This document shows positions 1-64,000 of a stretch of 64,000 nt of DNA, piece after piece (position 1 is the first letter of the stretch; each line of letters begins with the position of its first letter). The notes beneath the pieces are model-generated. The model made no database searches and had not been told where the DNA came from. It saw only the letters and a program-made list of their open reading frames with translations. Made by a program: the position numbers and the translations under genes. The stretch is from NCBI GenBank assembly GCA_018057455.1, contig JAGPDT010000009.1, positions 4,586 through 68,585 of the forward strand. The letters are read 5' to 3'. This stretch comes from Flavobacteriales bacterium. GTDB lineage: Bacteria; Bacteroidota; Bacteroidia; Flavobacteriales_F; PHOS-HE28.

Positions 1-1065
1 CTTGTCGATGGCGGCGAGCTGGTCGGCGGGGTACTTTTCCTTGGGCTTGATCCCCAAGGCTTCGTTGTATTTGGTGCGGGCCTCTTCATACTTGGCGCCT
101 TTGTAGGCCGCGTCGCCGGCCTTGATGGCCGCTTGGAAATTGGCTTCCACTTCGGCGGCTTTCCGGTCCGCATCGGCCTTGGCCGCCAGGTCGGCGAGGA
201 ATGCATCGCATTCCTTGATCTTCTGTTTGGGGTAGGCCTCTTCCTCCTTCACGCCGGAGGCGGCGGCATATTTGGCCTTGGCCTCACCATAGCTCTTCTT
301 GGCCAGCAGCGCATCCGCCTCCTTGACCAGGTCGGCGTATTGTTTGTTGCGCTGCTCGGCGCGCTCGAGTTCACCCAGTTTGATCTTGGCATCGCTCAGG
401 CGCGCGGTGGCAATGGGGTCGCCAGCCCGTAGGCCCAAGGCATCGGTGAAGTTCTGCACGGCTTTGCCGAATTCCTTGGCCGCCATGGCCGCATTGCCCT
501 GCTCCATGAGCTTGGCGAATGCCGCTTCGGAATCGGCCTCCCGCTTCTGTTTCTCATCATAGGCCTTCTGCAGGCGGCCCAGCTCGGCCCGCATCTGCTC
601 GGTGTACTCGAGGTCCCATGCCAACATGCCGGTGGAGGCGTCGTACTTGGATTTGCCGATGGGCTGGTTGAGGATCGTGTAGTCGATGCCGGGGATGTCC
701 TTGAAGAGGGTCATCTCCACGTTCATGGCCAGGCCCCCTTGGCGGTCGTCCTCGGGGATGCCCTTGGTGTTGATGGACACGTTCTTGCCCACCACGCCCT
801 GCTTTTCGAACAGGATCTTGTAGTCGTAGCCGTAATCGAGGTTGAACTCGTACTTGCCGTTGGCACTGGTGACCACGGAATTGAGCTTGGCCCCGTCCTT
901 GAAGACCGTTACGGTGATGCCGTCGAGCTTCTTGGAGGTGTTGTAGTCCTTGACCGTGCCATAGACATAGATGTTGTCGATCTGGGCTTGTGCGCCTCCT
1001 GCCACGAACAGGAACAAGAGGAGCACCAAGGGGCGCACGAGGCGGGAAAGGAAGGATACAGCCAT
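1..1065 (-). CDS. secreted protein with CarboxypepD_reg-like N-terminal beta-sandwich and A/K/E-rich TPR-like/coiled-coil region (3' end outside window)
   Basis: Absent from the ORF track because it runs off the left edge. My reverse-complement translation from ATG at 1065 reads MAVSFLSRLVRPLVLLLFLFVAGGAQAQIDNIYVYGTVKDYNTSKKLDGITVTVFKDGAKL..., i.e. a signal peptide followed by a CarboxypepD_reg-like motif. It stays open in frame to nt 1. Confidence 0.6.
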   Translation of the reverse strand, partial: MAVSFLSRLVRPLVLLLFLFVAGGAQAQIDNIYVYGTVKDYNTSKKLDGITVTVFKDGAKLNSVVTSANGKYEFNLDYGYDYKILFEKQGVVGKNVSINTKGIPEDDRQGGLAMNVEMTLFKDIPGIDYTILNQPIGKSKYDASTGMLAWDLEYTEQMRAELGRLQKAYDEKQKREADSEAAFAKLMEQGNAAMAAKEFGKAVQNFTDALGLRAGDPIATARLSDAKIKLGELERAEQRNKQYADLVKEADALLAKKSYGEAKAKYAAASGVKEEEAYPKQKIKECDAFLADLAAKADADRKAAEVEANFQAAIKAGDAAYKGAKYEEARTKYNEALGIKPKEKYPADQLAAIDK

Positions 1066-1156
1066 GCAGGAACGGTTTGCCGGGGCTTTGCAAACACAGC
1101 CGCAATTTAGGACAACTTTGGCGGCCGGGCCAATCCAACGCCTGTTCCGGACCTCC

Positions 1157-2278
1157 ATGCAGAGCATTTGGGAATCGCGTTCCTTCCCTAACGACGCCGA
1201 CCTGGTGGTGGTGGGCGCCGGGATCACCGGGCTGTTCACCGCATGGCACGCCCGGCACCGGGACCCGTTGCGCAAGGTGGTGGTGCTCGAGCGCGGGCCC
1301 CATCCCTGCGGGGCCAGCGTGAAGAATGCGGGCTTTGCCTGCTTCGGCAGCCCCAGCCAGCTGCTGCACGACCTGGACCAGGAAGGAGCGGACACCGCGC
1401 TGCACCGCGTGGAGGAGCGATGGCGCGGCCTGCAGGAGCTGCGCGCCACGTTGGGCGATGCAGCCATCGGCTTTGAACCGGTGGGCGGGTATGAGGTGTT
1501 CATGCCGGGTGATCCGCTGTACACCCGTGTGGCCGCCCGGTTCGGGGAACTGAACCGGGCGCTGCACGGCATCTTCGGGCAGGACGTGTTCACCTGGGCC
1601 GATGAGCGGACCGGTGCCTTGGGCCTCCACGCCGGACACCTGGCCTGGAATCCTTTGGAAGGCGCGGTGGACAGTGGCCGGCTGATGCAACGCTTGCTGG
1701 GCCTGGCCCGGGCGGAAGGCGTGGAAGTGCGGTTCAATGCCGCCGTGCAGGGCTGGGAAGAACTACCGGCCCATGTTGAACTCCGGTTGGAAGGCGGTGG
1801 GCGGGTGAAGGCCTCGCAAGCCGTGCTCGCCACCAACGGATACAGCCGGGGGTTGCAGCCTTCCATCGATGTGGTGCCGGGCCGCGGGCAGGTGCTGCTC
1901 ACCACGCCGATCCCCGGCCTGCGGCTCAGGGGCACCTTCCACATGGAAGAAGGCTACTACTACTTCCGCGACCTGGGCGGGCGCGTACTGCTGGGTGGCG
2001 GCCGCCACTTGGACAAGGCCGGCGAAACCACCACCGTGGACGCCACCACCGCACCGATCCAAGCCGCCTTGGAACAACTGCTGCACAACACCATCGTGCC
2101 GGGCCGACCCTTCACCATTGAGCGCCGCTGGAGCGGCATCATGGGCTTCCGTACACAGGGCGGCCCTGCCGTGGTGGAACGCATCTCGCCGCACGTGGTG
2201 GTGGCCGCGGGCCTGGGCGGCATCGGCGTGGCCATCGGCATCCGCGTGGGCCGCAGAGCCGCCGGATTGGTGGAATAG
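1157..2278 (+). CDS. FAD-dependent oxidoreductase (DAO-like family)
   Basis: ORF 971..2278. The dinucleotide-binding motif DLVVVGAGITGL lies just after the chosen ATG 1157. ATG 1064 is an alternative but would overlap the divergent gene start. Confidence 0.8.
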   Translation: MQSIWESRSFPNDADLVVVGAGITGLFTAWHARHRDPLRKVVVLERGPHPCGASVKNAGFACFGSPSQLLHDLDQEGADTALHRVEERWRGLQELRATLGDAAIGFEPVGGYEVFMPGDPLYTRVAARFGELNRALHGIFGQDVFTWADERTGALGLHAGHLAWNPLEGAVDSGRLMQRLLGLARAEGVEVRFNAAVQGWEELPAHVELRLEGGGRVKASQAVLATNGYSRGLQPSIDVVPGRGQVLLTTPIPGLRLRGTFHMEEGYYYFRDLGGRVLLGGGRHLDKAGETTTVDATTAPIQAALEQLLHNTIVPGRPFTIERRWSGIMGFRTQGGPAVVERISPHVVVAAGLGGIGVAIGIRVGRRAAGLVE

Positions 2279-2296
2279 GCCGCCTCGCCCCCCTTC

Positions 2297-2304
2297 TATC
2301 TTTG
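2297..2304 (+). promoter_or_regulatory. candidate Bacteroidota -7 promoter box (TATCTTTG, fits TAnnTTTG)
   Basis: The motif ends 4 nt before ATG 2309 of the M1 peptidase gene, which would give a near-leaderless transcript. Confidence 0.3.
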
Positions 2305-2308
2305 GTGC

Positions 2309-4003
2309 ATGCGACCGCTGCACGCCCTTCTCCTCCTTGCCGCACTGCTCCCCGCCACGGCCAGCGCACAACTGCTGCAACCCCACAAGGGCCACACCCA
2401 TGCCGATACCCTGCGCGGCACCAATGGCCCCTTCCGCAGCTGGTGGGACGCAACGCACTACGACGTGACCGTGCAGCCCCACTTTGCCGCCAAGCGGATC
2501 GAGGGCACCACGCGGATCAGCTTCCGGGCATTGGAAAATGGCCAACGCATGCAGGTGGACCTCCAGCCCCCGCTGGAGATCCATTCGATGACCCTGGCCA
2601 CCGAAGGCGGTGAAACGGACGTGCCTTTCACCCGCGAAGGGAATGTAGCCTGGGTGGAGCTGCCGCAGCCCCTGCAAGCAGGCAGCCGCGCTGCATTGAC
2701 CATCCGCTACGGAGGTGTACCGCGCGAAGCCAGGAACCCGCCATGGGACGGTGGCTGGATCTGGGCCACCGACCCCGCCGGAAACCCATGGATGAGCGTG
2801 GCCTGCCAAGGACTTGGGGCCAGCGTGTGGTACCCCTGCAAGGACATCCAGAGCGACGAGCCCGACAGTGCCGCGCTGCACATCGTGGTGCCGGAAGGAA
2901 CCCAGGGCATCGGCAACGGCCGGCTGCGCAGCACCGTGGACAACGGCAACGGCACCAGCACGTGGACCTGGGCCGTGGCCAGCCCGATCAACCCGTACAA
3001 CCTGGTACCCTACATCGGGGGATATGCCCATTTCCATGAGGTCTTCCAAGGACAGGCCGGGCCGCTGGACCTGGACTACTGGGTGCTGCGGGACAATGAG
3101 GACCGGGCCCGCGCCCATTTCAAGCAGGTGCCCGGCATGATCCAATGCTTCGAGGACTGGTTCGGCCCCTACCCCTTCTACAGCGATGGCTACAAGCTGG
3201 TGGAGGCCCCGCACCTGGGCATGGAGCACCAGAGCGCCGTGGCCTATGGCAACCACTACCTCAACGGGTACCTGGGCCGCGACCTCAGCGGCAGCGGCTG
3301 GGGCCTGCAGTGGGACTTCATCATCATCCATGAAAGCGCCCATGAATGGTTCGGCAACAACATCACCACGGCCGACATCGCCGACATGTGGGTGCACGAA
3401 GGCTTCACCAACTATGCCGAAGCCCTGTACACCGGATGCCGCTTCGGGAAAGCCGCCGGGGAAGACTACGTGGTGGGGCTGCGCAGGAACATCCGCAACG
3501 ACATCCCCATCCTAGGCCCCTATGGCGTGAACCAGGAAGGCAGTGGCGACATGTACTACAAAGGCTCCAACCTGGTGCATACCCTTCGCCACAGCATGGA
3601 CAATGACTCCCTGTTCAAGGCCATGCTGCGCGAAATGAACCGGCGCTACCGCCACAGCATCGTCACCAGTGCGGAGGTGGAGGCGTTCATCAGCCACTTC
3701 AGCGGGCACGACTTCGGGAAGGTCTTCGACCAATACCTGCGCACCACCCAAGTGCCCGAGCTGCAATGGACCGTGGACCGCGGCAAGCTGTACGTGCGGT
3801 TCGCCAACTGCGTGGAAGGATTCGCCATGCCGGTCAGCATCATCGTGAACGGCGAGCAACGCACCGTGCCGATCACCGACCGCTGGAGCTCCCCCGCCCA
3901 CGGCCTGAAAGACCGCACCACCACCTTGGTCGCCGACCGGAACTGGTACATCACGGTGAAGCGCACCGCGCAATCAGCGGTGAAAGACATGCGCCTCCGG
4001 TGA
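2309..4003 (+). CDS. M1-family zinc aminopeptidase, secreted
   Basis: HESAHEWFGN plus WVHEGFTNY gives HEXXH-X18-E. N-terminal signal peptide MRPLHALLLLAALLPATASAQ. Confidence 0.9.
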   Translation: MRPLHALLLLAALLPATASAQLLQPHKGHTHADTLRGTNGPFRSWWDATHYDVTVQPHFAAKRIEGTTRISFRALENGQRMQVDLQPPLEIHSMTLATEGGETDVPFTREGNVAWVELPQPLQAGSRAALTIRYGGVPREARNPPWDGGWIWATDPAGNPWMSVACQGLGASVWYPCKDIQSDEPDSAALHIVVPEGTQGIGNGRLRSTVDNGNGTSTWTWAVASPINPYNLVPYIGGYAHFHEVFQGQAGPLDLDYWVLRDNEDRARAHFKQVPGMIQCFEDWFGPYPFYSDGYKLVEAPHLGMEHQSAVAYGNHYLNGYLGRDLSGSGWGLQWDFIIIHESAHEWFGNNITTADIADMWVHEGFTNYAEALYTGCRFGKAAGEDYVVGLRRNIRNDIPILGPYGVNQEGSGDMYYKGSNLVHTLRHSMDNDSLFKAMLREMNRRYRHSIVTSAEVEAFISHFSGHDFGKVFDQYLRTTQVPELQWTVDRGKLYVRFANCVEGFAMPVSIIVNGEQRTVPITDRWSSPAHGLKDRTTTLVADRNWYITVKRTAQSAVKDMRLR

Positions 4004-4063
4004 TCGGTGCCCTCCCCTGTTTTCGGTATGCCGCAAGCCAGTTCCACAAAATACCTTGGGCCC

Positions 4064-5125
4064 ATGCGCCGCTTGTTGTTCCTCTGCTTCAGTGCAACGG
4101 CCCTGCACGCCAACGCCCAACTCGGCGAGCAGCTAAGGCGAATGCTCAATGGCGACCCCGATGCGCCGTTGGTGTACGACACGAACTACGTGGCCAGCTA
4201 CCGCAGCAACCTCACCTTGTCCCTGCTCACCAAATACCAAAGCGTGGACGTGGACATAGAGCAGGACGAGGGGCAAAGCCTCTCCTTTTCGGCCAACACC
4301 ACCGAGCAATACGGCATGGGCCTGAACTATAAGTGGCTGAGCGCCGAATTCACGTTCACCGTTCCTGCCTTGGACGATTATGACCCCGCCCTTGGCAAGA
4401 GCACCTCCCGCGGGTTCGGGCTGGGCTACACGGGCCGCCGCCTGTGGGCCCGGGGGTTCTGGAACAAGACCAGCGGATACTACCTCAATGATCCCGGGAG
4501 CTGGGTGGCCGGATGGGAAGAAGGTGACCGGCCCGTCACGCGTGGCGACCTGGCCAGCGAAACGTACATGCTCTCGGCCAACTACGCCCTGAGCGGTAAG
4601 AAGCGCTTCAGCCAGAACGCGGCACTCTTCCAGCAGGAACGGCAGAAGCGCAGCGCCGGCACCTTCGTGCTGGGCTTTTCAGGTTGGCGGTCGTTCGTCT
4701 CCGCGGACAGTTCCATCCTCAGCCCCGCATTGGTGGACACCTTCCAGCTGGCCACGGGATTCCGTTCCGTGGAACGATCGCTGATCGGCCTCACCGTGGG
4801 CTACACCCACACGTTCAGCCTTTGGCACAAAGGGTTCATCCATGCGGCGATCCTGCCGGGCCTGGGCTACGTGCACCAAAGCATCAACACGTCCTCAACA
4901 GAAGAGCTGACCGGCACGGGCGTTGGCGCCGTCACGGAGTTCAAACTTGGCGCGGGGTACAACGGCGACCGCTGGTACACAGCCCTCACCACGGCCTTCT
5001 ACTACAGCACCACCCCCATCGCCGAACACCTCAACCTGAGCACCAACTACGGGTTCGTCCGCTTCGCCATCGGCATCCGCCTGGGGGCCCCGGGGATCAG
5101 CGGACTGCAGAAAGTGGGCCTGTAA
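4064..5125 (+). CDS. outer-membrane beta-barrel-type protein (DUF4421-like)
   Basis: ORF 4007..5125, with start moved to MRRLLFLCFSATALHANAQ (signal peptide). Alternating aromatic/Gly-rich strands and a C-terminal aromatic-rich end. Family assignment is from memory only. Confidence 0.5.
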   Translation: MRRLLFLCFSATALHANAQLGEQLRRMLNGDPDAPLVYDTNYVASYRSNLTLSLLTKYQSVDVDIEQDEGQSLSFSANTTEQYGMGLNYKWLSAEFTFTVPALDDYDPALGKSTSRGFGLGYTGRRLWARGFWNKTSGYYLNDPGSWVAGWEEGDRPVTRGDLASETYMLSANYALSGKKRFSQNAALFQQERQKRSAGTFVLGFSGWRSFVSADSSILSPALVDTFQLATGFRSVERSLIGLTVGYTHTFSLWHKGFIHAAILPGLGYVHQSINTSSTEELTGTGVGAVTEFKLGAGYNGDRWYTALTTAFYYSTTPIAEHLNLSTNYGFVRFAIGIRLGAPGISGLQKVGL

Positions 5126-5133
5126 ACGGGCGT

Positions 5134-5583
5134 TCAACCTTGCATGGCCTTGGCCAACCGCTTTGCCGCCATGGTGCGCACCTTACCATGCACCATGGGG
5201 GTCCACCCCAACAGCAGCCCCGTGGGACCCAACGCCTGACGGGTCCAACGCCACAGGTTGAACCGGTCGCGTTGCCGCACGATCAACCCATCGCGCAGTT
5301 CGAACTCGCTGCGGATCGTGTTGTGCACCTTGCGGCCCGTGCTGCCGAACGTGTAGAATGCCTCCCAGGTGCACACGCCATGTGTTGGTCCCTCTTCCAG
5401 GACCTTGAACGCCAGCCGCAGGTCCGTGCCACCCTCCAGCAGCATTTTCCACATGGCCTTCACTTGTGCGGCATGCAGGCCCGGGAACACGGGATCGCTG
5501 AAGCGGGCATCCTGGGCATATAAGGCCCCCATGGTGGCCCAGTCGTGCCGGGCCAATGCGGAATAGAAACGCTCGAGCAGCAT
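5134..5583 (-). CDS. NTF2-like / SnoaL-like small protein
   Basis: 149 aa. The opening MLLERFYSALARHDWATMGALYAQDARFSDPVF is typical of SnoaL-like folds. Confidence 0.6.
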   Translation of the reverse strand: MLLERFYSALARHDWATMGALYAQDARFSDPVFPGLHAAQVKAMWKMLLEGGTDLRLAFKVLEEGPTHGVCTWEAFYTFGSTGRKVHNTIRSEFELRDGLIVRQRDRFNLWRWTRQALGPTGLLLGWTPMVHGKVRTMAAKRLAKAMQG

Positions 5584-5896
5584 GAGGGGAACAAGTTAGT
5601 GCGGACAACGGCCGAACCAACACATGGCGGACCAACACCATGGATCCGCACCGCACGCGCCACCCTGGAAGTCCCGATCCGGTTCCCGCGCCGTTGCCCA
5701 TGACCATCCCCGGCCTGGGCCCTTGGCGAAACGAAGAACAGGACCCAAGTGCCCACACGTGGACACCTCCGGCACGGGAACGCGGTCCGGGCGTGGGAAC
5801 ACTGCGGCAAGGCATCCGCGCAATGCAGGACACAGCCCGTGGGCGTACTTCAAATGGCCATGAACAACCGCCTGTTGCAACGGTGCGCCCTTTGCA

Positions 5897-6145
5897 GCAG
5901 GGCTATCGCCTCATATTCTCAATGTGGTCTATGCCATGCTGTGCGACACCCTTCGGGGTCGTTTCCCTCTAGGCGCAATGGTTCTACGGTGTGTGACCCA
6001 CTTCGGGGTCACATGTGGAAGTGCTCTTGGTGACCCCGAAGTGGGTCACACACCGTAGCATTTTCACGAAGAATGGAGGTTCGACCCCGAAGGGCGTCGC
6101 ACAATTCCCCATGCCGGTCAGAATAATTTGAAGCGATAGCCCTGC
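5897..6145. repeat. nested palindromic element of about 250 bp, copy A (REP/MITE-like)
   Basis: Three nested inverted-repeat pairs. Outer: GCAGGGCTATCGC (5897-5909) / GCGATAGCCCTGC (6133-6145). Middle: TGTGCGACACCCTTCGGGGTCG (5940-) / CGACCCCGAAGGGCGTCGCACA (-6104). Inner: CTACGGTGTGTGACCCACTTCGGGGTCAC / GTGACCCCGAAGTGGGTCACACACCGTAG. A related copy lies at 14989-15164. Confidence 0.75.
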
Positions 6146-6212
6146 CCTTTGCAGGCACACCGGTGGCACAGCCCATAAATTTGTACCGGCCTATCTGCCA
6201 GAAATCGAGCGA

Positions 6213-7679
6213 ATGACCCATGAGCAGCACCGGGTGCAATTGAGCGCCAACCAAAAGGCCAAGCGGATCAACGCGGACACGGCCATCTACGGCACCTTCG
6301 CGGAGATCGGCGCGGGGCAGGAAACGGTGCGGCACTTCTTCCGCGCGGGCGGCGCCTCGCAGACCATCGCCAAGGCGATGAGCGCCTACGACAAGGACTT
6401 CAGCAACGCCATCTACGGTGCCGAACCGGGCAACCGCTTCGTGTGCGAAAGCCGCTTGCGCAACATGATCCGCCATGAATACGGATTGATCGTGGAGCGG
6501 CTGGACCGCAAGGACCATCCGCAGAAGCGCTTCTTCAGCTTCGCCAACACGGTGACCACCAGCACGTACCAGAACCCGCACAGCGGCCATGGCTGGCTGG
6601 GCGTGCGGTTCCAGACCTCGCCCGAGCGCCCCACCAACGACGTGATCATCCATGTGCGGCTGCACGACCCCGACATCAACCTGCAGCAGGAAAGTATCGG
6701 GGTGCTGGGCGTGAACCTCCTGCATGCCTGCTTCTTCCACCACGAAGACCCGGAGCTGATGATGACCACGCTCTACGACAACCTGAGCCGGCATGTGGTG
6801 GAGATCGACATGATCCAGATGAACGGGCCCGACTTCAGCCAGGTGGACAACCGCCTGCTGAGCCTGCAACTGGTGAAACGCGGCTACACCGATGCGGTGA
6901 TCTTCGGGCCCGACGGGCAGAACCTGCAGGCCAGCGAAGTGCTCTACAAGAAGAACATCCTGGCCATCCGCGGCAGCTTCCGCCCGGTGACCAAGGTGAA
7001 CATCGACATGATCATGAACGGCTACAACATGTTCATCAAGGAACAGCGCGTGGACCGGCAGAACCTGCAAGTGCTCTTCGAGATCACCCTCAACAACCTG
7101 CAGGCCGACAGCGGCGCCGTGGACGAGAAGGACTTCATCGACCGCGCCGACATCCTCTGCTCGCTGGGGCAAACCGTGCTGATCAGCAACTACCAGGAAT
7201 ACTACAAGCTGGTGGAGTACTTCAGCCGCTTTACCAAGGCCCGCATGGGCCTGATCATGGGCGTGGCCAACCTGATCGAGGTGTTCGATGAGAAATACTA
7301 CCGCCACCTCAACGGCGGCATGCTCGAGGCCTTCGGCATCCTCTTCACACGCGACCTGAAGATCTACGTGTACCCCAGCAAGGCCGGCGAAGACGAGCCG
7401 TTGCTCACCTTGGACAACATGCCCGTACACCCGCGCCCCAGGCCGTTGTACGACTATTTGCTGAGCAACAAACGCATGGTGGACATCGAGACCTTCGACC
7501 CCAGCGTCCTGCACATCCTCAGCAAGGCCGTGCTGCAGATGATCCGTGAAGGCCAGGCCGGCTGGGAACCCATGGTGCCCCCGTACGTGGACAACATGAT
7601 CAAGGACAACAAGCTCTTCGGCTACCGGCCGCAGAACGGCCAGGCCAAGGCCAACAAGCCACAGGTGAGCCAAGCCTGA
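6213..7679 (+). CDS. conserved hypothetical protein (488 aa, cytoplasmic)
   Basis: Long ORF with coding-like composition (IYGTFAEIGAGQETVRHFF...). I cannot name the family with confidence. Confidence 0.6.
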   Translation: MTHEQHRVQLSANQKAKRINADTAIYGTFAEIGAGQETVRHFFRAGGASQTIAKAMSAYDKDFSNAIYGAEPGNRFVCESRLRNMIRHEYGLIVERLDRKDHPQKRFFSFANTVTTSTYQNPHSGHGWLGVRFQTSPERPTNDVIIHVRLHDPDINLQQESIGVLGVNLLHACFFHHEDPELMMTTLYDNLSRHVVEIDMIQMNGPDFSQVDNRLLSLQLVKRGYTDAVIFGPDGQNLQASEVLYKKNILAIRGSFRPVTKVNIDMIMNGYNMFIKEQRVDRQNLQVLFEITLNNLQADSGAVDEKDFIDRADILCSLGQTVLISNYQEYYKLVEYFSRFTKARMGLIMGVANLIEVFDEKYYRHLNGGMLEAFGILFTRDLKIYVYPSKAGEDEPLLTLDNMPVHPRPRPLYDYLLSNKRMVDIETFDPSVLHILSKAVLQMIREGQAGWEPMVPPYVDNMIKDNKLFGYRPQNGQAKANKPQVSQA

Positions 7680-7787
7680 CGCCCTCCGCCGCGAAGCCCG
7701 GCCACGGCCCCGCCGACCGCGCCTGCTCCCCGCTCCACCCGCTGGGCCGCCCAGCCGTGCCCGCCGGTCAACAACGGGCCCGACCCC

Positions 7788-7813
7788 AATAAAAGTATTT
7801 ACATGCTTTTATT
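7788..7813. promoter_or_regulatory. AT-rich inverted repeat, candidate Rrf2/NsrR-type operator
   Basis: AATAAAAG-N10-CTTTTATT, an isolated AT-rich island in GC-rich DNA about 50 nt upstream of ATG 7862. Confidence 0.35.
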
Positions 7814-7826
7814 TGCTCTTCCGCCC

Positions 7827-7834
7827 TACCTTTG
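7827..7834 (+). promoter_or_regulatory. candidate -7 box (TACCTTTG)
   Basis: Fits TAnnTTTG and sits 28 nt upstream of ATG 7862. Confidence 0.35.
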
Positions 7835-7861
7835 CCCCGGCACACACCCCAACGACCAACC

Positions 7862-9544
7862 ATGGAAACAACGACCGAGCCCATCCTGGACGTCACCACC
7901 CTCGCACCCGCGGTGAAACACTCCACCATCTTCGCCCATGTGGACGCCCTGCAGGACGGGGAAAGCTTCATCATCCACAACGACCACGACCCCAAGCCGC
8001 TCTACTTCCAACTGCACAACCTGTACGGTGATTCCTACACCTGGGAGTACTTGGAACAGGGCCCCCACCGGTGGAAAGTGCGGATCGGCAAAGAAGCCGA
8101 AGCTGCGCCGGGAACGGAAGGCGCGATCCTGGACGTGACGCGCCTGGCACCGGCGGTGAAGCACAGCACCATCTTCGGGCGCATCGCCCAGCTCTCCGAG
8201 GGCGGGTTCCTGATCATCCACAACGACCACGACCCCGCGCCCCTGCGCCACCAGCTTGGCCACACCCACCCGGGCATCATCGGTTGGGAATACTTGGAGA
8301 AAGGCCCCCGATGGTGGAAAGTGAAGATCACCAAGATCGCCCCGCGCAACCAGGAGGCCGGCCTGAACATCCTGGACGTGACCAAGCTCGCGCCCGCGGT
8401 GAAGCACACCACCATCTTCGAGCGCATCGCCAAGCTGCAGGGCGGCGAAAGCCTCACCATCCACAACGACCACGACCCCAAGCCCCTGCGGTACCACCTG
8501 GAGGCCGAGCACGGCAACACCTTCGGCTGGGACTACCTGGAACAAGGCCCCGAATGGTGGAAGGTGAAGATCACCCGCGCCATCGCAGGGAACAACGCCG
8601 GTGCGAACATCCTGGACGTGACCCAACTGGCGCCGCGCGAGAAGCACCCCACCATCTTCTCCCGCTACCACGCCCTGCAAGCAGGTGAAAGCCTCACCAT
8701 CCACAACGACCATGACCCCAAACCACTGTACTACCAGATGCAGGGCGAAATGGGCGACGTGTTCACCTGGGAGTACACCGAACAGGGCCCGCAATGGTGG
8801 AAGGTGAAGATCACCAAACGGCCCAGCGGGCAAGGCGCGGAAACCCTGGCCGAGATCGTCACCAAGGACATGCGCAAGGCCGAGGTCTTCAAGAAATACG
8901 GCCTCGATTTCTGCTGCAACGGCCACCTCACCATGCGTGAAGCCTGCGCCGCCAAAGGCCTGGACGTGACCCGTGTGGAACAGGAGCTGCGCGAGGCGGA
9001 CAAGGTGCAGAGCTCCACGGCCCTGCCCTACAACGAGTGGAACATCGACTTCCTGGCGGACTTCATCGTGAACACCCACCATGCCTTCCTGCGCAAGAAC
9101 CTGCCGGAGATCAGGAAGTATGCGGCCAAGGTGGCGCAGGTCCATGGCCAGAACCACCCGGAGCTCCACCGCGTGAACAAGCTGGTGCAGGAAGTGGATG
9201 CCGAGTTCACCGCCCACCTGCCCGAAGAGGAGCACAACATGTTCCCCTACATCAAGCAACTGGTGGCCGCCAAAAAGGCCGACCAGCCCCTGCCCGCCAG
9301 CCCCATGGGCCGCTTCAAGGATTCGCTGGAAGCCCTGGTGAAGGAACACGTGTCCGTGGGCGGCAAGCTGGACGAGATCGGTGCGCTCACCAACGGCTAT
9401 GCCCTGCCCGGTGATGCCTGTGCCAGCTACACCCTGCTCTACCGCCTGCTGCACGAACTGGAGGACGACACGCACGTGCACATCCACCTGGAGAACAACA
9501 TCCTCTTCCCGAAAGCCGCGGAGCTGGAGAAGTCCTTCAACTGA
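7862..9544 (+). CDS. fusion of four tandem DUF2249 modules with a RIC/ScdA/YtfE-type di-iron (hemerythrin-like) Fe-S repair domain
   Basis: Four modules of about 88 aa: ILDVTxLAPAVKHxTIF...GESxxIHNDHDPKPL...WEYLEQGPxxWKVKI. These are followed by ScdA_N-like EIVTKDMRKAEVFKKYGLDFCCNG and a hemerythrin-like part, FIVNTHHAFLRKNLPEI...EEEHNMFPYI...HIHLENNILFP. Confidence 0.85.
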   Translation: METTTEPILDVTTLAPAVKHSTIFAHVDALQDGESFIIHNDHDPKPLYFQLHNLYGDSYTWEYLEQGPHRWKVRIGKEAEAAPGTEGAILDVTRLAPAVKHSTIFGRIAQLSEGGFLIIHNDHDPAPLRHQLGHTHPGIIGWEYLEKGPRWWKVKITKIAPRNQEAGLNILDVTKLAPAVKHTTIFERIAKLQGGESLTIHNDHDPKPLRYHLEAEHGNTFGWDYLEQGPEWWKVKITRAIAGNNAGANILDVTQLAPREKHPTIFSRYHALQAGESLTIHNDHDPKPLYYQMQGEMGDVFTWEYTEQGPQWWKVKITKRPSGQGAETLAEIVTKDMRKAEVFKKYGLDFCCNGHLTMREACAAKGLDVTRVEQELREADKVQSSTALPYNEWNIDFLADFIVNTHHAFLRKNLPEIRKYAAKVAQVHGQNHPELHRVNKLVQEVDAEFTAHLPEEEHNMFPYIKQLVAAKKADQPLPASPMGRFKDSLEALVKEHVSVGGKLDEIGALTNGYALPGDACASYTLLYRLLHELEDDTHVHIHLENNILFPKAAELEKSFN

Positions 9545-9743
9545 ACCGGAATGACCAAGGCATGGAGAACAGGCGGATGCATCCGGGACCGCGCCGGGCA
9601 TCCGCACCTGATGCGCCTTGGGAAACAGCCTTGAATGGCGCGGATGAACACAGCAAGATCCCGTATACCATGCAACCCCTTGTGCCCAAGCTTCCATCCT
9701 TGATCCGTGTTCATCCGCGTCCATTCAAGGGCCCGCCCCGATC

Positions 9744-10553
9744 ATGACCCCCATCCACGCCAACACCAAGATCGCGGCGCTGCTCCGTGCGCATCCGGAC
9801 GCGTTGGAGGCCATCGTCAGCATCTCGCCCAAATTCAACAAGCTCCGCAACCCGTTGCTGCGCAAGCTGATGGCCTCGCGCGCCACCATCGGCATGGCCA
9901 GCCGGATCGGCGGCTGTACGCCGGAGGACTTCTTCACCAGGCTGGAACCGCTGGGCTTCGTGGTGGACCGCGCGGTGGGCGAAGCCGTTGAAGAACAGGG
10001 CGCACCGCTGCCCGCCTTCATGCAGCTGCTCAAGCCGGAGCATGTGCAGGAGCTGGACGTGCGGCCCATCCTCAACCAAGGGCAAGACCCCTTCAACCTG
10101 ATCCTGGGCAAGGTGAAAGCGCTGAAGGCCGGTGAAACCCTGAAGATCATCAACGACTTCGAGCCCATCCCCTTGATCCAGCTCCTGGGCAAACAGGGCT
10201 TCGGGACGTATTCCAAGGCCATTGACGGGAACACCTGGCACACCTGGTTCTTCAAAACGGGCGAAAACAGGTTGCCCGAAGCCCCTGCACCCATGGACAG
10301 TGCCGGCTTCGACGCGTGCATGCAACGGTTCGTGGGACGCACCAGGACCATCGACGTGCGCCACCTGGAGATGCCGCTGCCCATGCTCACCATCCTCGAT
10401 GAACTGGACCACCTGCCCGCCGGCCATGCGCTGTTCGTGGACCACAAACGCATCCCCGTGTTCCTGCTGCCCGAGCTGGAAGAGCGGAAGTTCGAGTACC
10501 GCGCCAAGGAGCTCGGTGAGGGCGACGTGAAACTCTTCATCTTCAGGGCCTGA
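9744..10553 (+). CDS. DUF1858 + DUF2249 domain protein
   Basis: The N-terminus TKIAALLRAHPDALEAIVSISPKFNKLRNPLLRKLMA is DUF1858-like. Downstream modules are DUF2249-like: GETLKIINDFEPIPL and ALFVDHKRIPVFL. Confidence 0.7.
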   Translation: MTPIHANTKIAALLRAHPDALEAIVSISPKFNKLRNPLLRKLMASRATIGMASRIGGCTPEDFFTRLEPLGFVVDRAVGEAVEEQGAPLPAFMQLLKPEHVQELDVRPILNQGQDPFNLILGKVKALKAGETLKIINDFEPIPLIQLLGKQGFGTYSKAIDGNTWHTWFFKTGENRLPEAPAPMDSAGFDACMQRFVGRTRTIDVRHLEMPLPMLTILDELDHLPAGHALFVDHKRIPVFLLPELEERKFEYRAKELGEGDVKLFIFRA

Positions 10554-10674
10554 ACAACCCACCTGGATCGATCATGGTGAACACGGCCGGACACGGATGG
10601 CGCCCTTGCCAACAGCAAAGTCCACGACCATGCACGCTTCCTGACCAAGGCTGCTTTCAGCCGCCCAACCGATA

Positions 10675-11979
10675 GTGCGCACCACCATGTTCGGACCATC
10701 GCTTGGCAGTTCCGTGGCAAAGACCACTTCCCACAAGGTGGTGATCCCCTTCTATGCTTACGCCGCCGTCTCCTTCCTGGCGGCCACGGTGATGCTGCTG
10801 TTCGCCGGCGATGCATTCACCGGCCACTGGTTCCAGCCGCACCTGCTGGCCCTCACCCACCTGATGGCGCTGGGCTGGGCCACCATGGTCATCCTCGGCG
10901 CCAGCCATCAACTGGTGCCCGTCCTCATTGAGAACGACCTCTACAGCAACACCTTGGCGTACCTCTCCTTCGTGCTCGCGGCAACGGGGATTCCGCTGCT
11001 GGTATACGGCTTCTTCGTGTTCAACCTGGGTTGGCCCGCGCAACTGGGCGGCTCGCTGGTGCTGGCCGCGCTGCTGGCCTTCATCGCCAACATCGCCATC
11101 AGCATCGCCAAGAGCAAGCGTGAGAACGTGCACGCCGTGTTCGTCTTCACCAGCACCATCTGGCTGCTGCTCACCGTGAGCTTGGGGCTGGCGCTGCTCT
11201 TCAACTTCACCGCATCGGTGTTGCCGCGCAACTCCCTGCACTACCTCACGCTGCACGCGCACTTGGGCGTGGTGGGCTGGTTCCTGCTGCTGGTGCTGGG
11301 CGTGGGCTCGCGCCTCATCCCCATGTTCCTCATCTCCAAATACACCAACCCGCGCCTGCTGTGGGCGGTGTTCACGTTGGTGAACACGGCCCTGGTGCTG
11401 TACGGCGTGCAGTTCCTCTATGGCTTGGGCGCATGGCTCACCTTCCTGCCCGCGGCAATGGTGCTCGCCGCGCTCTTGCTCTTCGTGCACTACTGCCGGC
11501 AAGCCTACTTGCAGCGCATCCGCAAGAAGGTGGACGACCAGATGAAGGTGTCGCTGCTGGCCGTGGCCCTGTTGCTGGTGCCCTCGGCGGTGCTGCTGGT
11601 GTTGATCGCCGTGCTGCTTTCCACCCGCGGGGAACAAGCCACCGTGGTGCTGCTCTACGGCTTCACCATCTTCTTCGGGTGGCTCACCGCCATCATCCTG
11701 GGCATGACCTTCAAGACCCTGCCCTTCATCGTGTGGAACAAGGTGTACCGCCACCGCGCTTCCATGGGAAAAATGCCCGGCCCCAAGGACATCTTCAGCC
11801 ACCCGGTGTACAAGGCCATGGCCGTGGCGTACCTGGCGGGCTTCCTCCTCTTCGCCTTCGGCATCCTGCTGGCGAGCACCCCGCTGCTGAACACCGGTGC
11901 CATGGCCTTGCTGGCCGCTGCCGCACTGTACAACTGGAACGTGGGGAAACTGTTGACCCATAAACCCTTCAAGCCATGA
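10675..11979 (+). CDS. polytopic His-rich membrane protein (heme-copper-oxidase-subunit-I-like?)
   Basis: About 12 hydrophobic segments. The His motif recurs as THLMALGW and HAHLGVVGW, with GASHQLVP in addition. Position 10675 is GTG; ATG 10687 is an alternative start. The stop overlaps the next ATG (ATGA at 11976). Confidence 0.6.
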   Translation: MRTTMFGPSLGSSVAKTTSHKVVIPFYAYAAVSFLAATVMLLFAGDAFTGHWFQPHLLALTHLMALGWATMVILGASHQLVPVLIENDLYSNTLAYLSFVLAATGIPLLVYGFFVFNLGWPAQLGGSLVLAALLAFIANIAISIAKSKRENVHAVFVFTSTIWLLLTVSLGLALLFNFTASVLPRNSLHYLTLHAHLGVVGWFLLLVLGVGSRLIPMFLISKYTNPRLLWAVFTLVNTALVLYGVQFLYGLGAWLTFLPAAMVLAALLLFVHYCRQAYLQRIRKKVDDQMKVSLLAVALLLVPSAVLLVLIAVLLSTRGEQATVVLLYGFTIFFGWLTAIILGMTFKTLPFIVWNKVYRHRASMGKMPGPKDIFSHPVYKAMAVAYLAGFLLFAFGILLASTPLLNTGAMALLAAAALYNWNVGKLLTHKPFKP

Positions 11980-12302
11980 ACCATTCCGAAGAGAGCAAAG
12001 CACTGCTGGACAAGGCCTATGATGGGTTGAAGTCCGTGGACGACCCGGAGGTGGGCCTCAACGTGGTGGACCTGGGGTTGATCTACGAATTGGACCTGCA
12101 GGAAGCAGACAAGAAGATCACCTGCCTGATGACCTTCACCACGGAATTCTGCCCCATGGGCGAATCCATCATGGCCAACGTGAGCGAATCCCTGAAGATG
12201 AACGTGCCCGGCTACACGCCGGAGGTGACCGTGACCTTCGAGCCGCCATGGAGCCAGGACATGATCTCCGACGCCGGGCGTGAATTCCTGGGCAGCTACT
12301 GA
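11976..12302 (+). CDS. DUF59 / SufT-like metal-sulfur cluster assembly factor
   Basis: DPEVGLNVVDLGLIY...FTTEFCPMG is the DUF59 signature. Confidence 0.8.
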   Translation: MNHSEESKALLDKAYDGLKSVDDPEVGLNVVDLGLIYELDLQEADKKITCLMTFTTEFCPMGESIMANVSESLKMNVPGYTPEVTVTFEPPWSQDMISDAGREFLGSY

Positions 12303-12304
12303 CC

Positions 12305-12736
12305 ATGCTGAGCCTCACCTGCAAAGCCTCCATCAAGGCCGTGGTGTTCCTGGGCTCACGGCTCGCCACGGGGGCGCGCAGCAGCCTGAAGGAAGTGGCG
12401 GAGTTCATCGATGAGAACGAGCACACTGTGGGCAAGCTGCTGCAGCGGTTGGTGAAGGCGGGCCTCATCCAAAGCGCCAAAGGCCCCAAGGGCGGCTTCT
12501 TCCTCACGGCCAAACAAGCGGACCAGCGCGTGATGCGCATCGTGGAGGCCATCGACGGCGCCGACGTGTTCAAGCAATGCGGCCTGGGCCTGAGCCGGTG
12601 CAGCGACAGCCATCCCTGTCCCTTCCATGAAGACTTCAAGCCGATCCGCGAACAGTTCCGCGACCTCTGCAACGAACGCCGCGTGCGCGACCTCTACCAA
12701 GAGGTGAACAGCGGGCTGGCACACTTGGTGGGGTAA
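12305..12736 (+). CDS. Rrf2-family transcriptional regulator (NsrR/IscR-like)
   Basis: wHTH region KEVAEFIDENEHTVGKLLQRLVKAGLIQSAKGPKGGF, followed by three Cys (QCGLGLSRCSDSHPCPFH) as in cluster-binding Rrf2 proteins. Confidence 0.85.
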   Translation: MLSLTCKASIKAVVFLGSRLATGARSSLKEVAEFIDENEHTVGKLLQRLVKAGLIQSAKGPKGGFFLTAKQADQRVMRIVEAIDGADVFKQCGLGLSRCSDSHPCPFHEDFKPIREQFRDLCNERRVRDLYQEVNSGLAHLVG

Positions 12737-12869
12737 AGAGGTGCCCATTCCCTGCGGCAATCGGCTTGCGACGGAAGCTGCCGACCAAGCAAAGTCGCGC
12801 CGATGCATCCCTGCGGCACGTAGCTGAACGTGTGCAGGAACGCCATCCGCATGTGCAAGCTGAAGCGCC

Positions 12870-12936
12870 CGCAGGGTCTCGCGATGCGGACCCCTGCGGG
12901 GGGTATGTCGCAGGGTCCCGAGGCGGAGACCCTGCG
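12870..12936. repeat. REP-type double hairpin (H1-H2), copy a
   Basis: CGCAGGGTCTCGCGATGCGGACCCCTGCG, a 10-nt spacer, then CGCAGGGTCCCGAGGCGGAGACCCTGCG. Related copies lie at 16670-16754 and 23536-23604. Confidence 0.7.
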
Positions 12937-13261
12937 GGAGGGGGAATGTAGTGAGGCGGACCGCCCGCGCCGGGTCACGCCAAGACGTACCCATGCCTCC
13001 GGCATACAGGTCCGGTAAATAGCGGGTACAGCGATGGGACGTTCCCATAGCGTCTCGTGCTTCGTGCAGCAGATGGGTCCCGAGCTGCCTGCGCGAAGCG
13101 CTACGGCAGCCAAAGAGCGGAGACCCAGCGGAAGTTCAGGATACCATTACTTTGCCCACTGAAGTTCCGGGGGGAAATCCGAACGGTCACAGTGGGTTAC
13201 TGCTATCCACGCAGCCCGACACAGCCCTCGGAACTTCCTTTTTTTCCGGTGCTTGGCGGCA

Positions 13262-13960
13262 TCAGGCTTCTTCAGGCCAAGGCAATAAGGCGGTTCGTCC
13301 AGTGAGCACCTTGTCCAATAGTTGGCGGAACCGGCTGTCCTGCCCTGGCCGTACCAGCACATCCTGCCAACGCTCCCAAAGGACCAAATGCGGCCGCGCG
13401 AACGGATGGACCTCCAAACTGATCCCATCCCTGGACCGCCGGCTGCGCTTCAATTTGTTGCGCACGAATCCCAACGCCCATAGGTCTTGTTGGGGTTTCC
13501 CTTTCCCCACAAGCAGCTCTGCGGCACGCACGTAGCCCATCGCCTGCATGCGGAGAAGATCGGTGCCATACATGTACGGGTCGTTCCATGTGTACCAACT
13601 ATCGGCACGGCCCTGTGCATTGTTCCAATAGGACACTTCGGTGAAATGCCCTTCAGCTATCGATCGTGCTGCGTACTCATCACTGGCATAACGGAGTTCC
13701 ATGATCGCCTTGGGGCGGTACATCAATATGTCCGCATCCCGGTCCCAGATGAAGTGCTTTTCCCAGGCGGGCATTGGCACAACAGGATACCAGGTCCTCG
13801 GTTCTTCCGGCAGCCTCCGGCGCACGATGCCTGCTTCCACTTGGCGGGTTATTTCTTCTTCACTGCTGCCAAGCCAGTGCCCGTAGTCGAGGTACTGGCC
13901 ATATCCGTGCAATTTCGCCCAGCGAGGTATGTCCAAGTGATACGGGTAGCGGCGTGGCAT
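13262..13960 (-). CDS. hypothetical protein (232 aa, Trp/Tyr-rich), no family recognised
   Basis: Clean ORF with no competing long shadow frame and lower GC than the core genes. MPRRYPYHLDIPRWAKLHGYGQYLDYGHW... Confidence 0.55.
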   Translation of the reverse strand: MPRRYPYHLDIPRWAKLHGYGQYLDYGHWLGSSEEEITRQVEAGIVRRRLPEEPRTWYPVVPMPAWEKHFIWDRDADILMYRPKAIMELRYASDEYAARSIAEGHFTEVSYWNNAQGRADSWYTWNDPYMYGTDLLRMQAMGYVRAAELLVGKGKPQQDLWALGFVRNKLKRSRRSRDGISLEVHPFARPHLVLWERWQDVLVRPGQDSRFRQLLDKVLTGRTALLPWPEEA

Positions 13961-14004
13961 GGAGGCAATGTAGCACTGGCAAGCCCGATCTACCTTGCCT
14001 GCGC

Positions 14005-14877
14005 ATGATGAGCCAAAAACACGTGAGGGACCGTTTCAACCGGAAGCAGCAATTGGCCGCCGAAGGACATGCGGAGTTGTTGGACTTCATGCATGGTTCA
14101 TTTGCTCCTGTGATTGCATCCATTCCATTGTTGAGGCACGCCAAGAAGCATGGCATAGAGCCACTGTGTACGCCGGGCCATCTGCGAAGGAGCGACCTGG
14201 TGCGTTGGGGTTTGCTGGAGAAAGTGGTAACGGACGATGCGCTCGACCCATACGATGGCTATCGGCCAACTGAAGAGGGGAGCCGATACCTGCTCTATGA
14301 GGAGGCCTTTCAACTGCTTGCAATACGTAGCGGCTTCGCCAAGGAGCTGATGGACCGGCGCGAAGCTGAAGTGCAACGGGAATCCAGCGAATGTTTTGAG
14401 CAATTGGATCCAGGGGAGAAGACAGCGGCGATCTTCGCGATGAGGGAGTTCATCGGCCTGCATCAATTCAACCCCGACAAACAATGGGGGAACGCATGGA
14501 CACTGCGTGATCATGAAGGCCATGACCTGGTGCTGCCCATTGAATTAGTTCGTCGCAAGACGGCGCGGGAAGAAAGCCTATCGTTCATTGGAGGCATCGA
14601 GGAACTGTTCAGCAACCCGGATGAGGTGCGAGTGGTTGAACAGCCGGGCGGATTGCGCACGCACCGGTACATCAAGATCTATCCCGGTCTCGTGCTGTTC
14701 GGCATCGTGGCGATCGAAGGCGACCGGCCCGTGCGGATCGTTGATTGGTTCGGCTTCACATACGATCCAAGTTCAGCTGATTATACTGCGCAGAAGGAGA
14801 TCATTCGGCGGGACTGGATTGGTGAATGCATCCATGTTGGTCCGGAGCATCCATCAAAACAGGCCAAGAAGGAATGA
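14005..14877 (+). CDS. hypothetical protein (290 aa), no family recognised
   Basis: ORF 13774..14877 trimmed to ATG 14005 (MMSQKHVRDRF...), because the upstream part overlaps the divergent gene. The C-terminus is beta-rich: THRYIKIYPGLVLFGIVAIEGDRPVRIVDWFGF. Confidence 0.55.
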   Translation: MMSQKHVRDRFNRKQQLAAEGHAELLDFMHGSFAPVIASIPLLRHAKKHGIEPLCTPGHLRRSDLVRWGLLEKVVTDDALDPYDGYRPTEEGSRYLLYEEAFQLLAIRSGFAKELMDRREAEVQRESSECFEQLDPGEKTAAIFAMREFIGLHQFNPDKQWGNAWTLRDHEGHDLVLPIELVRRKTAREESLSFIGGIEELFSNPDEVRVVEQPGGLRTHRYIKIYPGLVLFGIVAIEGDRPVRIVDWFGFTYDPSSADYTAQKEIIRRDWIGECIHVGPEHPSKQAKKE

Positions 14878-14988
14878 GCGGTTCTCGCTCCTTATGAGCT
14901 GCAACCTGGACTCCGTTCCTTCCCGCGCCGGGTCACGCCAACAAGGACCACCGGCAAAAAGCGGATCCTGCGCTGGGATGGGCCTTGC

Positions 14989-15164
14989 TGTGCGCCCCCC
15001 GCCGTACGGCGGGTCGTTCACACTCTGGTTGCGGTAGTTCTACGCTGTGTGACATCCTTCGGAGTCACCAATTGCACCTCACCAAGTGACCCCAACGGGG
15101 TCACAAAGCGTAGCATGCTGACAATCTCCGGCGGTTCGACCCGCCGCATGGCGGGCGTCGCACA
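14989..15164. repeat. nested palindromic element, copy B
   Basis: TGTGCGCCCC..GTCG ... CTACGCTGTGTGACATCCTTCGGAGTCAC ... GTGACCCCAACGGGGTCACAAAGCGTAG ... CGAC..GGGCGTCGCACA. The arm order matches copy A (5940-6104). Confidence 0.7.
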
Positions 15165-15260
15165 AGATCCCCTTTTTGCAGGGAGACAAAGACGCATCTA
15201 GCCTGAAGCGAACTTCCCCCATTCCCGTGCCCTTCCTACTTTGCCCCTTCACATTCCACC

Positions 15261-18122
15261 ATGTCCATTTCCCGCCGCGAGATCCGCACCCGCGCCACCA
15301 AGTTCGCCAAGCAATGGGCCCAGGCCACCGACGAGGAGGCCGATGCCAAGCCCTTCTGGTACGAGTTCTTCCACGTCTTCGGCATCCGTGCGCGCACCGT
15401 GGGCAGCTACGAAGTGCATGTGCGCAAGCTCGATGACGCCTTGGGCAAGATCGATTACTTCTGGCCCGGCATGCTGCTCATTGAGCACAAGAGCCGCGGC
15501 AAGGACCTGAAGAAGGCCGCTATTCAAGCAGTGGATTACCTCCACGGCGTGAAGGAGCACGAGAAGCCGCGCTACATCATCGTCAGTGATTTCGCCCGCT
15601 TTGTGCTGTACGACCTGGACCAGGGCACGGAGACCGAAGTGAAGCTGGAAGACCTTCCGCAGCAGATCGAGCGCTTCGACTTCATCGCCGGCTACGAGGC
15701 GCGGCCGGTGCGCGAACAAGATCCCGTGAACATCCAAGCGGCCGAGTACATGGGCCGCCTGCACGATGAACTGAAAGCCTCCGGCTATGAAGGAAAGGAA
15801 CTTGAAGTCTACTTGGTGCGCTTGCTCTTCATCCTCTTCGCCGACGATACCGGCATCTTCGAGCAGGACGCTTTTTACAACTTCATCGTGGACCAAACGC
15901 GCGAGGACGGCACCGACCTCGGCCCGCAGATCGCCCTGCTGTTCCAACTGCTGAACACGCCCGATGCCAAGCGCCAGAAGAACCTCGATGAGCGCCTCGC
16001 CGACTTCAAGTACATCAACGGAAAACTCTTCGCCGAGCCGCTGCCCATCGCCCATTGGAACGGCGGCATGCGCGTTACCCTGCTGGAATGCGCCAGCCTC
16101 AACTGGAGCCGCATCAGCCCCGCCATCTTCGGTGCGCTGTTCCAGAGCGCCATGGATGCCAAGGCCCGCCGCAACCTCGGCGCGCACTACACCAGCGAGC
16201 AGAACATCCTCAAGCTCATCAAGCCGCTTTTCCTGGATGAACTGTGGGCCGAATTTGAGAAGGTGAAAGGCAGCAAGGCCAAGCTGGAGCAGTTCCACGG
16301 CAAGCTGAGCGAGCTGCGCTTTTTGGACCCCGCCTGCGGCTGCGGCAACTTTTTGGTGATCACCTACCGCGAGTTGCGCGAACTGGAGATCGCCGTGATC
16401 ACCGCCCAACTGAAAGGCCAGCAAGTGGTGGACGTGGACAAGCTGGTGCTGCTGAACGTGGACCGCTTTTTCGGGATCGAGATCGAGGAGTTCCCCGCGC
16501 AGATCGCCCAGGTGGCCATGTGGCTGATGGACCACCAAATGAACCAGCGCATCAGCGCGGCCTTTGGCGAGTACATGGTGCGGATCCCGCTGCGCAAAAG
16601 CGCCACCATCGCGTGTGCCAATGCGCTTACTACGGATTGGCAGGGGTTGTTGGTTCCCGGGCGTGGAGCCGCAGGGTCCCGAAGCGGAGACCCTGCGGGA
16701 GTTGCGGAGGGGGTAGGGGAAGCTCCCGCAGGGTCTCGCATGGCGGACCCTGCGTTGGAACATCGCTTCGACTACATCCTCGGCAATCCGCCGTTCATCG
16801 GCAGCAAGCTGATGACCACCGACATGCGCACGGACCTCCTGCGCATCTTCCCCGGCGTGAAGGGCGCGGGCACGCTGGATTTCGTGTGCGGTTGGTACGG
16901 CCTGGCCGCGCAATACATGAAGGCGCACGGTGATGGAAAGACCTGCTCCGCCTTCGTGAGCACCAACAGCATTACGCAGGGTGAACAGGTGGGCGCGCTG
17001 TGGGGGCCGCTGCTCGCCCAAGGGATCAAGGTCCACTTTGCACACCGCACGTTTCATTGGAACAACGAGGCGCGCGGCGTGGCCGCCGTGCATTGCGTCA
17101 TCATCGGCTTCGCGAATTTCGATGTGCCCAAGAAGCGCTTGTTCAGCTACGCGGACCCAAAGGCCGAACCGGAGGAAAGCGTGGTGGCGAACATCAGCCC
17201 GTATTTGGTGGAAGGCGGGGATGTGGTGATCTACAGCCGCCAACGACCGCTATGCAATGTGCCGGAGATCGGTATTGGCAACAAGCCCATTGATGGCGGC
17301 TACTACCTCTTCACGGACGAAGAGAAGGCCGCGTTCATCCGCAATGAACCCGGATCCAAGAAGTACTTCCACCGGTGGCTGGGCAGCGATGAGTTCATCA
17401 ACGGTTGGCAGCGCTGGTGCCTGTGGTTGGGTGAGGCATCTCCATCAGAATTAAAGACAATGCCCGAAGTGCTTGCAACAATTGAGTTAGTGAGGAAATA
17501 CCGATTGGGGCTGATAAAGGCAAAGAGTGGAAGGGAAGCAACGGCTGGTGGAAGTTCTTTGAAGCTCGCTGAAACGCCTACCCAGTTCCACGTGCAATTC
17601 ATTCCGAAGGAGCGATTCATGGTGATTCCGGAAGTCTCGTCAGAAAGGCGGAAATACATTCCCATGGGTTATATGGAACCGGATACACTGTGCTCGAACA
17701 AGCTCCGGTTGATGCCACATGCTACGCTGTTTCACTTTGGGATCTTGATGTCGAACATGCACATGGCTTGGACAAATCATGTTTGTGGAAGATTGGAAAG
17801 CAGATACCAGTATTCGATCAAGATCGTGTACAACAACTTCCCGTGGCCTGAGCAACCCACGGCCGCGCAACAAGCCGCCGTGGAGAAGGCCGCGCAAGGG
17901 GTGCTGGATGCGCGGGCGCAATTCGCCACCGCAAGCCTCGCGGACCTCTACGACCCGCTCACCATGCCACCCGCGCTGGTAAAAGCCCACCAAGCCTTGG
18001 ACAAGGCCGTGGACAAGTGCTACCGCCCGCAGCCGTTCGCGAATGATGCGAAGCGGGTGGAGTATTTGTTTGAGTTGTATGAGCGGTATGTGGGTGGGTT
18101 GATGGGTGGGAAAAGGGGTTAG
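15261..18122 (+). CDS. MmeI-family Type IIL restriction-modification enzyme (fused PD-ExK nuclease + N6-adenine methyltransferase + TRD)
   Basis: N-terminal IDYFWPGMLLIEHK gives D-X9-E-X-K. SAM motif I is FLDPACGCGNFLV and motif IV is GNPPF. The helical C-terminal tail is KAHQALDKAVDKCY...RVEYLFELYERY. Length 953 aa. Confidence 0.85.
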   Translation: MSISRREIRTRATKFAKQWAQATDEEADAKPFWYEFFHVFGIRARTVGSYEVHVRKLDDALGKIDYFWPGMLLIEHKSRGKDLKKAAIQAVDYLHGVKEHEKPRYIIVSDFARFVLYDLDQGTETEVKLEDLPQQIERFDFIAGYEARPVREQDPVNIQAAEYMGRLHDELKASGYEGKELEVYLVRLLFILFADDTGIFEQDAFYNFIVDQTREDGTDLGPQIALLFQLLNTPDAKRQKNLDERLADFKYINGKLFAEPLPIAHWNGGMRVTLLECASLNWSRISPAIFGALFQSAMDAKARRNLGAHYTSEQNILKLIKPLFLDELWAEFEKVKGSKAKLEQFHGKLSELRFLDPACGCGNFLVITYRELRELEIAVITAQLKGQQVVDVDKLVLLNVDRFFGIEIEEFPAQIAQVAMWLMDHQMNQRISAAFGEYMVRIPLRKSATIACANALTTDWQGLLVPGRGAAGSRSGDPAGVAEGVGEAPAGSRMADPALEHRFDYILGNPPFIGSKLMTTDMRTDLLRIFPGVKGAGTLDFVCGWYGLAAQYMKAHGDGKTCSAFVSTNSITQGEQVGALWGPLLAQGIKVHFAHRTFHWNNEARGVAAVHCVIIGFANFDVPKKRLFSYADPKAEPEESVVANISPYLVEGGDVVIYSRQRPLCNVPEIGIGNKPIDGGYYLFTDEEKAAFIRNEPGSKKYFHRWLGSDEFINGWQRWCLWLGEASPSELKTMPEVLATIELVRKYRLGLIKAKSGREATAGGSSLKLAETPTQFHVQFIPKERFMVIPEVSSERRKYIPMGYMEPDTLCSNKLRLMPHATLFHFGILMSNMHMAWTNHVCGRLESRYQYSIKIVYNNFPWPEQPTAAQQAAVEKAAQGVLDARAQFATASLADLYDPLTMPPALVKAHQALDKAVDKCYRPQPFANDAKRVEYLFELYERYVGGLMGGKRG
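16670..16754. repeat. REP-type double hairpin (H2-H1) inside the MmeI-like CDS, in frame
   Basis: CGCAGGGTCCCGAAGCGGAGACCCTGCG ... CGCAGGGTCTCGCATGGCGGACCCTGCG. It is translated as ...AAGSRSGDPAGVAEGVGEAPAGSRMADPA... just upstream of FDYILGNPPF. Confidence 0.7.
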
Positions 18123-18157
18123 GCAATTGAAATGGAAATGATCCCGAACTTTGAAGC

Positions 18158-19321
18158 ATGATTATCACACGGTTGAAGCTCAAGAATTGGAGAAATTTCA
18201 AGCACGTTGAGGTGAACCTCCGTGAGCGGGTGTACCTCATAGGGCCAAATGCATCCGGTAAATCGAACCTCCTTGACGTCTTCCGGTTTCTGCGTGATAT
18301 TGCAAAGGCGGAGGGTGGCGGGCTTCAAAAGGCCGTTGTTGGCGACCGTGGGGGATTGAAGCGGATACGGTGCCTCAACGCCCGCAGGGATCCCGAAGTG
18401 ATGATCGAGGTGGAGATGTCTGAAGCCATGAACGCGCCGGCAAAGTGGCGCTACACCTTGGGCATTAAAAGTGAAGGGACCGGGCTGCAACGGCCCGTTG
18501 TATCCCAAGAAACCGTGGTGGACTTGATCGCGGACAAGAAGTTGTTGGACCGGCCGAATGCAGAGGATGCAGGAGATCCGGAATTGCGCACGGTCACCCA
18601 TTTGGAACAGGTAAGCGCGAACAAGTCGTTCCGGGAGGTCGCCGATTTCTTCAGTGGCGTCACCTATCTCCATTTGGTGCCACAACTGTTGAAATATGGT
18701 GACCGGATCGGTGGATCGCACTTGGAGGGCGATCCCTTCGGCCAGGCATTTCTCCAGCAGATCGCCAAAGCTACCGAGCGGGTGCAGCACTCCCGATTGA
18801 AGAAGATCGAACGCGCTTTGCAGGTTTGTGTTCCGAATATGAGGCAACTCTCGTTCGAGCGCGACAAGGTGGACGGCACGCCCCATTTGGTGGCACAATT
18901 TGAACATTGGCGGCCCAACGCCGGTTGGCAACGGGAGAATGAATTCAGCGATGGCACACTCCGATTGCTCGGTATCATGTGGAGTTTGTTGGACGGTGAT
19001 GGAGTGTTGCTCTTGGAAGAGCCGGAACTTTCCTTGAACGAAGCGATCGTCGGCCGCATTCATAAGCTCGTAGTTCAGATGCAACGCCAAGCCAAATATC
19101 CCAGGCAAGTATTCATCACTACCCATAGTGAAGCTCTTTTGTCCGACGAGGGGATCGATATTCGCGAGGTGTTGCGCCTCGATCCAACCCAGGATGGCAC
19201 TGTGGTCCATGAACCGGATGAGACGGACCGGAAGCTGGTGCGGTCCGGATACACCGTCTCGCAAGCCATGCTACCCAAAGTAAAACCTAAGGGTGTGGAT
19301 CAACTCAGCTTCTTCGATTAA
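18158..19321 (+). CDS. ABC/SMC-type AAA ATPase (AAA_21-like; AriA/RloA/OLD-ATPase-like)
   Basis: Walker A GPNASGKSN, signature-like FSDGTLRLLG, Walker B VLLLEEPE, H-loop ITTHS. Confidence 0.85.
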   Translation: MIITRLKLKNWRNFKHVEVNLRERVYLIGPNASGKSNLLDVFRFLRDIAKAEGGGLQKAVVGDRGGLKRIRCLNARRDPEVMIEVEMSEAMNAPAKWRYTLGIKSEGTGLQRPVVSQETVVDLIADKKLLDRPNAEDAGDPELRTVTHLEQVSANKSFREVADFFSGVTYLHLVPQLLKYGDRIGGSHLEGDPFGQAFLQQIAKATERVQHSRLKKIERALQVCVPNMRQLSFERDKVDGTPHLVAQFEHWRPNAGWQRENEFSDGTLRLLGIMWSLLDGDGVLLLEEPELSLNEAIVGRIHKLVVQMQRQAKYPRQVFITTHSEALLSDEGIDIREVLRLDPTQDGTVVHEPDETDRKLVRSGYTVSQAMLPKVKPKGVDQLSFFD

Positions 19322-19920
19322 TGGCAGGCAGTAGGGAAGTAATGCTCGTCTGTGAAGACCAGCTGGGTGCGGATATGCTGGTGCGATTAGTTTCCCATGC
19401 AAGGCCACAATTGTCCATAAGGTCAGTGGAGGTCACTCGTGGCAACACAAGAATTGCCGCGAGCATCGGTAAATATGCACGGGCTTCACAAGCGGGCGTG
19501 GCACATATCATCCTTACGGACCTGGACCGCGTAGCATGCCCGCCAAGCCTCATTGCGGAGTGGAATGTTCCTGAAGTGCCGGGCTATCTTCTTTTCCGGG
19601 TCGCTGTCCGTGAGGTGGAATCCTGGCTCCTGGCAGACAATACAGGTCTTGCCAAATTCCTTGGAATTCCTGCTAGCAAGATCAGCATGCAGCCCGATGA
19701 GGTGAATGACCCCAAGGAGAACCTGATGAACCTGGTGCGACGCTGTAGAAATAAACGGCTCAAACAAGATATCCTACCGGAAACAGGCTCCACGGCCAAG
19801 AAGGGCGTATTCTACAATGAACGTTTCGGTCGATTTGTCAGAATCGATTGGAACTTGGAGCGTGCTGCAAAATTATCACCGAGCTTGAACAAGGCTCTTC
19901 TTCGAATCGGAAGTTTTTAG
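19321..19920 (+). CDS. Toprim-like small protein (DUF4276/DUF4435 class), partner of the ATPase
   Basis: Its ATG overlaps the upstream stop (TAATG). The acidic motifs LVCEDQ, ILTDLD and REVESWLLAD occur in Toprim order (E / DxD / E). Length 199 aa. Confidence 0.6.
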   Translation: MAGSREVMLVCEDQLGADMLVRLVSHARPQLSIRSVEVTRGNTRIAASIGKYARASQAGVAHIILTDLDRVACPPSLIAEWNVPEVPGYLLFRVAVREVESWLLADNTGLAKFLGIPASKISMQPDEVNDPKENLMNLVRRCRNKRLKQDILPETGSTAKKGVFYNERFGRFVRIDWNLERAAKLSPSLNKALLRIGSF

Positions 19921-19936
19921 GATCTCGTTCCACCCA

Positions 19937-20860
19937 ATGGACTTCATCACCCTCGACTTTGAAACGGCCAATCGGAACCGCAACAGCGCCTGCGAACTGG
20001 GCCTCACCTTCGTAAAGAACGGTGTGGTGGGAGAAACCCGAAGCTGGCTCTTGAAACCCATCCCGAACGACTTCGACTACTTCAATATCCTGCTGCACGG
20101 CATACGGCCGGAGATGGTCCAGGACCAGCCTGAGTTCAATGCCTTGTGGCCCGAGGTGCAACCGTTGCTGGAAGGCCAATTCGTGATCGCGCACAATGCC
20201 GGGTTCGACATCAGCGTACTTCGCAGGACGATGGAGCAATACGGAATTCCCTTTCCGAACATGAGCTATGCGTGCAGCTACATTTTCTCCAAACGCGTAT
20301 GGGAAGGATTGCCTTCCTATGGCCTGAAGGAACTGTGCGCGAAGAATGAAATTGCGTTCCGCCATCACCGCGCAGGGCCGGACAGCAGGGCCACGGCGGA
20401 ACTGGCGCTGAAGGCGTTTGAGTGCGCAGGAATTGAACGGCCAGATGACCTGCCCAACAAATTGAGGACCACCATCGGTGCATTGTTCCCCGGCGGGTTC
20501 CATGCGTGCAGGGCCAAGTCCGACAAAACCAGCCGGTGGTCCACTCCCCATCCTTCAAGCTTCATAGGGGATCCAGCAAAACAAGACCCGGATAATTTGT
20601 TCTTTGGCCAAACAGTGGTCTTCACGGGAGCATTGTCATCCATGACCCGTGCTGAAGCGCAACAAGCCATTGCGGACATCGGAGGGGTCAACGGGGTTGG
20701 TGTTACCAAGCAGACCGGCTTCTTGGTCGTCGGCCAGCAGGATTATCGCTTGGTCGGTGAAGATGGCTTGAGCGGAAAGCAGGAGAAGGCGCTAAAGTTG
20801 AAGGCGGCCGGAGTGCCGATCGAGATCATGTCGGAAGCGGATTTCAAGGACCACATCTGA
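19937..20860 (+). CDS. DEDDh 3'-5' exonuclease (DnaQ-like) fused to a C-terminal BRCT domain
   Basis: DFETAN (DxE), HNAGFD and HRAGPDSRA (Hx4D). The BRCT-like part is FFGQTVVFTGALSSMTRAEAQQAIADIGG...GFLVVG. Confidence 0.8.
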   Translation: MDFITLDFETANRNRNSACELGLTFVKNGVVGETRSWLLKPIPNDFDYFNILLHGIRPEMVQDQPEFNALWPEVQPLLEGQFVIAHNAGFDISVLRRTMEQYGIPFPNMSYACSYIFSKRVWEGLPSYGLKELCAKNEIAFRHHRAGPDSRATAELALKAFECAGIERPDDLPNKLRTTIGALFPGGFHACRAKSDKTSRWSTPHPSSFIGDPAKQDPDNLFFGQTVVFTGALSSMTRAEAQQAIADIGGVNGVGVTKQTGFLVVGQQDYRLVGEDGLSGKQEKALKLKAAGVPIEIMSEADFKDHI

Positions 20861-20893
20861 TATCGAGTCCTAAGAAGAACAACAGGGGGGCCA

Positions 20894-20983
20894 TTCATTG
20901 GCGCGAGCGCCCTCCGCTCGTGCATCATTCCATCGGTTGTACTGCACCAACGCACGAGCGGAAGACGCTTGCGCGAGATCCGG
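20894..20983. repeat. hairpin element of about 90 bp, copy 1
   Basis: TTCATTGGCGCGAGCGCCCTCCGCTCGTGC-loop-GCACGAGCGGAAGACGCTTGCGCGAGATCCGG, with a stem of about 22 bp. A near-identical copy lies at 21876-21965 in the same orientation. Confidence 0.75.
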
Positions 20984-21038
20984 TGAAACTGTTGCAGAGG
21001 AAGAAGGAACGAATGGGCTTTATCTTTGAACGAAGCCA

Positions 21039-21290
21039 ATGGCACCCAAAGCGATCAAACCGAACATCGAGGGCTATGCGTTCTATTTCTTCAGCAACGA
21101 GAACAACGAACCCGCGCATGTGCATGTGCGCAAGGGAGATGGGCTGGTCAAATACTGGCTGGAACCTGCGGTGGTACTGGCCGATGATAACGGCCGCATG
21201 AAGGTGCAGGAATTGCGGCGTGCTGAAGAACTTGTAAAGGAGAACAGGAGCCGCATTGAAAAAGCTTGGAACGAATACTTCGCATTATGA
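21039..21290 (+). CDS. DUF4160 domain protein
   Basis: 83 aa. YFFSNENNEPAHVHVRKGD matches the DUF4160 core. Confidence 0.75.
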   Translation: MAPKAIKPNIEGYAFYFFSNENNEPAHVHVRKGDGLVKYWLEPAVVLADDNGRMKVQELRRAEELVKENRSRIEKAWNEYFAL

Positions 21291-21628
21291 GCAACCGAAA
21301 GCCAGTGATACAAGACCCCGTAAACGCGATGATCCGCGAACAAGGTGTCCGCATCACCGCCGTGCATGCCATCAAGGATGCGAACCTCTTGCTGGTCATG
21401 CTCAACGAAGGCCGCTTGGAGTTCCCCTTGGATGGCTTCAAGCGCCTGGCAAAAGCCAGCCAAGCCCAGCTGAACAAGTACGAGCTGCTGCCCGATGGCG
21501 CAGGTGTGCATTGGCCTGGTTTGGACGAGCACTTGAGTTTGCGCGGCTTTCTGCTCGCAACAATGCGCGAGATGCTGCATGGGCCTGCACCCGCACGTTC
21601 AAGGAAGAGCAGCAGGGTGCCGGTCTGA
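21287..21628 (+). CDS. DUF2442 domain protein
   Basis: ATGA start/stop overlap with the DUF4160 gene. ITAVHAIKDANLLLVMLNEGRLEFPLDGFKRLAKASQAQLNKYELLPDGAGVHWPGLDEHLSLRGFL is DUF2442-like. Confidence 0.75.
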   Translation: MSNRKPVIQDPVNAMIREQGVRITAVHAIKDANLLLVMLNEGRLEFPLDGFKRLAKASQAQLNKYELLPDGAGVHWPGLDEHLSLRGFLLATMREMLHGPAPARSRKSSRVPV

Positions 21629-21875
21629 AGGGGGATGTGCATAGCCGCGGTATAGCGCTGCGGACACAGTCAGAAAACGCAAAACCAGTCACAGACGGCA
21701 TATAACTCCCTCTGCGACCGGTGCCGTAATCTCGAACTAGCTATAACATTGATCAGAACCAAACACGATGGACTGGTTCACAGCCTGGCTAAGCTTGTTG
21801 ATCGTAGGTTGGTGGAATCGCCGAAAAGATAGGCGGGAGCAGCGCCGGACACGGCGTTAGGGACATCAACGCCTT

Positions 21876-21965
21876 TTCATTGGCGCGAGCGTCCTCCGCA
21901 CGTGCCTCATTCCATCGGTTGTACTGCACAAACGCACGAGTGGAGGGCGCTTGCGTGAGCTCCGG
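21876..21965. repeat. hairpin element of about 90 bp, copy 2
   Basis: TTCATTGGCGCGAGCGTCCTCCGCACGTGC-loop-GCACGAGTGGAGGGCGCTTGCGTGAGCTCCGG. A degenerate short-loop derivative (CTCGTGCTGGCAATCGCACGAGCGGAGGA) lies at about 22905-22945. Confidence 0.75.
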
Positions 21966-21967
21966 GG

Positions 21968-22390
21968 TCAATCAACTCCCCACGCCGCACAAAGATCCCG
22001 GAATACGATGTATGCCGCCATTTCCCGCATGGAGAATACGTAATGTGGGGTGAACGCGTGGATGTCGCCGCTTTCACGGACGATCCGGGCTGAGAGCGGG
22101 TCCAGGATCGCCAACCCATTTTGGGTGACATCCTTAAAATATGCCTTGTTGGCCACGGTGTCTTTGTTCAAGTACTGAATGCAGTACTTGCGCTCACGAT
22201 GTTCGAACAGAACGGGCTCGTCGTTGATCCATACCTTACCGCACCCGCCGCATTCTGTCGTATTCAGGCGCTGGCTCATGATCCTTTCCATTGCCATGCT
22301 GTCTGTGGAATAGGCCACGGACCACACCAACGTCAGTTGCTCGTGGCCGCAAGCAGGGCATTTGAATTCATGGTTTCTCTTTATGGACAT
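21968..22390 (-). CDS. CpXC domain protein (paralogue 1)
   Basis: CPACGHEQ ... ECGGCGK zinc-ribbon pair. The core YCIQYL is shared with the neighbouring gene. Confidence 0.7.
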   Translation of the reverse strand: MSIKRNHEFKCPACGHEQLTLVWSVAYSTDSMAMERIMSQRLNTTECGGCGKVWINDEPVLFEHRERKYCIQYLNKDTVANKAYFKDVTQNGLAILDPLSARIVRESGDIHAFTPHYVFSMREMAAYIVFRDLCAAWGVD

Positions 22391-22406
22391 GGCAGCTTAT
22401 TGGCTT

Positions 22407-22865
22407 TCATTCATCAGCGTCGGCAGCAGGGGTTTCCTCCGGTGCATCCTTGCCCCACCGGGCGCAACGATCACGGAAATCGATGTAGGCGACCAACTCA
22501 TCCATGCCGAACACGAAGTGGGGGCGGAGAAAATGTTCGCCTTGGGTGTTCATGGCGATTGCGGTGCTGATCGCGTCCATGACCTGGGTTCCCTGCTTGG
22601 TGATCCTTGCATAGGTTTCCTTCGCTCCCATGACCTCCTCGCCAAGGTATTGTATGCAGTACCCCCGTTCCAGGTCATGGTAGAGCAAGCTTCCGTCCAC
22701 GAAGGCCCTCGACTTGCACTTCTCGCACTCGAAAATGTTCAAGCGTTGTTCTTTCAACGCATGTACCAAGTCCTTGTCGCCCGTGTTCACTGAGGACCAA
22801 ACCTCCATGTGTTGCTGGTGTCCACAACTTGGGCAGGCCAATTCTTGAGGATAGGACATGGACAT
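22407..22865 (-). CDS. CpXC domain protein (paralogue 2)
   Basis: ORF 22407..22982 trimmed to MSMSYPQELACPSCGHQQ...ECEKCKS...YCIQYL. Similar to paralogue 1 along its whole length. Confidence 0.7.
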   Translation of the reverse strand: MSMSYPQELACPSCGHQQHMEVWSSVNTGDKDLVHALKEQRLNIFECEKCKSRAFVDGSLLYHDLERGYCIQYLGEEVMGAKETYARITKQGTQVMDAISTAIAMNTQGEHFLRPHFVFGMDELVAYIDFRDRCARWGKDAPEETPAADADE

Positions 22866-23002
22866 GCTCGGCGGGTATGAAGGATTGCCGCAATATAGAA
22901 TACCAGTGTCTCGTGCTGGCAATCGCACGAGCGGAGGATACTCGCATGAGGTTTGGGCGCGGCATCCGCGCACGCAAGCCATGCAGCATCTTTGCCCGCA
23001 GC

Positions 23003-23505
23003 ATGTGGTTCACCGATCTTTTCGGCTTTGAAGAGGAAACGGCTGAGCAGGTGCGGCGCAACTTGGCCCACATCGCCACCGTGCTGCACGACATGAATGA
23101 TGCAGTCCGGCAACGGTTGAAAGGGAAGCTGAGGATCGGGCTGCAATGGGATACGGAAGTGACCTTGGCGGATCCAGCGCAGATCGTATCCCAAGCGTAT
23201 TGCTCGGCATTACCGCTCGCATACTCCCATGTGGATGGCGGTCTCTGGGAGCCTTTTGCACGCTTGATCCTGGAGGCGACCTAGAAGCCACGTTGTTTGC
23301 GGCGCTGATCAATCTCGAACGGCGCGGCTCGAACATCGTTTACCTCACCTTGCTCGGTGGCGGTGCCTTCGGGAATCCCCAGGTGTGGATCATGGATGCA
23401 CTGCGGCAAGCACTTCATAGGTTCAAGGATGTGCCATTGGACGTGCGGATCGTGAGCTACGGCAGCCCGGATCCCTTGGTGAAGGCAATGGCGGATGGCT
23501 GGTGA
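23003..23505 (+). pseudogene. frameshifted gene, possible macro/PARG-like fold
   Basis: ORF 22829..23284 (from MWFTDLFGFEEE) ends ...ARLILEAT-TAG. ORF 23146..23505, in another frame, continues ...DLEATLFAALINLERRG...YLTLLGGGAFGNPQVWIMDAL. The EAT codons are duplicated around the break at about 23270-23290. Confidence 0.5.
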
Positions 23506-23535
23506 GGACTAGGCCCGAGCGCGATCTGAAGCTCC

Positions 23536-23604
23536 CGCGTGGTCTCGCAAAGCGGATCCTGCGGTGGAACAGGGATTGCCCGGTCCCGAGGCGGAGATCC
23601 CATG
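23536..23604. repeat. REP-type double hairpin (H1-H2), copy c (diverged)
   Basis: CGCGTGGTCTCGCAAAGCGGATCCTGCG ... CCGGTCCCGAGGCGGAGATCCCATGG. Same H1-H2 order as copy a. Confidence 0.55.
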
Positions 23605-23636
23605 GGAATGTATGCCCGCCGCCCGGACGGGTGGAC

Positions 23637-23834
23637 TCAGTCCTTGCCGCGGGATCGCCGTTTCCTACGCTGCCACCAGGTGGCGCCCAACCATGCCCCC
23701 AACGCACCCCCAAGGGCAGGAAGGAACATTTGCTGGCCACTTGCGGCGTAATAAGCCCAGGCCAGCAACTGGAACACGGCGGTGAAAACAACCAGTTGAA
23801 CGAGCTGGGTGCGGATGGGGCTGTTGCGGAGCAT
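23637..23834 (-). CDS. small two-TM membrane protein (65 aa), hypothetical
   Basis: MLRNSPIRTQLVQLVVFTAVFQLLAWAYY...LGGALGAWLGATWWQRRKRRSRGKD. Two hydrophobic segments and a basic tail. The ORF is short, so this call is uncertain. Confidence 0.3.
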   Translation of the reverse strand: MLRNSPIRTQLVQLVVFTAVFQLLAWAYYAASGQQMFLPALGGALGAWLGATWWQRRKRRSRGKD

Positions 23835-23955
23835 GGGAAGAATGGCGTGGATCGGCACCACGGGCCGAATGTAGCAACCGGTGCATGTGGCACCGGCCGG
23901 ATGCAAGAGGGCGGCCACGCGGGCCGCCCTTATGCAATGCCGTCAGGAGGTCCGT

Positions 23956-25137
23956 TCAAACCCCCAACTTCTTCGCGATTGCGGCAGGCACCGCCTTCTT
24001 GTTCACCATGAAGGCCGTCATCTTGTAAGCGGCGTAGGGTTTGCTCATGTACAAGAAGCCCTCCTGCTGGTTGCTGGTGCCCCAGCTGTTCTTCACGATG
24101 TACCATTCGGTGCCGTTCTGGTCCTTGGCGATGCCGGTGATGTGCATGCCGTGGTCGTCGGTGGTGGCGAAGCTGTCGAAGGCCTTTTGGCGCATCTCGT
24201 TGGTGATCACCGGCTCGGGCTGCGGCCCCTTGAACAGGTTCTCCTTCTGTTCCTTGGAGAGCTCGGCCGCGGGCGTGGTGGTCACGAACGCCACGCCGTT
24301 CTTCCAACTGAAGGAAGGTTCGCTGACATCACCGCCCCAGGCCACGGAGTAGCCGTTCTTGAGGGCATTGTCAACAATGGCCGTGATGTCCTCCACGGGG
24401 ATGTTCCACGCTTGGTTGAGCGCCCAGTTGTCCGGCACCATCAACGTGGACTTCGCATAGAAGGGCACGTCCGCCACGCTTTGGAACTCCAAGTAGTCGT
24501 TGGCGTCCAGCTTCACCACGTCCTTGGCGAAGCTCTGCGGGGTGTAGCTCTTTCCCATGTACGAGAAGCTCTCCGGCGCGTGGCCCAGGTAGGCATCCAG
24601 CACACCGCTGATCGCCTGCGGCCACACCGTGGTGAGCGTGCCCTTGTTGGGTGCCTGCACGATGGCGTCCAGCATCGCCTTGATCACCGCCTGCATCTCA
24701 CCGCTCTGGTTCTTGGCATTGCCGAAGTTGAGTCCCGTGTAGGCCTCGTAGGGCACCGCGCCGTACTTGGCGTACATGTTCACCACGTCGTGGGCGATGC
24801 CGCCGTCGCCGTAGTTGAGCGAGCCATGCATGCGCACGTAGCTCTTGGCCTTCTCCTCATAGCTGCGCCGGGCGATGTAGATCTTGCTGAGGTGGATCGA
24901 CGGTCCGCCCTTCTTGATCATCTCGGATTCCAGGAACGAGCCCGTGCTGTAGCTCCAGCAGGTGCCCGATGAGCCTTGGTCCTCCACGGGCGTACCCGGG
25001 GTGGAGAGCACCTGGCTGAAGCGGAAACCGGTGGTGTCGGCACTGTTGCCACTGATCTTCTTGATGAGGTCGTCTTGGGCATGCAGGCTGCCCATGGACA
25101 GGATCGCGGCCATGCAGGCCAGATTGCGCACGTTCAT
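23956..25137 (-). CDS. pepC: C1-family cysteine peptidase, aminopeptidase C / bleomycin-hydrolase-like, with signal peptide
   Basis: The active-site context QGSSGTCWSYSTGSFLESE is typical of PepC. Start moved to MNVRNLACMAAILSMGSLHAQ. Confidence 0.8.
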   Translation of the reverse strand: MNVRNLACMAAILSMGSLHAQDDLIKKISGNSADTTGFRFSQVLSTPGTPVEDQGSSGTCWSYSTGSFLESEMIKKGGPSIHLSKIYIARRSYEEKAKSYVRMHGSLNYGDGGIAHDVVNMYAKYGAVPYEAYTGLNFGNAKNQSGEMQAVIKAMLDAIVQAPNKGTLTTVWPQAISGVLDAYLGHAPESFSYMGKSYTPQSFAKDVVKLDANDYLEFQSVADVPFYAKSTLMVPDNWALNQAWNIPVEDITAIVDNALKNGYSVAWGGDVSEPSFSWKNGVAFVTTTPAAELSKEQKENLFKGPQPEPVITNEMRQKAFDSFATTDDHGMHITGIAKDQNGTEWYIVKNSWGTSNQQEGFLYMSKPYAAYKMTAFMVNKKAVPAAIAKKLGV

Positions 25138-25287
25138 TCGTTCGGGTTGAGGGGTGTGGACCGGCTCCTTGGTTCGGGCCGCAAAGTAGCACGTGCCACG
25201 GGATCCATCCAGGGCACGGCACCGCAGCAACCCGGCCAACGGTGCCTCCCGGGCCACCGTTCACGATCCTTAACCAACGGCCCCAGT

Positions 25288-25305
25288 TAGTTTCATCTGA
25301 AACTA
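25288..25305. promoter_or_regulatory. perfect 8-2-8 palindrome, candidate MarR operator
   Basis: TAGTTTCA-TC-TGAAACTA in the divergent pepC / marR intergenic region, 10 nt upstream of a TACCTTTG -7 box. Confidence 0.4.
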
Positions 25306-25314
25306 TTTCAACCC

Positions 25315-25322
25315 TACCTTTG
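25315..25322 (+). promoter_or_regulatory. candidate -7 box (TACCTTTG)
   Basis: Fits TAnnTTTG and sits 18 nt upstream of ATG 25340. Confidence 0.35.
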
Positions 25323-25339
25323 CGCCCCCGAAAACCAGC

Positions 25340-25819
25340 ATGAAACGCTTGAACGAACCTTCCTTGGGCTACTGGTGCGCCTTGGTGGGTCAGCAGTACT
25401 TCGCCGGCATGCGCCGCTTGTTGGCCGACCTGGACATGGACCGCTGGTACTTCGCCCTGGTGCAGATCGCTGAAGCGGGTGAACCCATCACCCAACAACA
25501 ACTGGCCAACCGGCTCCACTTGGACAAGGCCACCATGGTGCGTGCCATCGACCACCTGAGCGGCTTGGGCTATGTGCGGCGCGAGGTGTGCCCCGAAGAC
25601 CGCCGGAAGCACCACTTGGTGTTGCTGCCCAAAGCGGCACCGGTGATCAGGTCCATCCGCGCGGCCTACGCCCAACTGAACGACGTGGCCATGGACGGCC
25701 TGGGAGCCGCAGCGCGGACCACGGCCATAGAGCAGCTCCGGCACATGCTGGGGCAACTGGACCGCGCCAACAAGGCCCACGCCCCTGAACCGGCCAAACG
25801 CACAACGCGAACGAAATGA
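25340..25819 (+). CDS. MarR-family transcriptional regulator
   Basis: 159 aa. wHTH ITQQQLANRLHLDKATMVRAIDHLSGLGYVRRE...DRRKHHLVL. Confidence 0.85.
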   Translation: MKRLNEPSLGYWCALVGQQYFAGMRRLLADLDMDRWYFALVQIAEAGEPITQQQLANRLHLDKATMVRAIDHLSGLGYVRREVCPEDRRKHHLVLLPKAAPVIRSIRAAYAQLNDVAMDGLGAAARTTAIEQLRHMLGQLDRANKAHAPEPAKRTTRTK

Positions 25820-26949
25820 CCAACTTGGAACAACCCTTCAGGTCCTGCTCCGCCCCTGCCCTGCGCCTGCTGCCCACCGCCCTCGCGGCACTGCCGCTGC
25901 TGGTGCTCAGCGGCTGCGGCGCCACCGGCAAGGACCCCGCCGCGGGCATGCGCACGGGTGCGCCGATGGCGGTACAAGTGCATGTGCTGGCCCCTGCTGC
26001 CTTGGCGAACACCTTGGCGAGCAGCGGCACCTTGCTGGCCAATGAATCGGTGGAGGTGCGCAGCGAAGTGAGCGGGCGCGTTTCCTCGATCAACTTCAAG
26101 GAAGGGGGCCCGGTACAGGCCGGGCAGGTCCTGGTGCGCATCAACGATGACGACCTGCGCGCGCAATTGCGCAAGGCCCAGGCCGAACTGCAACTGGCCG
26201 AGATCACCGAGCAGCGCCAGGAGCAATTGCTCGCCGTGAAGGGCCTCAGCCAGGAAGCGTTCGATGCCACCCATGCCCAACGCATCAGCAAGCAGGCCGA
26301 TGTGGACAACCTGCGGGCATTGATCGCCAAGACCGTGGTGCGCGCGCCCTTCAGCGGGCTGATCGGCCTGCGCAGCATCAGCGAAGGCGGGTACGTGGCC
26401 CCCAGCACGGCCATTGCCACCCTCACCCAAGTGCAGCCCATGAAGTTGGACTTCGATGTGCCCGAGCGGCACGGAAGGCAGATCATGCAAGGCCAAGATG
26501 TACAGTTCACCTTGGTGGGCGACACCGTGCGCTACACCGCCACCATCTACGCCGTGGAACCGGGGGTGAACCCGGACACCCGCTCGGTGCGCGTGCGGGC
26601 ACGGGCCAACAATGCCCATGCGCGGTTGGCCCCCGGGGCCTTCGCCCGCGTGTTCATGGACCTGGGCACCATCGCCGATGCGCTCACCATTCCCTCCGAA
26701 GGCGTGGTGCCCGACATCCAAGGCCAGGTGGTGATGCTGATCCGCGATGGCAAGGCCAAGACCGTGCGCGTGGAATTGGGGCTGCGAACGGAGGAAACCG
26801 TGCAGCTCATCAGCGGCGTGCAGGCCGGCGACACGGTGATCACCAGCGGGCTGCTCGCGGTGCGTGAAGGCATGCCCGTGGTAGCTGCCCGGCAGAAATC
26901 CAACGACGGAGCCGACGCCACTTCCACGGACAAACCCGGCGCCCGGTAG
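25816..26949 (+). CDS. RND efflux periplasmic adaptor (membrane fusion protein), lipoprotein
   Basis: Lipobox LLVLSGC, a coiled-coil hairpin and the beta-barrel region VRAPFSGLIGLR. Start overlaps the marR stop. Confidence 0.9.
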   Translation: MTNLEQPFRSCSAPALRLLPTALAALPLLVLSGCGATGKDPAAGMRTGAPMAVQVHVLAPAALANTLASSGTLLANESVEVRSEVSGRVSSINFKEGGPVQAGQVLVRINDDDLRAQLRKAQAELQLAEITEQRQEQLLAVKGLSQEAFDATHAQRISKQADVDNLRALIAKTVVRAPFSGLIGLRSISEGGYVAPSTAIATLTQVQPMKLDFDVPERHGRQIMQGQDVQFTLVGDTVRYTATIYAVEPGVNPDTRSVRVRARANNAHARLAPGAFARVFMDLGTIADALTIPSEGVVPDIQGQVVMLIRDGKAKTVRVELGLRTEETVQLISGVQAGDTVITSGLLAVREGMPVVAARQKSNDGADATSTDKPGAR

Positions 26950-26962
26950 GGCGGGCAGTGCG

Positions 26963-29900
26963 ATGAACATCAGCTCCATCAGCATCAACCGGCCGGTGCT
27001 GGCCACGGTGATCAGCATCCTGATCCTGCTCTTCGGCGCCATCGGCTTCACGTACCTGGGCGTGCGCGAATACCCCAGCGTGGACCCGCCCATCATCACG
27101 GTGACCACCAACTACACCGGCGCCAACGCGGACATCATCGAGAGCCAGATCACCGAGATCCTCGAGGAGAGCATCAACGGCATCGCCGGCATCCGCACCC
27201 TGAACAGCATCAGCAGCGACGGCCGCTCCACCATCACCGTGGAATTCGGGCTCGACGTGGACCTGGAGGCCGCCGCCAACGACGTGCGCGACCGGGTGAG
27301 CCGCGCCGTGCGCAACCTGCCGCCCGACGCCGACCCGCCCATCGTGGCCAAGAGCGACGCCGACAGCAGCCCCATCCTCTCCATGACCATCCAGAGCGAC
27401 CAGCGCAGCCTGCTGGAGCTGAGCGACCTGGCCACCAACGTCTTCAAGGAACGCCTGCAGACGATCCCGGGCGTGAGCGAGATCAACATCTGGGGCGAGA
27501 AGAAGTACAGCATGAAGCTGGAGCTGGACCCCGTGAAGATGGCCGCCTTGGGCGTAACCCCGGAAGATGTGCGCACCGCCCTGGAGCGCGGCAACGTGGA
27601 GCTGCCCAGCGGCCGCATCGAAGGCTACCGCACCGAACTCACCATACGCACCCTGGGCCGCCTCTCCACCGAAGCGGAATTCAACGACCTGATCCTGCGC
27701 CAGGACGGCATCACCCTGGTGCGCCTGCGCGACGTGGGCACCGCCCGCCTGGCACCGCACAACGAACGCACCCTGCTGCGCGGCAACGGCGGGATCCCCA
27801 TGGTGGCCGTGGCCGTCACCCCGCAGGCCGGCAGCAACTACGTGGCCATCGCCGACGAGTTCTACAAACGCGTGGACCAGATCAAGAAGGAAATGCCCGG
27901 CGACCTGCGCTATGACCTGGCGATGGACACCACCACCAGCATCCGCACGGCCATCCTCGAGGTGCAGGAGACCATCGTCATCGCCTTCCTCCTGGTGGTG
28001 CTGGTGATCTTCGTCTTCCTGCGCGACTGGCGCACCACGCTCATCCCCGTGCTGGCCATCCCCATCTCGCTCATCGGCTCGTTCTTCATCATGTACGTGG
28101 CCGACTTCAGCATCAACATCCTCACCCTGCTGGCCATCGTGCTGGCCACCGGCATCGTGGTGGACGACGCCATCGTGGTGCTGGAGAACATCTATGCCAA
28201 GATCGAGGGCGGCATGGACCCCATCCAGGCGGGGCACGTGGGCAGCAAGGAGATCACCATGGCCATCATCAGCACCAGCATCACGCTGATCGTGGTGTTC
28301 CTGCCGATCATCTTCCTCAGCGGCCTCACGGGCCGGCTCTTCCGCGAGTTCGGCGTGGTGGTGGCCGGCGCCGTGCTGATCAGCGCCGTGGTGAGCCTCA
28401 CCCTCACGCCCATGCTCAGTGCGCATTTCCTCAAGCGCGAGGAAAAACGAAGCCGTTTCTATGAAGCCTCCGAGCGCTGGTTCGAACGCCTGATCGGCAA
28501 CTACCAGCGCAGCCTGGAAGCGTTCATGCGCCACCGCTGGGCCGCCTTCCTGATCATGGCCGCCAGCGTGGGCCTGATCTTCCTGGCCGGTTACAACACC
28601 CCCAGCGAGCTGGCCCCGCGCGAAGACAAGAGCCGCTTCATGGTGACCAGCAGCGCCCCCGAAGGCACCAGCTTCGAGCTGATGAACGACTACATCACCT
28701 CGATCATCCGCACGGTGGACACCATCCCCGAGGTGAGCAACATGCTCTCGGTGACCTCGCCCGGCTTCGGCGCCTCCGTTTCCGTCAACTCCGGCTTCGT
28801 GCGCGCCACGCTGGTGGACCCCGCACAGCGCACCCGCACCCAGGACGAGATCGCCGCCGAAGTGGGCAAGCTGGTGCAACGGCACAACCTGGCGCGCACC
28901 TACGTGATCCAGGAACCCACCATCGGCGGTGGCCGCCGCTCGGGCCTGCCCGTGCAGTACGTCATCCAAGCACCCGACTTCGAACGCCTGCGCAACGTTC
29001 TGCCCACCTTCCTCGAGGAAGCACGCAAGGACCCCACCTTCCAGATCGTGGACGTGGACCTGAAATTCAACAAGCCCGAACTGCAGGTGGAGATCGACCG
29101 CGACCGTGCCCGCAGCCTGGGCGTGGACGTGCGCGACATCGCCCAGACCCTCCAGCTCTACTTCAGCGGCCAGCGCTACGGCTACTTCATCCTCAACGAC
29201 AAGCAGTACGAAGTGATCGGCCAGGCCACCCGGCCCAACCGCGATGCCCCGGCCGACCTGGACAAGGCCTATGTGCGCAACAACAAAGGCGAAATGATCC
29301 AGCTGGGCAACTTGGTGCGCACCAGCAACCAGAGCACGCCGCCCATGCGGTACCGCTACAACCGCTACGTAAGCGCCACCGTGAGCGCCTCCTTGGCCGA
29401 TGGCTACACCCTGGGCACCGGCATCGAGGCCATGGACCGCATCGCCGCCGCCACCTTGGACGGTTCCTTCAGCACCGCCCTCAGCGGCGAAAGCAAGGAG
29501 TTCGCCGAGAGCGGCAGCAGCCTGCTCTTCGCCATGCTCTTCGCCCTGGTGCTCATCTACCTCATCCTCGCCGCGCAGTTCGAGAGCTGGGTGGACCCCC
29601 TGGTGATGATGTTCGCCGTGCCACTCGCCCTGGCCGGTGCCCTGCTCACCCTCTGGATCGGCGGCCACACCCTCAACATCTTCAGCCAAATCGGCATCAT
29701 CGTGCTCATCGGCCTGGTCACCAAGAACGGCATCCTCATCGTGGAGTTCGCCAACCAGAAACGCGAATCGGGCATGGACAAGATGAAGGCCGTGGTAGAG
29801 GCCTCCGCCCAGCGTTTCCGCCCCATTGTAATGACCACGCTGGCCACCACGCTCGGCGCCCTGCCCATCGCCTTGGGCCTGGGCGCAGCGGCAAAAAGCC

Positions 29901-30043
29901 GCATCCCCATGGGCGTGGCCCTGATCGGCGGGCTGCTCTTCTCGCTGGTGCTCACCCTCTATGTGGTGCCGGCTCTGTACAGCTACATGGCCTCCAAGGT
30001 GCCGGTGAGGTCCGCCGCGGAAAGCAACTCGGAACCTGCATGA
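26963..30043 (+). CDS. RND efflux permease (AcrB/HAE1 family)
   Basis: 1026 aa. N-terminus MNISSISINRPVLATVISILILLFG and 12-TM architecture. Confidence 0.95.
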   Translation: MNISSISINRPVLATVISILILLFGAIGFTYLGVREYPSVDPPIITVTTNYTGANADIIESQITEILEESINGIAGIRTLNSISSDGRSTITVEFGLDVDLEAAANDVRDRVSRAVRNLPPDADPPIVAKSDADSSPILSMTIQSDQRSLLELSDLATNVFKERLQTIPGVSEINIWGEKKYSMKLELDPVKMAALGVTPEDVRTALERGNVELPSGRIEGYRTELTIRTLGRLSTEAEFNDLILRQDGITLVRLRDVGTARLAPHNERTLLRGNGGIPMVAVAVTPQAGSNYVAIADEFYKRVDQIKKEMPGDLRYDLAMDTTTSIRTAILEVQETIVIAFLLVVLVIFVFLRDWRTTLIPVLAIPISLIGSFFIMYVADFSINILTLLAIVLATGIVVDDAIVVLENIYAKIEGGMDPIQAGHVGSKEITMAIISTSITLIVVFLPIIFLSGLTGRLFREFGVVVAGAVLISAVVSLTLTPMLSAHFLKREEKRSRFYEASERWFERLIGNYQRSLEAFMRHRWAAFLIMAASVGLIFLAGYNTPSELAPREDKSRFMVTSSAPEGTSFELMNDYITSIIRTVDTIPEVSNMLSVTSPGFGASVSVNSGFVRATLVDPAQRTRTQDEIAAEVGKLVQRHNLARTYVIQEPTIGGGRRSGLPVQYVIQAPDFERLRNVLPTFLEEARKDPTFQIVDVDLKFNKPELQVEIDRDRARSLGVDVRDIAQTLQLYFSGQRYGYFILNDKQYEVIGQATRPNRDAPADLDKAYVRNNKGEMIQLGNLVRTSNQSTPPMRYRYNRYVSATVSASLADGYTLGTGIEAMDRIAAATLDGSFSTALSGESKEFAESGSSLLFAMLFALVLIYLILAAQFESWVDPLVMMFAVPLALAGALLTLWIGGHTLNIFSQIGIIVLIGLVTKNGILIVEFANQKRESGMDKMKAVVEASAQRFRPIVMTTLATTLGALPIALGLGAAAKSRIPMGVALIGGLLFSLVLTLYVVPALYSYMASKVPVRSAAESNSEPA

Positions 30044-31344
30044 GAACGCTCCTCCCCATCCTGGTGCTGCTGGCCTCCGCCGGCATGGCCCGCGCTCAGG
30101 GCACCGCCGCTCACCTCACGGCGGAACAGGCCGTGGCCCTCGCCTTGGAGAACAACCACGGCGTGCGCATGGCGCGCAACAGCGCGGAAATGGCCAAGTC
30201 GGCCAACTCCGCCGGGTCTGCTGGCATGCTCCCCACCTTGGACGCCAACGGCGGCTACAGCATGGACAACGCCGGCACCGAACAGGCGTTCTTCACCGGT
30301 GAAGTGCGTGAAACGGACAACGCCAACGCCCAGGCCCTCAACGCCCAAGTGGAACTGAACTGGACCTTGTTCGACGGCCTCTCGATGTTCGCGGCCAAGG
30401 ACCGCTTGGAGACCTTGGAGCGGATCGGCGAAGGCCAACTGCGGCAGACCATGGAAGCCACCGTTTACGGTGTACTGGCCAACTACTTCCAACTGGTGCA
30501 ACTGGAAAAAGCCGTGGCCGTGCAACGCGAAAGCCTGCAGACCTCGCGCGAACGGCTGTTGATCACCGGCACGGGCGAACGCGCAGGGACCGCCTCGGGG
30601 CTGGACCTGGTGCAAGCGCAGTTGGACCTGAGCACGGACAGCGCGCAGCTGCTGGCCCTGCTGCAACAAACCGCCACGGCGCGCGCCGCCCTGAACACCT
30701 TGCTGGCCCGCCCCCCGGCCACCCCCCTGGAAGTGGACACCCTGATCCCGGCCGGTGAACCATTGGACCTGCCCACCCTTCAGCAAGCGGCCCTCAGCGC
30801 CAACACCGCGCTGCAACTGGCACGCGAAGAGCATCTCGCGGCGGACCTTTCCGTGAAGGAACTGCGCGGCACCTTGCTGCCGAAATTGGACGGCTTTGCG
30901 AACTACGGCTGGTCGCGCACCACCTCGGACGTGGGCTTCCTGATGAGCAACCAACGGCTGGGCCCCCAGTATGGCCTCACCCTCAGCGTGCCGCTCTTCC
31001 GCGGCGGGGCCATCAAAGCGGTGAAGCAGGCACAACTGTACGGTGCACAGCTGGGCCTGGCCGAAGACCAAGCCCGGCTGGAACTGGACCGCGACCTGCT
31101 CGATGTATGGAACCAATACGGTTACGCCGCACAGCGCGTGCAACTGGAGGAGGCCAACCTCGCCGGTGCCCGCACGCAAATGCAGGTGGCCCTCGAGAGC
31201 TACCGCATCGGGGTGATCACCGCCGTGCAACTGCGCGATGTGCAGCAAGGTTTGGTAACGGCCGAAAACCGGCTGCTCACCGCCCGTTTCGAGGCCAAGG
31301 TGGCCGAATTGCAATTGCGCCTGTTGGCGGGCAAGCTGCTGTAA
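30040..31344 (+). CDS. TolC-family outer-membrane efflux protein
   Basis: 434 aa with a signal peptide and duplicated alpha-helical repeat. Start overlaps the RND stop. Confidence 0.9.
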   Translation: MRTLLPILVLLASAGMARAQGTAAHLTAEQAVALALENNHGVRMARNSAEMAKSANSAGSAGMLPTLDANGGYSMDNAGTEQAFFTGEVRETDNANAQALNAQVELNWTLFDGLSMFAAKDRLETLERIGEGQLRQTMEATVYGVLANYFQLVQLEKAVAVQRESLQTSRERLLITGTGERAGTASGLDLVQAQLDLSTDSAQLLALLQQTATARAALNTLLARPPATPLEVDTLIPAGEPLDLPTLQQAALSANTALQLAREEHLAADLSVKELRGTLLPKLDGFANYGWSRTTSDVGFLMSNQRLGPQYGLTLSVPLFRGGAIKAVKQAQLYGAQLGLAEDQARLELDRDLLDVWNQYGYAAQRVQLEEANLAGARTQMQVALESYRIGVITAVQLRDVQQGLVTAENRLLTARFEAKVAELQLRLLAGKLL

Positions 31345-31373
31345 GTACCTTGGCCCGGCCATAGCGCATACGC

Positions 31374-31958
31374 ATGCTTCACCGGACCATCCTGTACCTG
31401 GCTGCATTCACCTTGCCTGCCGTCACCGCACTGATCGGTGGCAACGGACCCAAGGCCGGGGAAGCTGGGACCGCCCAGGTGCGCACGCAACGGCAGGTGG
31501 TGAACAAGGTCCCGTTCAAGGAGCTCAGGCGCATCTCCAACCGCACCGGCGCGGAATGGAAACTGCTCGTGGGCCCCGCCCATGCTTCCGCTCCCACAGG
31601 GCAAGCCTTGTTCATAGTGCCGTCCCGTGATACCAGCCTGCTGGTGCACGGCCAGGAACCGTGGCACCTGCCCGGCCGCATGATCGACAACGGAGACAAG
31701 CAATGCTACTACGAGGCTGAAGTGTTCGCCGGCGAAGTGCTGCGCGACACCATCGGCGTGATCTGGTACGACCGCACACGGATGCCCGATGGGCATTGGA
31801 AGGAGAACACCACGCTGCTCAACCTCAGCAATTCCGTGCCGGACACCGTGGTGTTCTTCGGCCATGGCCGCCGAAGCGCCACCTTGGGCCAGGCCTTCCG
31901 CGGCAAATGCACCATGCTCGATACCGCCCGCCTGGCCTTGAAGCCGGAAAAACTCTAG
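31374..31958 (+). CDS. hypothetical secreted protein (194 aa)
   Basis: N-terminal hydrophobic signal MLHRTILYLAAFTLPAVTAL. No family recognised. Confidence 0.5.
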   Translation: MLHRTILYLAAFTLPAVTALIGGNGPKAGEAGTAQVRTQRQVVNKVPFKELRRISNRTGAEWKLLVGPAHASAPTGQALFIVPSRDTSLLVHGQEPWHLPGRMIDNGDKQCYYEAEVFAGEVLRDTIGVIWYDRTRMPDGHWKENTTLLNLSNSVPDTVVFFGHGRRSATLGQAFRGKCTMLDTARLALKPEKL

Positions 31959-31975
31959 CACCGGCGGCTCCCCAA

Positions 31976-31996
31976 GGCCCGTTCCGGCAACGGGCC
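31976..31996 (+). terminator. GC-rich hairpin downstream of 31374..31958
   Basis: GGCCCGTT-CCGG-AACGGGCC, a perfect 8-bp stem 18 nt after the stop. There is no U-tract, so its function as a terminator is uncertain. Confidence 0.3.
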
Positions 31997-32118
31997 CGAT
32001 CGCCGGACCACCACCCTGATCGCGGCTTGGGCGGGCCTGTCGCCGCCCATCCATGCCCACCCGCAAATTGCTTTCTTCGCATCCGCCCGGCCACCATCGC
32101 CAGGGCACCCGCCGCCCC

Positions 32119-33000
32119 ATGACCCTCCATGCACCGATCCTCACCCTGCTGCGTGGCCTGGGCCAGATCATGCTGCAGGAAAATGCCGCCACAGGACTCC
32201 TGTTCCTGGCGGGCATCACCATTGGATCCCCGGTCATGGGCTTGGCCGCGCTCCTCGCCGTGGCCAGTGGTACGCTCACTGCCACCATGCTGCGGTACCG
32301 CAAGGCCGAAGTGGAACAAGGCCTTTACGGCTTCAGCGCCGCATTGGTGGGCGTGGCGCTGGTGCTGTTCCGGGGGCATGGCCCGTGGGTTTGGATGGCC
32401 GTTGGCACAGGTTCGGCAGTGGCCGCCGTCATCCAGCATTACTTCCTGCGGCGCAAGGTCCCTGTGTTCACCTTGCCTTTCGTACTCGTCACTTGGGCTG
32501 CGCTGCTGCTGCTGCCCGCGCCGGGAGAAGCCGCAGCTGTCCCGCCGTCCACCCTGCCGGGAGGAATGTGGGCGGGGGCCCTGGTCCACGGCTTCGGGCA
32601 GGTGATCTTCCAAGACGGCCACATTGCCGGCCTGCTCTTCCTGGTGGCAGTGGCCCTGCATTCGCGCATCGCCGCGCTGTACGGCATGGCCGGTGCCTCC
32701 CTCGCGGCAGGGCTCGCCTTGTGTGGTGGTGCGGATGGATCCGCGGTGGGATCGGGCCTCTGGAGCTTCAACGCGGTGCTGTGCGCCATCGCCTGTTCGG
32801 GCACCAAGCCGCGCAACCTGCTGTTGTTCCTCTTTTCGGTACCGCTTGCCGTGCTGATCGGACAAGCCATGCAAGGCGCGCCGGTTCCCCAACTCACCTT
32901 CCCCTTTGTGGCGGCCACTTGCCTCAGCTTGCTCGTGGAGCACCTGGTCCAACTGATGCGGAAGCGACGCGGCCGGGGTGGCATGCGGCCCGCTGCCTGA
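32119..33000 (+). CDS. urea transporter (UT family)
   Basis: LRGLGQIMLQENAATGLLFLAGI is the typical UT N-terminal motif. About 10 TM segments. Start moved to MTLHAPI. Confidence 0.8.
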   Translation: MTLHAPILTLLRGLGQIMLQENAATGLLFLAGITIGSPVMGLAALLAVASGTLTATMLRYRKAEVEQGLYGFSAALVGVALVLFRGHGPWVWMAVGTGSAVAAVIQHYFLRRKVPVFTLPFVLVTWAALLLLPAPGEAAAVPPSTLPGGMWAGALVHGFGQVIFQDGHIAGLLFLVAVALHSRIAALYGMAGASLAAGLALCGGADGSAVGSGLWSFNAVLCAIACSGTKPRNLLLFLFSVPLAVLIGQAMQGAPVPQLTFPFVAATCLSLLVEHLVQLMRKRRGRGGMRPAA

Positions 33001-33043
33001 CTTCCACAAACCACTACGCTGGCCTTGCGCCCCTCTTTGCGGC

Positions 33044-33616
33044 ATGGAATCCCGATCCCACTACAACAAGACCTTCGAAAAGGTGAAATGGAGCGGACAA
33101 AGTGTGCCCGACCGCGAGTTTGAGCATTGCACCTTTTCGCAGTGCGACCTCTCGCGAAGCGATTTTGCGCGCGGCCGTTTTTCCGATTGCACCTTCATCG
33201 GCTGCGACCTTACCATGGCCAAATTCGCCAATGCCGCATTGCACAACGCGACCTTCAAGGAATGCAAGCTCTTGGGCGTGGACTTCAGCCTGTGCAAGGA
33301 ACTCTTCTTCAAAGTCTCCTTCGAGCAGTGCCTGCTGGACCATGCCGTATTCCACCTGCGCAAGATGGACGGTACGCGCTTCACACGCTGTTCCCTCAAA
33401 GGCGTGGACTTTGAGAACGCCCACTTGAACAAGGCCGTCTTTGACCGCTGCGACCTGGACCAGGCCGTGTTCGTGGACACCCAACTTCAACAAGCGGACC
33501 TCAGCACGGCATACAACCTGGCCATGGACCCGGACCGGAACAAGCTGAAAGGAGCGCGGTTCAGCGTGGACGGAGCGCTGGCGCTGCTGGGGAAGTACGG
33601 ACTGGTGGTGGAGTAG
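33044..33616 (+). CDS. pentapeptide-repeat protein
   Basis: Consecutive A(D/N)LxX repeats, for example CDLSRSDFARGRFSDCTFIGCDLTMAKFANAALHNATF. Confidence 0.85.
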   Translation: MESRSHYNKTFEKVKWSGQSVPDREFEHCTFSQCDLSRSDFARGRFSDCTFIGCDLTMAKFANAALHNATFKECKLLGVDFSLCKELFFKVSFEQCLLDHAVFHLRKMDGTRFTRCSLKGVDFENAHLNKAVFDRCDLDQAVFVDTQLQQADLSTAYNLAMDPDRNKLKGARFSVDGALALLGKYGLVVE

Positions 33617-33756
33617 CCGAACAGATGATCCTTGGATCAGGGGATGGGCTGCCTTTGCCCACGGAGCATCGCAAATCGAGAACGGAGGGTCCAGCGTCGG
33701 GGTCTGCGATCACCTCTGCGTGGCCATGCATCAACTGACCGGAAGCGTACCGCTGT

Positions 33757-34902
33757 TCACGCCACCACCTTCGCGGGCGCCATCACCCGCTCCAACACCT
33801 CCACGGCGCGGTCCACTTCAGCCTCCGTGTTGAACTTGCTGAAGGAGAACCGGATGTTGGCGCCGGTGCGGCCCGGATAGAGCGCGCCAATGACGTGGCT
33901 GCCCTTGTTGCTGCCGCTGCTGCACGCACTGCCGCCGCTGCAGGCGATGCCCTCGATGTCCATGTTGTAGATGAGCATCTCGCCCTTGCCGTCGTCCGGG
34001 AAGTGGAAATTGAGCACCGTGTAAAGGCTGTCCGTGGAAGGATCCCCGTTCACCGTGCTGCCGGGTAGGGCCTGGAGCACCTTTTCGCGCATGCGGTCCT
34101 TGAGCGCTTGAATGTGCCGCTGGTGTTCGTCCAGGTCGCGGTACGCCACCTCCATGGCCTTGGCCAGGGCCACGATGCCGATGATGTTCTCGGTGCCCGC
34201 GCGCATGTTGCGCTCCTGCGCACCGCCCACGATCAGGGGCTTCACCACGGCGCCGTTGCGCATATACAGGAACCCGATGCCCTTGGGCCCATGGAACTTG
34301 TGCGCGCTGCAGGTGAGGAAGTCGATGGGCAGCTGCTCCAGGTCGAAGCGGTAGTGGCCCATGGTCTGCACCGTGTCCGTGTGGAAGAGGGCATTGTACT
34401 TGCGGCACAAGTTGCCGATGGCCACCAGGTCATTGCGGCTGCCCAGCTCATTGTTGGCGTGCATGAGCGAGACCAGCACATGGTCGTGTGCTTTGAGCAG
34501 TTCCTCCACATGGGCCAGGTCGGCCTTGCCTTCAGGTGTAAGCCGGACCCAGTGCACATCGGCTTCTTTGGTGCGTTCCAGTTCCAAGGCCACATGTTCC
34601 ACGGCATGGTGCTCGATGGGCGAGGTGATCACATGCTGCACGCCCAGGTCGCGCACGGCCCCGAGAATGGCCATGTTGTCTGCCTCGGTGCCGCAGCTGG
34701 TGAAGACGATTTCGCCCGGGGCACAATGGAGCAAGGAGGCCACTTTGCGCCGGGCCTGTTCGATGCCCGCCCGTGCCTTGCGCCCGTAGGCATGTACGGC
34801 GCTGGGGTTGCCGAAGTGCTCGCGCATGTAGGGCAGCATGGCATCGATGACCTCGGGGTCCAATTGCGTGGTGGCGGCGTTGTCCAAGTAGATGCGTTCC
34901 AT
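33757..34902 (-). CDS. cysteine desulfurase (NifS/IscS class V aminotransferase)
   Basis: MERIYLDNAATTQLDP, the PLP-Lys context SAHKFHGPKG and the catalytic-Cys loop GGSACSSG. Confidence 0.9.
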   Translation of the reverse strand: MERIYLDNAATTQLDPEVIDAMLPYMREHFGNPSAVHAYGRKARAGIEQARRKVASLLHCAPGEIVFTSCGTEADNMAILGAVRDLGVQHVITSPIEHHAVEHVALELERTKEADVHWVRLTPEGKADLAHVEELLKAHDHVLVSLMHANNELGSRNDLVAIGNLCRKYNALFHTDTVQTMGHYRFDLEQLPIDFLTCSAHKFHGPKGIGFLYMRNGAVVKPLIVGGAQERNMRAGTENIIGIVALAKAMEVAYRDLDEHQRHIQALKDRMREKVLQALPGSTVNGDPSTDSLYTVLNFHFPDDGKGEMLIYNMDIEGIACSGGSACSSGSNKGSHVIGALYPGRTGANIRFSFSKFNTEAEVDRAVEVLERVMAPAKVVA

Positions 34903-35055
34903 GGTAGCGCCCAAAAATACAGGGTTCCGTGGATGACCGTGGTCATTTCCATGGCATGCCTGCATCCCCAAACCAGCCCCTTGCCGCCCACCGCCTCCAA
35001 ATCCCCGGCATATGCAGCGCCGATGGGGCGCCTGGGCCTGCGGTGCCCTGCGCGC

Positions 35056-36432
35056 TCAAGGCGTGCCCAGCAGGGTGACCACGCCGGAAGCGTGTTCCTC
35101 CGAAGATCCTCCGCTGTTGAGCAGTTTGCCGTACCGGATGGTCCAGAAGTAGGTGCCCGCCGGCACCAGGCCGCCCTCCACGCGCCCGTTCCAGCGATTG
35201 TTCGCACTTTGTGTGGAAAACACCACCTGCCCCCACCGGTTGCGGATCTCCATGGCGAACCAGAGCGGTGGATTGACAAGGATGGGGCCGAAGCCATCGT
35301 TGATGCCATCCCCGTTCGGGGTGAACACGTTGGGCATGCTGAGGTCGGTGCCGCAGGTGTCCGGCAGGAAGCTGACGGCCCCTTGGACATTCAGGCAATG
35401 TCCATCGCTCACGGTGAGTGCGTAGGTCCCCGGTTCAGGCACGGTGATGCCGGGGGTGTTCTCGCCCGTGCTCCAGGCATAGGTGATGTCCGGGTCCGGC
35501 CAGCCCGGGGGGGCCAAGGCCGCCATCACCTCGGCGGTTTCGCCCGGGCAAAGGTCGCCTCCTGTACCCAGGTCCAGTGTGGGCTGCGGGGGCATCACGG
35601 TGATCTCGATGGAATCCGTCCAGGTGCAGAGCGGTGCGAATTCGATGTCGTCCAGGGCAAAGTCATTCCCGTCCAAGGCCAACTGCTGGTTGATGATGCA
35701 GATGGTGACAGAGGTTTCCGCGCCCGAGTTCCACACCGCATAGAACTGGTCCCATTCACAGGTGGTGCTGGAAGCCAGCAAGGGCGTGCCCAGGCTTTGG
35801 CCGTTCACCTGGAAGTCCATGATCGCGGGGTTGCTTGGCGTAGTGGACATCAGCCAGGCGGAAAAGGCGTACGGGGTGTTGGGCGTCACCTCCACGGTCT
35901 GGCACCAGATGTCCGCATCGGCCAGTCCCGAGCCGTTCACCACCAGCATCTGGCCGCTGCCGCTGTGGTCCGTGCAGGGGGTGAAGTTGTTGTGCACCAA
36001 CACGGGGTCCGTGGTGATGGCATAGGTGCCCTCGGAACTGAGCAGGCCCCATGAACCGCCCCAACCGTAAGTGAAATCCGTGGTGAAGAGGGTATCGCCC
36101 ATGGAGAAGTCCCCGTTCTGCACCTCGTTGTCGCCGGTTATGGGGAACAGGGCCGTGCACCAGTAGGTACCGGAGCCTTCCGTATTGATGAGCTGGGATT
36201 GCTGGCCGTTCTGCCATTCCATGGCCAAGGCCCCATCGGGCCCATGCAGCAGCACGTACTGGCCAGCGCAAAGAGTGGTATCGGGGCCCAAGCTGAACGC
36301 ACAGGCTTGGGCGTTCAATTCAACCGGCATGGACCACAGGGAGCCAAGGATCAATCCCACGGCCACGCGGCGACAAGTTCGGGTGCACATGCATGCAAGT
36401 ATACCGCCCAACGCCGCTTTGGCACGAACCAC
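35056..36432 (-). CDS. secreted protein with T9SS type B (gliding-motility-associated) C-terminal domain
   Basis: C-terminal NVFTPNGDGINDGF...NRWNGR...PAGTYFW. Has an N-terminal signal-like region. Confidence 0.8.
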   Translation of the reverse strand: MVRAKAALGGILACMCTRTCRRVAVGLILGSLWSMPVELNAQACAFSLGPDTTLCAGQYVLLHGPDGALAMEWQNGQQSQLINTEGSGTYWCTALFPITGDNEVQNGDFSMGDTLFTTDFTYGWGGSWGLLSSEGTYAITTDPVLVHNNFTPCTDHSGSGQMLVVNGSGLADADIWCQTVEVTPNTPYAFSAWLMSTTPSNPAIMDFQVNGQSLGTPLLASSTTCEWDQFYAVWNSGAETSVTICIINQQLALDGNDFALDDIEFAPLCTWTDSIEITVMPPQPTLDLGTGGDLCPGETAEVMAALAPPGWPDPDITYAWSTGENTPGITVPEPGTYALTVSDGHCLNVQGAVSFLPDTCGTDLSMPNVFTPNGDGINDGFGPILVNPPLWFAMEIRNRWGQVVFSTQSANNRWNGRVEGGLVPAGTYFWTIRYGKLLNSGGSSEEHASGVVTLLGTP

Positions 36433-36477
36433 CGTGCAGGGCTCCCGTGGACGCCCGGCCCGCGTGGCGTATCCGCC

Positions 36478-37236
36478 CTACTGTTCGAGCGCCTTGTCGC
36501 TGGCGGCCACGCCGAAGCGGTAAGCGAGCCCCGCGGTGAGGAATGTCCTTTCTTCCCGGGCGAACAGCGCCCTCCCTCCGGCCAGGTCCACTTGCAGCAC
36601 CGGGGTCAAGGCGAACAGCACACCGGCATCCACATTGTGTTGCGGAGGGCCTTGGGAAAAGGTGGCGAAATACTCCACGAAGGCCGATAGGCGATCACCG
36701 GCACTGTAACCCAGCCCGCAGGTGAGGTTGAAATTGCGGAATGGGTCGGAGGTGCCCAGGTTGTACCCCAGTCCGAAGCGTTCGGAGAGGTCCTGTTCAA
36801 AAGCGAGCTTCAGCTCCGTGGTGATCCGGTCTTCCTGGAACTCACCCGTTGCCAAGGCTCCGATCCCGGCGTAGCCCACGAAGGCGATGGCGGGCAAGGC
36901 CCCGCGCGCTTCCACCAGGCGCTGCTTCACGCTGAATACCACCAGCAACAAGCCGCTTTCACCGGCCACTGTACCGGCATCCACCACCAGCCTCGCCTCG
37001 CTGCGTTTGCCCAACCCGTACCGCACCATCAGGTCGTTCAGCAGCAGGTCTTCCGCCAGGTTGATGCCGTTCTCCAGCTGGAACACGCCCACGGGAACCG
37101 TGTACACGCCATCACTTTGGTCGGGCCGGTCGGTGCTGATGGTTTCCGGTCCCTGCGCCCGTACCACCGTCCCGGCACCTATGGCCAGGGCCGCCAGTAG
37201 CAGCTTTCCGAAGGTGGCGGGTCGCGCGGGCTTCAT
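36478..37236 (-). CDS. outer-membrane transporter (MetA-pathway/Phenol_MetA_deg-like beta-barrel)
   Basis: Signal peptide followed by ISTDRPDQSDGVYTVPVGVFQLENG, the characteristic family N-terminus. Confidence 0.7.
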   Translation of the reverse strand: MKPARPATFGKLLLAALAIGAGTVVRAQGPETISTDRPDQSDGVYTVPVGVFQLENGINLAEDLLLNDLMVRYGLGKRSEARLVVDAGTVAGESGLLLVVFSVKQRLVEARGALPAIAFVGYAGIGALATGEFQEDRITTELKLAFEQDLSERFGLGYNLGTSDPFRNFNLTCGLGYSAGDRLSAFVEYFATFSQGPPQHNVDAGVLFALTPVLQVDLAGGRALFAREERTFLTAGLAYRFGVAASDKALEQ

Positions 37237-37463
37237 ACGAGGAGAATGACCGGGAACGTGCCCAAGCCGACCGGGTGAAAGTAGGGGTCACCGCGGAAAG
37301 CCCTCCCTTGTGCGGGGATCCAGGTTCAGTTGGCATCCGGCATCCACCGGTCCCTGCTCCGGTGTCGCAGGGCGTTCTTCGCGCAGCCCATGCACAAGGT
37401 GAACAGGGTGAAGGTGCGATCGGTCCTGGTCCCGCTTTCAACGCAGCACCGCTTGGCCCTCAC

Positions 37464-38879
37464 TTACCCCCCAGCCGTAGCTCCGGCCAATTCCCGCATT
37501 TCCCCCATGATCCGTTGGGCCAGGGCATCGGCTTTTTCCGCGGAATCGCTTTCCGCATAGATCCGCACGATGGGTTCGGTGTTGCTCTTGCGCAGGTGCA
37601 CCCACTGCTTGCCGAATTCGATGCGAAGGCCGTCCACGGTGCTGTGCGGTTCCGTTTGATGGCGCTGCTGCATGGCGTCCACCAGGGCTTGCACGTCCAT
37701 GCCCCCCGGGCCTGACCCGGGTTTCAGCTCGATCTTGTTCTTGCTGATGAAATAGGCCGGGTAGCTGCGGCGCAATTCCGTGGCCTTGATCCCTTTCTTC
37801 GCCAACAGCGTGAGGAAAAGCGCAATGCCCGCCAAGGCATCGCGGCCATAGTGCAGTTCGCTGAGGATCACCCCGCCGTTGCCTTCGCCACCGATGGGTG
37901 CGTCCACCTGTTTCATCAGTTCCACCACGTTCACCTCGCCCACCGCGCTGGCATGGCGCCTGCGGCCGTGGCGCGCGGCCACGTCGTCCAAGGCCCGGGT
38001 GCTGCTGAGGTTGCTCACGGTATCTCCCGGGCGGTGGGCCAGCACATGATCCGCGCAGGCCACCAGGGTGTACTCCTCGCCAAAGAGGCTGCCGTCCTCG
38101 CAGACCAAGGCCAAGCGGTCCACATCGGGGTCCACGGCGATACCCAGGTCCGCATGCTGCCCGGTGACCATCCCGCAGAGGTCCTTCAAGTGCTCGGGCA
38201 GCGGTTCGGGGTTGTGCGGGAATTGGCCATTGGGCTCGCAGTACAGTTCCACCACCTGTACCCCCAGGGCCTCAAGCAATTGTGGCACGGCCACGCCGCC
38301 CACGCTGTTCACCGCATCCAGCACCACTTTGTACCGGCGTGCGGCAATGGCCTTGGCATCCACCAGGTCCAGCTTGAGGATGGCATCGATGTGCTTCTTC
38401 GTCCAGGAATGATCTTCACGCACCAGGCCCAGTTCATCCACGGGCACGAAGTCCACCTCGCCGCTTTCCGCCAAGCGCAAGACTTCCGCCCCTTGTTCGG
38501 CACTGATGAACTCACCCCTGGCATTGAGCAGCTTCAAGGCATTCCACTGTTTGGGGTTGTGGCTGGCCGTGAGGATGATGCCGGCCTGGGCCTGTTCACC
38601 GGGCACGGCCATTTCCACGGTGGGCGTGGTGGCCAGGCCGAGGTCCACCACCTCATAGCCCAGTGCCACCAGGGTGGCCCGCACCAGATCGGCCACCATG
38701 GGGCCGCTGGGCCTGGCATCGCGCCCGATGACCGCTTTGGGCCGCGACGTGCCCGCCTCTTCCTTCATCAGGTGGCCGAAGGCGGCGGTGTAGCGGACCA
38801 CATCGAGGGGTGACAGTCCATCGCCCGCCGCACCGCCGATGGTGCCACGGATCCCGGAAATGGATCGGATCAAGGTCAT
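37464..38879 (-). CDS. glmM: phosphoglucosamine mutase
   Basis: MTLIRSISGIRGTIGG and the phosphoserine loop TASHNP. This is the lower part of the artefactual 992-aa ORF 37464..40442. Confidence 0.9.
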   Translation of the reverse strand: MTLIRSISGIRGTIGGAAGDGLSPLDVVRYTAAFGHLMKEEAGTSRPKAVIGRDARPSGPMVADLVRATLVALGYEVVDLGLATTPTVEMAVPGEQAQAGIILTASHNPKQWNALKLLNARGEFISAEQGAEVLRLAESGEVDFVPVDELGLVREDHSWTKKHIDAILKLDLVDAKAIAARRYKVVLDAVNSVGGVAVPQLLEALGVQVVELYCEPNGQFPHNPEPLPEHLKDLCGMVTGQHADLGIAVDPDVDRLALVCEDGSLFGEEYTLVACADHVLAHRPGDTVSNLSSTRALDDVAARHGRRRHASAVGEVNVVELMKQVDAPIGGEGNGGVILSELHYGRDALAGIALFLTLLAKKGIKATELRRSYPAYFISKNKIELKPGSGPGGMDVQALVDAMQQRHQTEPHSTVDGLRIEFGKQWVHLRKSNTEPIVRIYAESDSAEKADALAQRIMGEMRELAGATAGG

Positions 38880-39071
38880 GTTTTCAAGGTATGCCGGTTT
38901 TTTGCGCGGCCCGCCAGCACCCGTCGCCGCGGCCACAGCGCGCAAAAGTACCGAGAGCACCAAGGAGTTGGCCGAAATATGGTGCACCGCGGTTTGTTCA
39001 CAACGCAATGGCCACCCCACCGTGGCGCCGCGTGCTTTTCTACCTTTGGACGGTTTAAGCGCCATCCCATT

Positions 39072-40484
39072 ATGAGTGAAGCCCATCGCCCGTCGCCGGA
39101 GCGCAATGCCGACCAGGAGCAGTGTGTGCGGCGCTACGAGGCCATGGAAGCCTCCAAGGACCGCTTCTTCTTCGATGTGGAGGAATTCGAGCTGATCGTG
39201 GACCACTACTTGGAAGGCAACGAGCCGCGCAAGGCGGCCCGGGCGGTGGAGTTCGCCAAGCAATTGCACCCTTCCTCCCTGCAGATCACCTTCTGCGAGG
39301 CCGTGGTGATGATGGCCCTGGGCCGCCTGAGCAAGGCCTTGGAACTCTTGGACACCGTGGAGAAAGTGGAGCCGTGGAACGAGGATGTACAGCTCAACAA
39401 GGCGGGCATCTACAGCCAGCAGCGCAACCACCGGCGCGCCGTGGAACACTATAAACGTGCGCTGGACCTGGCGGAGGAAGGTGCCGACGAGATCCACCTG
39501 GACCTGGCCTTTGAATATGAGAACCTGGAGGACTTCGACTCGGCCATTGAGTGCCTCAAGCATGCCTTGGAACTGAACCCGGAGAACGAAGCCGTGCTGT
39601 TCGAACTGGCCTACTGCTACGACCTGGCCGGTGCGGACGAGGCCAGTATCTCCTTCTTCCGCCAATTCACCAACGAACAGCCGTATTCCAGCGTGGCCTG
39701 GTACAACCTGGGCAACGTGTACTCCAAACTGGAGCAGTACGACGAGAGCAACCAAGCCTTGGACCTGGCCATGGTCATCGATGAACGCTTCAGCTCGGCC
39801 TACTTCAGCAAGGCACGGAACCTGCTGATCCAGTCGCGCTTCGAGGAGGCCATTGCATGTTATGAGGAGACCTTGGTATTTGACGGCCCCCAGGCCATCA
39901 CCTACAGCTTCATCGGCGAGTGCTACGAAAAGATGGAGCGTTTGGAACAGGCCCTGGTCAACTACGACCAGAGCATCGCCATGGACCCCGAATGGGTGGA
40001 CGCATGGATCGGGCGGGGCGTGGTGAAGGACCTGCAGGGCAAGCTCCCCGAAGCCCTCCAATGCTTGCAACATGCCGTACGCCTCAGCGCGGAAAACCCC
40101 GATGCCTGGTATTGCCTGGCTTCGGTGCTGGCGCGCTTGGAGCGATACGACGAAGCCTTCGCCGCCTACACCAAGCTGAACGTGCTGGAACCGCAGAACT
40201 TGGACGGCTGGCTGGACCATGCGGACCTGCACCTGGAGATGAAAGGCGCCGAAGCCGCCGTGCAGAAGCTGCAGGAAGCCGCCCAAATCCACCTGTTGAG
40301 CGCCCGCTTCAAGTACCGCCTGGCCAGCTACCTGATCCGTGCCGCCCAAGAACAGCAGGGATTGTTGGTGCTGGAAGAGGCCCTGGCCATCGACCACGCC
40401 GCCCACACGCAATTCATGGAACACTGGCCCGGGGCGGCCCAACTACCGCAAGTGATCCATCTCATTGAGCTATACCGCAAATGA
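39072..40484 (+). CDS. TPR-repeat protein
   Basis: Multiple 34-aa repeats (AWYNLGNVYSKLEQYDESNQALDLAMVID...). Start moved to MSEAHRP. Confidence 0.8.
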   Translation: MSEAHRPSPERNADQEQCVRRYEAMEASKDRFFFDVEEFELIVDHYLEGNEPRKAARAVEFAKQLHPSSLQITFCEAVVMMALGRLSKALELLDTVEKVEPWNEDVQLNKAGIYSQQRNHRRAVEHYKRALDLAEEGADEIHLDLAFEYENLEDFDSAIECLKHALELNPENEAVLFELAYCYDLAGADEASISFFRQFTNEQPYSSVAWYNLGNVYSKLEQYDESNQALDLAMVIDERFSSAYFSKARNLLIQSRFEEAIACYEETLVFDGPQAITYSFIGECYEKMERLEQALVNYDQSIAMDPEWVDAWIGRGVVKDLQGKLPEALQCLQHAVRLSAENPDAWYCLASVLARLERYDEAFAAYTKLNVLEPQNLDGWLDHADLHLEMKGAEAAVQKLQEAAQIHLLSARFKYRLASYLIRAAQEQQGLLVLEEALAIDHAAHTQFMEHWPGAAQLPQVIHLIELYRK

Positions 40485-41335
40485 ATTTCAGACTGGACCA
40501 TATCCCTCCCCGCGCCACCAGCCCGCGGGAGGAAGGGCTGACCATGGTGATGGACAAAGGCCTGAGCCTGCGCCAGGCCGAAGACCTGATCGATGGATCG
40601 GGCCACCTCACCGACCTGGTGAAGCTTGGCTTCGGCACCAGCTACATCACGCCCCGCCTCAAGGACAAGATCGCCCTTTACCAGAGCGCAGGCATCAAGG
40701 TATACCTGGGCGGCACCTTGTTCGAGGCGTTCATCGCCCGTGGCCAGTTCAATGCCTACCGCAAGCTGCTGGACGAACTCAAGCTGCAAGCGGTGGAAGT
40801 CTCCGACGGGTCCATTGACCTGGAGCATGACCAGAAGCTGCAGTTCATCAATACCCTTGCCCGGGACCACACCGTGCTCAGCGAGGTGGGCAGCAAGGAG
40901 ACCGGCATCCTGATCAGCCCGGCCAAGTGGGTGCGCATGATGAACTCCGAACTGGACGCGGGCAGCTGGAAGGTGATCGCCGAGGCGCGTGAAAGCGGCA
41001 CCGTGGGGATCTACCGGCCAAGCGGCCATGCCCACACCACTTTGGTGAACCGCATCATGGCCAAGGTGCCCCGCCAGGACATCATCTGGGAGGCCCCGAT
41101 CAAGAGCCAGCAAACCTGGTTCATCAAGCAGGTGGGCCCCAATGTGAACCTGGGCAACGTGGCCCCGGACGAGGTGATCGCCTTGGAGGCCTTGCGCTTG
41201 GGCCTGCGCGGTGATACCTTCTTCGACAACCTGCCTCCGGCCATCGCCGAAAACCTCCGCCAGGTGAAACAGGAGAAGCCCGACGGCGAGCCCCAGGAGG
41301 AACCCCAAGCCAAGGAAAAGGCCAAAGCCAAATGA
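40481..41335 (+). CDS. comA: (2R)-phospho-3-sulfolactate synthase (ComA family) with K/E-rich tail
   Basis: GLTMVMDKGL...DLVKLGFGTSYI...IKVYLGGTLFE...VEVSDGSI is ComA-like. Start overlaps the TPR gene stop. Confidence 0.75.
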   Translation: MNFRLDHIPPRATSPREEGLTMVMDKGLSLRQAEDLIDGSGHLTDLVKLGFGTSYITPRLKDKIALYQSAGIKVYLGGTLFEAFIARGQFNAYRKLLDELKLQAVEVSDGSIDLEHDQKLQFINTLARDHTVLSEVGSKETGILISPAKWVRMMNSELDAGSWKVIAEARESGTVGIYRPSGHAHTTLVNRIMAKVPRQDIIWEAPIKSQQTWFIKQVGPNVNLGNVAPDEVIALEALRLGLRGDTFFDNLPPAIAENLRQVKQEKPDGEPQEEPQAKEKAKAK

Positions 41336-41649
41336 AGCAGATCACCGCCGTGGAGCTCCAACGCATGAAGGAGGCCGGCGAGCGGTTCCTCATCATCGAC
41401 GTGCGCGAACCCTATGAGCTGGAAATATGCGCCATCGGTGGCACCAGCCTGCCCATGAGCCAGTTGATCGACCGCCTGGACGAAATCCCCAAGGACATTC
41501 CCGTGGTGGTGCACTGCAACAGCGGTTCGCGCAGCTGTGCCGTGGTGGACTCCCTGACCACACGCTACGGTTACACCAACGTCATCAACCTCAAAGGCGG
41601 CATCCAGGCGTGGCAATCGGAAGTGGATGCCACGTTGAAGTGTGAGTGA
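41332..41649 (+). CDS. rhodanese-like domain protein
   Basis: 105 aa. Active-site loop VVHCNSGSRS. Start overlaps the comA stop. Confidence 0.85.
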   Translation: MKQITAVELQRMKEAGERFLIIDVREPYELEICAIGGTSLPMSQLIDRLDEIPKDIPVVVHCNSGSRSCAVVDSLTTRYGYTNVINLKGGIQAWQSEVDATLKCE

Positions 41650-41657
41650 GGTGGTCC

Positions 41658-41680
41658 GTAGTCAGTTGTCGGTTGTCATT
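41658..41680. repeat. GTCAGTTGTCGGTTGTC-type repeat unit
   Basis: GTAGTCAGTTGTCGGTTGTCATT. The same motif family occurs at 55433-55513 and 56318-56390. Confidence 0.5.
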
Positions 41681-41708
41681 CGATCATTCATAGCCCTTAC
41701 ACCAACCC

Positions 41709-42377
41709 ATGGACCTGCTCCTCTCCTTTTGGCATTTCATCACCCACCTGAATGAAACGCTGCCGGTGTTCATCAGCGACCACGGCAACCTGATCTACCT
41801 GCTGCTGTTCATGATCATTTTCGTGGAGACGGGCCTGGTGGTGATGCCCTTCCTTCCCGGTGATTCCCTGCTGTTCGTGGCGGGCTCACTGGCCGCCATC
41901 GGCGCCCTGAACCTCTACCTCCTGCTGGCCCTCCTGATCCCCGCCGCGATCCTGGGCGACACCCTCAACTACTGGGCCGGCGAGTATTTCGGGGACCGCA
42001 TCACCCAATTCACCCTGTTCGGCAGGCGGCTCGTGCGCCAGAAAGACCTGGACAAGACCCACTCCTACTTTGAGAAGTACGGGGTGCGCACCATCGTCAT
42101 TGCCCGTTTCGTGCCCATCGTACGCACCTTGGCGCCCTTCGTGGCCGGCATTGGCAAAATGGACTACCGCCGCAAATTCCTGCCGTACAACATCATCGGC
42201 GGCGTGTTCTGGATCAGCCTGCTGCTGGTGGCGGGCTTTCTCTTCGGCCAGCATCCCTTCGTGCAGAAGAACTATGAAACGGTGATCCTGGGCATCGTCT
42301 TCATTTCGGTGCTGCCCATGGTGATCGAGTTCGTGCGCATGCGCTTCGCCCCCAAGCAAGCCGGCGGTAGCGCATAA
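41709..42377 (+). CDS. DedA/VTT-family membrane protein
   Basis: FVETGLVVMPFLPGDSLLF and RFVPIVRTLAPFVAG are DedA signatures. Confidence 0.85.
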   Translation: MDLLLSFWHFITHLNETLPVFISDHGNLIYLLLFMIIFVETGLVVMPFLPGDSLLFVAGSLAAIGALNLYLLLALLIPAAILGDTLNYWAGEYFGDRITQFTLFGRRLVRQKDLDKTHSYFEKYGVRTIVIARFVPIVRTLAPFVAGIGKMDYRRKFLPYNIIGGVFWISLLLVAGFLFGQHPFVQKNYETVILGIVFISVLPMVIEFVRMRFAPKQAGGSA

Positions 42378-42380
42378 CTT

Positions 42381-43148
42381 GTGGCCATGGTGCGCTTTGG
42401 CCTCATCGGCCGCAAACTGGGGCACAGCTTCAGCAAAGACCACTTCACCAAGGTCTTTGCCAAGGCCGGCCTGAAAGACCACCGCTACGACCTCTTCGAG
42501 CTGGCCGGGGTGAAAGCATTTCCCGCTTTACTGGCCCATACGCCGGGGTTACGCGGGCTCAATGTCACCATTCCCTTCAAGGAAGCCGTGATCCCCTACC
42601 TGGACGAGCTGGACCCGCTGGCCGCCGCCGTGGGGGCCGTGAACACCATTGACATTCGCCAGGGCCGCACCGTTGGCCACAACACGGATGTGGCCGGTTT
42701 CCGCGCCTTGATCACCGGACGAATCCCCATGCTCAGCGACCCCGGCAGTGCCATCAAGCCCAGGGCCTTGGTATTGGGCAGCGGTGGTGCCAGCAGGGCC
42801 GTGGCCTTCGTGCTGCGCGACATGGGCATCCGCTTCCGCATCGTAAGCCGCAGCCGCGAGCGTGGCGACCTCACCTGGGACCTGCTGGACCCCACCATCC
42901 TGCGGGTGTGCCGCCTGGTCATCAACACCACCCCGCTGGGCATGCACCCCCGTGTGAAAGAAGTCCCCCCCCTGCCCTACGCCGCACTCACCGCCAAGCA
43001 CACCTTGGTCGACCTGGTGTACAATCCGGAGGAAACGGTGTTTCTGCGCCATGCCAAGGAGCACGGAGCCATGGCCATCGGCGGCTTGGGCATGCTGAAG
43101 GCGCAAGCCGAAGAAGCCTGGCGGATCTGGCGGTCACCTTCCGGCTGA
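42381..43148 (+). CDS. aroE: shikimate dehydrogenase
   Basis: FGLIGRKLGHSFSKDHF, NVTIPFKE, NTD and GSGGASRAV. Confidence 0.85.
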   Translation: MAMVRFGLIGRKLGHSFSKDHFTKVFAKAGLKDHRYDLFELAGVKAFPALLAHTPGLRGLNVTIPFKEAVIPYLDELDPLAAAVGAVNTIDIRQGRTVGHNTDVAGFRALITGRIPMLSDPGSAIKPRALVLGSGGASRAVAFVLRDMGIRFRIVSRSRERGDLTWDLLDPTILRVCRLVINTTPLGMHPRVKEVPPLPYAALTAKHTLVDLVYNPEETVFLRHAKEHGAMAIGGLGMLKAQAEEAWRIWRSPSG

Positions 43149-43174
43149 TTCCACCTGCGCATACCGGTGGAGGT

Positions 43175-43672
43175 TCAATCGAGTTCCCTTAGCAGTGCGC
43201 CCAGGTCCAGCCGGCGCGTGTACATGGTGAGCGTACCGTCCAGCTCCCTGGGCCATTGTTCCCGGGGCCGGTCCCAGTACAGCTCCACGCCGTTGCCGTC
43301 GGGATCATCCAAGTACAGGGCTTCGGAAACGCCGTGGTCCGAAGCACCCGTCAGCCGTTGCCCGGCCTCGTTCAATCGGTCCAGTATGGCGGCAAGGTCG
43401 CGGCGCGTGGGGTACACGATGGCCGTGTGGAAAAGGCCCACCGAACGCGGTTCAGCGTGCGGCGAGCCCTTGCTGTACCACGTGTTCAGCCCGATGTGGT
43501 GGTGGTAGCCCCCGGCGGAAACGAACGCTGCCTCGGTGCCGTACCGCATCATGAGTTCAAAACCGAGCAAGCCGCAATAAAAGCCCAACGAGCGCTCCAA
43601 GTCGGCCACCTTCAAGTGGACATGGCCGATGCGTGCCGCAGCCGGGATGATGTACGTTGATGTGTTGTCCAT
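43175..43672 (-). CDS. VOC/glyoxalase-family protein (extradiol-dioxygenase-like)
   Basis: IGHVHLKVADLERSLGFYCGLLGFE...HHHIGLN...HTAIVYP...SEALYLDDPDGNGVELY. Confidence 0.8.
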   Translation of the reverse strand: MDNTSTYIIPAAARIGHVHLKVADLERSLGFYCGLLGFELMMRYGTEAAFVSAGGYHHHIGLNTWYSKGSPHAEPRSVGLFHTAIVYPTRRDLAAILDRLNEAGQRLTGASDHGVSEALYLDDPDGNGVELYWDRPREQWPRELDGTLTMYTRRLDLGALLRELD

Positions 43673-43708
43673 GGGGAGCCGTTCCCGCAAAGCTCGGTAC
43701 GGACCGTG

Positions 43709-44398
43709 TCAGATCCGCGCCATCACTGCCTCCACCAGCCGGTCGCAATGGCTGTTGCCGAACTCGAAGGCCGGCGCTTCTGCATGGTGCTTCCAGATCG
43801 CCTCCTTCAGCATGTCCTTGGCCCGGTGCAGGCGCACCTTCACATTGCTCTCGGATAGGTCCAGGCATTGCGCCGTTTCGGCCACGTTCATCCCCTCCAC
43901 CTCCCGCAGCATGTATACGGCGCGGTAGCCTTCCGGGAGCTTGTCGATGGCCTGCTCCAGCAGCTTGCGGTGCTCACCTTGTATGGTGCGTTGTTCGGGG
44001 TTCATCGCTCCGGTATCAGGTAGTTGGCCCAATTGTTCCATGCGCACGTCCGGGTCCGCGTGTACGCGCATCGTACGCGCCTTCCTCAGTTGTTGCAGCG
44101 CCTCATTGATGCCGATCCGCACCAGCCACGTGGAAAAGGCCGCCTCCCCCTTGAACTGGTCCAACTTCGCATACGCCTTCAGCTAGGTATCCTGCATGGC
44201 ATCTTGCACGTCCTCTTCTTTGTGCAGATAGCTGCGCACGGCGCGGAAAAGCGTTTGGTTGTAGCGCCGCATGAGGATCTCGTACAAACCCTTCTCCCCG
44301 TGCACCACCCGCTGTACCACTTCACTGTCCGCCATCGTGGCGGCCTGTGGCCCGCTCGTCCGTCCAATCGCTTCCATCCCTTTTTCTTCTTGGGCCAT
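43709..44398 (-). pseudogene. ECF (sigma-70 family) RNA polymerase sigma factor interrupted by an in-frame TAG
   Basis: ORFs 44183..44515 and 43709..44164 share one frame. The reading is ...VQDAMQDT-TAG-LKAYAKLDQFKGEAAFSTWLVRIGINEAL (region 2), then ...YRAVYMLREVEGMNVAETAQCLDLSESNVKVRLHRAK (region 4). The TAG lies at 44183-44185. Confidence 0.75.
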
Positions 44399-44574
44399 GG
44401 CCCGTTCATCCGCGGCCTCGTACATTGGATGCGGAAGCCACAACAAGGTTACAACTTCCTGTAACCCCGTGCCCCGAACCGCATCCAATGGACCACGAAC
44501 TTCATGCGGGAACACGAACCAATGGCCTACATGGGGGTTAACTTCAACAGCATTCCAACCAAACTCCCGATTCC

Positions 44575-45240
44575 ATGGAATTTCCCGTTACCGTCCTGAA
44601 GAAAGAACAACTCACCCACGACGTGGTGCGCCTCACCTTGGCACGCCCCAAGGGCTACGACTTCTTTGCCGGGCAGGCAATCGACTTCCGCTTGGACCGG
44701 CCTGAAGTAAAGGACAAGGTATCACCCTTCACCTTCACCGGACTGAACACCGCAGACCATTTGGAACTCACCATCAAATGCTATCCGGCCCATCACGGCA
44801 TGACCGAACAGGTCGCGAAGCTTCAGGCCGGCGATGAAGTGATCATCAGTGAACCCTTCGACACGGTGGCCTTGAAGGGGCCGGGCATCTTCATAGCAGG
44901 TGGAACGGGTGCCACCCCGTTCATCGCCATCCTGCGCCAACTGCAGGCGGACGGCAAACTGCCCGGCAATGCCTTTTTCTTTTTCAACAAGAAAAAGGAG
45001 GATGTGTTCATGGAAGATGAATTCCGTGGCATGCTCGGCAAGGATTTCCACCCCGTGCTCAGCAGCGAAGCCGCGCCCGGCTACCTGAACGGCATGGTGA
45101 ACACCGACTTCCTCAAGTCGCACATCACCAACTTCAAGCAGCCTTTCTACACCTGCGGGCCCGAGGGCTTCGTGAACGCCGTGAAGAACGCGTTGGTGCA
45201 CCTGGGCGCCAGCGAGAACATGATCGACGTACAGTTCTGA
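44575..45240 (+). CDS. ferredoxin-NADP-reductase-like FAD/NAD(P)-binding oxidoreductase
   Basis: RPFTF-like SPFTFTG and the NAD motif IFIAGGTGATPF. Length 221 aa. Confidence 0.75.
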   Translation: MEFPVTVLKKEQLTHDVVRLTLARPKGYDFFAGQAIDFRLDRPEVKDKVSPFTFTGLNTADHLELTIKCYPAHHGMTEQVAKLQAGDEVIISEPFDTVALKGPGIFIAGGTGATPFIAILRQLQADGKLPGNAFFFFNKKKEDVFMEDEFRGMLGKDFHPVLSSEAAPGYLNGMVNTDFLKSHITNFKQPFYTCGPEGFVNAVKNALVHLGASENMIDVQF

Positions 45241-45896
45241 TGAGCAACGCACACACCAACGGGCATGCCGTGGGATCCACCCTGCACTTCCCACCGCGGG
45301 AAACACATTTGCATGCCATACCCAAGGCTGACCCCGATGTGGAAAAGATGGCCATCATCGGCCACCACTTCGCGCGGATCATGGAAGCACTCGGACTGGA
45401 CCTCACCGACCCCAGCCTGCACGAAACGCCACAGCGCGTGGCCAAGATGTTCGTCAAGGAAGTCTTCAGCGGACTGGACGAGCGCAACTTCCCCAAGATC
45501 ACCACCTTCCCGAACGACTACGGCTACGGCGAAATGCTCGTGGAGAAGAACATCAGCCTGCACACCTTTTGCGAGCATCATTTCCTGCCCATCATCGGCA
45601 AGGTGCATGTGGCCTACTTCCCCGGTGAAAAGGTGGTGGGCCTCAGCAAGCTGAACCGCTTGGTGAAGCATTACGCAAGGCGGCCGCAGGTGCAGGAGCG
45701 CCTGACCATGCAGATCGCCGAAGGCCTGCAACACGTACTTGGCACCGAGGATGTAGCCGTGTACATCGAAGCCGACCACCTCTGCGTGGCCGCCCGCGGC
45801 GTGGAGGACACCAAGAGCGCCACCGTCACCAGCCACTTCGGCGGGCGCTTCAAGGAGCCGGAGGAACGCCGAGGCTTTTTGGAAGCGGTGAAGTAG
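45240..45896 (+). CDS. folE: GTP cyclohydrolase I
   Basis: TFCEHHFLPIIGKVHVAYFP and RPQVQERLT. The ATG overlaps the upstream TGA by 1 nt. Confidence 0.95.
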   Translation: MSNAHTNGHAVGSTLHFPPRETHLHAIPKADPDVEKMAIIGHHFARIMEALGLDLTDPSLHETPQRVAKMFVKEVFSGLDERNFPKITTFPNDYGYGEMLVEKNISLHTFCEHHFLPIIGKVHVAYFPGEKVVGLSKLNRLVKHYARRPQVQERLTMQIAEGLQHVLGTEDVAVYIEADHLCVAARGVEDTKSATVTSHFGGRFKEPEERRGFLEAVK

Positions 45897-46021
45897 ATCA
45901 CCGCTGTTGGTCGAATGGAATTCGGACAGGGATGGACACGGTTTCAACCGTGTCCGTCCATGTCCCTAAAAGTCCATTCATGGTGCCTACCATTGCAACC
46001 ACCGGCCAGCAACGAAACCAC

Positions 46022-47482
46022 ATGGACCACCACTTGGACCATATCCTCCAAAACATCGAAAAGAACGAGCAGCACGGACGTGCGCTGGAGATCCCATCCG
46101 CAGAGCGCCATGCCGCCTTGGCCGAAGTCACCGGTTACGCCAACGATTTCCTCAACAGCCTGAGCGAGCGCAAAGCTTACGAGGCAGAAGGCTACGACCG
46201 CACCGAAGCGGACCAGCTTTTCGAGCCGGGTGAAACCGGCACGGAGATCGCCCCGCTGCTCGATTTCCTCGGCCAGCGCGTGGACCGCACCGGCCTGAAC
46301 CCCGCATCCGGCGGGCACTTGGGCTACATCCCCGGCGGCGGCATACCGGCAGCGGCCATGGGCGACTACCTGGCCGCCGTCACCAACCGCTATGCGGGCA
46401 ACTTCTTCGCCGGGCCGGGCGCGGTGCGCATGGAAAACGCCATGGTGCGCTGGGCCGCTGAATTGGTGGGCTTTGAAAAAGGCTTCGGCGGCAGCCTCAC
46501 CAGCGGTGGCAGCATGGCCAACCTCACCGCCATCGCCACCGCGCGCACCGCTCACGGACTGAAGGGCAAGGACCTGGAGCATTGCGTGGTCTACCTCTCG
46601 CAGCAGGCCCACCACAGCATTCATAAAGCGCTGCGCCTCACCGGGCTGGAAGAGTGCATCATCCGGGAGATCGCCTTGGATGAACACTTCCGCATGCAGC
46701 CGGATGCGCTGAGCAAACAAGTTGAAGCGGATGAAAATGCCGGCCTCCGTCCCTTCCTGCTGATCGCCAACGCCGGCAGCACCGACGTGGGCGCCGTGGA
46801 CCCGCTGGAAGCCTTGGCGGACATTGCGGCGGAGCATAAGCTCTGGTACCACGTGGATGCGGCCTACGGCGGCTTCTTCCTCCTCACCCAGCACGGCAAG
46901 CAGATCATGCAAGGCATCCACCGCGCCGATTCCGTGGTGCTGGACCCGCACAAGGGCCTCTTTCTGCCCTACGGCACCGGCATGGTGCTGGCCAAGGACA
47001 TCCGCCACCTGCTGCAAGCCAACCGCTACGAAGCCCAGTACATGCAGGACACCCGGGAGCAGACCTTGGAACACTCCCCTGCCGAACTCTCACCGGAGCT
47101 GAGCAAGCACTTCCGCGGCCTGCGGATGTGGTTGCCCCTGAAACTGCACGGCATCGCGCCCTTCCGTGCCTGCTTGGAGGAAAAGCTGTGGCTCGCCCGT
47201 TACTTCCGCATCCGGGTGGCCGCCTTGGGCTTCGAGGTAGGCCCCGAGCCGGACCTCTCGGTAATTTTCTTCCGCTACGTGCCCGCCACCGGCGATGCCG
47301 ATGCCTTCAACCAACGCCTGGCCCAAGCCATCCAGCGCGACGGCCGCATCTTCATCTCCACCACCGTGCTGAACGGGAAGTTCGTGCTGCGCTTTGCGGC
47401 GCTCTCCTTCCGCACGCACAAGCGGGAAGCGGATGTGCTGTTGGATCTGTTGAAGGATGGAGTGGTGGAGGCTGGGGGATAA
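46022..47482 (+). CDS. PLP-dependent group II (aromatic-amino-acid-type) decarboxylase
   Basis: SGGSMANLTAIATAR, HVDAAYGG and the PLP-Lys context DPHKGLFLPYG. Start moved to MDHHLDHIL. Confidence 0.85.
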   Translation: MDHHLDHILQNIEKNEQHGRALEIPSAERHAALAEVTGYANDFLNSLSERKAYEAEGYDRTEADQLFEPGETGTEIAPLLDFLGQRVDRTGLNPASGGHLGYIPGGGIPAAAMGDYLAAVTNRYAGNFFAGPGAVRMENAMVRWAAELVGFEKGFGGSLTSGGSMANLTAIATARTAHGLKGKDLEHCVVYLSQQAHHSIHKALRLTGLEECIIREIALDEHFRMQPDALSKQVEADENAGLRPFLLIANAGSTDVGAVDPLEALADIAAEHKLWYHVDAAYGGFFLLTQHGKQIMQGIHRADSVVLDPHKGLFLPYGTGMVLAKDIRHLLQANRYEAQYMQDTREQTLEHSPAELSPELSKHFRGLRMWLPLKLHGIAPFRACLEEKLWLARYFRIRVAALGFEVGPEPDLSVIFFRYVPATGDADAFNQRLAQAIQRDGRIFISTTVLNGKFVLRFAALSFRTHKREADVLLDLLKDGVVEAGG

Positions 47483-47615
47483 CGTTCTCGGGCTTTGCGT
47501 TCGGGCGGGTTTCGGAGCACTTTCCTGTCTGCCAGCACTAAACTTGATACTAAGCACAAAGCTCCAAGTTTGCACGTCACCCCGCCTGACGCAAAACCCG
47601 TGTTACCAGCCGTAA

Positions 47616-48557
47616 TTATTTCTTTAGTCTTATTTTCCACGCAAAGTCAATACTTATTAAATGCTCATAAACAAATTTGTTTGTCAGTGTCGGTCGAAAA
47701 AAAGTCGGTCTGTATATAACGCCAATATTGAAATGCTCACCAAGTTGAAAATAGGTCGGAAAGACTAACCCAAAAGCATTGTGAGTTCTTTTTATCGGTT
47801 CTCTTGTTGGTGGCGGTGGGTCAAATCTGTCATAATATCTAAAGTCCCAAGTGTTTTTTGCATAAGATAGTCCGTATCCCAATGAAAAACGCCCAAGTCT
47901 ATGATTATTAGAGACACTTACATATCTTGAACTCATCAATTCATACTCACCACTTATGTCAACTGCTGCTGGGAATGGAACAAAAAAGTCTGACACCCCC
48001 GAAATTCCAACATTTAAGAATTGGTTCTTTGAATGATAATAATCAAGTCCTACTGTCAAGCCCCAAAATCCAGTATTAGATTTTGCACCTTCATTTTCAG
48101 GGTTTAGACTAAATGAGTTTATATGAGGTAATGATATGTGCAGGTGTAATTCACCTTTGTTGTTTGCTTGTCCATATCTGTAATATCTGCTGATTGTGTC
48201 TGTAGAGTTTATATAAATTCTTTGTGGGTAGGAATAGCGTTTAGGATTCTTTCTGTCAACAAGCATTCCAATGCCATAATTGCAAAAAATGTTGCTCCAA
48301 TACATAAAAGAGTTCTTTGGCTCAACTTCAAATTCTTTGGTCAGACTATCTGTCAAGGCAGTAATCTTTATTGGCTCTTTTTTTCTCTCAACTTGCAAAT
48401 TTACTTTATTGTCTATGGTGTTAATTGTGTCTCGATTTAAAATAATCTTACTCGGTTCAGTTGTGTAAATAGTTATGTTCTTATGCGATTGGTTAATAAT
48501 TGTCGCACAAGAAGTCAAAAGAATTGAAAATGTCAATATGTAAAGTGTCTGTCTCAT
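47616..48557 (-). CDS. lipoprotein, probable outer-membrane beta-barrel; AT-rich foreign-looking gene
   Basis: MRQTLYILTFSILLTSC (lipobox). N/K/I/Y-rich, beta-strand-like C-terminal half. A hand count of nt 47641-47700 gives 19/60 G+C. Confidence 0.7.
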   Translation of the reverse strand: MRQTLYILTFSILLTSCATIINQSHKNITIYTTEPSKIILNRDTINTIDNKVNLQVERKKEPIKITALTDSLTKEFEVEPKNSFMYWSNIFCNYGIGMLVDRKNPKRYSYPQRIYINSTDTISRYYRYGQANNKGELHLHISLPHINSFSLNPENEGAKSNTGFWGLTVGLDYYHSKNQFLNVGISGVSDFFVPFPAAVDISGEYELMSSRYVSVSNNHRLGRFSLGYGLSYAKNTWDFRYYDRFDPPPPTREPIKRTHNAFGLVFPTYFQLGEHFNIGVIYRPTFFRPTLTNKFVYEHLISIDFAWKIRLKK

Positions 48558-48828
48558 ATTATGGCTGGTAACTCCTAAATAGACGAAGGTTTGTAAATGC
48601 GCTTGTTCGTGCAAGTGATTGAGGACCAAGCAAATGCTTCGCTGCAACACAGCATGCGCATTGCGTCAAGCCGCCGAGGATGGTGTGGCATAGGCATGTT
48701 GCTTCAGGTCAGCGCGGGAAACATGGTTGCTTTTGCATGATCCAAAAATCGCTGATCCTTGAGAGCGCGGCTCATACGGGTTAGCCCAGCGAACCTAAGC
48801 AGCAATTGCCAAATCCCAACCGCCTTGT

Positions 48829-48906
48829 TCAGATCATCCGCAACCGCGAACCCCAATACCGATGTTCGAGCCAGCTCTTGAACAAGGGGTCGATCCACTC
48901 GGGGGT
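48829..48906 (-). pseudogene. C-terminal remnant of a second ATPase paralogue
   Basis: TPEWIDPLFKSWLEHRYWG resembles the C-terminus TEWLDPLFRIWMQQRYW of the intact ATPase at 49022..50182. No matching upstream coding body is present. Confidence 0.45.
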
Positions 48907-49021
48907 TGTAACACGATTGTTTGTAACAGGTCCGTTACATGCAATGGGCCGAGCATGCCTTGTACAAGAATGCCTCCCATTCACGGGCGCTCGCGTGAGG
49001 TGTATATAGCGGCACCGGAAT

Positions 49022-50182
49022 TTACCGTGGCGCTTCCCCCAGCTCCCCCGGCGACCAATAGCGCTGCTGCATCCAGATGCGGAACAAGGGATCGAGCCAT
49101 TCCGTTTCCGGCCCTTCAAAGTCCAGGATGTCCTTGGCGCGCATGGCATCGCGGATGCGCCCCACGTTCCCGGAGGTGCCAAGGCCGTAGCGGTCCACCA
49201 CTTCCTTGGAGCTCATCTTCGTTTCCCCGGAGAGCACGGCCTTCAGGAAACCGAGCTGGGGCAGGGTGAACTCCTCCACGATCCGCTGGTACAGCATGGC
49301 ATGGTGGTCCAGCAGGTGCTCCATGGCTTGGTCGATGTCGGCTGCCTTGCATTGCTTTTTGCTCAGCAGGAACGTGCTGTAGGCCAGTTGCTGCACGCCG
49401 TACGGATGGTTGCCCATGCGCGTGGCGATGTCGTCCGCCAGCGCCGTGCTGATGCGCTTCCCCCCGGCGATGAACCGTTCGGGGATGTAGCTGACCCAGT
49501 AATGGTGCTCGATCTTGTCCAGCAGCATCAGGTCGCCGAAGCGGTAGAACGGCCGGTCGTATCCGGTGAAGATCTCCATCATCAAGTGGCGGCGGCTGCC
49601 GTAGAGGCAATAGACGGCCCGTTGGTGGTGCTGCCAGTTGGCCCGCAAGCGCTGTTGGAAGGAGAGCGGGTCGCTGAAGCGGTCGATGCTCTGGAACTCG
49701 TCCAGGCAGACCACCAGCGTGATGCCTTTGGCCTTGGACAATTGCTCCGGAAGGTCCAGGATGTCGTCGCGGGAACGTTCCAGCTCCTTCCATTGCGCGG
49801 TGAACTTGATCTCACTGTTCGGGTCGATGCCCACCTGCACGAAGGGCACCAGCTGCTTGAGGAACTGCTTGATGTCCGCCAGCCGATCTTCCATTTTGGT
49901 GGATGCGGCCTCCACCACCTGCTTGGCGAAGTGCGCGTAGAACTCCTCCTCGGTGCGCGTCTTGAACAGGTCGATGAAGCAGAAGCGCACCTTCTTGTCG
50001 CGCTTCATGTCCAGCGCCACCTGACGTACCAAGGAGGATTTCCCCCAACGGCGCGGCGAAACCAGCACGGTGCTGACGTGGTTGCGGATGTTGGCATCCA
50101 GGCGCTTGCGTTGCTGCTCCCTGTCGGTGAACAGGTCCAGCACGGCCACTTTGCCCAAGGGGAACGGCGTGATCCCTTCCAT
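49022..50182 (-). CDS. AAA+/STAND-type ATP-binding protein (archaeal-ATPase-like)
   Basis: FTDREQQRKRL...VLVSPRRWGKSSLV (Walker A) and VVCLDEFQ (Walker B). Start moved to MEGITPF. Confidence 0.75.
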   Translation of the reverse strand: MEGITPFPLGKVAVLDLFTDREQQRKRLDANIRNHVSTVLVSPRRWGKSSLVRQVALDMKRDKKVRFCFIDLFKTRTEEEFYAHFAKQVVEAASTKMEDRLADIKQFLKQLVPFVQVGIDPNSEIKFTAQWKELERSRDDILDLPEQLSKAKGITLVVCLDEFQSIDRFSDPLSFQQRLRANWQHHQRAVYCLYGSRRHLMMEIFTGYDRPFYRFGDLMLLDKIEHHYWVSYIPERFIAGGKRISTALADDIATRMGNHPYGVQQLAYSTFLLSKKQCKAADIDQAMEHLLDHHAMLYQRIVEEFTLPQLGFLKAVLSGETKMSSKEVVDRYGLGTSGNVGRIRDAMRAKDILDFEGPETEWLDPLFRIWMQQRYWSPGELGEAPR

Positions 50183-50188
50183 GAAGTG

Positions 50189-50196
50189 CAAATGTA
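50189..50196 (-). promoter_or_regulatory. candidate -7 box (TACATTTG on minus strand)
   Basis: Fits TAnnTTTG. It ends 6 nt upstream of the ATPase start and overlaps the first 15-bp repeat unit. Confidence 0.3.
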
Positions 50197-50267
50197 CGAT
50201 ACATTTTTGTATGATACAATAATGTATCATACAATTTTGTATGGTACTATCTTGTATAGCTATTCAT
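50193..50267. repeat. five phased 15-bp tandem repeats, each an imperfect TGTA-N3-TACA palindrome (iteron/operator-like)
   Basis: The units are TGTACGATACATTTT, TGTATGATACAATAA, TGTATCATACAATTT, TGTATGGTACTATCT and TGTATAGCTATTCAT. Confidence 0.8.
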
Positions 50268-50302
50268 ATGGGGCAGACGCCCGTGCCCTTTCACAGGCAA
50301 CC

Positions 50303-51736
50303 CTATTTCCCGATGCAGAAGCGGGAGAAAATGCTGCCCAGCAGGTCTTCCACGGTGATCTTGCCGGTGATCTCACCCAGGTGGTATTGTGCTTGGCGGA
50401 GGTCGGTGGCCAGGAGTTCGCCGCTGATGCCTTCTTCCACGCCCTTCTTGGCGGAAAGCAGCGCCGCCTTGGCCTTGGAGAGGGCCTCCACATGCCGGGC
50501 ATTGGTGACCACGATGTCACCTTCGCCGGTCTGCAGGCTGCGCACATGCGCCACAAAGCGTTCCTTGAGCTGCTCCAGCCCATCGCCCTTCTTGGCGGAA
50601 ATGCGCATCGCCTCCCTCGCTTCCTTCGCGCCCTTCTCCTCCTTCACCTCCCTCACCTCCTTCACCTCCTTCACACCCCTCACCTCACCGCCTATCCTCA
50701 CCGTCCCCGCAGGAACCAAATCCACTTTGTTCAACACCGGAAGGACCAACGGCCCATCGCCGATGCGCTTGCGCAGCATTTCCGCATGGGTGAGAAAGGC
50801 TCCTTCGCTCAGTCTACCGGCATCACCCAACAGCACCACGATGCTTGCGCTTGCCGCTTTTTTGTAGCTGCGCTCAATGCCGAGCTTCTCCACGGTGTCC
50901 TGCGTCTGGCGGATGCCGGCGGTATCGATGAAGCGGAAGAGGATCCCGCCCAGGCTGATCGTTTCCTCCACGGTATCACGCGTGGTGCCGGGGATGTCGC
51001 TCACGATGGCGCGGTCCTCCTGCAACAAGGCGTTCAGCAAGGTGCTTTTGCCACTGTTGGGCGCGCCGATGATGGCCACGGGAATGCCCATCTTCACCGC
51101 ATTGCCGTAGCGGAAGCTGGAGATGAGGCGGTCGCAGACCGACACGATCTCGTCCAATAGCCCGATCAACTCGGTGCGGTCGGCGAACTGCACGTCCTCC
51201 TCGCCGAAATCGAGTTCCAGCTCCACCAAGGCGCTGAGGCTGATCAGCTGATCACGGAGGTCATCGATCTGCTTGCTGTAGCCGCCGCGCAGCTGTTGCA
51301 GGGCCAGTTTGTGCGCGGCCCTGCTTCCGCTGGCGATGAGGTCGGCCACGGCCTCGGCTTGGCTGAGGTCGAGCTTCCTGTTCAGGAACGCACGCTGGGT
51401 GAATTCGCCGGGGCGTGCCAGGCGTGCACCCACGGCCGTGGCTGCCTCCAGCATGCGTTGCTGGATGTACGGCGAACCGTGCACCCCGATCTCGGCCATG
51501 TCCTCACCGGTGTAGCTGTGCGGGCCGGGAAACCAGGTGAGCAGTCCCTCGTCCACCGGTCCGTCGGCGTCGCGCAGCCTGACGAACACCGCTTTGCGCG
51601 CCTCGGGGGTCAACAGCATGGCCGGTGCCAGCAAGTGCATCACCTGCAACGTATCCGGGCCGCTGATGCGCACCAAGGCGATGGCACCCGTGCCCGGCGC
51701 GGTGCCCAATGCCACAATGGTGTCACCTTGGTACAT
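50303..51736 (-). CDS. mnmE: tRNA modification GTPase MnmE
   Basis: MYQGDTIVALGTAPGTGAIALVRISG, G-domain motifs GAPNSGKST / DTAG / NKVD, and the C-terminal FCIGK. Confidence 0.95.
   Translation of the reverse strand: MYQGDTIVALGTAPGTGAIALVRISGPDTLQVMHLLAPAMLLTPEARKAVFVRLRDADGPVDEGLLTWFPGPHSYTGEDMAEIGVHGSPYIQQRMLEAATAVGARLARPGEFTQRAFLNRKLDLSQAEAVADLIASGSRAAHKLALQQLRGGYSKQIDDLRDQLISLSALVELELDFGEEDVQFADRTELIGLLDEIVSVCDRLISSFRYGNAVKMGIPVAIIGAPNSGKSTLLNALLQEDRAIVSDIPGTTRDTVEETISLGGILFRFIDTAGIRQTQDTVEKLGIERSYKKAASASIVVLLGDAGRLSEGAFLTHAEMLRKRIGDGPLVLPVLNKVDLVPAGTVRIGGEVRGVKEVKEVREVKEEKGAKEAREAMRISAKKGDGLEQLKERFVAHVRSLQTGEGDIVVTNARHVEALSKAKAALLSAKKGVEEGISGELLATDLRQAQYHLGEITGKITVEDLLGSIFSRFCIGK
50633..50686. 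repeat. six in-frame 9-bp tandem units inside mnmE
   Basis: Plus-strand units are CTTCTCCTC, CTTCACCTC, CCTCACCTC, CTTCACCTC, CTTCACACC and CCTCACCTC. They encode EVRGVKEVKEVREVKEEK. Confidence 0.8.
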
Positions 51737-51818
51737 CGCCGCAAAGGTGCGCACGGCACGGGCAATCTGACGAATCTCAGCGCGGCCCGTATGTTTACCG
51801 GGGAACTTTGCTGGTGCC

Positions 51819-53147
51819 ATGAAAACCCCCGAACGTGCCGCCTTTGATGCCCTGTCCTACCCCACCGTGGTGGTGGTGGGCGGGGGCTTTGCCGGGCTGG
51901 AGCTGATCAAACGCTTGGCCGGTAAACCGTTCAAGGTGATCCTGCTGGACAAGAACAACTACCACTGCTTCCAGCCGCTGCTGTACCAAGTGGCCACGGG
52001 CAGCTTGGGCGCGGACAACATTGCGCACCCGTTCCGCCGCACGGTGGGCCCGATGCCGAACGTGATCTACCGCATGGCCGAAGTGCTGCGCGTGCTGCCG
52101 GAAGCGCAATGCGTGGAGACCGATCACGGCCGCGTACCGTATGACCACTTGGTGTTGGCCACGGGTACGGTGACCAACTTCTTCGGCAACCAGCGCATCG
52201 CCCACGAGGCCATGCAGCTCAAGAGCATTGGGCAGGCGCTGGACATCCGCAGCGATTTTCTGCAGGAGTTCGAGGCTGCTGTTTACATGGAAGACGAGCA
52301 CAAGCAGCGCCAGCGGCTCAACTTCGTGGTGGTGGGCGGCGGTCCTTCGGGCGTGGAGCTGGCGGGTGCGCTGGCAGAGATCCGCAAGACCATCCTCAAG
52401 CACGAATTCCGCGAGGTGGACAACCGCCGCATGCAGATCCACCTGGTGGACAGCGGCGATGCCGTGCTGGGCAATTTCTCCGGAAAGGCGCAAGGCCTGG
52501 CCCTGAAGTTCCTGGAACAGCTCGGTGTGCAAGTGAAGCTGAACACCTTGGTCACCGGCTACGACGGGAAGACCATCACCTTCAAGGACGGCAGCACCAT
52601 GGACAGCTCCACGGTGATCTGGACCGCGGGTGTGAAAGGTGCGCCGGTAGCCGGGCTGGAAACCTCCGTGGAGGAACGCCCCGCGCGGTACCGGGTGGAC
52701 GCCTACAACCGCGTGGCCGGCACACGGAACATATACGCCATCGGCGACATCGCGCTGGACACCTCCGATCCGCATTGGCCCAAAGGCCATCCGCAAGTGG
52801 CACCCGTGGCCGTCCAACAGGCCGCGCATCTGGCCAAGAACCTCCTGCGTAAACCGGGAACGGAATGGGCCCCGTACACCTTTCGCGACAAGGGCTCCAT
52901 GGCCACCATCGGCCGGTACAAGGCTGTCGTGGACCTGGGGAAGCTGAAATTCGGCGGGCCGATCGCCTGGTTCCTCTGGTTGTTCGTGCACCTGATGAGC
53001 ATCGTGGGCTTCCGCAGCCGCGTGATGGTGCTGACCCACTGGGCCTGGAAGTACCTGAGCTGGAGGAATACCATCCGCTTGATCATTCGGCCGTATGTGC
53101 GCAAGGAGTACAAGGTGGAGCAACCCGAGGGGGCAGCGGTGAGGTGA
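51819..53147 (+). CDS. ndh: type II NADH dehydrogenase (NDH-2)
   Basis: VVVVGGGFAGLE and VVVGGGPSGVELAG, two dinucleotide-binding motifs. Length 442 aa. Confidence 0.9.
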   Translation: MKTPERAAFDALSYPTVVVVGGGFAGLELIKRLAGKPFKVILLDKNNYHCFQPLLYQVATGSLGADNIAHPFRRTVGPMPNVIYRMAEVLRVLPEAQCVETDHGRVPYDHLVLATGTVTNFFGNQRIAHEAMQLKSIGQALDIRSDFLQEFEAAVYMEDEHKQRQRLNFVVVGGGPSGVELAGALAEIRKTILKHEFREVDNRRMQIHLVDSGDAVLGNFSGKAQGLALKFLEQLGVQVKLNTLVTGYDGKTITFKDGSTMDSSTVIWTAGVKGAPVAGLETSVEERPARYRVDAYNRVAGTRNIYAIGDIALDTSDPHWPKGHPQVAPVAVQQAAHLAKNLLRKPGTEWAPYTFRDKGSMATIGRYKAVVDLGKLKFGGPIAWFLWLFVHLMSIVGFRSRVMVLTHWAWKYLSWRNTIRLIIRPYVRKEYKVEQPEGAAVR

Positions 53148-53324
53148 TCGGGGCCGAACGCCCCCGGTACCATCCGTCGCGTTGCACAGACAATCGGCGC
53201 GAAGGATCCAAGCCGGACGGCCGCTTGAACACCCTGGAGGGCGGCAACCCCGGCCGCACGCCTCGTGGAAGGCGTGGGTAAAGAAGGAAGTACCCGCCGT
53301 AGCTTCGCGTCCTTTTTCCCGCGC

Positions 53325-54500
53325 ATGGACCGCCGCCTGCTCATTCTCTTCCTCACCATCTTCATCGACCTGATGGGCTTCGGGATCTTCATCCCGGTGA
53401 TCCCGGTCTACGCTCGCGAGCTCCAAGCCAGCGATGCGTTGGTGGGTGACTTGGGCGCCTTGTTTTCCTTGATGATGTTCATCTTCACCCCTGTTTGGGG
53501 CACGTTGAGCGATCGGTACGGCCGCCGGCCGGTGATTCTGGTCGCCATCGCCCTATCGGCGTTCAGCTACCTGCTCTTTGCCCATGCCAGCACGCTGTTG
53601 CTGTTAGTGGCAAGCCGGATGCTCACCGGTGCCGGATCGGGCAACATCACGGCCGCGCAGGCCTATATCACGGACATCACCCCGCCCGAGGGCCGGGCCA
53701 AGGCCATGGGCATCATCGGTGCGGCGTTCGGGCTGGGGTTCATCTTCGGGCCTCCGATGGGCAGCCTCATCTACACCCGGTTCGGCGTGGAATGGGTAGG
53801 CTACCTGGCGGCGGCCATTTGCGTGTTGAATTTTTGGGCCGTATGGGCCTTTCTGCCCGAATCGATCGCCCGGCGCGACACCGGTCGCAGCGTGAGGATC
53901 GCGCCCGTTACCGGGGCCATCCGCGCCTTGCGGGACGTGCGCTTCCGCCACTTGTACCTGATCAGCTTCATCTTCATCACCGCCTTCAGCATGATGCAGA
54001 TGACCGTGGCCCTGTTGTGGATCGATGACTACCACCTCTCCGAAGAACAGATCGGCCTGATGTTCGCCGGTGTGGGCCTGGCATCGGCCATCGTGCAGGG
54101 CGGCATGATCGGCTGGCTGCAGCACACCTTCGGCGAACAGCGCCTGATGGTTTACGGCAGCCTGTGCATGGCGGTGGGCCTGGGCATGATCCCCTTCATC
54201 CCGCAGGCTTGGTTCGTGCCCTTGAGCATCGTTTCCATCGCCTTGCTCTCCCTGGGCAACGGATGCCTCAACCCCACCCTCCTGAGCCTGCTGAGCCGCA
54301 ACGCACAACAGCACGAACAGGGCGAAGTACTGGGCACCAACCAGAGCTTCGGCTCACTGGCACGCATAGCGGGGCCTGCCCTGGGCGGCCGATTGTACGG
54401 GCTGGCCCATGCGTTGCCCTACGTCACGGCCGGCGCCATCATGATCGGTACGCTGTACTACATCCGGGCGTTCCAGCGCACGAAGTCCACGGCCGCATAG
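53325..54500 (+). CDS. MFS transporter
   Basis: MDRRLLILFLTIFIDLMGFGIFIPVIP and the motif A-like GTLSDRYGRRPV. About 12 TM segments. Confidence 0.9.
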   Translation: MDRRLLILFLTIFIDLMGFGIFIPVIPVYARELQASDALVGDLGALFSLMMFIFTPVWGTLSDRYGRRPVILVAIALSAFSYLLFAHASTLLLLVASRMLTGAGSGNITAAQAYITDITPPEGRAKAMGIIGAAFGLGFIFGPPMGSLIYTRFGVEWVGYLAAAICVLNFWAVWAFLPESIARRDTGRSVRIAPVTGAIRALRDVRFRHLYLISFIFITAFSMMQMTVALLWIDDYHLSEEQIGLMFAGVGLASAIVQGGMIGWLQHTFGEQRLMVYGSLCMAVGLGMIPFIPQAWFVPLSIVSIALLSLGNGCLNPTLLSLLSRNAQQHEQGEVLGTNQSFGSLARIAGPALGGRLYGLAHALPYVTAGAIMIGTLYYIRAFQRTKSTAA

Positions 54501-54551
54501 GCATCCACGAGCGGCCCTTACCTTCGCGGCCCGAAATCCATCCAGTCTACC

Positions 54552-55421
54552 ATGAGCGTACTCGTCAACAAGCAAAGCAAGGTCATCGTACAAGGTTTCA
54601 CCGGCAGCGAAGGCACCTTCCACGCCACACAGATGATCGAGTACGGCACGCAGGTGGTGGGGGGCGTCACCCCCGGAAAAGGTGGCCAACAGCACTTGGG
54701 CCGACCGGTGTTCGAGACCGTGAACGACGCGGTAAAGCAGACCGGCGCCGATGTCAGCATCATTTTCGTGCCTCCGGCGTTCGCGGCGGATGCGATCATG
54801 GAGGCCGCGGAAGCCGGAATCAAGGTGATCGTCTGCATCACCGAGGGCATCCCCGTAAAGGACATGGTAACGGCCCGCGAGTACATCAAGGGCAAAGGCT
54901 GCACGCTGATCGGCCCCAACTGCCCGGGCGTGATCACCGCCGACGAATGCAAGGTGGGAATCATGCCGGGCTTCGTGTTCAAGAAAGGCAAGGTGGGCAT
55001 CGTGAGCAAAAGCGGCACGCTCACCTACGAAGCCGCCGACCAAGTGGTGAAGGCGGGCATGGGCATCACCACGGCCATCGGCATCGGTGGAGACCCGATC
55101 ATTGGCACCACCACACTGGAGGCCGTACAGCTCTTCGCCAACGACAAGGACACCGAAGCCATCGTGATGATCGGTGAGATCGGCGGCGACCTGGAGATCC
55201 GCGCAGCCCATTGGATCAAGGCGAACTGCAAGAAGCCCGTGGTGGGCTTTATTGCTGGTGAAACGGCCCCGGCTGGCCGCACCATGGGCCATGCCGGCGC
55301 CATCGTTTCCGGTGCCGATGAGAGTGCAGCCGCCAAGAAAAAGGTGATGCGCGAGTGCGGCATCCACGTGGTGGACAGCCCTGCCACGATCGGGGCGAAG
55401 GTGAAGGAAGTGCTGGGGTGA
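54552..55421 (+). CDS. sucD: succinate--CoA ligase subunit alpha
   Basis: [14 protein letters not shown]...[12 protein letters not shown]...MGHAGAI. Confidence 0.95.
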
Positions 55422-55432
55422 GCGCGTGATGC

Positions 55433-55513
55433 GTAGTTGTTGGTTGTTGGTTGTCAGTTGTCCGCGGTCAGCGCCCTTGCGGCCGGACAACTGACAACCG
55501 ACAACTGGCAACT
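55433..55513. repeat. GTTGTCAGTTGTC-family inverted repeat (terminator-like hairpin after sucD)
   Basis: GGTTGTCAGTTGTCCG ... CGGACAACTGACAACC, flanked by further GTTGTTGG/CAACTGGCAAC units. Confidence 0.65.
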
Positions 55514-55566
55514 TCAGGCAAAACTGTACTCCACGTCCATCCGCCCTCCCCCGCTATCTTCGCCCC

Positions 55567-56313
55567 ATGGCACTACTAGCAGGCAAGGCAGCGCTGATCA
55601 CCGGCGGCACGCGCGGCATCGGCAAGGGCATCGTGGAGCGGTTCCTGGAGGAAGGCGCGGACGTGGCATTCACCTACGTGAGCAGCCCCGAAAAGGCGAA
55701 CGCGCTGGCGGAAGAGCTGAGCAAGGGCGGCCGCAAGGTGCTGGCCATCCAAAGCAATGCGGGCGACTTCAACGCGGCGCAGGCCACGGTGGACCAAGTG
55801 GTGGAGGCCTTCGGCAAGCTGGACATCCTGGTGAACAACGCCGGGATCACCAAGGACCAGTTGCTCATGCGCATGAGCGAGGCCGATTATGACGCCGTGA
55901 TCAACACCAACCTGAAGAGCGTCTTCAATATGACCAAGGCGGTGATGCGCACCATGCTCAAGCAGAAGAGCGGCAGCATCATCAACATGAGCAGCGTGGT
56001 GGGCGTGAAAGGCAACGCGGGCCAAGCCAACTACGCGGCCAGCAAGGCCGGCGTGATCGGCTTCACCAAGAGCGTGGCCCTGGAGCTGGGCAGCCGCAAC
56101 ATCCGCAGCAATGCCGTCGCACCGGGCTTCATCGAAACCGAAATGACCGGTGCGTTGGATGAAAAGACCGTGCAAGGTTGGCGTGAAGGGATCCCCCTGA
56201 AGCGTGGCGGAACCCCGGAAGACGTGGCCAACGCCTGCGTGTTCCTGGGCAGCGACCTCAGCAGCTACATCACCGGCCAAACGTTGCACGTGTGCGGTGG
56301 GATGCTTACTTGA
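55567..56313 (+). CDS. fabG: 3-oxoacyl-[ACP] reductase
   Basis: ALITGGTRGIGKGI, NNAG and YAASKAG, the SDR catalytic motifs. Length 248 aa. Confidence 0.9.
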   Translation: MALLAGKAALITGGTRGIGKGIVERFLEEGADVAFTYVSSPEKANALAEELSKGGRKVLAIQSNAGDFNAAQATVDQVVEAFGKLDILVNNAGITKDQLLMRMSEADYDAVINTNLKSVFNMTKAVMRTMLKQKSGSIINMSSVVGVKGNAGQANYAASKAGVIGFTKSVALELGSRNIRSNAVAPGFIETEMTGALDEKTVQGWREGIPLKRGGTPEDVANACVFLGSDLSSYITGQTLHVCGGMLT

Positions 56314-56317
56314 TGAG

Positions 56318-56390
56318 TAGTTGTCGGTTGTCAGTTGTCGGTTGTTTGCTGGATATGGTGGGTGGATTTGCCTGACAACTGACAACTTTC
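56318..56390. repeat. GTTGTCAGTTGTC-family inverted repeat after fabG
   Basis: GTAGTTGTCGGTTGTCAGTTGTCGGTTGT ... CTGACAACTGACAAC. Confidence 0.65.
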
Positions 56391-56395
56391 ACCCC

Positions 56396-58480
56396 ATGAG
56401 CCTTACCGCCGCCCATTCCCTCTGGATCGCGCCGCTCTGTGTGCTGCTGGGTGCCCTGAGTGCCTGGCTGCTGTACCGGGGCACCGGGGAGCGCAATGGT
56501 TGGAGCCCGGCCCTGCAATGGACCCTGGGCACCCTGAGGGCCGTGGTGATCGCCCTGCTCGCATTCTTCCTGCTGGAGCCCATGGTGCGCATACTGCTGC
56601 GCGAAGTGCGGAAACCCGTGGTGGTGGTGGCGCACGATGGCTCCTCTTCCCTGTTGGCCACTGGCGACAGCACCGCCTTGCGCGATACCTACGCCAAGCA
56701 ACTGGAAGACCTGGCCACGCAGCTCGGTGGCCGGTACGAAGTGCGCTCCTTCACGTACGGAAGCCAGGTGGACGAAGGCATTCAGTTCGGACAACAACAG
56801 GCACAGACGGACATTGACCAATTGTTCCGCGTGGTGTACGACCGGTTTGCGGGCCCCGACCTTGGAGCGGTGGTGATCGACGGCGACGGTATCTACAACC
56901 GGGGCCGAGATCCCCGCCTCAACGCTGAACGCCTGGGCGTACCCGTGTTCACCATCCAGCTCGGCGACACCACCGTGCGGCCGGACCTGGCACTGCGCGG
57001 TGTGGACCACAACCGCATCACCTACCTCGGCAATGAATTCCCGCTCCTTGTGCGCGTGAAGGCGGACCACCTGCGCGGCAAGAGCACCCGGCTGAGCGTG
57101 CTGCACAACGGCAAGGAGGTCGTCGGCAAGGAGGTCTCCATTGGAACTGACCCCATGGTGGCCGAAATACCGTTGCTGGTAAAGGCCGAAACCGCCGGGC
57201 TGCACAGGTATTCGGTGGTGTTGCGACCGGTGGAAGGAGAAGTGACCAGGGCCAACAACGCACAGGACATCTTCGTGGACGTGTTGGACGAACGGCGCAA
57301 GGTGTTGCTGCTGGTGCGCAGCCCCCACCCCGATGCGGCCGCCATCCGCTTGGCCATGGCCCCGGTGGAAGGCTACCAAATGGAACTTGCCACCGCCGGG
57401 GTCTTCACCGGAAATGTGGCGGACTATGACCTGGTGGTGCTGCACCAATTGCCCGCACCTGGTATTGCCTTGCAACCGCTGCTACAGCAGATCGAAACCA
57501 AGGAGATCCCCACCTGGAGCATCCTGGGCCAGCAGAGCGACCTGCGGCAAGCGGGCGCCATGGGCACCGGCGTTGTTGTGGAACAAGCCCGCGGCGGGTA
57601 CAGCGATGTGCAGGCAGCCGTATCGCCGGCCTTTGCGCTATTCACCCTGGAAGCGGAGGACCTGCGCGCCATGGAACGCTTCCCACCGTTGCAGGTGCCC
57701 TTTGCCCAGTACAGTCTGGCCCGCTCGGCCACGGCCCTGCTCAACCAGCGCATCGGACCGGTGCGCACGGAACATCCGCTGTTCGCCTTCCAAACGCAGG
57801 CCGCCCGCCGCACGGCCATCACCACCGGTGAAGGCCTGTGGCGGTGGCGCCTGGCCGACATGCAGCAGAACAACACCACCGCCCACTTCGACAAGCTGGT
57901 GCAGAAGACGGTGCAGCTGCTGGCACTGAAGCAGGACAAGAGCCGGTTCCGTGTGCAGGGCCCACGGGAGTTCGCACAAGGTGAACGGGTGCAGTTGGAC
58001 GCCGAACTGTACAACGCCAGCTATGAACCGGTGAACGCTCCGGAAGTAACGATCAGCCTCAGCGACGAGGAGGGCCGCAGGCTGGACTACACGTTCAGCC
58101 GGGCAGGCACGGGCTACCGGTTGGATGCAGGCGTGCTGCCACCCGGCCGCTACACCTGGTCGGCGGCCACCACACTGGAAGGCGGGCGCCTCGCGGCCAA
58201 GGGCGAATTCCTGGTGAAGCCGCTGCTGGCCGAACAGGTGAACACCGTGGCCGACCATGCCTTGTGGGCGAACATCGCTGCGCGCACCGGGGGCGCCACC
58301 GCAACACCCGCCGATCTGGACCGCATCGCTGGTTGGCTCCATGAGCGGCCCGGACTGGCCGCGCGCTCCTACTCGCATGCCAGCTTCAGCGATCTGATCG
58401 GCCTGCGCTGGTTCTTCCTCCTCTTGCTGTTGCTGCTTTCCGTGGAGTGGGCCCTGCGGCGACGCAGCGGCACCTATTGA
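56396..58480 (+). CDS. large membrane-anchored hypothetical protein (N-terminal double TM, C-terminal TM)
   Basis: Start moved to MSLTAAHSLWIAPLCVLLGALSAWLLY. C-terminus LRWFFLLLLLLLSVEWALRRRSG. No family named with confidence. Confidence 0.6.
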   Translation: MSLTAAHSLWIAPLCVLLGALSAWLLYRGTGERNGWSPALQWTLGTLRAVVIALLAFFLLEPMVRILLREVRKPVVVVAHDGSSSLLATGDSTALRDTYAKQLEDLATQLGGRYEVRSFTYGSQVDEGIQFGQQQAQTDIDQLFRVVYDRFAGPDLGAVVIDGDGIYNRGRDPRLNAERLGVPVFTIQLGDTTVRPDLALRGVDHNRITYLGNEFPLLVRVKADHLRGKSTRLSVLHNGKEVVGKEVSIGTDPMVAEIPLLVKAETAGLHRYSVVLRPVEGEVTRANNAQDIFVDVLDERRKVLLLVRSPHPDAAAIRLAMAPVEGYQMELATAGVFTGNVADYDLVVLHQLPAPGIALQPLLQQIETKEIPTWSILGQQSDLRQAGAMGTGVVVEQARGGYSDVQAAVSPAFALFTLEAEDLRAMERFPPLQVPFAQYSLARSATALLNQRIGPVRTEHPLFAFQTQAARRTAITTGEGLWRWRLADMQQNNTTAHFDKLVQKTVQLLALKQDKSRFRVQGPREFAQGERVQLDAELYNASYEPVNAPEVTISLSDEEGRRLDYTFSRAGTGYRLDAGVLPPGRYTWSAATTLEGGRLAAKGEFLVKPLLAEQVNTVADHALWANIAARTGGATATPADLDRIAGWLHERPGLAARSYSHASFSDLIGLRWFFLLLLLLLSVEWALRRRSGTY

Positions 58481-58518
58481 TCGGGGGAATGCCCGGGCAA
58501 CCTCCCGCCGCCCCCACC

Positions 58519-59145
58519 ATGCGCCGAACTCTGCCGGCCCGGTTGCTCCGCATGCTGTTGGCGGCGGCCATGGCCGGCCTGGTGGTGTGGATGCTGCATG
58601 TTCCCTTGCTGCGGGCCATCGGCAACTTCCTGATCACGGAAGATCCCCCGAACCGGGTGGATGCCGTCTTCGTGCTGGGCGGGTCCGTGTATGACAGGGG
58701 CATGGAGGCCGCCCGCATCCATCAACAAGGGCTAAGCCCCCGGTTCATCTTCACCGGGGCACCCGTGCCCACCGCCCTCAAAGCCTTGGGCATCGACAGC
58801 ACCGAGGCCGAGTGCACGCGCAACACCGCCGTCATGGCAGGGATCCCGCTGGCGCACACCACCGCACTGAACAAGGGGACCAGCACATTTGAAGAGGCCG
58901 TGGCCCTGCTGGACCACGCCCGGTCACACGGGCTGGACACGGTGATGGTCATCTCGAACCGCTTCCATCTGCGCCGCATCGGCATGGTCTTCCGCCCGCG
59001 CTTTGAACAAGCAGGGATCACGGTGCTGTTGCACGGCGCGCCCTCACCGGACATCAACGAAGCCTTTTGGTGGGCTTCCGAGGAAGGCCTGGTGATGCTC
59101 AACAATGAGTACCTGAAGCTGGGGTACTATTGGCTGAGGTACTGA
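58519..59145 (+). CDS. YdcF/DUF218-family (ElyC/SanA-like) protein
   Basis: N-terminal TM segment, VDAVFVLGGS and MVISNRFHLRR motifs. Confidence 0.75.
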   Translation: MRRTLPARLLRMLLAAAMAGLVVWMLHVPLLRAIGNFLITEDPPNRVDAVFVLGGSVYDRGMEAARIHQQGLSPRFIFTGAPVPTALKALGIDSTEAECTRNTAVMAGIPLAHTTALNKGTSTFEEAVALLDHARSHGLDTVMVISNRFHLRRIGMVFRPRFEQAGITVLLHGAPSPDINEAFWWASEEGLVMLNNEYLKLGYYWLRY

Positions 59146-59197
59146 GGTCGTTGGTGCGGTGCCACCGTTGACGGACGCCGGGTGTGCCAGGGCCGCT

Positions 59198-61408
59198 TCA
59201 GCGCTGGAGCACGATGCGTTGCACGGTGCGATGACCGTCGCCTTCGACTTCCAACGCATAGCAACCATCGGCCAGCAGGGCGAGGTCGATCGTTCGGCGG
59301 GCCCAATTCACCTGCGAACGCTCGTGCAGCAACACCCGGCCGGCCATGTCGCGCACCCTTAACGATCCGGCCTGCCAGCCGGCGAGCATCACATCAAGGC
59401 GGCCCGTGGACGGGTTGGGGAACACGGCCATGCCGCCTTGCGCTTCGCTTTCCGCAATAGCCGAGGCCTCGATGCAGAACGGTGCGTCCGCGCTGTCCTC
59501 AAAATCGCCATCGCCATCCACCAGCACGGCCCCGTTTCCGGATACCACCTGGAAATCGCCCATGCCGTAGGAACAACAGATGCCATCACCGTACTGGTCC
59601 ATGATGGTGAACACATAGCAGCCTGCGGGCAGGCAGAGCTCCTCGGTGACCAGGCCTTGGGAGAAGTCGGCATACGGCCCGCCGCTGGACTGTTCGGCAC
59701 CGGTGTCGCCTGTCACGGTCCAAGTGGTCTCCGAGCCGTAGTTGTCCAAGGTGATCAGGATGTCCACGGGGAAACCGGGGTTGGCCACGGTGAAGGAAGT
59801 GCTCTTGGCGTCGTTGGCCGTGTGTTCATCGGCACCACCGTTGGGCGCCGAGCAGCTCACGCTGAACGTGTGCCCGCCGTTGCCCACGTTGATGTCGCCG
59901 AGGCTGATCTGCGCCGTGGCGCCGCTGGCCAGGGAGCCGTTCCAGATGGCCGTCACGGGGGAACCGCCGTCGAGCACATGGCTGTACATGAGCTGTGTGA
60001 GCGTGGTGGTGCCGAAGTTCTTGATGGTGATCGCCGGCGAAATGATCCCGGTGTTGCAGTAGTTCGCCTCGATTCCGTTGATCGCCGTCACCGATGCGTC
60101 CAGCGCATAGACGGCCAAATTGGGATCGTAGCCGTCCACCCCATCGCCGCAGCCGCCCAGCCAATCGGTGAGCAGAGGGAAGCTCACATCGAAGCGTCCA
60201 TAGTAATCGTTCACGTTGTTGTTGCAGCTGGCCTGGCCCCCGTACAGCTGCCCGATGAGGCGGTGGTCCTGGTTCCACAGCCCGCTGCCGCTGCTGCCGG
60301 GCTCGGTGGTGCCGTCATCCCACGCCATGATGCGCCAGCAATCGGCCCCGGACATGGTGCCATGCACGGCGCCGTCGTAGTCGAAGGAGATTTTCTTGAT
60401 GTCGCCACTGGGGTGGTGGATGCCGGTTTGGCTGGTGGGCATGGTTCCGGAAGCATCCCATCCGGAGTAATACACCTCATACGCCGCGGGCGGCATGTCG
60501 TCCAGTTGCAGCAGCGCCACGTCGCTGCCCGGGCTGTTCTCCAGCAACAGGGCACCACTGACGGTTTGGTTCACCGGTCCGTTGGTGGTGGGCGTGCACG
60601 TGGGGCTCTCCCAGTTGAAACGGAAGGACCACGTGGCGGGGTTGTCCCCTTGGACGCAGTGGTTTGCCGTGAGGAAATAAGGCGTACCGTCGCTGGCGCA
60701 GTTGTTCAGCAGGGTACCGGTACATAAGCCCGACCCGCCCACGGTGATCATCGCCACGGCGCTGATCTCCTGTTGCCAGGGGTCGCCCTCCGGGCAGCTG
60801 GTGTTGTTGTTGCACGGGCCGCTGTCGTTGAGGCCTTTTGCGCCGCCCAGCACATCGCGGTAGGCGTGGGTCACTTGGGAAAGATGCAGGCGGCCCGGTA
60901 CGGCGGTACCGGCCGGTTCCTCGTACGAGAGCGTGACCCGGTCACCAGCCAGTTGGGTGACACCGAGCAAGGTGCGGCCCGGAGCACTTTCCCGGGTGAA
61001 GGCGCCCAGCCACTGGCCGGCTTCGTTGTGCACGAAGAGCTTTGCGCCCGCGGGCATGATGAACGCATCGAGCACGAAGTTGATGCTGTATGCTTGCGGG
61101 CAATGCAGTTGCAGGCGCCACAGGCGGGTGCCATCGGCCAGGATGCTCCAATTGCCGCTGTTCTCCATGCCAAGGTCGGTTCCATGGTTCACCCCGAAGC
61201 GGAAGGGCCCTTTGATGCCCGCGGCAGCACGGGCGGCATCTTCGGCCAACAATGGAGCGGGATCCACCGCGGGCAACTCAACCACCGGCACCTTGGCCAA
61301 GTGCAGTTTTTCGGCCTTCAGGGCGATGGGCATTCCGCCGAAGGAAAGCTGTGCAACGCAGGAAGGGGTGCAGGCCGCGGCGGCAAAGAGCAGGAGCAGA
61401 CGGTTCAT
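59198..61408 (-). CDS. secreted S1-family serine endopeptidase (lysyl-endopeptidase-like) with Cys-rich module and T9SS type A sorting domain
   Basis: Signal peptide MNRLLLLFAAAAC, FLTANHC (His), TEPGSSGSGLW (Ser), the module MDQYGDGICCSYGMGDF, and the C-terminal VFPNPSTGRLDV...RIVLQR. Confidence 0.8.
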   Translation of the reverse strand: MNRLLLLFAAAACTPSCVAQLSFGGMPIALKAEKLHLAKVPVVELPAVDPAPLLAEDAARAAAGIKGPFRFGVNHGTDLGMENSGNWSILADGTRLWRLQLHCPQAYSINFVLDAFIMPAGAKLFVHNEAGQWLGAFTRESAPGRTLLGVTQLAGDRVTLSYEEPAGTAVPGRLHLSQVTHAYRDVLGGAKGLNDSGPCNNNTSCPEGDPWQQEISAVAMITVGGSGLCTGTLLNNCASDGTPYFLTANHCVQGDNPATWSFRFNWESPTCTPTTNGPVNQTVSGALLLENSPGSDVALLQLDDMPPAAYEVYYSGWDASGTMPTSQTGIHHPSGDIKKISFDYDGAVHGTMSGADCWRIMAWDDGTTEPGSSGSGLWNQDHRLIGQLYGGQASCNNNVNDYYGRFDVSFPLLTDWLGGCGDGVDGYDPNLAVYALDASVTAINGIEANYCNTGIISPAITIKNFGTTTLTQLMYSHVLDGGSPVTAIWNGSLASGATAQISLGDINVGNGGHTFSVSCSAPNGGADEHTANDAKSTSFTVANPGFPVDILITLDNYGSETTWTVTGDTGAEQSSGGPYADFSQGLVTEELCLPAGCYVFTIMDQYGDGICCSYGMGDFQVVSGNGAVLVDGDGDFEDSADAPFCIEASAIAESEAQGGMAVFPNPSTGRLDVMLAGWQAGSLRVRDMAGRVLLHERSQVNWARRTIDLALLADGCYALEVEGDGHRTVQRIVLQR

Positions 61409-61696
61409 CAGGGGATCACCACTTTGTGATTGTGGGGGACAACGGCGGGAAAATAGCATGCACAGCCCGCCGGGATCCATCCATTTACGGCCTTGGCTCA
61501 GGAAGCTGAGCCTTGCAACGGGATCAAGCAACCTCCGAGCCCACCGGCCGCGCCCTCCACAGGTCCGCCCATGCCCCAGGCCATTGGTCGGTGTATCCCC
61601 GGTTTGGCACGGCGCCCCCGATCATTGCATTCCTTGCACGCCCACCGGCTGCCCGCAGGTGGCCGGCGATTTCCGGGCGCTGCCCCTGAAGTCCGG

Positions 61697-63934
61697 TCAA
61701 TGCTGCACCACGATCCGCTGCATGTTGCGCTGTCCATCGCTTTCCAGGATCAGCAAGTAACAGCCTTCAGCCAATCCCTCCACGGACAGGTCCATGGGCG
61801 TGCCCGTGGCGCTGCCGGTCCACAGCATACGGCCCAACGCATCGTGGAGACTGACCTGCCCGGTGGCCGCGGCATCGGGAAGATACAGGGTGAAACGGCC
61901 GTTGTTGGGGTTGGGCACCACGTGCAGGCCACCGGCGCCGGGCTTCTCGGGGATGCCGGTCCAGTTGGTGCACAGTTCCTGGCTGTCTGACCAGGTGAAG
62001 CTGCCGCTGCCTTGCAGCAGCGTATCGCCGAGCACGTCCACCAGGAGGTAGTTGCCCAGGCCGTAGGTGCAGCACATGCCGTCGCCCACGGCGTCCATCA
62101 CGGTGAAGGTGTAGCATTCATGCGCCAAGCATACCGGCACGTTCACCGTATAGCCGTTGGCGCTGTTGTTGTAGGGCCCGCCATTGGCCACCACGTACCC
62201 TTGCTGGGTTTGGATCATCCAGGTGGTCTCCGTGCCAAAGCGGTCCAAGTTCATCTTCACCACGGCGTTGATGCCCGGGCTGTTCACCATCACCTGCAGG
62301 CTGTCCTCATCGTTCAGCGGGTTGGTGTCGGTGGCGGCGTTGGGGTTGGATGCGCTGACATGGATCTGGCGCAGGCCGCTGGCCATGTGTATGGCGGGCA
62401 GGTCGATGTTCACCGTTTGCACGGGCTGCAGGGCGCCGAACCACGGTATGGTGCCCATGAGGGCACCGTCCACGAACCAGTTGATGTTCACATAGGTGAT
62501 CGTTCCCTCCCCATTGTTCTTCAGGGTGACGCGCGGCATGACGCTGTCGCTGTTGCACACTACGGCAGGCACTTGGGCGATGCTGGTGATGGCGGCGTCC
62601 AGGGGCAGCGGCACGAAGAGGTCGGGATCGAAGCCGTCCAGGGTGTCACCGCAGGCGCCCAACCACTGTTCGATCTGTGGGTAGGTGAGATTGAAGCGGC
62701 CGTAGTAGTCGTTGATGTTGTTGCTGCAGGAGGCCTGGCCCCCGAAGAGCTGGCCGATGATGCGGTGGTCCTGGTTCCACAGGGCGCTGCCGCTGCTGCC
62801 GGGTTCAGTGGTGCCGGAATGCCATGCGGTGACCTGCCAGCAGTCTGCGCTGCCCATCATGCCCTCGATGATGGGGCCGTGCGAGCTGCTGATCTTCTTG
62901 ATGTCGCCTGCGGGATGGTGGATGCAGGTGACGCTGTCGGGCGCGGTGCCGGTCTTGTCCCAGCCGCTGTAGTAAGGTTGGAAGTCGGCGGGGGGCGTGC
63001 TGTTCAGCAGCAGGAGCGAGGCGTCCGTGGGCGGGTATTCCAGCAATTTCTCACAGCCGGTGATGCTGTGGTCCATGGGAGCGTTCTCCGTGGGGTCACA
63101 GGCAGGACTTTCCCAATTGAACACGAAGACCCATGACGCGTTGGATGTGTTGCCCTCAGTGCAGTGGTTGGCCGTGAGGAAGTAGGGCGTGCTGTCGTTT
63201 GCACAATTGTTGATCAACGTACCGGTGCATACCCCGCCGCCCAGGATGAGGTGGGCCACGGAGCGGATCTCCGGCCGCCAATCATCGCCTTCGGGGCATA
63301 TCGTGTTCACGTTGCAAGGGCCGCTGTCGCCGAAACTGCGGTCGCCGCTTTTGCCTAACAGGCGATAGCCGTGGATCACGCTGCTGATGGTGAGCTGCCC
63401 CTGCCCCGCCACCGCTGGCGGCTCGATGTATTCCACCGTGATGTGGTCGCCCTCCAGCGGTGCCGTGCCAAAGGCGGTGTGGCCCGGATTGCTCCCCGCC
63501 GTGAAGGACCCGCGCACCGCGCCCGCTTCGTTGTACAGGAACATGCGCGCTCCTTCGGGGATCACGTAGTTGCTGAATTGCAGGTTGATCGAGAGCGCTT
63601 CCGGGCAGTGAAGCATCAGGCGCCATACGCGGTCGCCGTTGGGCATTGTAACCCACGAACCGCTGTTTGCCAATGTGTAATCCGTTGCATGGGTGAAGCC
63701 GAAACGGAACGGCCCTTTGAGGCCCTGTGCTGCGCGTGCGGCATCCTCCTGCAAAAGTGTGGCCACATCCACGGAAGGCAAATGCACGGCAACTGCCGGT
63801 GGCATGCCGCGCTTCTCGGCCTTGTCGCCGTAGGGCTGCCCGCCAAAAGCAATCTGTGCGGAAAGCGTGGTGGACAGGAATAAAGCAGCGAAAGAGACCA
63901 GCGTAATGCTTCGGATCATAGCAAGGGAGTTCAT
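61697..63934 (-). CDS. paralogous secreted S1-family serine endopeptidase with T9SS type A sorting domain
   Basis: FLTANHC, TEPGSSGSALW, MDAVGDGMCCTYGLGNY and VVPNPNNGRFTLYL...RIVVQH. Collinear with the 59198..61408 product. Confidence 0.8.
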   Translation of the reverse strand: MNSLAMIRSITLVSFAALFLSTTLSAQIAFGGQPYGDKAEKRGMPPAVAVHLPSVDVATLLQEDAARAAQGLKGPFRFGFTHATDYTLANSGSWVTMPNGDRVWRLMLHCPEALSINLQFSNYVIPEGARMFLYNEAGAVRGSFTAGSNPGHTAFGTAPLEGDHITVEYIEPPAVAGQGQLTISSVIHGYRLLGKSGDRSFGDSGPCNVNTICPEGDDWRPEIRSVAHLILGGGVCTGTLINNCANDSTPYFLTANHCTEGNTSNASWVFVFNWESPACDPTENAPMDHSITGCEKLLEYPPTDASLLLLNSTPPADFQPYYSGWDKTGTAPDSVTCIHHPAGDIKKISSSHGPIIEGMMGSADCWQVTAWHSGTTEPGSSGSALWNQDHRIIGQLFGGQASCSNNINDYYGRFNLTYPQIEQWLGACGDTLDGFDPDLFVPLPLDAAITSIAQVPAVVCNSDSVMPRVTLKNNGEGTITYVNINWFVDGALMGTIPWFGALQPVQTVNIDLPAIHMASGLRQIHVSASNPNAATDTNPLNDEDSLQVMVNSPGINAVVKMNLDRFGTETTWMIQTQQGYVVANGGPYNNSANGYTVNVPVCLAHECYTFTVMDAVGDGMCCTYGLGNYLLVDVLGDTLLQGSGSFTWSDSQELCTNWTGIPEKPGAGGLHVVPNPNNGRFTLYLPDAAATGQVSLHDALGRMLWTGSATGTPMDLSVEGLAEGCYLLILESDGQRNMQRIVVQH

Positions 63935-64000
63935 TCGACAGGACGGCCTTAGGCTTCGGGCCGTTGCCCATCTTCAAGGGAACGAAAATAGCGGAAGCCG

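Follow-up and report, generated by a model that had tools for sequence, protein, structure and literature searches.

The MmeI-like gene of a Flavobacteriales bacterium (assembly GCA_018057455.1) carries two consecutive REP-type hairpins in frame inside its methyltransferase domain, which raises the question of whether a repeat has entered the coding sequence and what has become of the enzyme. The window analyzed here is the whole stretch of 64,000 nucleotides (contig JAGPDT010000009.1, positions 4,586 to 68,585). The gene and its catalytic site are located as follows:

15261-18122, plus strand: MmeI-family (Type IIL/IIG) fused restriction-modification gene, 953 aa, intact
16785-16796, plus strand: motif IV NPPF (aa 509-512), catalytic site of a gamma-class N6-adenine methyltransferase, intact (translation; invariant columns N509, P510, P511 and F512)

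The gene encodes a close homologue of MmeI over its full length. Five Pfam domains were detected in the 953-aa protein, namely MmeI_N, MmeI_hel, MmeI_Mtase, MmeI_TRD and MmeI_C (PF20464, PF20465, PF20473, PF20466 and PF20467), each scoring 79-283 bits against a cut-off of 27 bits and together giving the MmeI layout of N-terminal nuclease, helical spacer, gamma-class methyltransferase, target recognition domain (TRD) and C-terminal bundle. A phmmer comparison with MmeI (PDB 5HR4) returned E=0 in two blocks, and the AF2 model of the protein (overall pLDDT 84.7, pTM 0.80) matched 5hr4 in Foldseek with a TMt of 0.86. Every invariant column of a 96-homologue alignment is retained, including D65/E75/K77, which we take to be the nuclease D-E-K residues, as well as H309, motif I (D356-F364), NPPF (509-512) and W600. 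The protein hence holds the catalytic set of the family: the D...E-X-K of a PD-(D/E)XK nuclease, motif I DPACGCGNFL, motif IV NPPF, and the His and Trp boxing the flipped adenine. Enzymes of this family methylate one strand and cleave about 20 nt away. According to the residue roles described for the MmeI methyltransferase (PMC4833311), NPPF 509-512 corresponds to MmeI 481-484. The two enzymes share the five-domain architecture, the catalytic residues and motifs, and 53% identity over the modelled part (5HR4; PMC4833311), whereas the TRD of MmeI is unlike that of the 953-aa protein, so that the recognition sequence is probably different. Comparison with three congeners gave a dN/dS of 0.09-0.19 (approximately 0.12), a mean over the whole divergence from these congeners that does not isolate the time after the insertion. 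Judged by its sequence, the enzyme with the insert is most likely still active.

The hairpins lie in a loop of the methyltransferase domain with the following organization:

16653-16766, plus strand: expanded beta3-beta4 loop, aa 465-502, 114 nt compared with 15 nt in orthologues (DNA alignment, split matches, blastn, pLDDT)
16669-16698, plus strand: REP hairpin H1 (CCGCAGGGTC CCGAAGCGGA GACCCTGCGG), followed by the GGGAG tail of the family (inverted repeat, nhmmer, copy identity)
16699-16726, plus strand: spacer between H1 and H2, to which H1 contributes its GGGAG tail and H2 its CTCCC head (sequence, inverted-repeat scan)
16727-16754, plus strand: REP hairpin H2 (CGCAGGGTC TCGCATGGCG GACCCTGCG), inverted relative to H1 (inverted repeats, nhmmer, copy identity)

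An in-frame double hairpin of REP type had been proposed in the initial annotation, and the exact stems, the stop-free frame and the empty orthologous sites all bear this out. Both stems, CCGCAGGGTC-10 nt-GACCCTGCGG and CGCAGGGTC-10 nt-GACCCTGCG, are 100% complementary with arms of 9-10 nt; counted with a 9-bp stem, H1 covers 16670-16697. The nhmmer family match to H1 had an E-value of 7e-8, and H2 was matched on the minus strand; the mutual complementarity of H1 and H2 (81% over 32 nt) identifies the pair as an inverted doublet. For the 114-nt loop region, a folding energy of -69.2 kcal/mol was obtained (z = -5.1), a stability reached by none of 200 dinucleotide shuffles. In the minimum-free-energy structure H1 pairs with H2, while the spacer supplies the loop and outer stem of one long REPIN-like fold. 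The open reading frame 15261-18122 continues without a stop through the hairpins (peptide ...LLVPGRGAAGSRSGDPAGVAEGVGEAPAGSRMADPALEHRFDYILGNPPF), and five of the six reading frames of the insert are free of stops. Eight residues separate the end of the insert from NPPF. An addition of about 30 residues immediately before FDYILGNPPF had been noted earlier; the insert is indeed found there, with the four residues LEHR between the last hairpin and FDYILGNPPF and a net gain of 33 aa.

Alignment with homologues established that the segment is an insertion. It is absent from same-genus orthologues whose N-terminal halves share 88-93% identity with the query. In the DNA alignment with four of these, the site comprises 15 nt, CCC GAA GGA GAG CGC (PEGER), compared with 114 nt in the window, which lengthens the gene by a net 99 bp and the protein by 33 aa. 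In all four orthologues (G014, G010, G004 and G007), residues 1-467 and 501-951 of the query were matched on adjacent DNA, and blastn of the orthologous loci against the window showed contiguous DNA across the site; G014 also has the same downstream neighbour gene. MmeI itself (5HR4) aligned by phmmer as 1-464 and 503-944; its ...WNDVL and CCFILGNPPF are separated by 4 residues, where the 953-aa protein has 38. The edges of the insert are blurred, as the PEGE codons could not be cleanly traced in VPGR...LEH in the same-genus DNA alignment, and this alignment revealed no recognizable target-site duplication at the junctions. An equivalent segment in homologues would have pointed to a native linker; the segments found there differ and are themselves palindromic, and the nearest orthologues have none. 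We read the segment as a REP insertion in a permissive loop rather than as a native linker.

Next, we considered the repeat family in the genome and the genus. The initial annotation had listed two related copies in intergenic DNA, and both are real, the second one being degenerate:

12870-12936, no strand assigned: intergenic REP doublet of the same family, H2-H1 order (copy comparison, nhmmer)
23536-23604, no strand assigned: degenerate intergenic REP doublet of the same family, H2-H1 order (copy comparison)

Over 32 nt, H1 shares 97% identity with the intergenic copy at 12909-12940; for H2 and the copy at 23528-23571, the identity is 86% over 44 nt. The order of units in the gene, H1-H2, is opposite to that of both intergenic doublets, so the gene copy may stem from two separate events or from part of an array. 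The unit consensus reads (G)CCGCAGGGTCYC-loop-GRGACCCTGCGGGAG, and the inner stems vary with compensatory changes. Occurrences of the exact hairpin pattern (7 in the source genome, with presence in 16/24 same-genus genomes and in 0/16 genomes of other genera), set against none for a reversed control pattern in 41 genomes, exclude chance; the family is genus-specific. The genome-wide count yielded 23 distinct units (nhmmer E<=0.3), most of them outside genes, which is low for a REP family. These units are short, GC-rich, imperfect palindromes that are dispersed and mostly extragenic, as is characteristic of REPs. When codon-position GC on both flanks was used to recognize real genes, the copies inside them were limited to the MmeI pair, a copy in a GT9 glycosyltransferase gene and one in aroA (E=1.5). 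Weak nhmmer matches in long open frames on C74 and C103 were not counted as intragenic, given their nonsense translation and antisense GC pattern. A GTAG tetranucleotide lies within 25 nt downstream of 4/23 units compared with a background of 6.6%, at no fixed position and without significance. With respect to a MITE nature, the outer stems act in the manner of terminal inverted repeats and the interiors of some units span 30-40 nt, whereas a target-site duplication, as noted above, is not recognizable.

Bertels and Rainey reportedly described REPINs as being mobilised by RAYTs in 2011. The insert resembles such systems in that two inverted REP units form one long hairpin and a RAYT is encoded in the genome. 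The genome contains a single Y1 transposase match, which is this RAYT (NF047646, 101 bits). Unlike in the known pairs, it has another REP, GCCGGACTCCAGTCCGGC, on its flanks, an element essentially confined to the surroundings of the RAYT gene, and a search of the whole assembly found no RAYT flanked by the CGCAGGGTC family. No transposase of the assembly can be assigned to this family, the sole RAYT having its own REP. Further palindromic inserts read in frame were identified in aroA, the GT9 glycosyltransferase gene, the RAYT gene and miaB of the source genome. Such inserts are a genome-wide habit of the genus, making it suitable for studying loops made from repeats outside Rickettsia.

Structure prediction placed the insert in a loop of low confidence between confident strands. 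In the AF2 model, residues 467-499 have a pLDDT below 50, while the flanking strands 449-452 and 505-508 are confidently predicted, making the position compatible with the fold. The expanded 38-residue loop is rich in Gly, Ala, Pro and Ser and, according to the model, is probably exposed at the protein surface. Relatives of the enzyme show hits in this loop as well: in at least 14/59 close homologues, palindromic inserts of other, unrelated kinds occupy exactly this position. On the 59-sequence tree the insert state changes 12 times, and well-supported branches force at least eight independent events, each of which may be a gain or a loss. Nine other homologues contain differing inserts of 17-84 aa at this loop, all of which form strong hairpins (-20 to -140 kcal/mol), and several elements are stacked at the loop in P0007 and P0042. 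Across 106 homologues, inserts of at least 8 aa concentrate at alignment columns 464-468, with two further minor hot spots at other loops. Low-GC relatives display a 44-aa elaboration at the same loop that is not made of repeats. The left junction codon GTT is common to the window and to P0002/P0007, which together with a similarly placed last hairpin suggests a shared origin of these inserts, a point that the 59-sequence tree does not settle.

Taken together, we consider it quite probable that a genus-specific REP doublet is tolerated in frame in a permissive loop of the methyltransferase domain, with the enzyme likely active and the insert likely neutral or slightly costly. An inverted REP doublet would have entered the MmeI-family coding sequence and added 99 bp in frame, turning the 4-5 residue turn between the motif III and motif IV strands into a loop of 38 residues. 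The insert may survive because its length is divisible by three, because it contains almost no stops in any frame and because a surface loop tolerates disordered residues. Most likely it represents neutral or slightly costly selfish DNA and not an adaptation. Insertions elsewhere in the gene would be purged by selection, and structural permissiveness could explain why unrelated palindromic elements pile up at this loop in many homologues. We infer that selection, rather than targeting, causes the hot spot.

The initial annotation had also raised recent decay. It is conceivable that the insert disabled the enzyme and that the frame is open only since the event is recent and the element poor in stops. 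The perfect hairpins, with H1 differing from its intergenic copy at just 1 of 32 nt, are compatible with a young insertion, an open frame in a sequence with five open frames is weak evidence of selection, the site is very close to the catalytic NPPF, and restriction-modification genes in defence islands turn over fast. Nevertheless, we regard decay as unlikely: the full 953-aa frame keeps every residue invariant among the 96 homologues, dN/dS is about 0.12, both flanking strands are confident in the model, and no positive sign of decay was detected in the gene. Moreover, related enzymes from independent assemblies (P0002 to P0007) have full-length frames despite loop inserts of up to 84 aa, and some gained further elements, which is unexpected if the first insert had killed the gene. 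An alternative role at the RNA or DNA level, in which the hairpins are kept as a ribosome pausing site, RNase site or transcription attenuator tuning the enzyme level or product ratio, would fit the very stable fold and the compensatory inner-stem changes, which imply that the hairpin shape is kept family-wide. Outside genes, REPs are known to influence termination and the stability of mRNA (reviewed in PMC3733652). This conservation, however, belongs to the repeat family everywhere and not to the gene copy. A terminator and promoter scan found no T-run, terminator-like site or promoter at the insert, and an Rfam search of 12500-24000 at a permissive threshold gave no match, which sets the hairpin apart from the described RNA families. 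As the nearest orthologues work without the insert, and the loop inserts of other homologues have neither sequence nor length in common, a pattern more in keeping with tolerance than with one regulatory design for all, such a role appears very unlikely.

Elements homing to a DNA feature of the loop, or extra residues favoured for partner contacts or escape from anti-restriction, could likewise be put forward, given the striking concentration of independent inserts at a single loop, the stacking in P0007 and P0042, the shared GTT junction, and the non-repeat elaboration at the same place in low-GC relatives. We hold this to be highly improbable, since a common target is unlikely for inserted elements that come from different families, no target motif emerged at the loop, and the insert itself is predicted to be disordered. 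There are also the two minor hot spots at other loops, and the hits in linkers and loops of other genes of this genome are what a purely permissive filter predicts. It is also doubtful that the turn before motif IV acts as a preferred landing site for palindromes or as a site of favoured residues, with REP traffic regularly supplying new surface loops to defence enzymes and the high-GC Flavobacteriales-like genus forming a second, free-living case of the Rickettsia style. Finally, loop length varies across the family and the genome is a draft of 130 contigs, which might hint at an ancestral variable linker or an assembly artefact. The chance of either is close to negligible: the loop is short in the orthologues of four congeners and in MmeI, which already refutes a native linker, the extra DNA belongs to a dispersed repeat family, a gain of exactly 99 nt that keeps the frame is not what an artefact would be expected to produce, and comparable inserts occur in independent assemblies.

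With tolerated insertion of the doublet as the favoured explanation, the insert alone is an ordinary, tidy case of selfish DNA accommodated in a gene. The inserts of its relatives form a natural map of foreign-peptide acceptance in MmeI-type enzymes, with one main and two minor loops taking up to 84 residues. This is practical information, as MmeI-family enzymes serve as scaffolds for engineering new specificities (PMC4833311). It also explains the cause of the odd low-complexity inserts that gene callers and domain models see in such proteins.

The kind of event is already known, and the rarity of intragenic in-frame REPs claimed in the initial annotation needs qualifying: several exist in the source genome, and others are documented (PMC3733652, PMC10969869). 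The closest parallel is provided by the Rickettsia RPEs (Ogata et al. 2000; Claverie and Ogata 2003), as summarised in the same two articles. Both RPEs and the MmeI insert are dispersed palindromes read in frame that leave the gene open and add a few tens of residues, and in both Rickettsia and the source genome they occupy fold-compatible positions in several unrelated genes. Like RPEs, the insert is read through without a stop, and its orthologues lack it. RPEs are about 100-150 bp long, of other sequence families and found in reduced, obligate intracellular alpha-proteobacteria, whereas the present case involves a pair of REP hairpins of about 30 nt in a free-living-type Flavobacteriales genome of 3.3 Mb and 62% GC. 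A further parallel is found in the GTAG/CGTC REPs surveyed by Di Nocera et al. 2013 (PMC3733652). The survey describes short GC-rich stem-loops, often inverted dimers, that also occur within known genes; intragenic dimers encode 20-30 amino acids, and their position in linkers or loops is taken there as an argument for neutrality, and Bacteroidetes are among the phyla listed with CGTC repeats. The GTAG tag is not clearly present in the units described here. That survey did not describe an enzyme family struck repeatedly at one loop, and what the present case adds is a single loop hit again and again by different palindromes in the relatives of the enzyme.

The gene that carries the hairpin doublet encodes the five MmeI domains in order (nuclease, helical spacer, methyltransferase, target recognition domain and C-terminal bundle; Pfam scores 79-283 bits vs 27-bit cut-offs), and its protein matches the solved MmeI structure (PDB 5HR4) at E=0. 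An AlphaFold model based on an alignment of 96 homologues reached a mean pLDDT of 84.7 and a pTM of 0.80, and its superposition on 5HR4 gave a target-normalised TM of 0.86. All invariant columns of the 96-sequence alignment are retained in the query.

Host gene and its invariant residues (columns of the 96-sequence alignment)
15261-18122, + strand: MmeI-family gene, a single long open frame of 953 aa
D65, E75 and K77: nuclease residues
Residues 356-364: motif I, DPACGCGNF
H309 and W600: residues that box the flipped adenine
Residues 509-512: NPPF

The roles of the methyltransferase residues are those given for MmeI in PMC4833311. Compared with three congeners, the gene shows a dN/dS of 0.09-0.19.

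The two hairpins reported within this gene by the initial annotation were confirmed at 16669-16698 (H1) and 16727-16754 (H2). Their stems are perfect over 9-10 bp (CGCAGGGTC / GACCCTGCG) with interiors of 10 nt, and over 32 nt the hairpins show 81% mutual complementarity. The RNA fold of the 114-nt loop region is one long hairpin (-69.2 kcal/mol, z = -5.1), with 0 shuffles as stable. The peptide across the insert reads LL-VPGRGAAGSRSGDPAGVAEGVGEAPAGSRMADPALEH-RFDYILGNPPF. Five of the six insert frames are stop-free, so that a 3n insertion of the element in either orientation would usually leave a gene open.

A search of 40 related genomes supported the proposal of an in-frame REP-type insertion, which was a correct reading: same-genus orthologues have an empty site with contiguous DNA. 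The orthologues in G014, G010, G004 and G007 share 93%, 90%, 88% and 66% identity over query residues 1-467, and in all four the match restarts at residue 501 on the adjacent DNA base. Opposite the window's 114 nt, their aligned DNA reads CTG TTG CCC GAA GGA GAG CGC TTC GAC (LLPEGERFD), so that the window has gained a net 99 nt (33 codons). Sequence similarity to G014 extends into the downstream neighbour gene, and the loci are therefore orthologous. Similarly, query residues 1-464 and 503-944 correspond to residues 1-470 and 475-903 of MmeI (5HR4), with four residues between. No codon-for-codon match of the flanking VPGR and LEH to PEGE is possible, which blurs the insert edges, and no target-site duplication was seen at the junctions.

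In the AlphaFold model, insert residues 467-499 have a pLDDT of 28-39 and lie between two confident strands, 449-452 (motif III) and 505-508, the latter leading into NPPF. This connection of the class I methyltransferase fold runs from the top of the edge strand to the bottom of the central strand, and by this geometry the extra residues should project from the side that lies opposite the catalytic cleft.

Next, we analyzed the repeat family using a profile built from four copies. At E<=0.3, this genome (3.3 Mb, 62% GC, 130 contigs) holds 23 distinct units with the consensus (G)CCGCAGGGTCYC-loop-GRGACCCTGCGGGAG; intragenic copies were told from intergenic ones by codon-position GC and homology rather than with a gene caller. 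The inner stems of different copies vary in a paired manner that preserves the hairpin shape. Long interiors in a few units indicate that the outer stems act in the manner of terminal inverted repeats. The exact hairpin pattern is present in 16/24 same-genus genomes with 1-15 copies each, including genomes whose MmeI orthologue has an empty site, and in 0/16 genomes of the class that belong to other genera; a reversed control pattern gave 0 occurrences in all genomes scanned. The REP hairpins have no match in Rfam, and GTAG showed no clear association with the 23 units. The intergenic copies described at 12870-12936 and 23536-23604 are real members of the same family. Both have the order H2-H1 with outward GGGAG tails, whereas in the gene the order is H1-H2 and the tails point inward. 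The gene copy may thus represent another type of dimer, the interior of an array or two events.

The genome encodes a sole RAYT (NCBIfam NF047646, 101 bits).

L013:1417-2652, - strand: RAYT gene, with REP copies at 1588-1613 and 2116-2141

The REP flanking it, GCCGGACTCCAGTCCGGC, is distinct from the host-gene family and nearly confined to this locus, and the RAYT open frame itself holds in-frame copies of it (AGLESG).

In-frame palindromic inserts are a genome-wide habit.

In-frame inserts in other genes of this genome
L023:2515-2551 = G000:C96:15746-15782: aroA (EPSP synthase), REP unit GCCTCAGGGTCCCCTTCGGGAGACCGCTGAGGGAGC near the C-terminus
L027:2186-2220 = G000:C56:27520-27554: GT9 glycosyltransferase (heptosyltransferase-like), host-gene REP family
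G000:C103 ~39140-39245, - strand: miaB, an extra stretch of about 35 residues, ASAQRTVGNCRAERPGDGGDEGSQSDLTADNQQLTAGE, flanked by VVIVPR and LSPGD

The aroA unit belongs to the host-gene family; where three congeners have SGPITNRHP, this protein has EPQGPLRETAEGA, which is 7 aa longer and lies directly before the conserved DHRMAMA. The GT9 gene has two in-frame extra segments that are missing or different in congeners, one at residues 47-68 and one, containing the host-gene REP family, in the interdomain linker. At this linker, the proteins of G004 and G012 contain REP-derived peptides of their own (SGSPKGDP, QGPLRETLRE), and the G012 gene encloses one exact hairpin (G012:C3:58685-58712). A long palindrome from yet another repeat family (-50 kcal/mol over 130 nt) encodes the miaB insert.

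Within the MmeI family, the same turn has received inserts repeatedly. More than 6 residues are present there in 14/59 closest homologues, and among 106 homologues the great majority of inserts of >=8 aa fall at alignment columns 464-468, with smaller groups around residues 553-556 and 889-891. For nine insert-bearing homologues the DNA was compared: their inserts at the turn span 17 to 84 aa, are all strongly palindromic (-20 to -140 kcal/mol) and represent different repeat families, e.g. GGGATTCCGGGGCAGGCCCGGAATGAC units or GTCACTCCGGA... units. In P0002 and P0007 the window's own family is represented by CTCAGGGTC variants, together with further elements, nested or added. On a tree of 59 sequences built from sequence outside the loop only, 12 changes of insert state are required, and well-supported branches force at least 8 of these. 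The inserts of the window, P0002 and P0007 may share an origin within the window's small clade; in all three the left junction has the codon GTT, and the last hairpin occupies a similar position. In some low-GC relatives a 44-aa segment that is not a repeat stands at the same turn, another sign that this turn is permissive.

Other loops of the family also carry inserts. The G004 orthologue has three tandem 27-bp units in frame (QRVRPSEAE x3; L005:3052-3165, window residues ~553-560), and P0022, P0040, P0050, P0060 and P0021 have related or other inserts at this second, minor hot spot; a third cluster lies near residue 890.

The host gene is located in a defence-type stretch (12737-23636) that is bounded by an Rrf2 regulator and a C1 peptidase and has a REP doublet close to each end. 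Upstream lies an ORF that weakly resembles PBECR2; downstream follow an AAA_21 ATPase, a DUF4276-like protein, an RNase_T-BRCT exonuclease, whose gene has 90% DNA identity to one adjoining homologue P0003, and two CpXC proteins. Protein identity to same-genus orthologues (L003, L004, L005) is 88-93% over residues 1-467 and only 71-78% after the insert, and DNA identity falls from ~90% to 78-83%. This drop suggests that the target recognition half was exchanged or is diverging fast, which would give the enzyme a different recognition sequence. In several relatives, short orphan MmeI C-terminal-domain fragments follow the full gene 1-1.3 kb downstream; they may be what is left of specificity halves that have been replaced.

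Orphan MmeI C-terminal fragments
L015:7316-7492
L020:6140-6310
G010:C3:43220-43390

The simplest account, which we regard as probable, is a tolerated selfish-palindrome insertion. Selfish palindromes would land at random or nearly so, and the copies that persist would be only those in permissive loops that are in frame and free of stops. Early decay of the host gene is unlikely, as its residues are intact and relatives keep long frames despite even larger inserts. An RNA-level regulatory role of the hairpins appears quite improbable; a terminator scan found no terminator-like feature at the insert. Targeting of, or positive selection at, the loop is rated very improbable, and a native linker or artefact less probable still, the linker being ruled out by the empty orthologous sites.

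Altogether, the repeated insertion at one MmeI-family loop and the genome-wide in-frame inserts are worth remembering, while the insertion itself belongs to an already known kind of event. The tolerated-insertion account is the same as that for the Rickettsia RPEs and the intragenic REP dimers of Di Nocera et al. (PMC3733652).

Follow-up and report, generated by a model that had tools for sequence, protein, structure and literature searches.

A HEC-01-type ATPase-Toprim gene pair and a separately mobile exonuclease-BRCT gene in one Flavobacteriales defence island

Four co-oriented genes in an accessory island

Four genes follow one another on the forward strand in the 64-kb stretch of Flavobacteriales DNA analysed here (the window). 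An MmeI-type gene (15261-18122, 953 aa) is separated by 35 nt (18123-18157) from a gene for a 387-aa ABC-type (AAA_21/AAA_15) ATPase (18158-19321), which in turn overlaps a gene for a 199-aa DUF4276-type Toprim nuclease candidate (19321-19920). At the junction, GATTAATGGCA, the TAA stop and the ATG start share one A (TAATG). After a further gap of 16 nt (19921-19936) comes a gene (19937-20860) encoding a 307-aa DnaQ-like DEDDh 3'-5' exonuclease with a C-terminal BRCT domain, which we regard as a neighbour of the pair and not as a component. A preliminary description of the locus had reported the MmeI-type reading frame, the three co-oriented frames behind it, the overlap and both gaps, and each was recovered at the same position. 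It had also named the first gene as an R-M gene preceding the pair, and this is borne out by profile matches: the product contains every one of the five Pfam domains of MmeI, at E-values from 2e-84 to 5e-22, scores 1156 bits against the PADLOC model REase_MTase_IIG and is, by its sequence, an MmeI-family type IIG restriction-modification enzyme.

All four genes lie in a low-GC3 accessory island (13262-23505) that also holds a DUF4160/DUF2442 pair, two CpXC genes and unknown ORFs. GC3 is 0.54-0.79 inside the island and 0.83-0.88 outside; the ATPase (0.655), partner (0.540) and exonuclease (0.708) genes all fall short of the 0.83-0.88 of the flanking core genes. Overall G+C follows the same trend, the pair standing at 0.537 and the exonuclease gene at 0.563 against 0.616 in the whole window, and the local dips suspected earlier are real (0.50 at 18241-18300 in the ATPase gene, 0.433 at 19861-19920 at the 3' end of the partner gene). 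Copies of a palindromic repeat are found at both island edges; neither a tRNA gene nor an integrase gene that would mark the island as an integrated element was found in the 64-kb window. This stretch of about 10 kb, with its R-M enzyme, pair and exonuclease, is a horizontally acquired defence or mobile island.

No terminator-like site was found on the plus strand between the MmeI gene and the exonuclease stop codon. The 150 nt upstream of each of the four gene starts were scanned for TAnnTTTG, the -7 promoter motif of Bacteroidota, and lack it; the sole promoter candidate in that scan is the one belonging to the DUF4160 gene. A sigma-70 scan is uninformative for a Bacteroidota genome, and the match counts were at shuffle level. 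The MmeI-pair-exonuclease block is kept as a unit, in the same order, in a near-identical sister metagenome-assembled genome (MAG; locus L001), with protein identities of 94%, 87% and 95% for the ATPase, partner and exonuclease, respectively. Co-transcription, or some functional coupling, of the exonuclease with the pair at the present locus is conceivable.

The ATPase and its Toprim-like partner

The nucleotide-binding motifs previously attributed to the ATPase are all intact, namely Walker A (GPNASGKS, residues 29-36), a signature-like motif (FSDGT, 263-267), Walker B (LLLEEPE, 284-290) and the H-loop (TTHS, 321-324). Residues 1-384 align with positions 1-379 of 382 in the PADLOC model for HEC-01A (PDLC04180; E=3.2e-145, 482 bits). 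Profile matches to AAA_21 for the ATPase (E=3.7e-34), to Pfam RNase_T for the exonuclease (E=7.9e-18) and to the MmeI domains (down to E=2e-84) mean that the motifs of these three proteins are not chance occurrences. Within PADLOC the ATPase also matches one AriA model (E=1.5e-30), in an alignment that resembles generic AAA_21, and the AbiLi model (E=9.4e-21). Its score against NCBIfam MAD3 is below threshold (65.4 bits, cut-off 420), and similarity to GajA and Old, in models as in PDB chains, is confined to its N-terminus (residues 1-48 to 1-53).

The partner had been described as Toprim-like on the strength of three acidic motifs occurring in order, CEDQ (11-14), TDLD (66-69) and EVESW (98-102), and this assignment has held up. 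All 28 homologues, down to 38% identity, keep residues E12, D13, D67, D69, E98 and E100, so that these motifs, too, are not chance occurrences. Residues 6-198 align with positions 5-196 of 204 in the PADLOC HEC-01B model PDLC04194 (E=4.4e-53), and two more HEC-01B models are matched at E=4e-46 and 3e-37. The score against Pfam DUF4276 (PF14103) is 20.3 bits, below the gathering cut-off of 30.2; because 25 of the 28 homologues match that family at E<=0.01 even though the partner itself is sub-threshold, we place it in a divergent branch of DUF4276. In its AlphaFold model (pLDDT 89.1), E12/D13 follow strand 1, D67xD69 strand 3 and E98/E100 strand 4. The best five matches in a Foldseek search of the PDB are all Toprim regions of OLD nucleases, 6NK8 and 6NJV among them, with probabilities of 0.99-1.00 for the best three and TM-scores to these regions of only 0.38-0.45; the AriA/B complex ranks 17th (probability 0.14). 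When the HEC-01B alignment was run as a profile against PDB sequences alone, it returned nothing meaningful and no solved relative. The partner is a candidate nuclease, modelled with a Toprim fold in which the acidic metal site is conserved.

To judge from these matches, the ATPase and its partner are not an undescribed system but an ordinary member of HEC-01, a two-gene candidate system already catalogued in PADLOC. The two genes are adjacent and co-oriented, and an ATPase homologue lies directly upstream of a partner homologue in 59 of the 63 homologous loci with room for one. HEC-01 (Hma-embedded candidate 01) was found inside Hma systems, is included in PADLOC-DB v2 and gave no protection in the original test (Payne et al., 2024, preprint, bioRxiv 10.1101/2024.01.29.577857). 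A cold-seep study recorded protection of E. coli B by one HEC-01 representative against one or more of T7, T5 and T4. Published structural assignments place HEC-01B in Toprim, and likewise DUF4276 and RloB. The present genes share with HEC-01 the combination of an ABC-type ATPase with a Toprim-fold protein of about 200 aa carrying a conserved acidic metal site, as well as a position beside or inside R-M-like systems. They differ in that they adjoin a single-gene MmeI-type IIG enzyme instead of being embedded in Hma, and in the exonuclease gene 16 nt downstream; their relatives stand alone or beside Hma or type III-like genes.

The preliminary description had likened the locus to OLD, PARIS and AbiL modules. 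The split ATPase-plus-Toprim architecture behind that comparison is present, but the pair belongs to HEC-01 and is not OLD, PARIS or AbiL proper. PARIS (the ABC ATPase AriA with the DUF4435 Toprim tRNase AriB) likewise divides its ABC ATPase and its Toprim protein between two genes, with a probable sensor/effector logic, whereas the present partner, at 199 aa, is shorter than AriB (roughly 300 aa) and has no AriB or DUF4435 match in PADLOC or Pfam, and PARIS is often phage-borne whereas the viral-contig scan recovered no member of the family to which the partner belongs. In OLD and Gabija GajA, the Toprim region of the former being the partner's best structural match, ATPase and Toprim are fused and not split, the ATPase similarity to both is N-terminal only, and no GajB-like helicase lies near the present pair. 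Mad3/Mad4 of MADS, and AbiL/RloAB, also pair an AAA_21 ATPase with a DUF4276 or RloB Toprim protein in methylation or restriction loci; here, however, the ATPase is far under the MAD3 cut-off, only the ATPase matches AbiL (through AbiLi), and the partner has no match to the Pfam or PADLOC models of Mad4, AbiLii or RloB.

A possible mode of action can be sketched by analogy with the ABC-ATPase/Toprim family of OLD, Gabija and PARIS. The stop/start overlap suggests a translationally coupled two-gene module, in which the ATPase may act as a sensor or scaffold that keeps the nuclease inactive. An infection cue would alter the nucleotide state or assembly of the ATPase, and the Toprim protein would then cleave nucleic acid through its E12/D67xD69/E98-E100 metal site. 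The substrate could be DNA or tRNA, the latter having recently been found to be cleaved by both AriB and P2 Old. Cleavage by HEC-01B would be expected to halt phage replication, possibly at a cost to the cell. The exonuclease-BRCT gene would have landed in the same island as an independently mobile gene and may be co-transcribed with the pair, but would not be a component of the system. As a routine PADLOC run would label the pair HEC-01 it has little discovery value; it adds a Flavobacteriales example beside a type IIG R-M enzyme, and any tractable member of HEC-01 is of some value.

The exonuclease-BRCT protein and its relatives

The exonuclease had been credited with all DEDDh residues and a BRCT domain, and both features are confirmed. 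The motifs DFETA (7-11), HNAGFD (86-91) and HHRAGPD (143-149), with the catalytic residues D7, E9, D91, H144 and D149, are invariant in 19 homologues. The BRCT domain (PF00533) scores 20.1 bits, just below the cut-off of 21.3; relatives at 59% identity or more carry RNase_T plus BRCT, and a profile of the homologues matches the BRCT domains of LigA and RFC1.

Three Hymenobacter plasmids carry a relative of the exonuclease. In pneumococcal prophages relatives adjoin the integrase gene, and in about 19 contigs of gut phages they lie in tail modules, near the tape-measure gene; others are found in integrative elements and have genes for integrases, resolvases or transposases, toxin-antitoxin genes and defence-like genes as neighbours. 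The upstream neighbours differ in every lineage and there is no conserved synteny. A WYL regulator lies upstream on one Hymenobacter plasmid and was considered as a conserved partner, a proposal that was rejected on finding that the upstream proteins at loci L093 and L095 have neither a Pfam match nor any similarity to it. Membership of a phage replication module was likewise rejected for the gut-phage group, the neighbours there being tail genes. The exonuclease-BRCT gene is thus a widely mobile accessory gene and not a housekeeping one. The preliminary description had named conservation of the gene irrespective of the pair, as a housekeeping gene, as grounds against a three-gene module. Gene and pair do occur independently everywhere except in the sister MAG, with the correction that the gene is a mobile one.

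How the pair, the exonuclease and the R-M gene are related

A neighbourhood survey drawing on metagenome, plasmid and phage collections shows how rarely the pair and the exonuclease meet. Of the pair loci, 50 extend 1 kb or more beyond the pair on its downstream side, and one of these has the exonuclease; the pair is present in one of 40 exonuclease-BRCT loci; in both cases the single instance is the sister MAG, which counts as one observation because it represents a single near-identical lineage. A scan of genome contigs with the exonuclease, by a pattern method that finds close relatives only, returned one sister MAG. The exonuclease is missing from all 80 pair loci of metagenomes, and clustering of the flanking ORFs in 82 pair loci revealed no recurrent third gene. 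Outside the sister MAG, the pairs most similar to the present one (L003 and L006, at 60% identity) stand alone among housekeeping genes, with neither the exonuclease nor an R-M gene alongside. The two gene families also travel differently, the exonuclease on plasmids and phages, HEC-01B on no viral contig in the viral-contig scan and on one plasmid, as a distant match. Since the exonuclease is separately mobile and hardly ever accompanies the pair, the locus does not contain a new three-gene system. A HEC-01 pair accompanied by a separately mobile exonuclease is the best explanation of the locus, and a probable one.

What the exonuclease does on its own is a matter for more tentative proposals. 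It is possible, although doubtful, that it is a stand-alone conflict gene of mobile elements, serving single-gene defence, superinfection exclusion or counter-defence, independent of HEC-01 and sharing only its island. That it sits in phages, plasmids and integrative elements as an accessory gene, and in defence- or toxin-antitoxin-rich surroundings, is consistent with this, as are matches to a Cas-associated DEDDh model in PADLOC, which is matched in part, and to the PADLOC single-gene candidate PDC-S48 (E=3.9e-28), although the latter match extends over no more than the core of the exonuclease (model positions 57-168 of 411). TONDOs, DEDDh exonucleases with auxiliary domains that are borne by mobile genetic elements and act as single-gene defences, provide a published precedent, but BRCT is not mentioned in the TONDO paper, and the same distribution would be explained if the gene served the mobile element in DNA replication or repair. 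An extended form of this proposal is more speculative and rather unlikely: that the gene is an uncharacterised conflict gene serving defence, superinfection exclusion or counter-defence, that it moves across phyla among defence islands, plasmids, integrative elements and the accessory slots of temperate phages, and that it may, in the present lineage, share a transcript with an R-M enzyme and HEC-01, the whole being a composite immune operon. For the study of phage accessory genes the mobile exonuclease-BRCT gene offers a modest lead.

It is unlikely that the pair is an accessory of the MmeI-type enzyme, that is, a back-up of the PARIS type, set off when restriction is disabled by a phage, with R-M and HEC-01, and perhaps the exonuclease, forming one operon. 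The 35-nt gap, the common strand and the lack of a terminator-like site between the genes would suit such an arrangement, HEC-01 was first found embedded in Hma systems, and PARIS sets a precedent as an ABC-ATPase/Toprim pair triggered by anti-restriction proteins. Elsewhere, moreover, the pair lies beside several kinds of methyltransferase or restriction-like genes, the recurrent R-M-like or Hma neighbours being N6_N4_Mtase (6 loci), ResIII (4), DUF1156 (3) and DUF499/HEPN (3). However, these are of unrelated types, which suggests shared islands and not a fixed partnership; an MmeI homologue adjoins the pair in none of the 80 metagenome loci and in neither of two other pair contexts (L003-L007); the closest non-sister pairs are isolated, as noted above; and the partner matches no AriB-type model.

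A housekeeping role for the exonuclease, as a DnaQ-type proofreading or repair enzyme that is merely adjacent, is quite unlikely, although its relatives are annotated at source as 'DNA polymerase III subunit epsilon' and span several orders of Bacteroidota with identities of 59% or more. With the DnaQ-like family of PRK06195, PRK06063 and mycobacterial DnaQ, an alternative proofreader, it shares the architecture of an N-terminal DEDDh domain with all catalytic residues and a C-terminal LigA-type BRCT domain. PRK06195 (NCBIfam NF004844) is matched over its full length, but the score stays under the equivalog cut-offs of this family (269 bits against 373 for PRK06195); the GC3 of the gene is that of the island and not of the core; and its clade sits on plasmids, phages and genomic islands, next to mobile-element, toxin-antitoxin and defence-like genes, and not at a conserved chromosomal locus.

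The weakest reading is the one that the preliminary description had advanced, a three-gene anti-phage system with the exonuclease-BRCT protein as effector or processing partner, and it is very unlikely: the common strand, the short gap, the run of genes in which no promoter or terminator motif was detected, the single low-GC3 island and the gene order kept, MmeI gene included, in the sister MAG all favour it, but that MAG is the same locus behind both co-occurrence counts, the pair has no recurrent third gene and the exonuclease changes its upstream neighbour with each lineage. The survey thus gives a clean negative, in which close spacing and co-orientation within a defence island do not make a system.

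A HEC-01 pair in a low-GC3 island

The 387-aa ABC-type ATPase gene (18158-19321) and the gene for its 199-aa partner (19321-19920) lie between an MmeI-type restriction-modification (R-M) gene (15261-18122) and a gene for a 307-aa DEDDh exonuclease fused to a BRCT domain (exonuclease-BRCT; 19937-20860), with all four co-oriented on the plus strand in the ORF table. The ATPase stop codon and the partner start codon share one base (GATTAATGGCA), and the pair is spaced from its neighbours by 35 nt on one side and 16 nt on the other. The gene layout, stop/start overlap and flanking gaps of the preliminary description are borne out in every detail by the ORF table and junction sequence, and each motif it named was located at a defined position. 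Its remark on lower G+C also holds, the two sampled lines having 50% and 43.3% against 61.6% for the whole window; low GC3 extends across the genes from 13262 to 23505.

By every feature testable here the pair belongs to HEC-01, and is a further member of an already known candidate system. In PADLOC-DB the ATPase matches the HEC-01A model over its full length (E=3.2e-145) and the partner does likewise with HEC-01B (E=4.4e-53), with two more HEC-01B models also matching. In Pfam the ATPase matches AAA_21 (E=3.7e-34), and the partner scores below threshold with DUF4276 (20.3 bits vs 30.2), a family matched by 25 of its 28 homologues. Published work places DUF4276 and RloB in the Toprim superfamily and identifies the MADS protein Mad4 as a DUF4276 homologue. 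Linkage of the pair is strict: in 59 of the 63 loci with room for it, the end of a homologous ATPase gene falls within 80 nt of the partner, on its upstream side. HEC-01, which Payne et al. list among their ‘Hma-embedded candidates’, comprises an ABC ATPase plus a TOPRIM protein with the metal site of the Burkholderia pseudomallei OLD nuclease, and was not protective when they assayed it in E. coli (bioRxiv 10.1101/2024.01.29.577857). Protection of E. coli B against one or more of T7, T5 and T4 is reported for a single HEC-01 representative in a later study.

The pair had been proposed to be OLD/PARIS/AbiL-like. This stands for its ATPase-plus-Toprim composition but not for membership in PARIS, as the partner matches no AriB, in AbiL/RloAB, as it matches no RloB, or in OLD/Gabija, from which the pair differs in that its genes are split and the similarity is N-terminal only. 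Membership in MADS fails likewise (65 bits vs a cut-off of 420).

In an alignment of the partner with 28 homologues, with identity down to 38%, residues E12, D13, D67, D69, E98 and E100 are invariant. The AlphaFold2 model of the partner (pLDDT 89.1, pTM 0.85) has strands alternating with helices. In it strand 1 (residues 5-11) is immediately followed by E12/D13, strand 3 (61-66) by D67xD69 and strand 4 (90-94) by E98/E100, which is the Toprim arrangement. A sequence-only profile search of the PDB with the partner found nothing. Foldseek, run against the PDB, places OLD nucleases (6NK8, 6NJV, 6NJW, 6NJX) in all five top positions, each matched in a C-terminal region that contains Toprim, with probabilities of 0.90-1.00 but modest TM-scores of 0.38-0.45. 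Because the partner finds these regions structurally, its description as Toprim-like is upheld and the pairing is not refuted.

If OLD, Gabija and PARIS are a guide, the ATPase would serve as sensor or scaffold and the Toprim protein as a metal-dependent nuclease effector. AriB and P2 Old have recently been shown to be tRNases, so that tRNA is as plausible a substrate of the candidate HEC-01 nuclease as DNA. Sequence and model together establish only the presence and conservation of the partner's catalytic residues.

Association of the exonuclease with the pair

It had been suggested that the exonuclease might form a three-gene anti-phage module with the pair. A survey run from both sides, from loci of the pair and from loci of exonuclease-BRCT, indicates that this is not a real unit, as the exonuclease is conserved whether or not the pair is there. 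At the nearest pairs outside the sister metagenome-assembled genome (MAG), which are ~60% identical (L003, a complete Flavobacteriales genome, and L006, a 76-kb contig), the pair stands alone, its neighbours being ordinary genes that include neither an exonuclease nor an R-M gene. A metagenome scan for the pair yielded 80 loci, none of which encodes the exonuclease-BRCT protein (tblastn). Of the 86 pair loci in total, 50 extend for 1 kb or more downstream, and one of these 50 has the exonuclease. Clustering of flanking ORFs at 82 non-redundant pair loci revealed no recurrent third gene; the neighbours that do recur are Hma, type III-like and STAND genes, namely an N6_N4 methyltransferase (six loci), a ResIII helicase (four), a DUF1156 methyltransferase (three), DUF499 with HEPN (three) and an NB-ARC/TPR protein (three). 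Conversely, among 40 exonuclease loci, each with a relative whose alignment spans 200 or more residues, one has the pair. This is L001, from an uncultured Flavobacteriales MAG, with the same gene order as the window (MmeI 78%, ATPase 94%, partner 87%, exonuclease 95% identical); it represents the same lineage and therefore counts as one observation.

Window and sister MAG share the segment between 14927 and the exonuclease stop (20861), with different flanks on both sides. From the MmeI gene to this stop no plus-strand terminator-like site was found, and TAnnTTTG occurs within 150 nt upstream of none of the four genes. Co-transcription of the R-M gene, pair and exonuclease is therefore possible at this locus, and is the main reason for not setting the three-gene model at zero. 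DUF4160, the next gene, has TATCTTTG 18 nt before its ATG.

The exonuclease-BRCT gene

The exonuclease has the full DEDDh set (D7, E9, D91, H144, D149) in addition to its BRCT domain, and shares its architecture with mycobacterial DnaQ. Its match to NCBIfam PRK06195 is full-length but below cut-off. Profile searches hit DinG, PolC and epsilon in their exonuclease domains, and LigA and RFC1 in their BRCT domains. The contexts of near relatives (58-66% identity) change from one to the next. In Emticicia the neighbours are an integrase, HTH_17, AAA_25 and a resolvase; elsewhere they are transposases, HipA, DUF932, DUF3799 and a DUF4365-dynamin protein; DUF4160/DUF2442, HicA and HepT/MNT modules; or TerB_C, BrxC/BrxD-like and DEAD-helicase genes; and on three Hymenobacter plasmids Tn3 transposases, a helicase or WYL regulator, and Fic/VbhA. 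More distant full-length relatives adjoin an integrase in pneumococcal prophages and lie ~2 kb upstream of the tape-measure gene on ~19 gut-phage contigs. HEC-01B, by contrast, was found on no viral contig and one plasmid. Because these contexts are mobile, housekeeping synteny was absent from those examined, and the GC3 of the gene (0.708) groups with the island and not with core genes (0.83-0.88), exonuclease-BRCT is a highly and independently mobile accessory gene. Horizontal spread accounts better than a housekeeping role for the high identity of the exonuclease across orders. Single-gene DEDDh defences, the TONDOs, offer a precedent for the mobile gene being itself a conflict gene, although we consider this rather unlikely.

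Exonuclease-BRCT relatives also occur in Bacteroidota integrative elements and in toxin-antitoxin or defence-rich islands; taken together with the plasmid, prophage and gut-phage cases, the loci concerned are L008-L012 and L093-L127. Two unrelated assemblies have a block in common around the gene (L093 5321-10476, L095 5321-10489), comprising an HTH_31 regulator (with HipA in L095), a 339- or 352-aa protein whose gene ends 17 nt before exonuclease-BRCT, the exonuclease itself and a 757-aa DUF4365-GTPase/dynamin protein. This block could be a genuine multi-gene exonuclease context in other lineages.

Repeats and minor features of the island

Compared with its sister-MAG counterpart, the MmeI-type gene has an in-frame insertion of 99 nt (96 + 3 nt; 16653-16763). 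It consists of a GC-rich palindromic repeat in two inverted copies and introduces ~33 residues (…AAGSRSGDPAGVAEGVGEAPAGSRMADPALEH…) immediately N-terminal to the catalytic NPPF motif. The same element is present at both edges of the low-GC3 island (12862-12940 and 23528-23608), with partial copies at 13116-13141 and 14958-14988; its 28-nt core occurs only twice in 64 kb with at most three mismatches (12909, 16670) against 0 expected. The element may mediate the insertion of cassettes, or mark it.

The DUF4160/DUF2442 cassette is bracketed by a direct repeat of 90 nt (20894-20983 and 21876-21965, 90% identical; a partial copy is at 22924-22950), which has an internal hairpin (20901-20923/20952-20974) and starts 34 nt after the exonuclease stop; in L010 such a pair likewise lies just upstream of the exonuclease homologue. 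A 28-nt direct repeat (12964-12991/14922-14949) brackets two ORFs (13262-14877), one of 232 aa on the minus strand and one of 367 aa with a weak PBECR2 nuclease-like match (E=0.004); the segment common to the sister MAG begins at 14927. The sister MAG instead has a PBECR2-like gene (E=1.3e-7) after the exonuclease 3' end (L002 475-1623).

The island also encodes two tandem paralogous CpXC zinc-ribbon proteins on the minus strand (21968-22390 and 22407-22982; Pfam E=8e-10 and 2e-14). At 22829-23505 two overlapping ORFs in different frames, with no Pfam family at E<=0.001, together match one gene (L002 1652-2643, 70% DNA identity), and their LGGGAFGN motif is reminiscent of macro/PARG-like domains. 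The sister MAG counterpart is also split, at another point, and the split gene in the window may be a pseudogene or a sequencing frameshift. Between this macro-like gene and a dnaA C-terminal fragment, the sister MAG carries 86 nt (L002 2673-2758) that are 80% identical to the 3' end of the window MmeI gene (18020-18105) and may represent what is left of an earlier R-M insertion, or else a scar of recombination.
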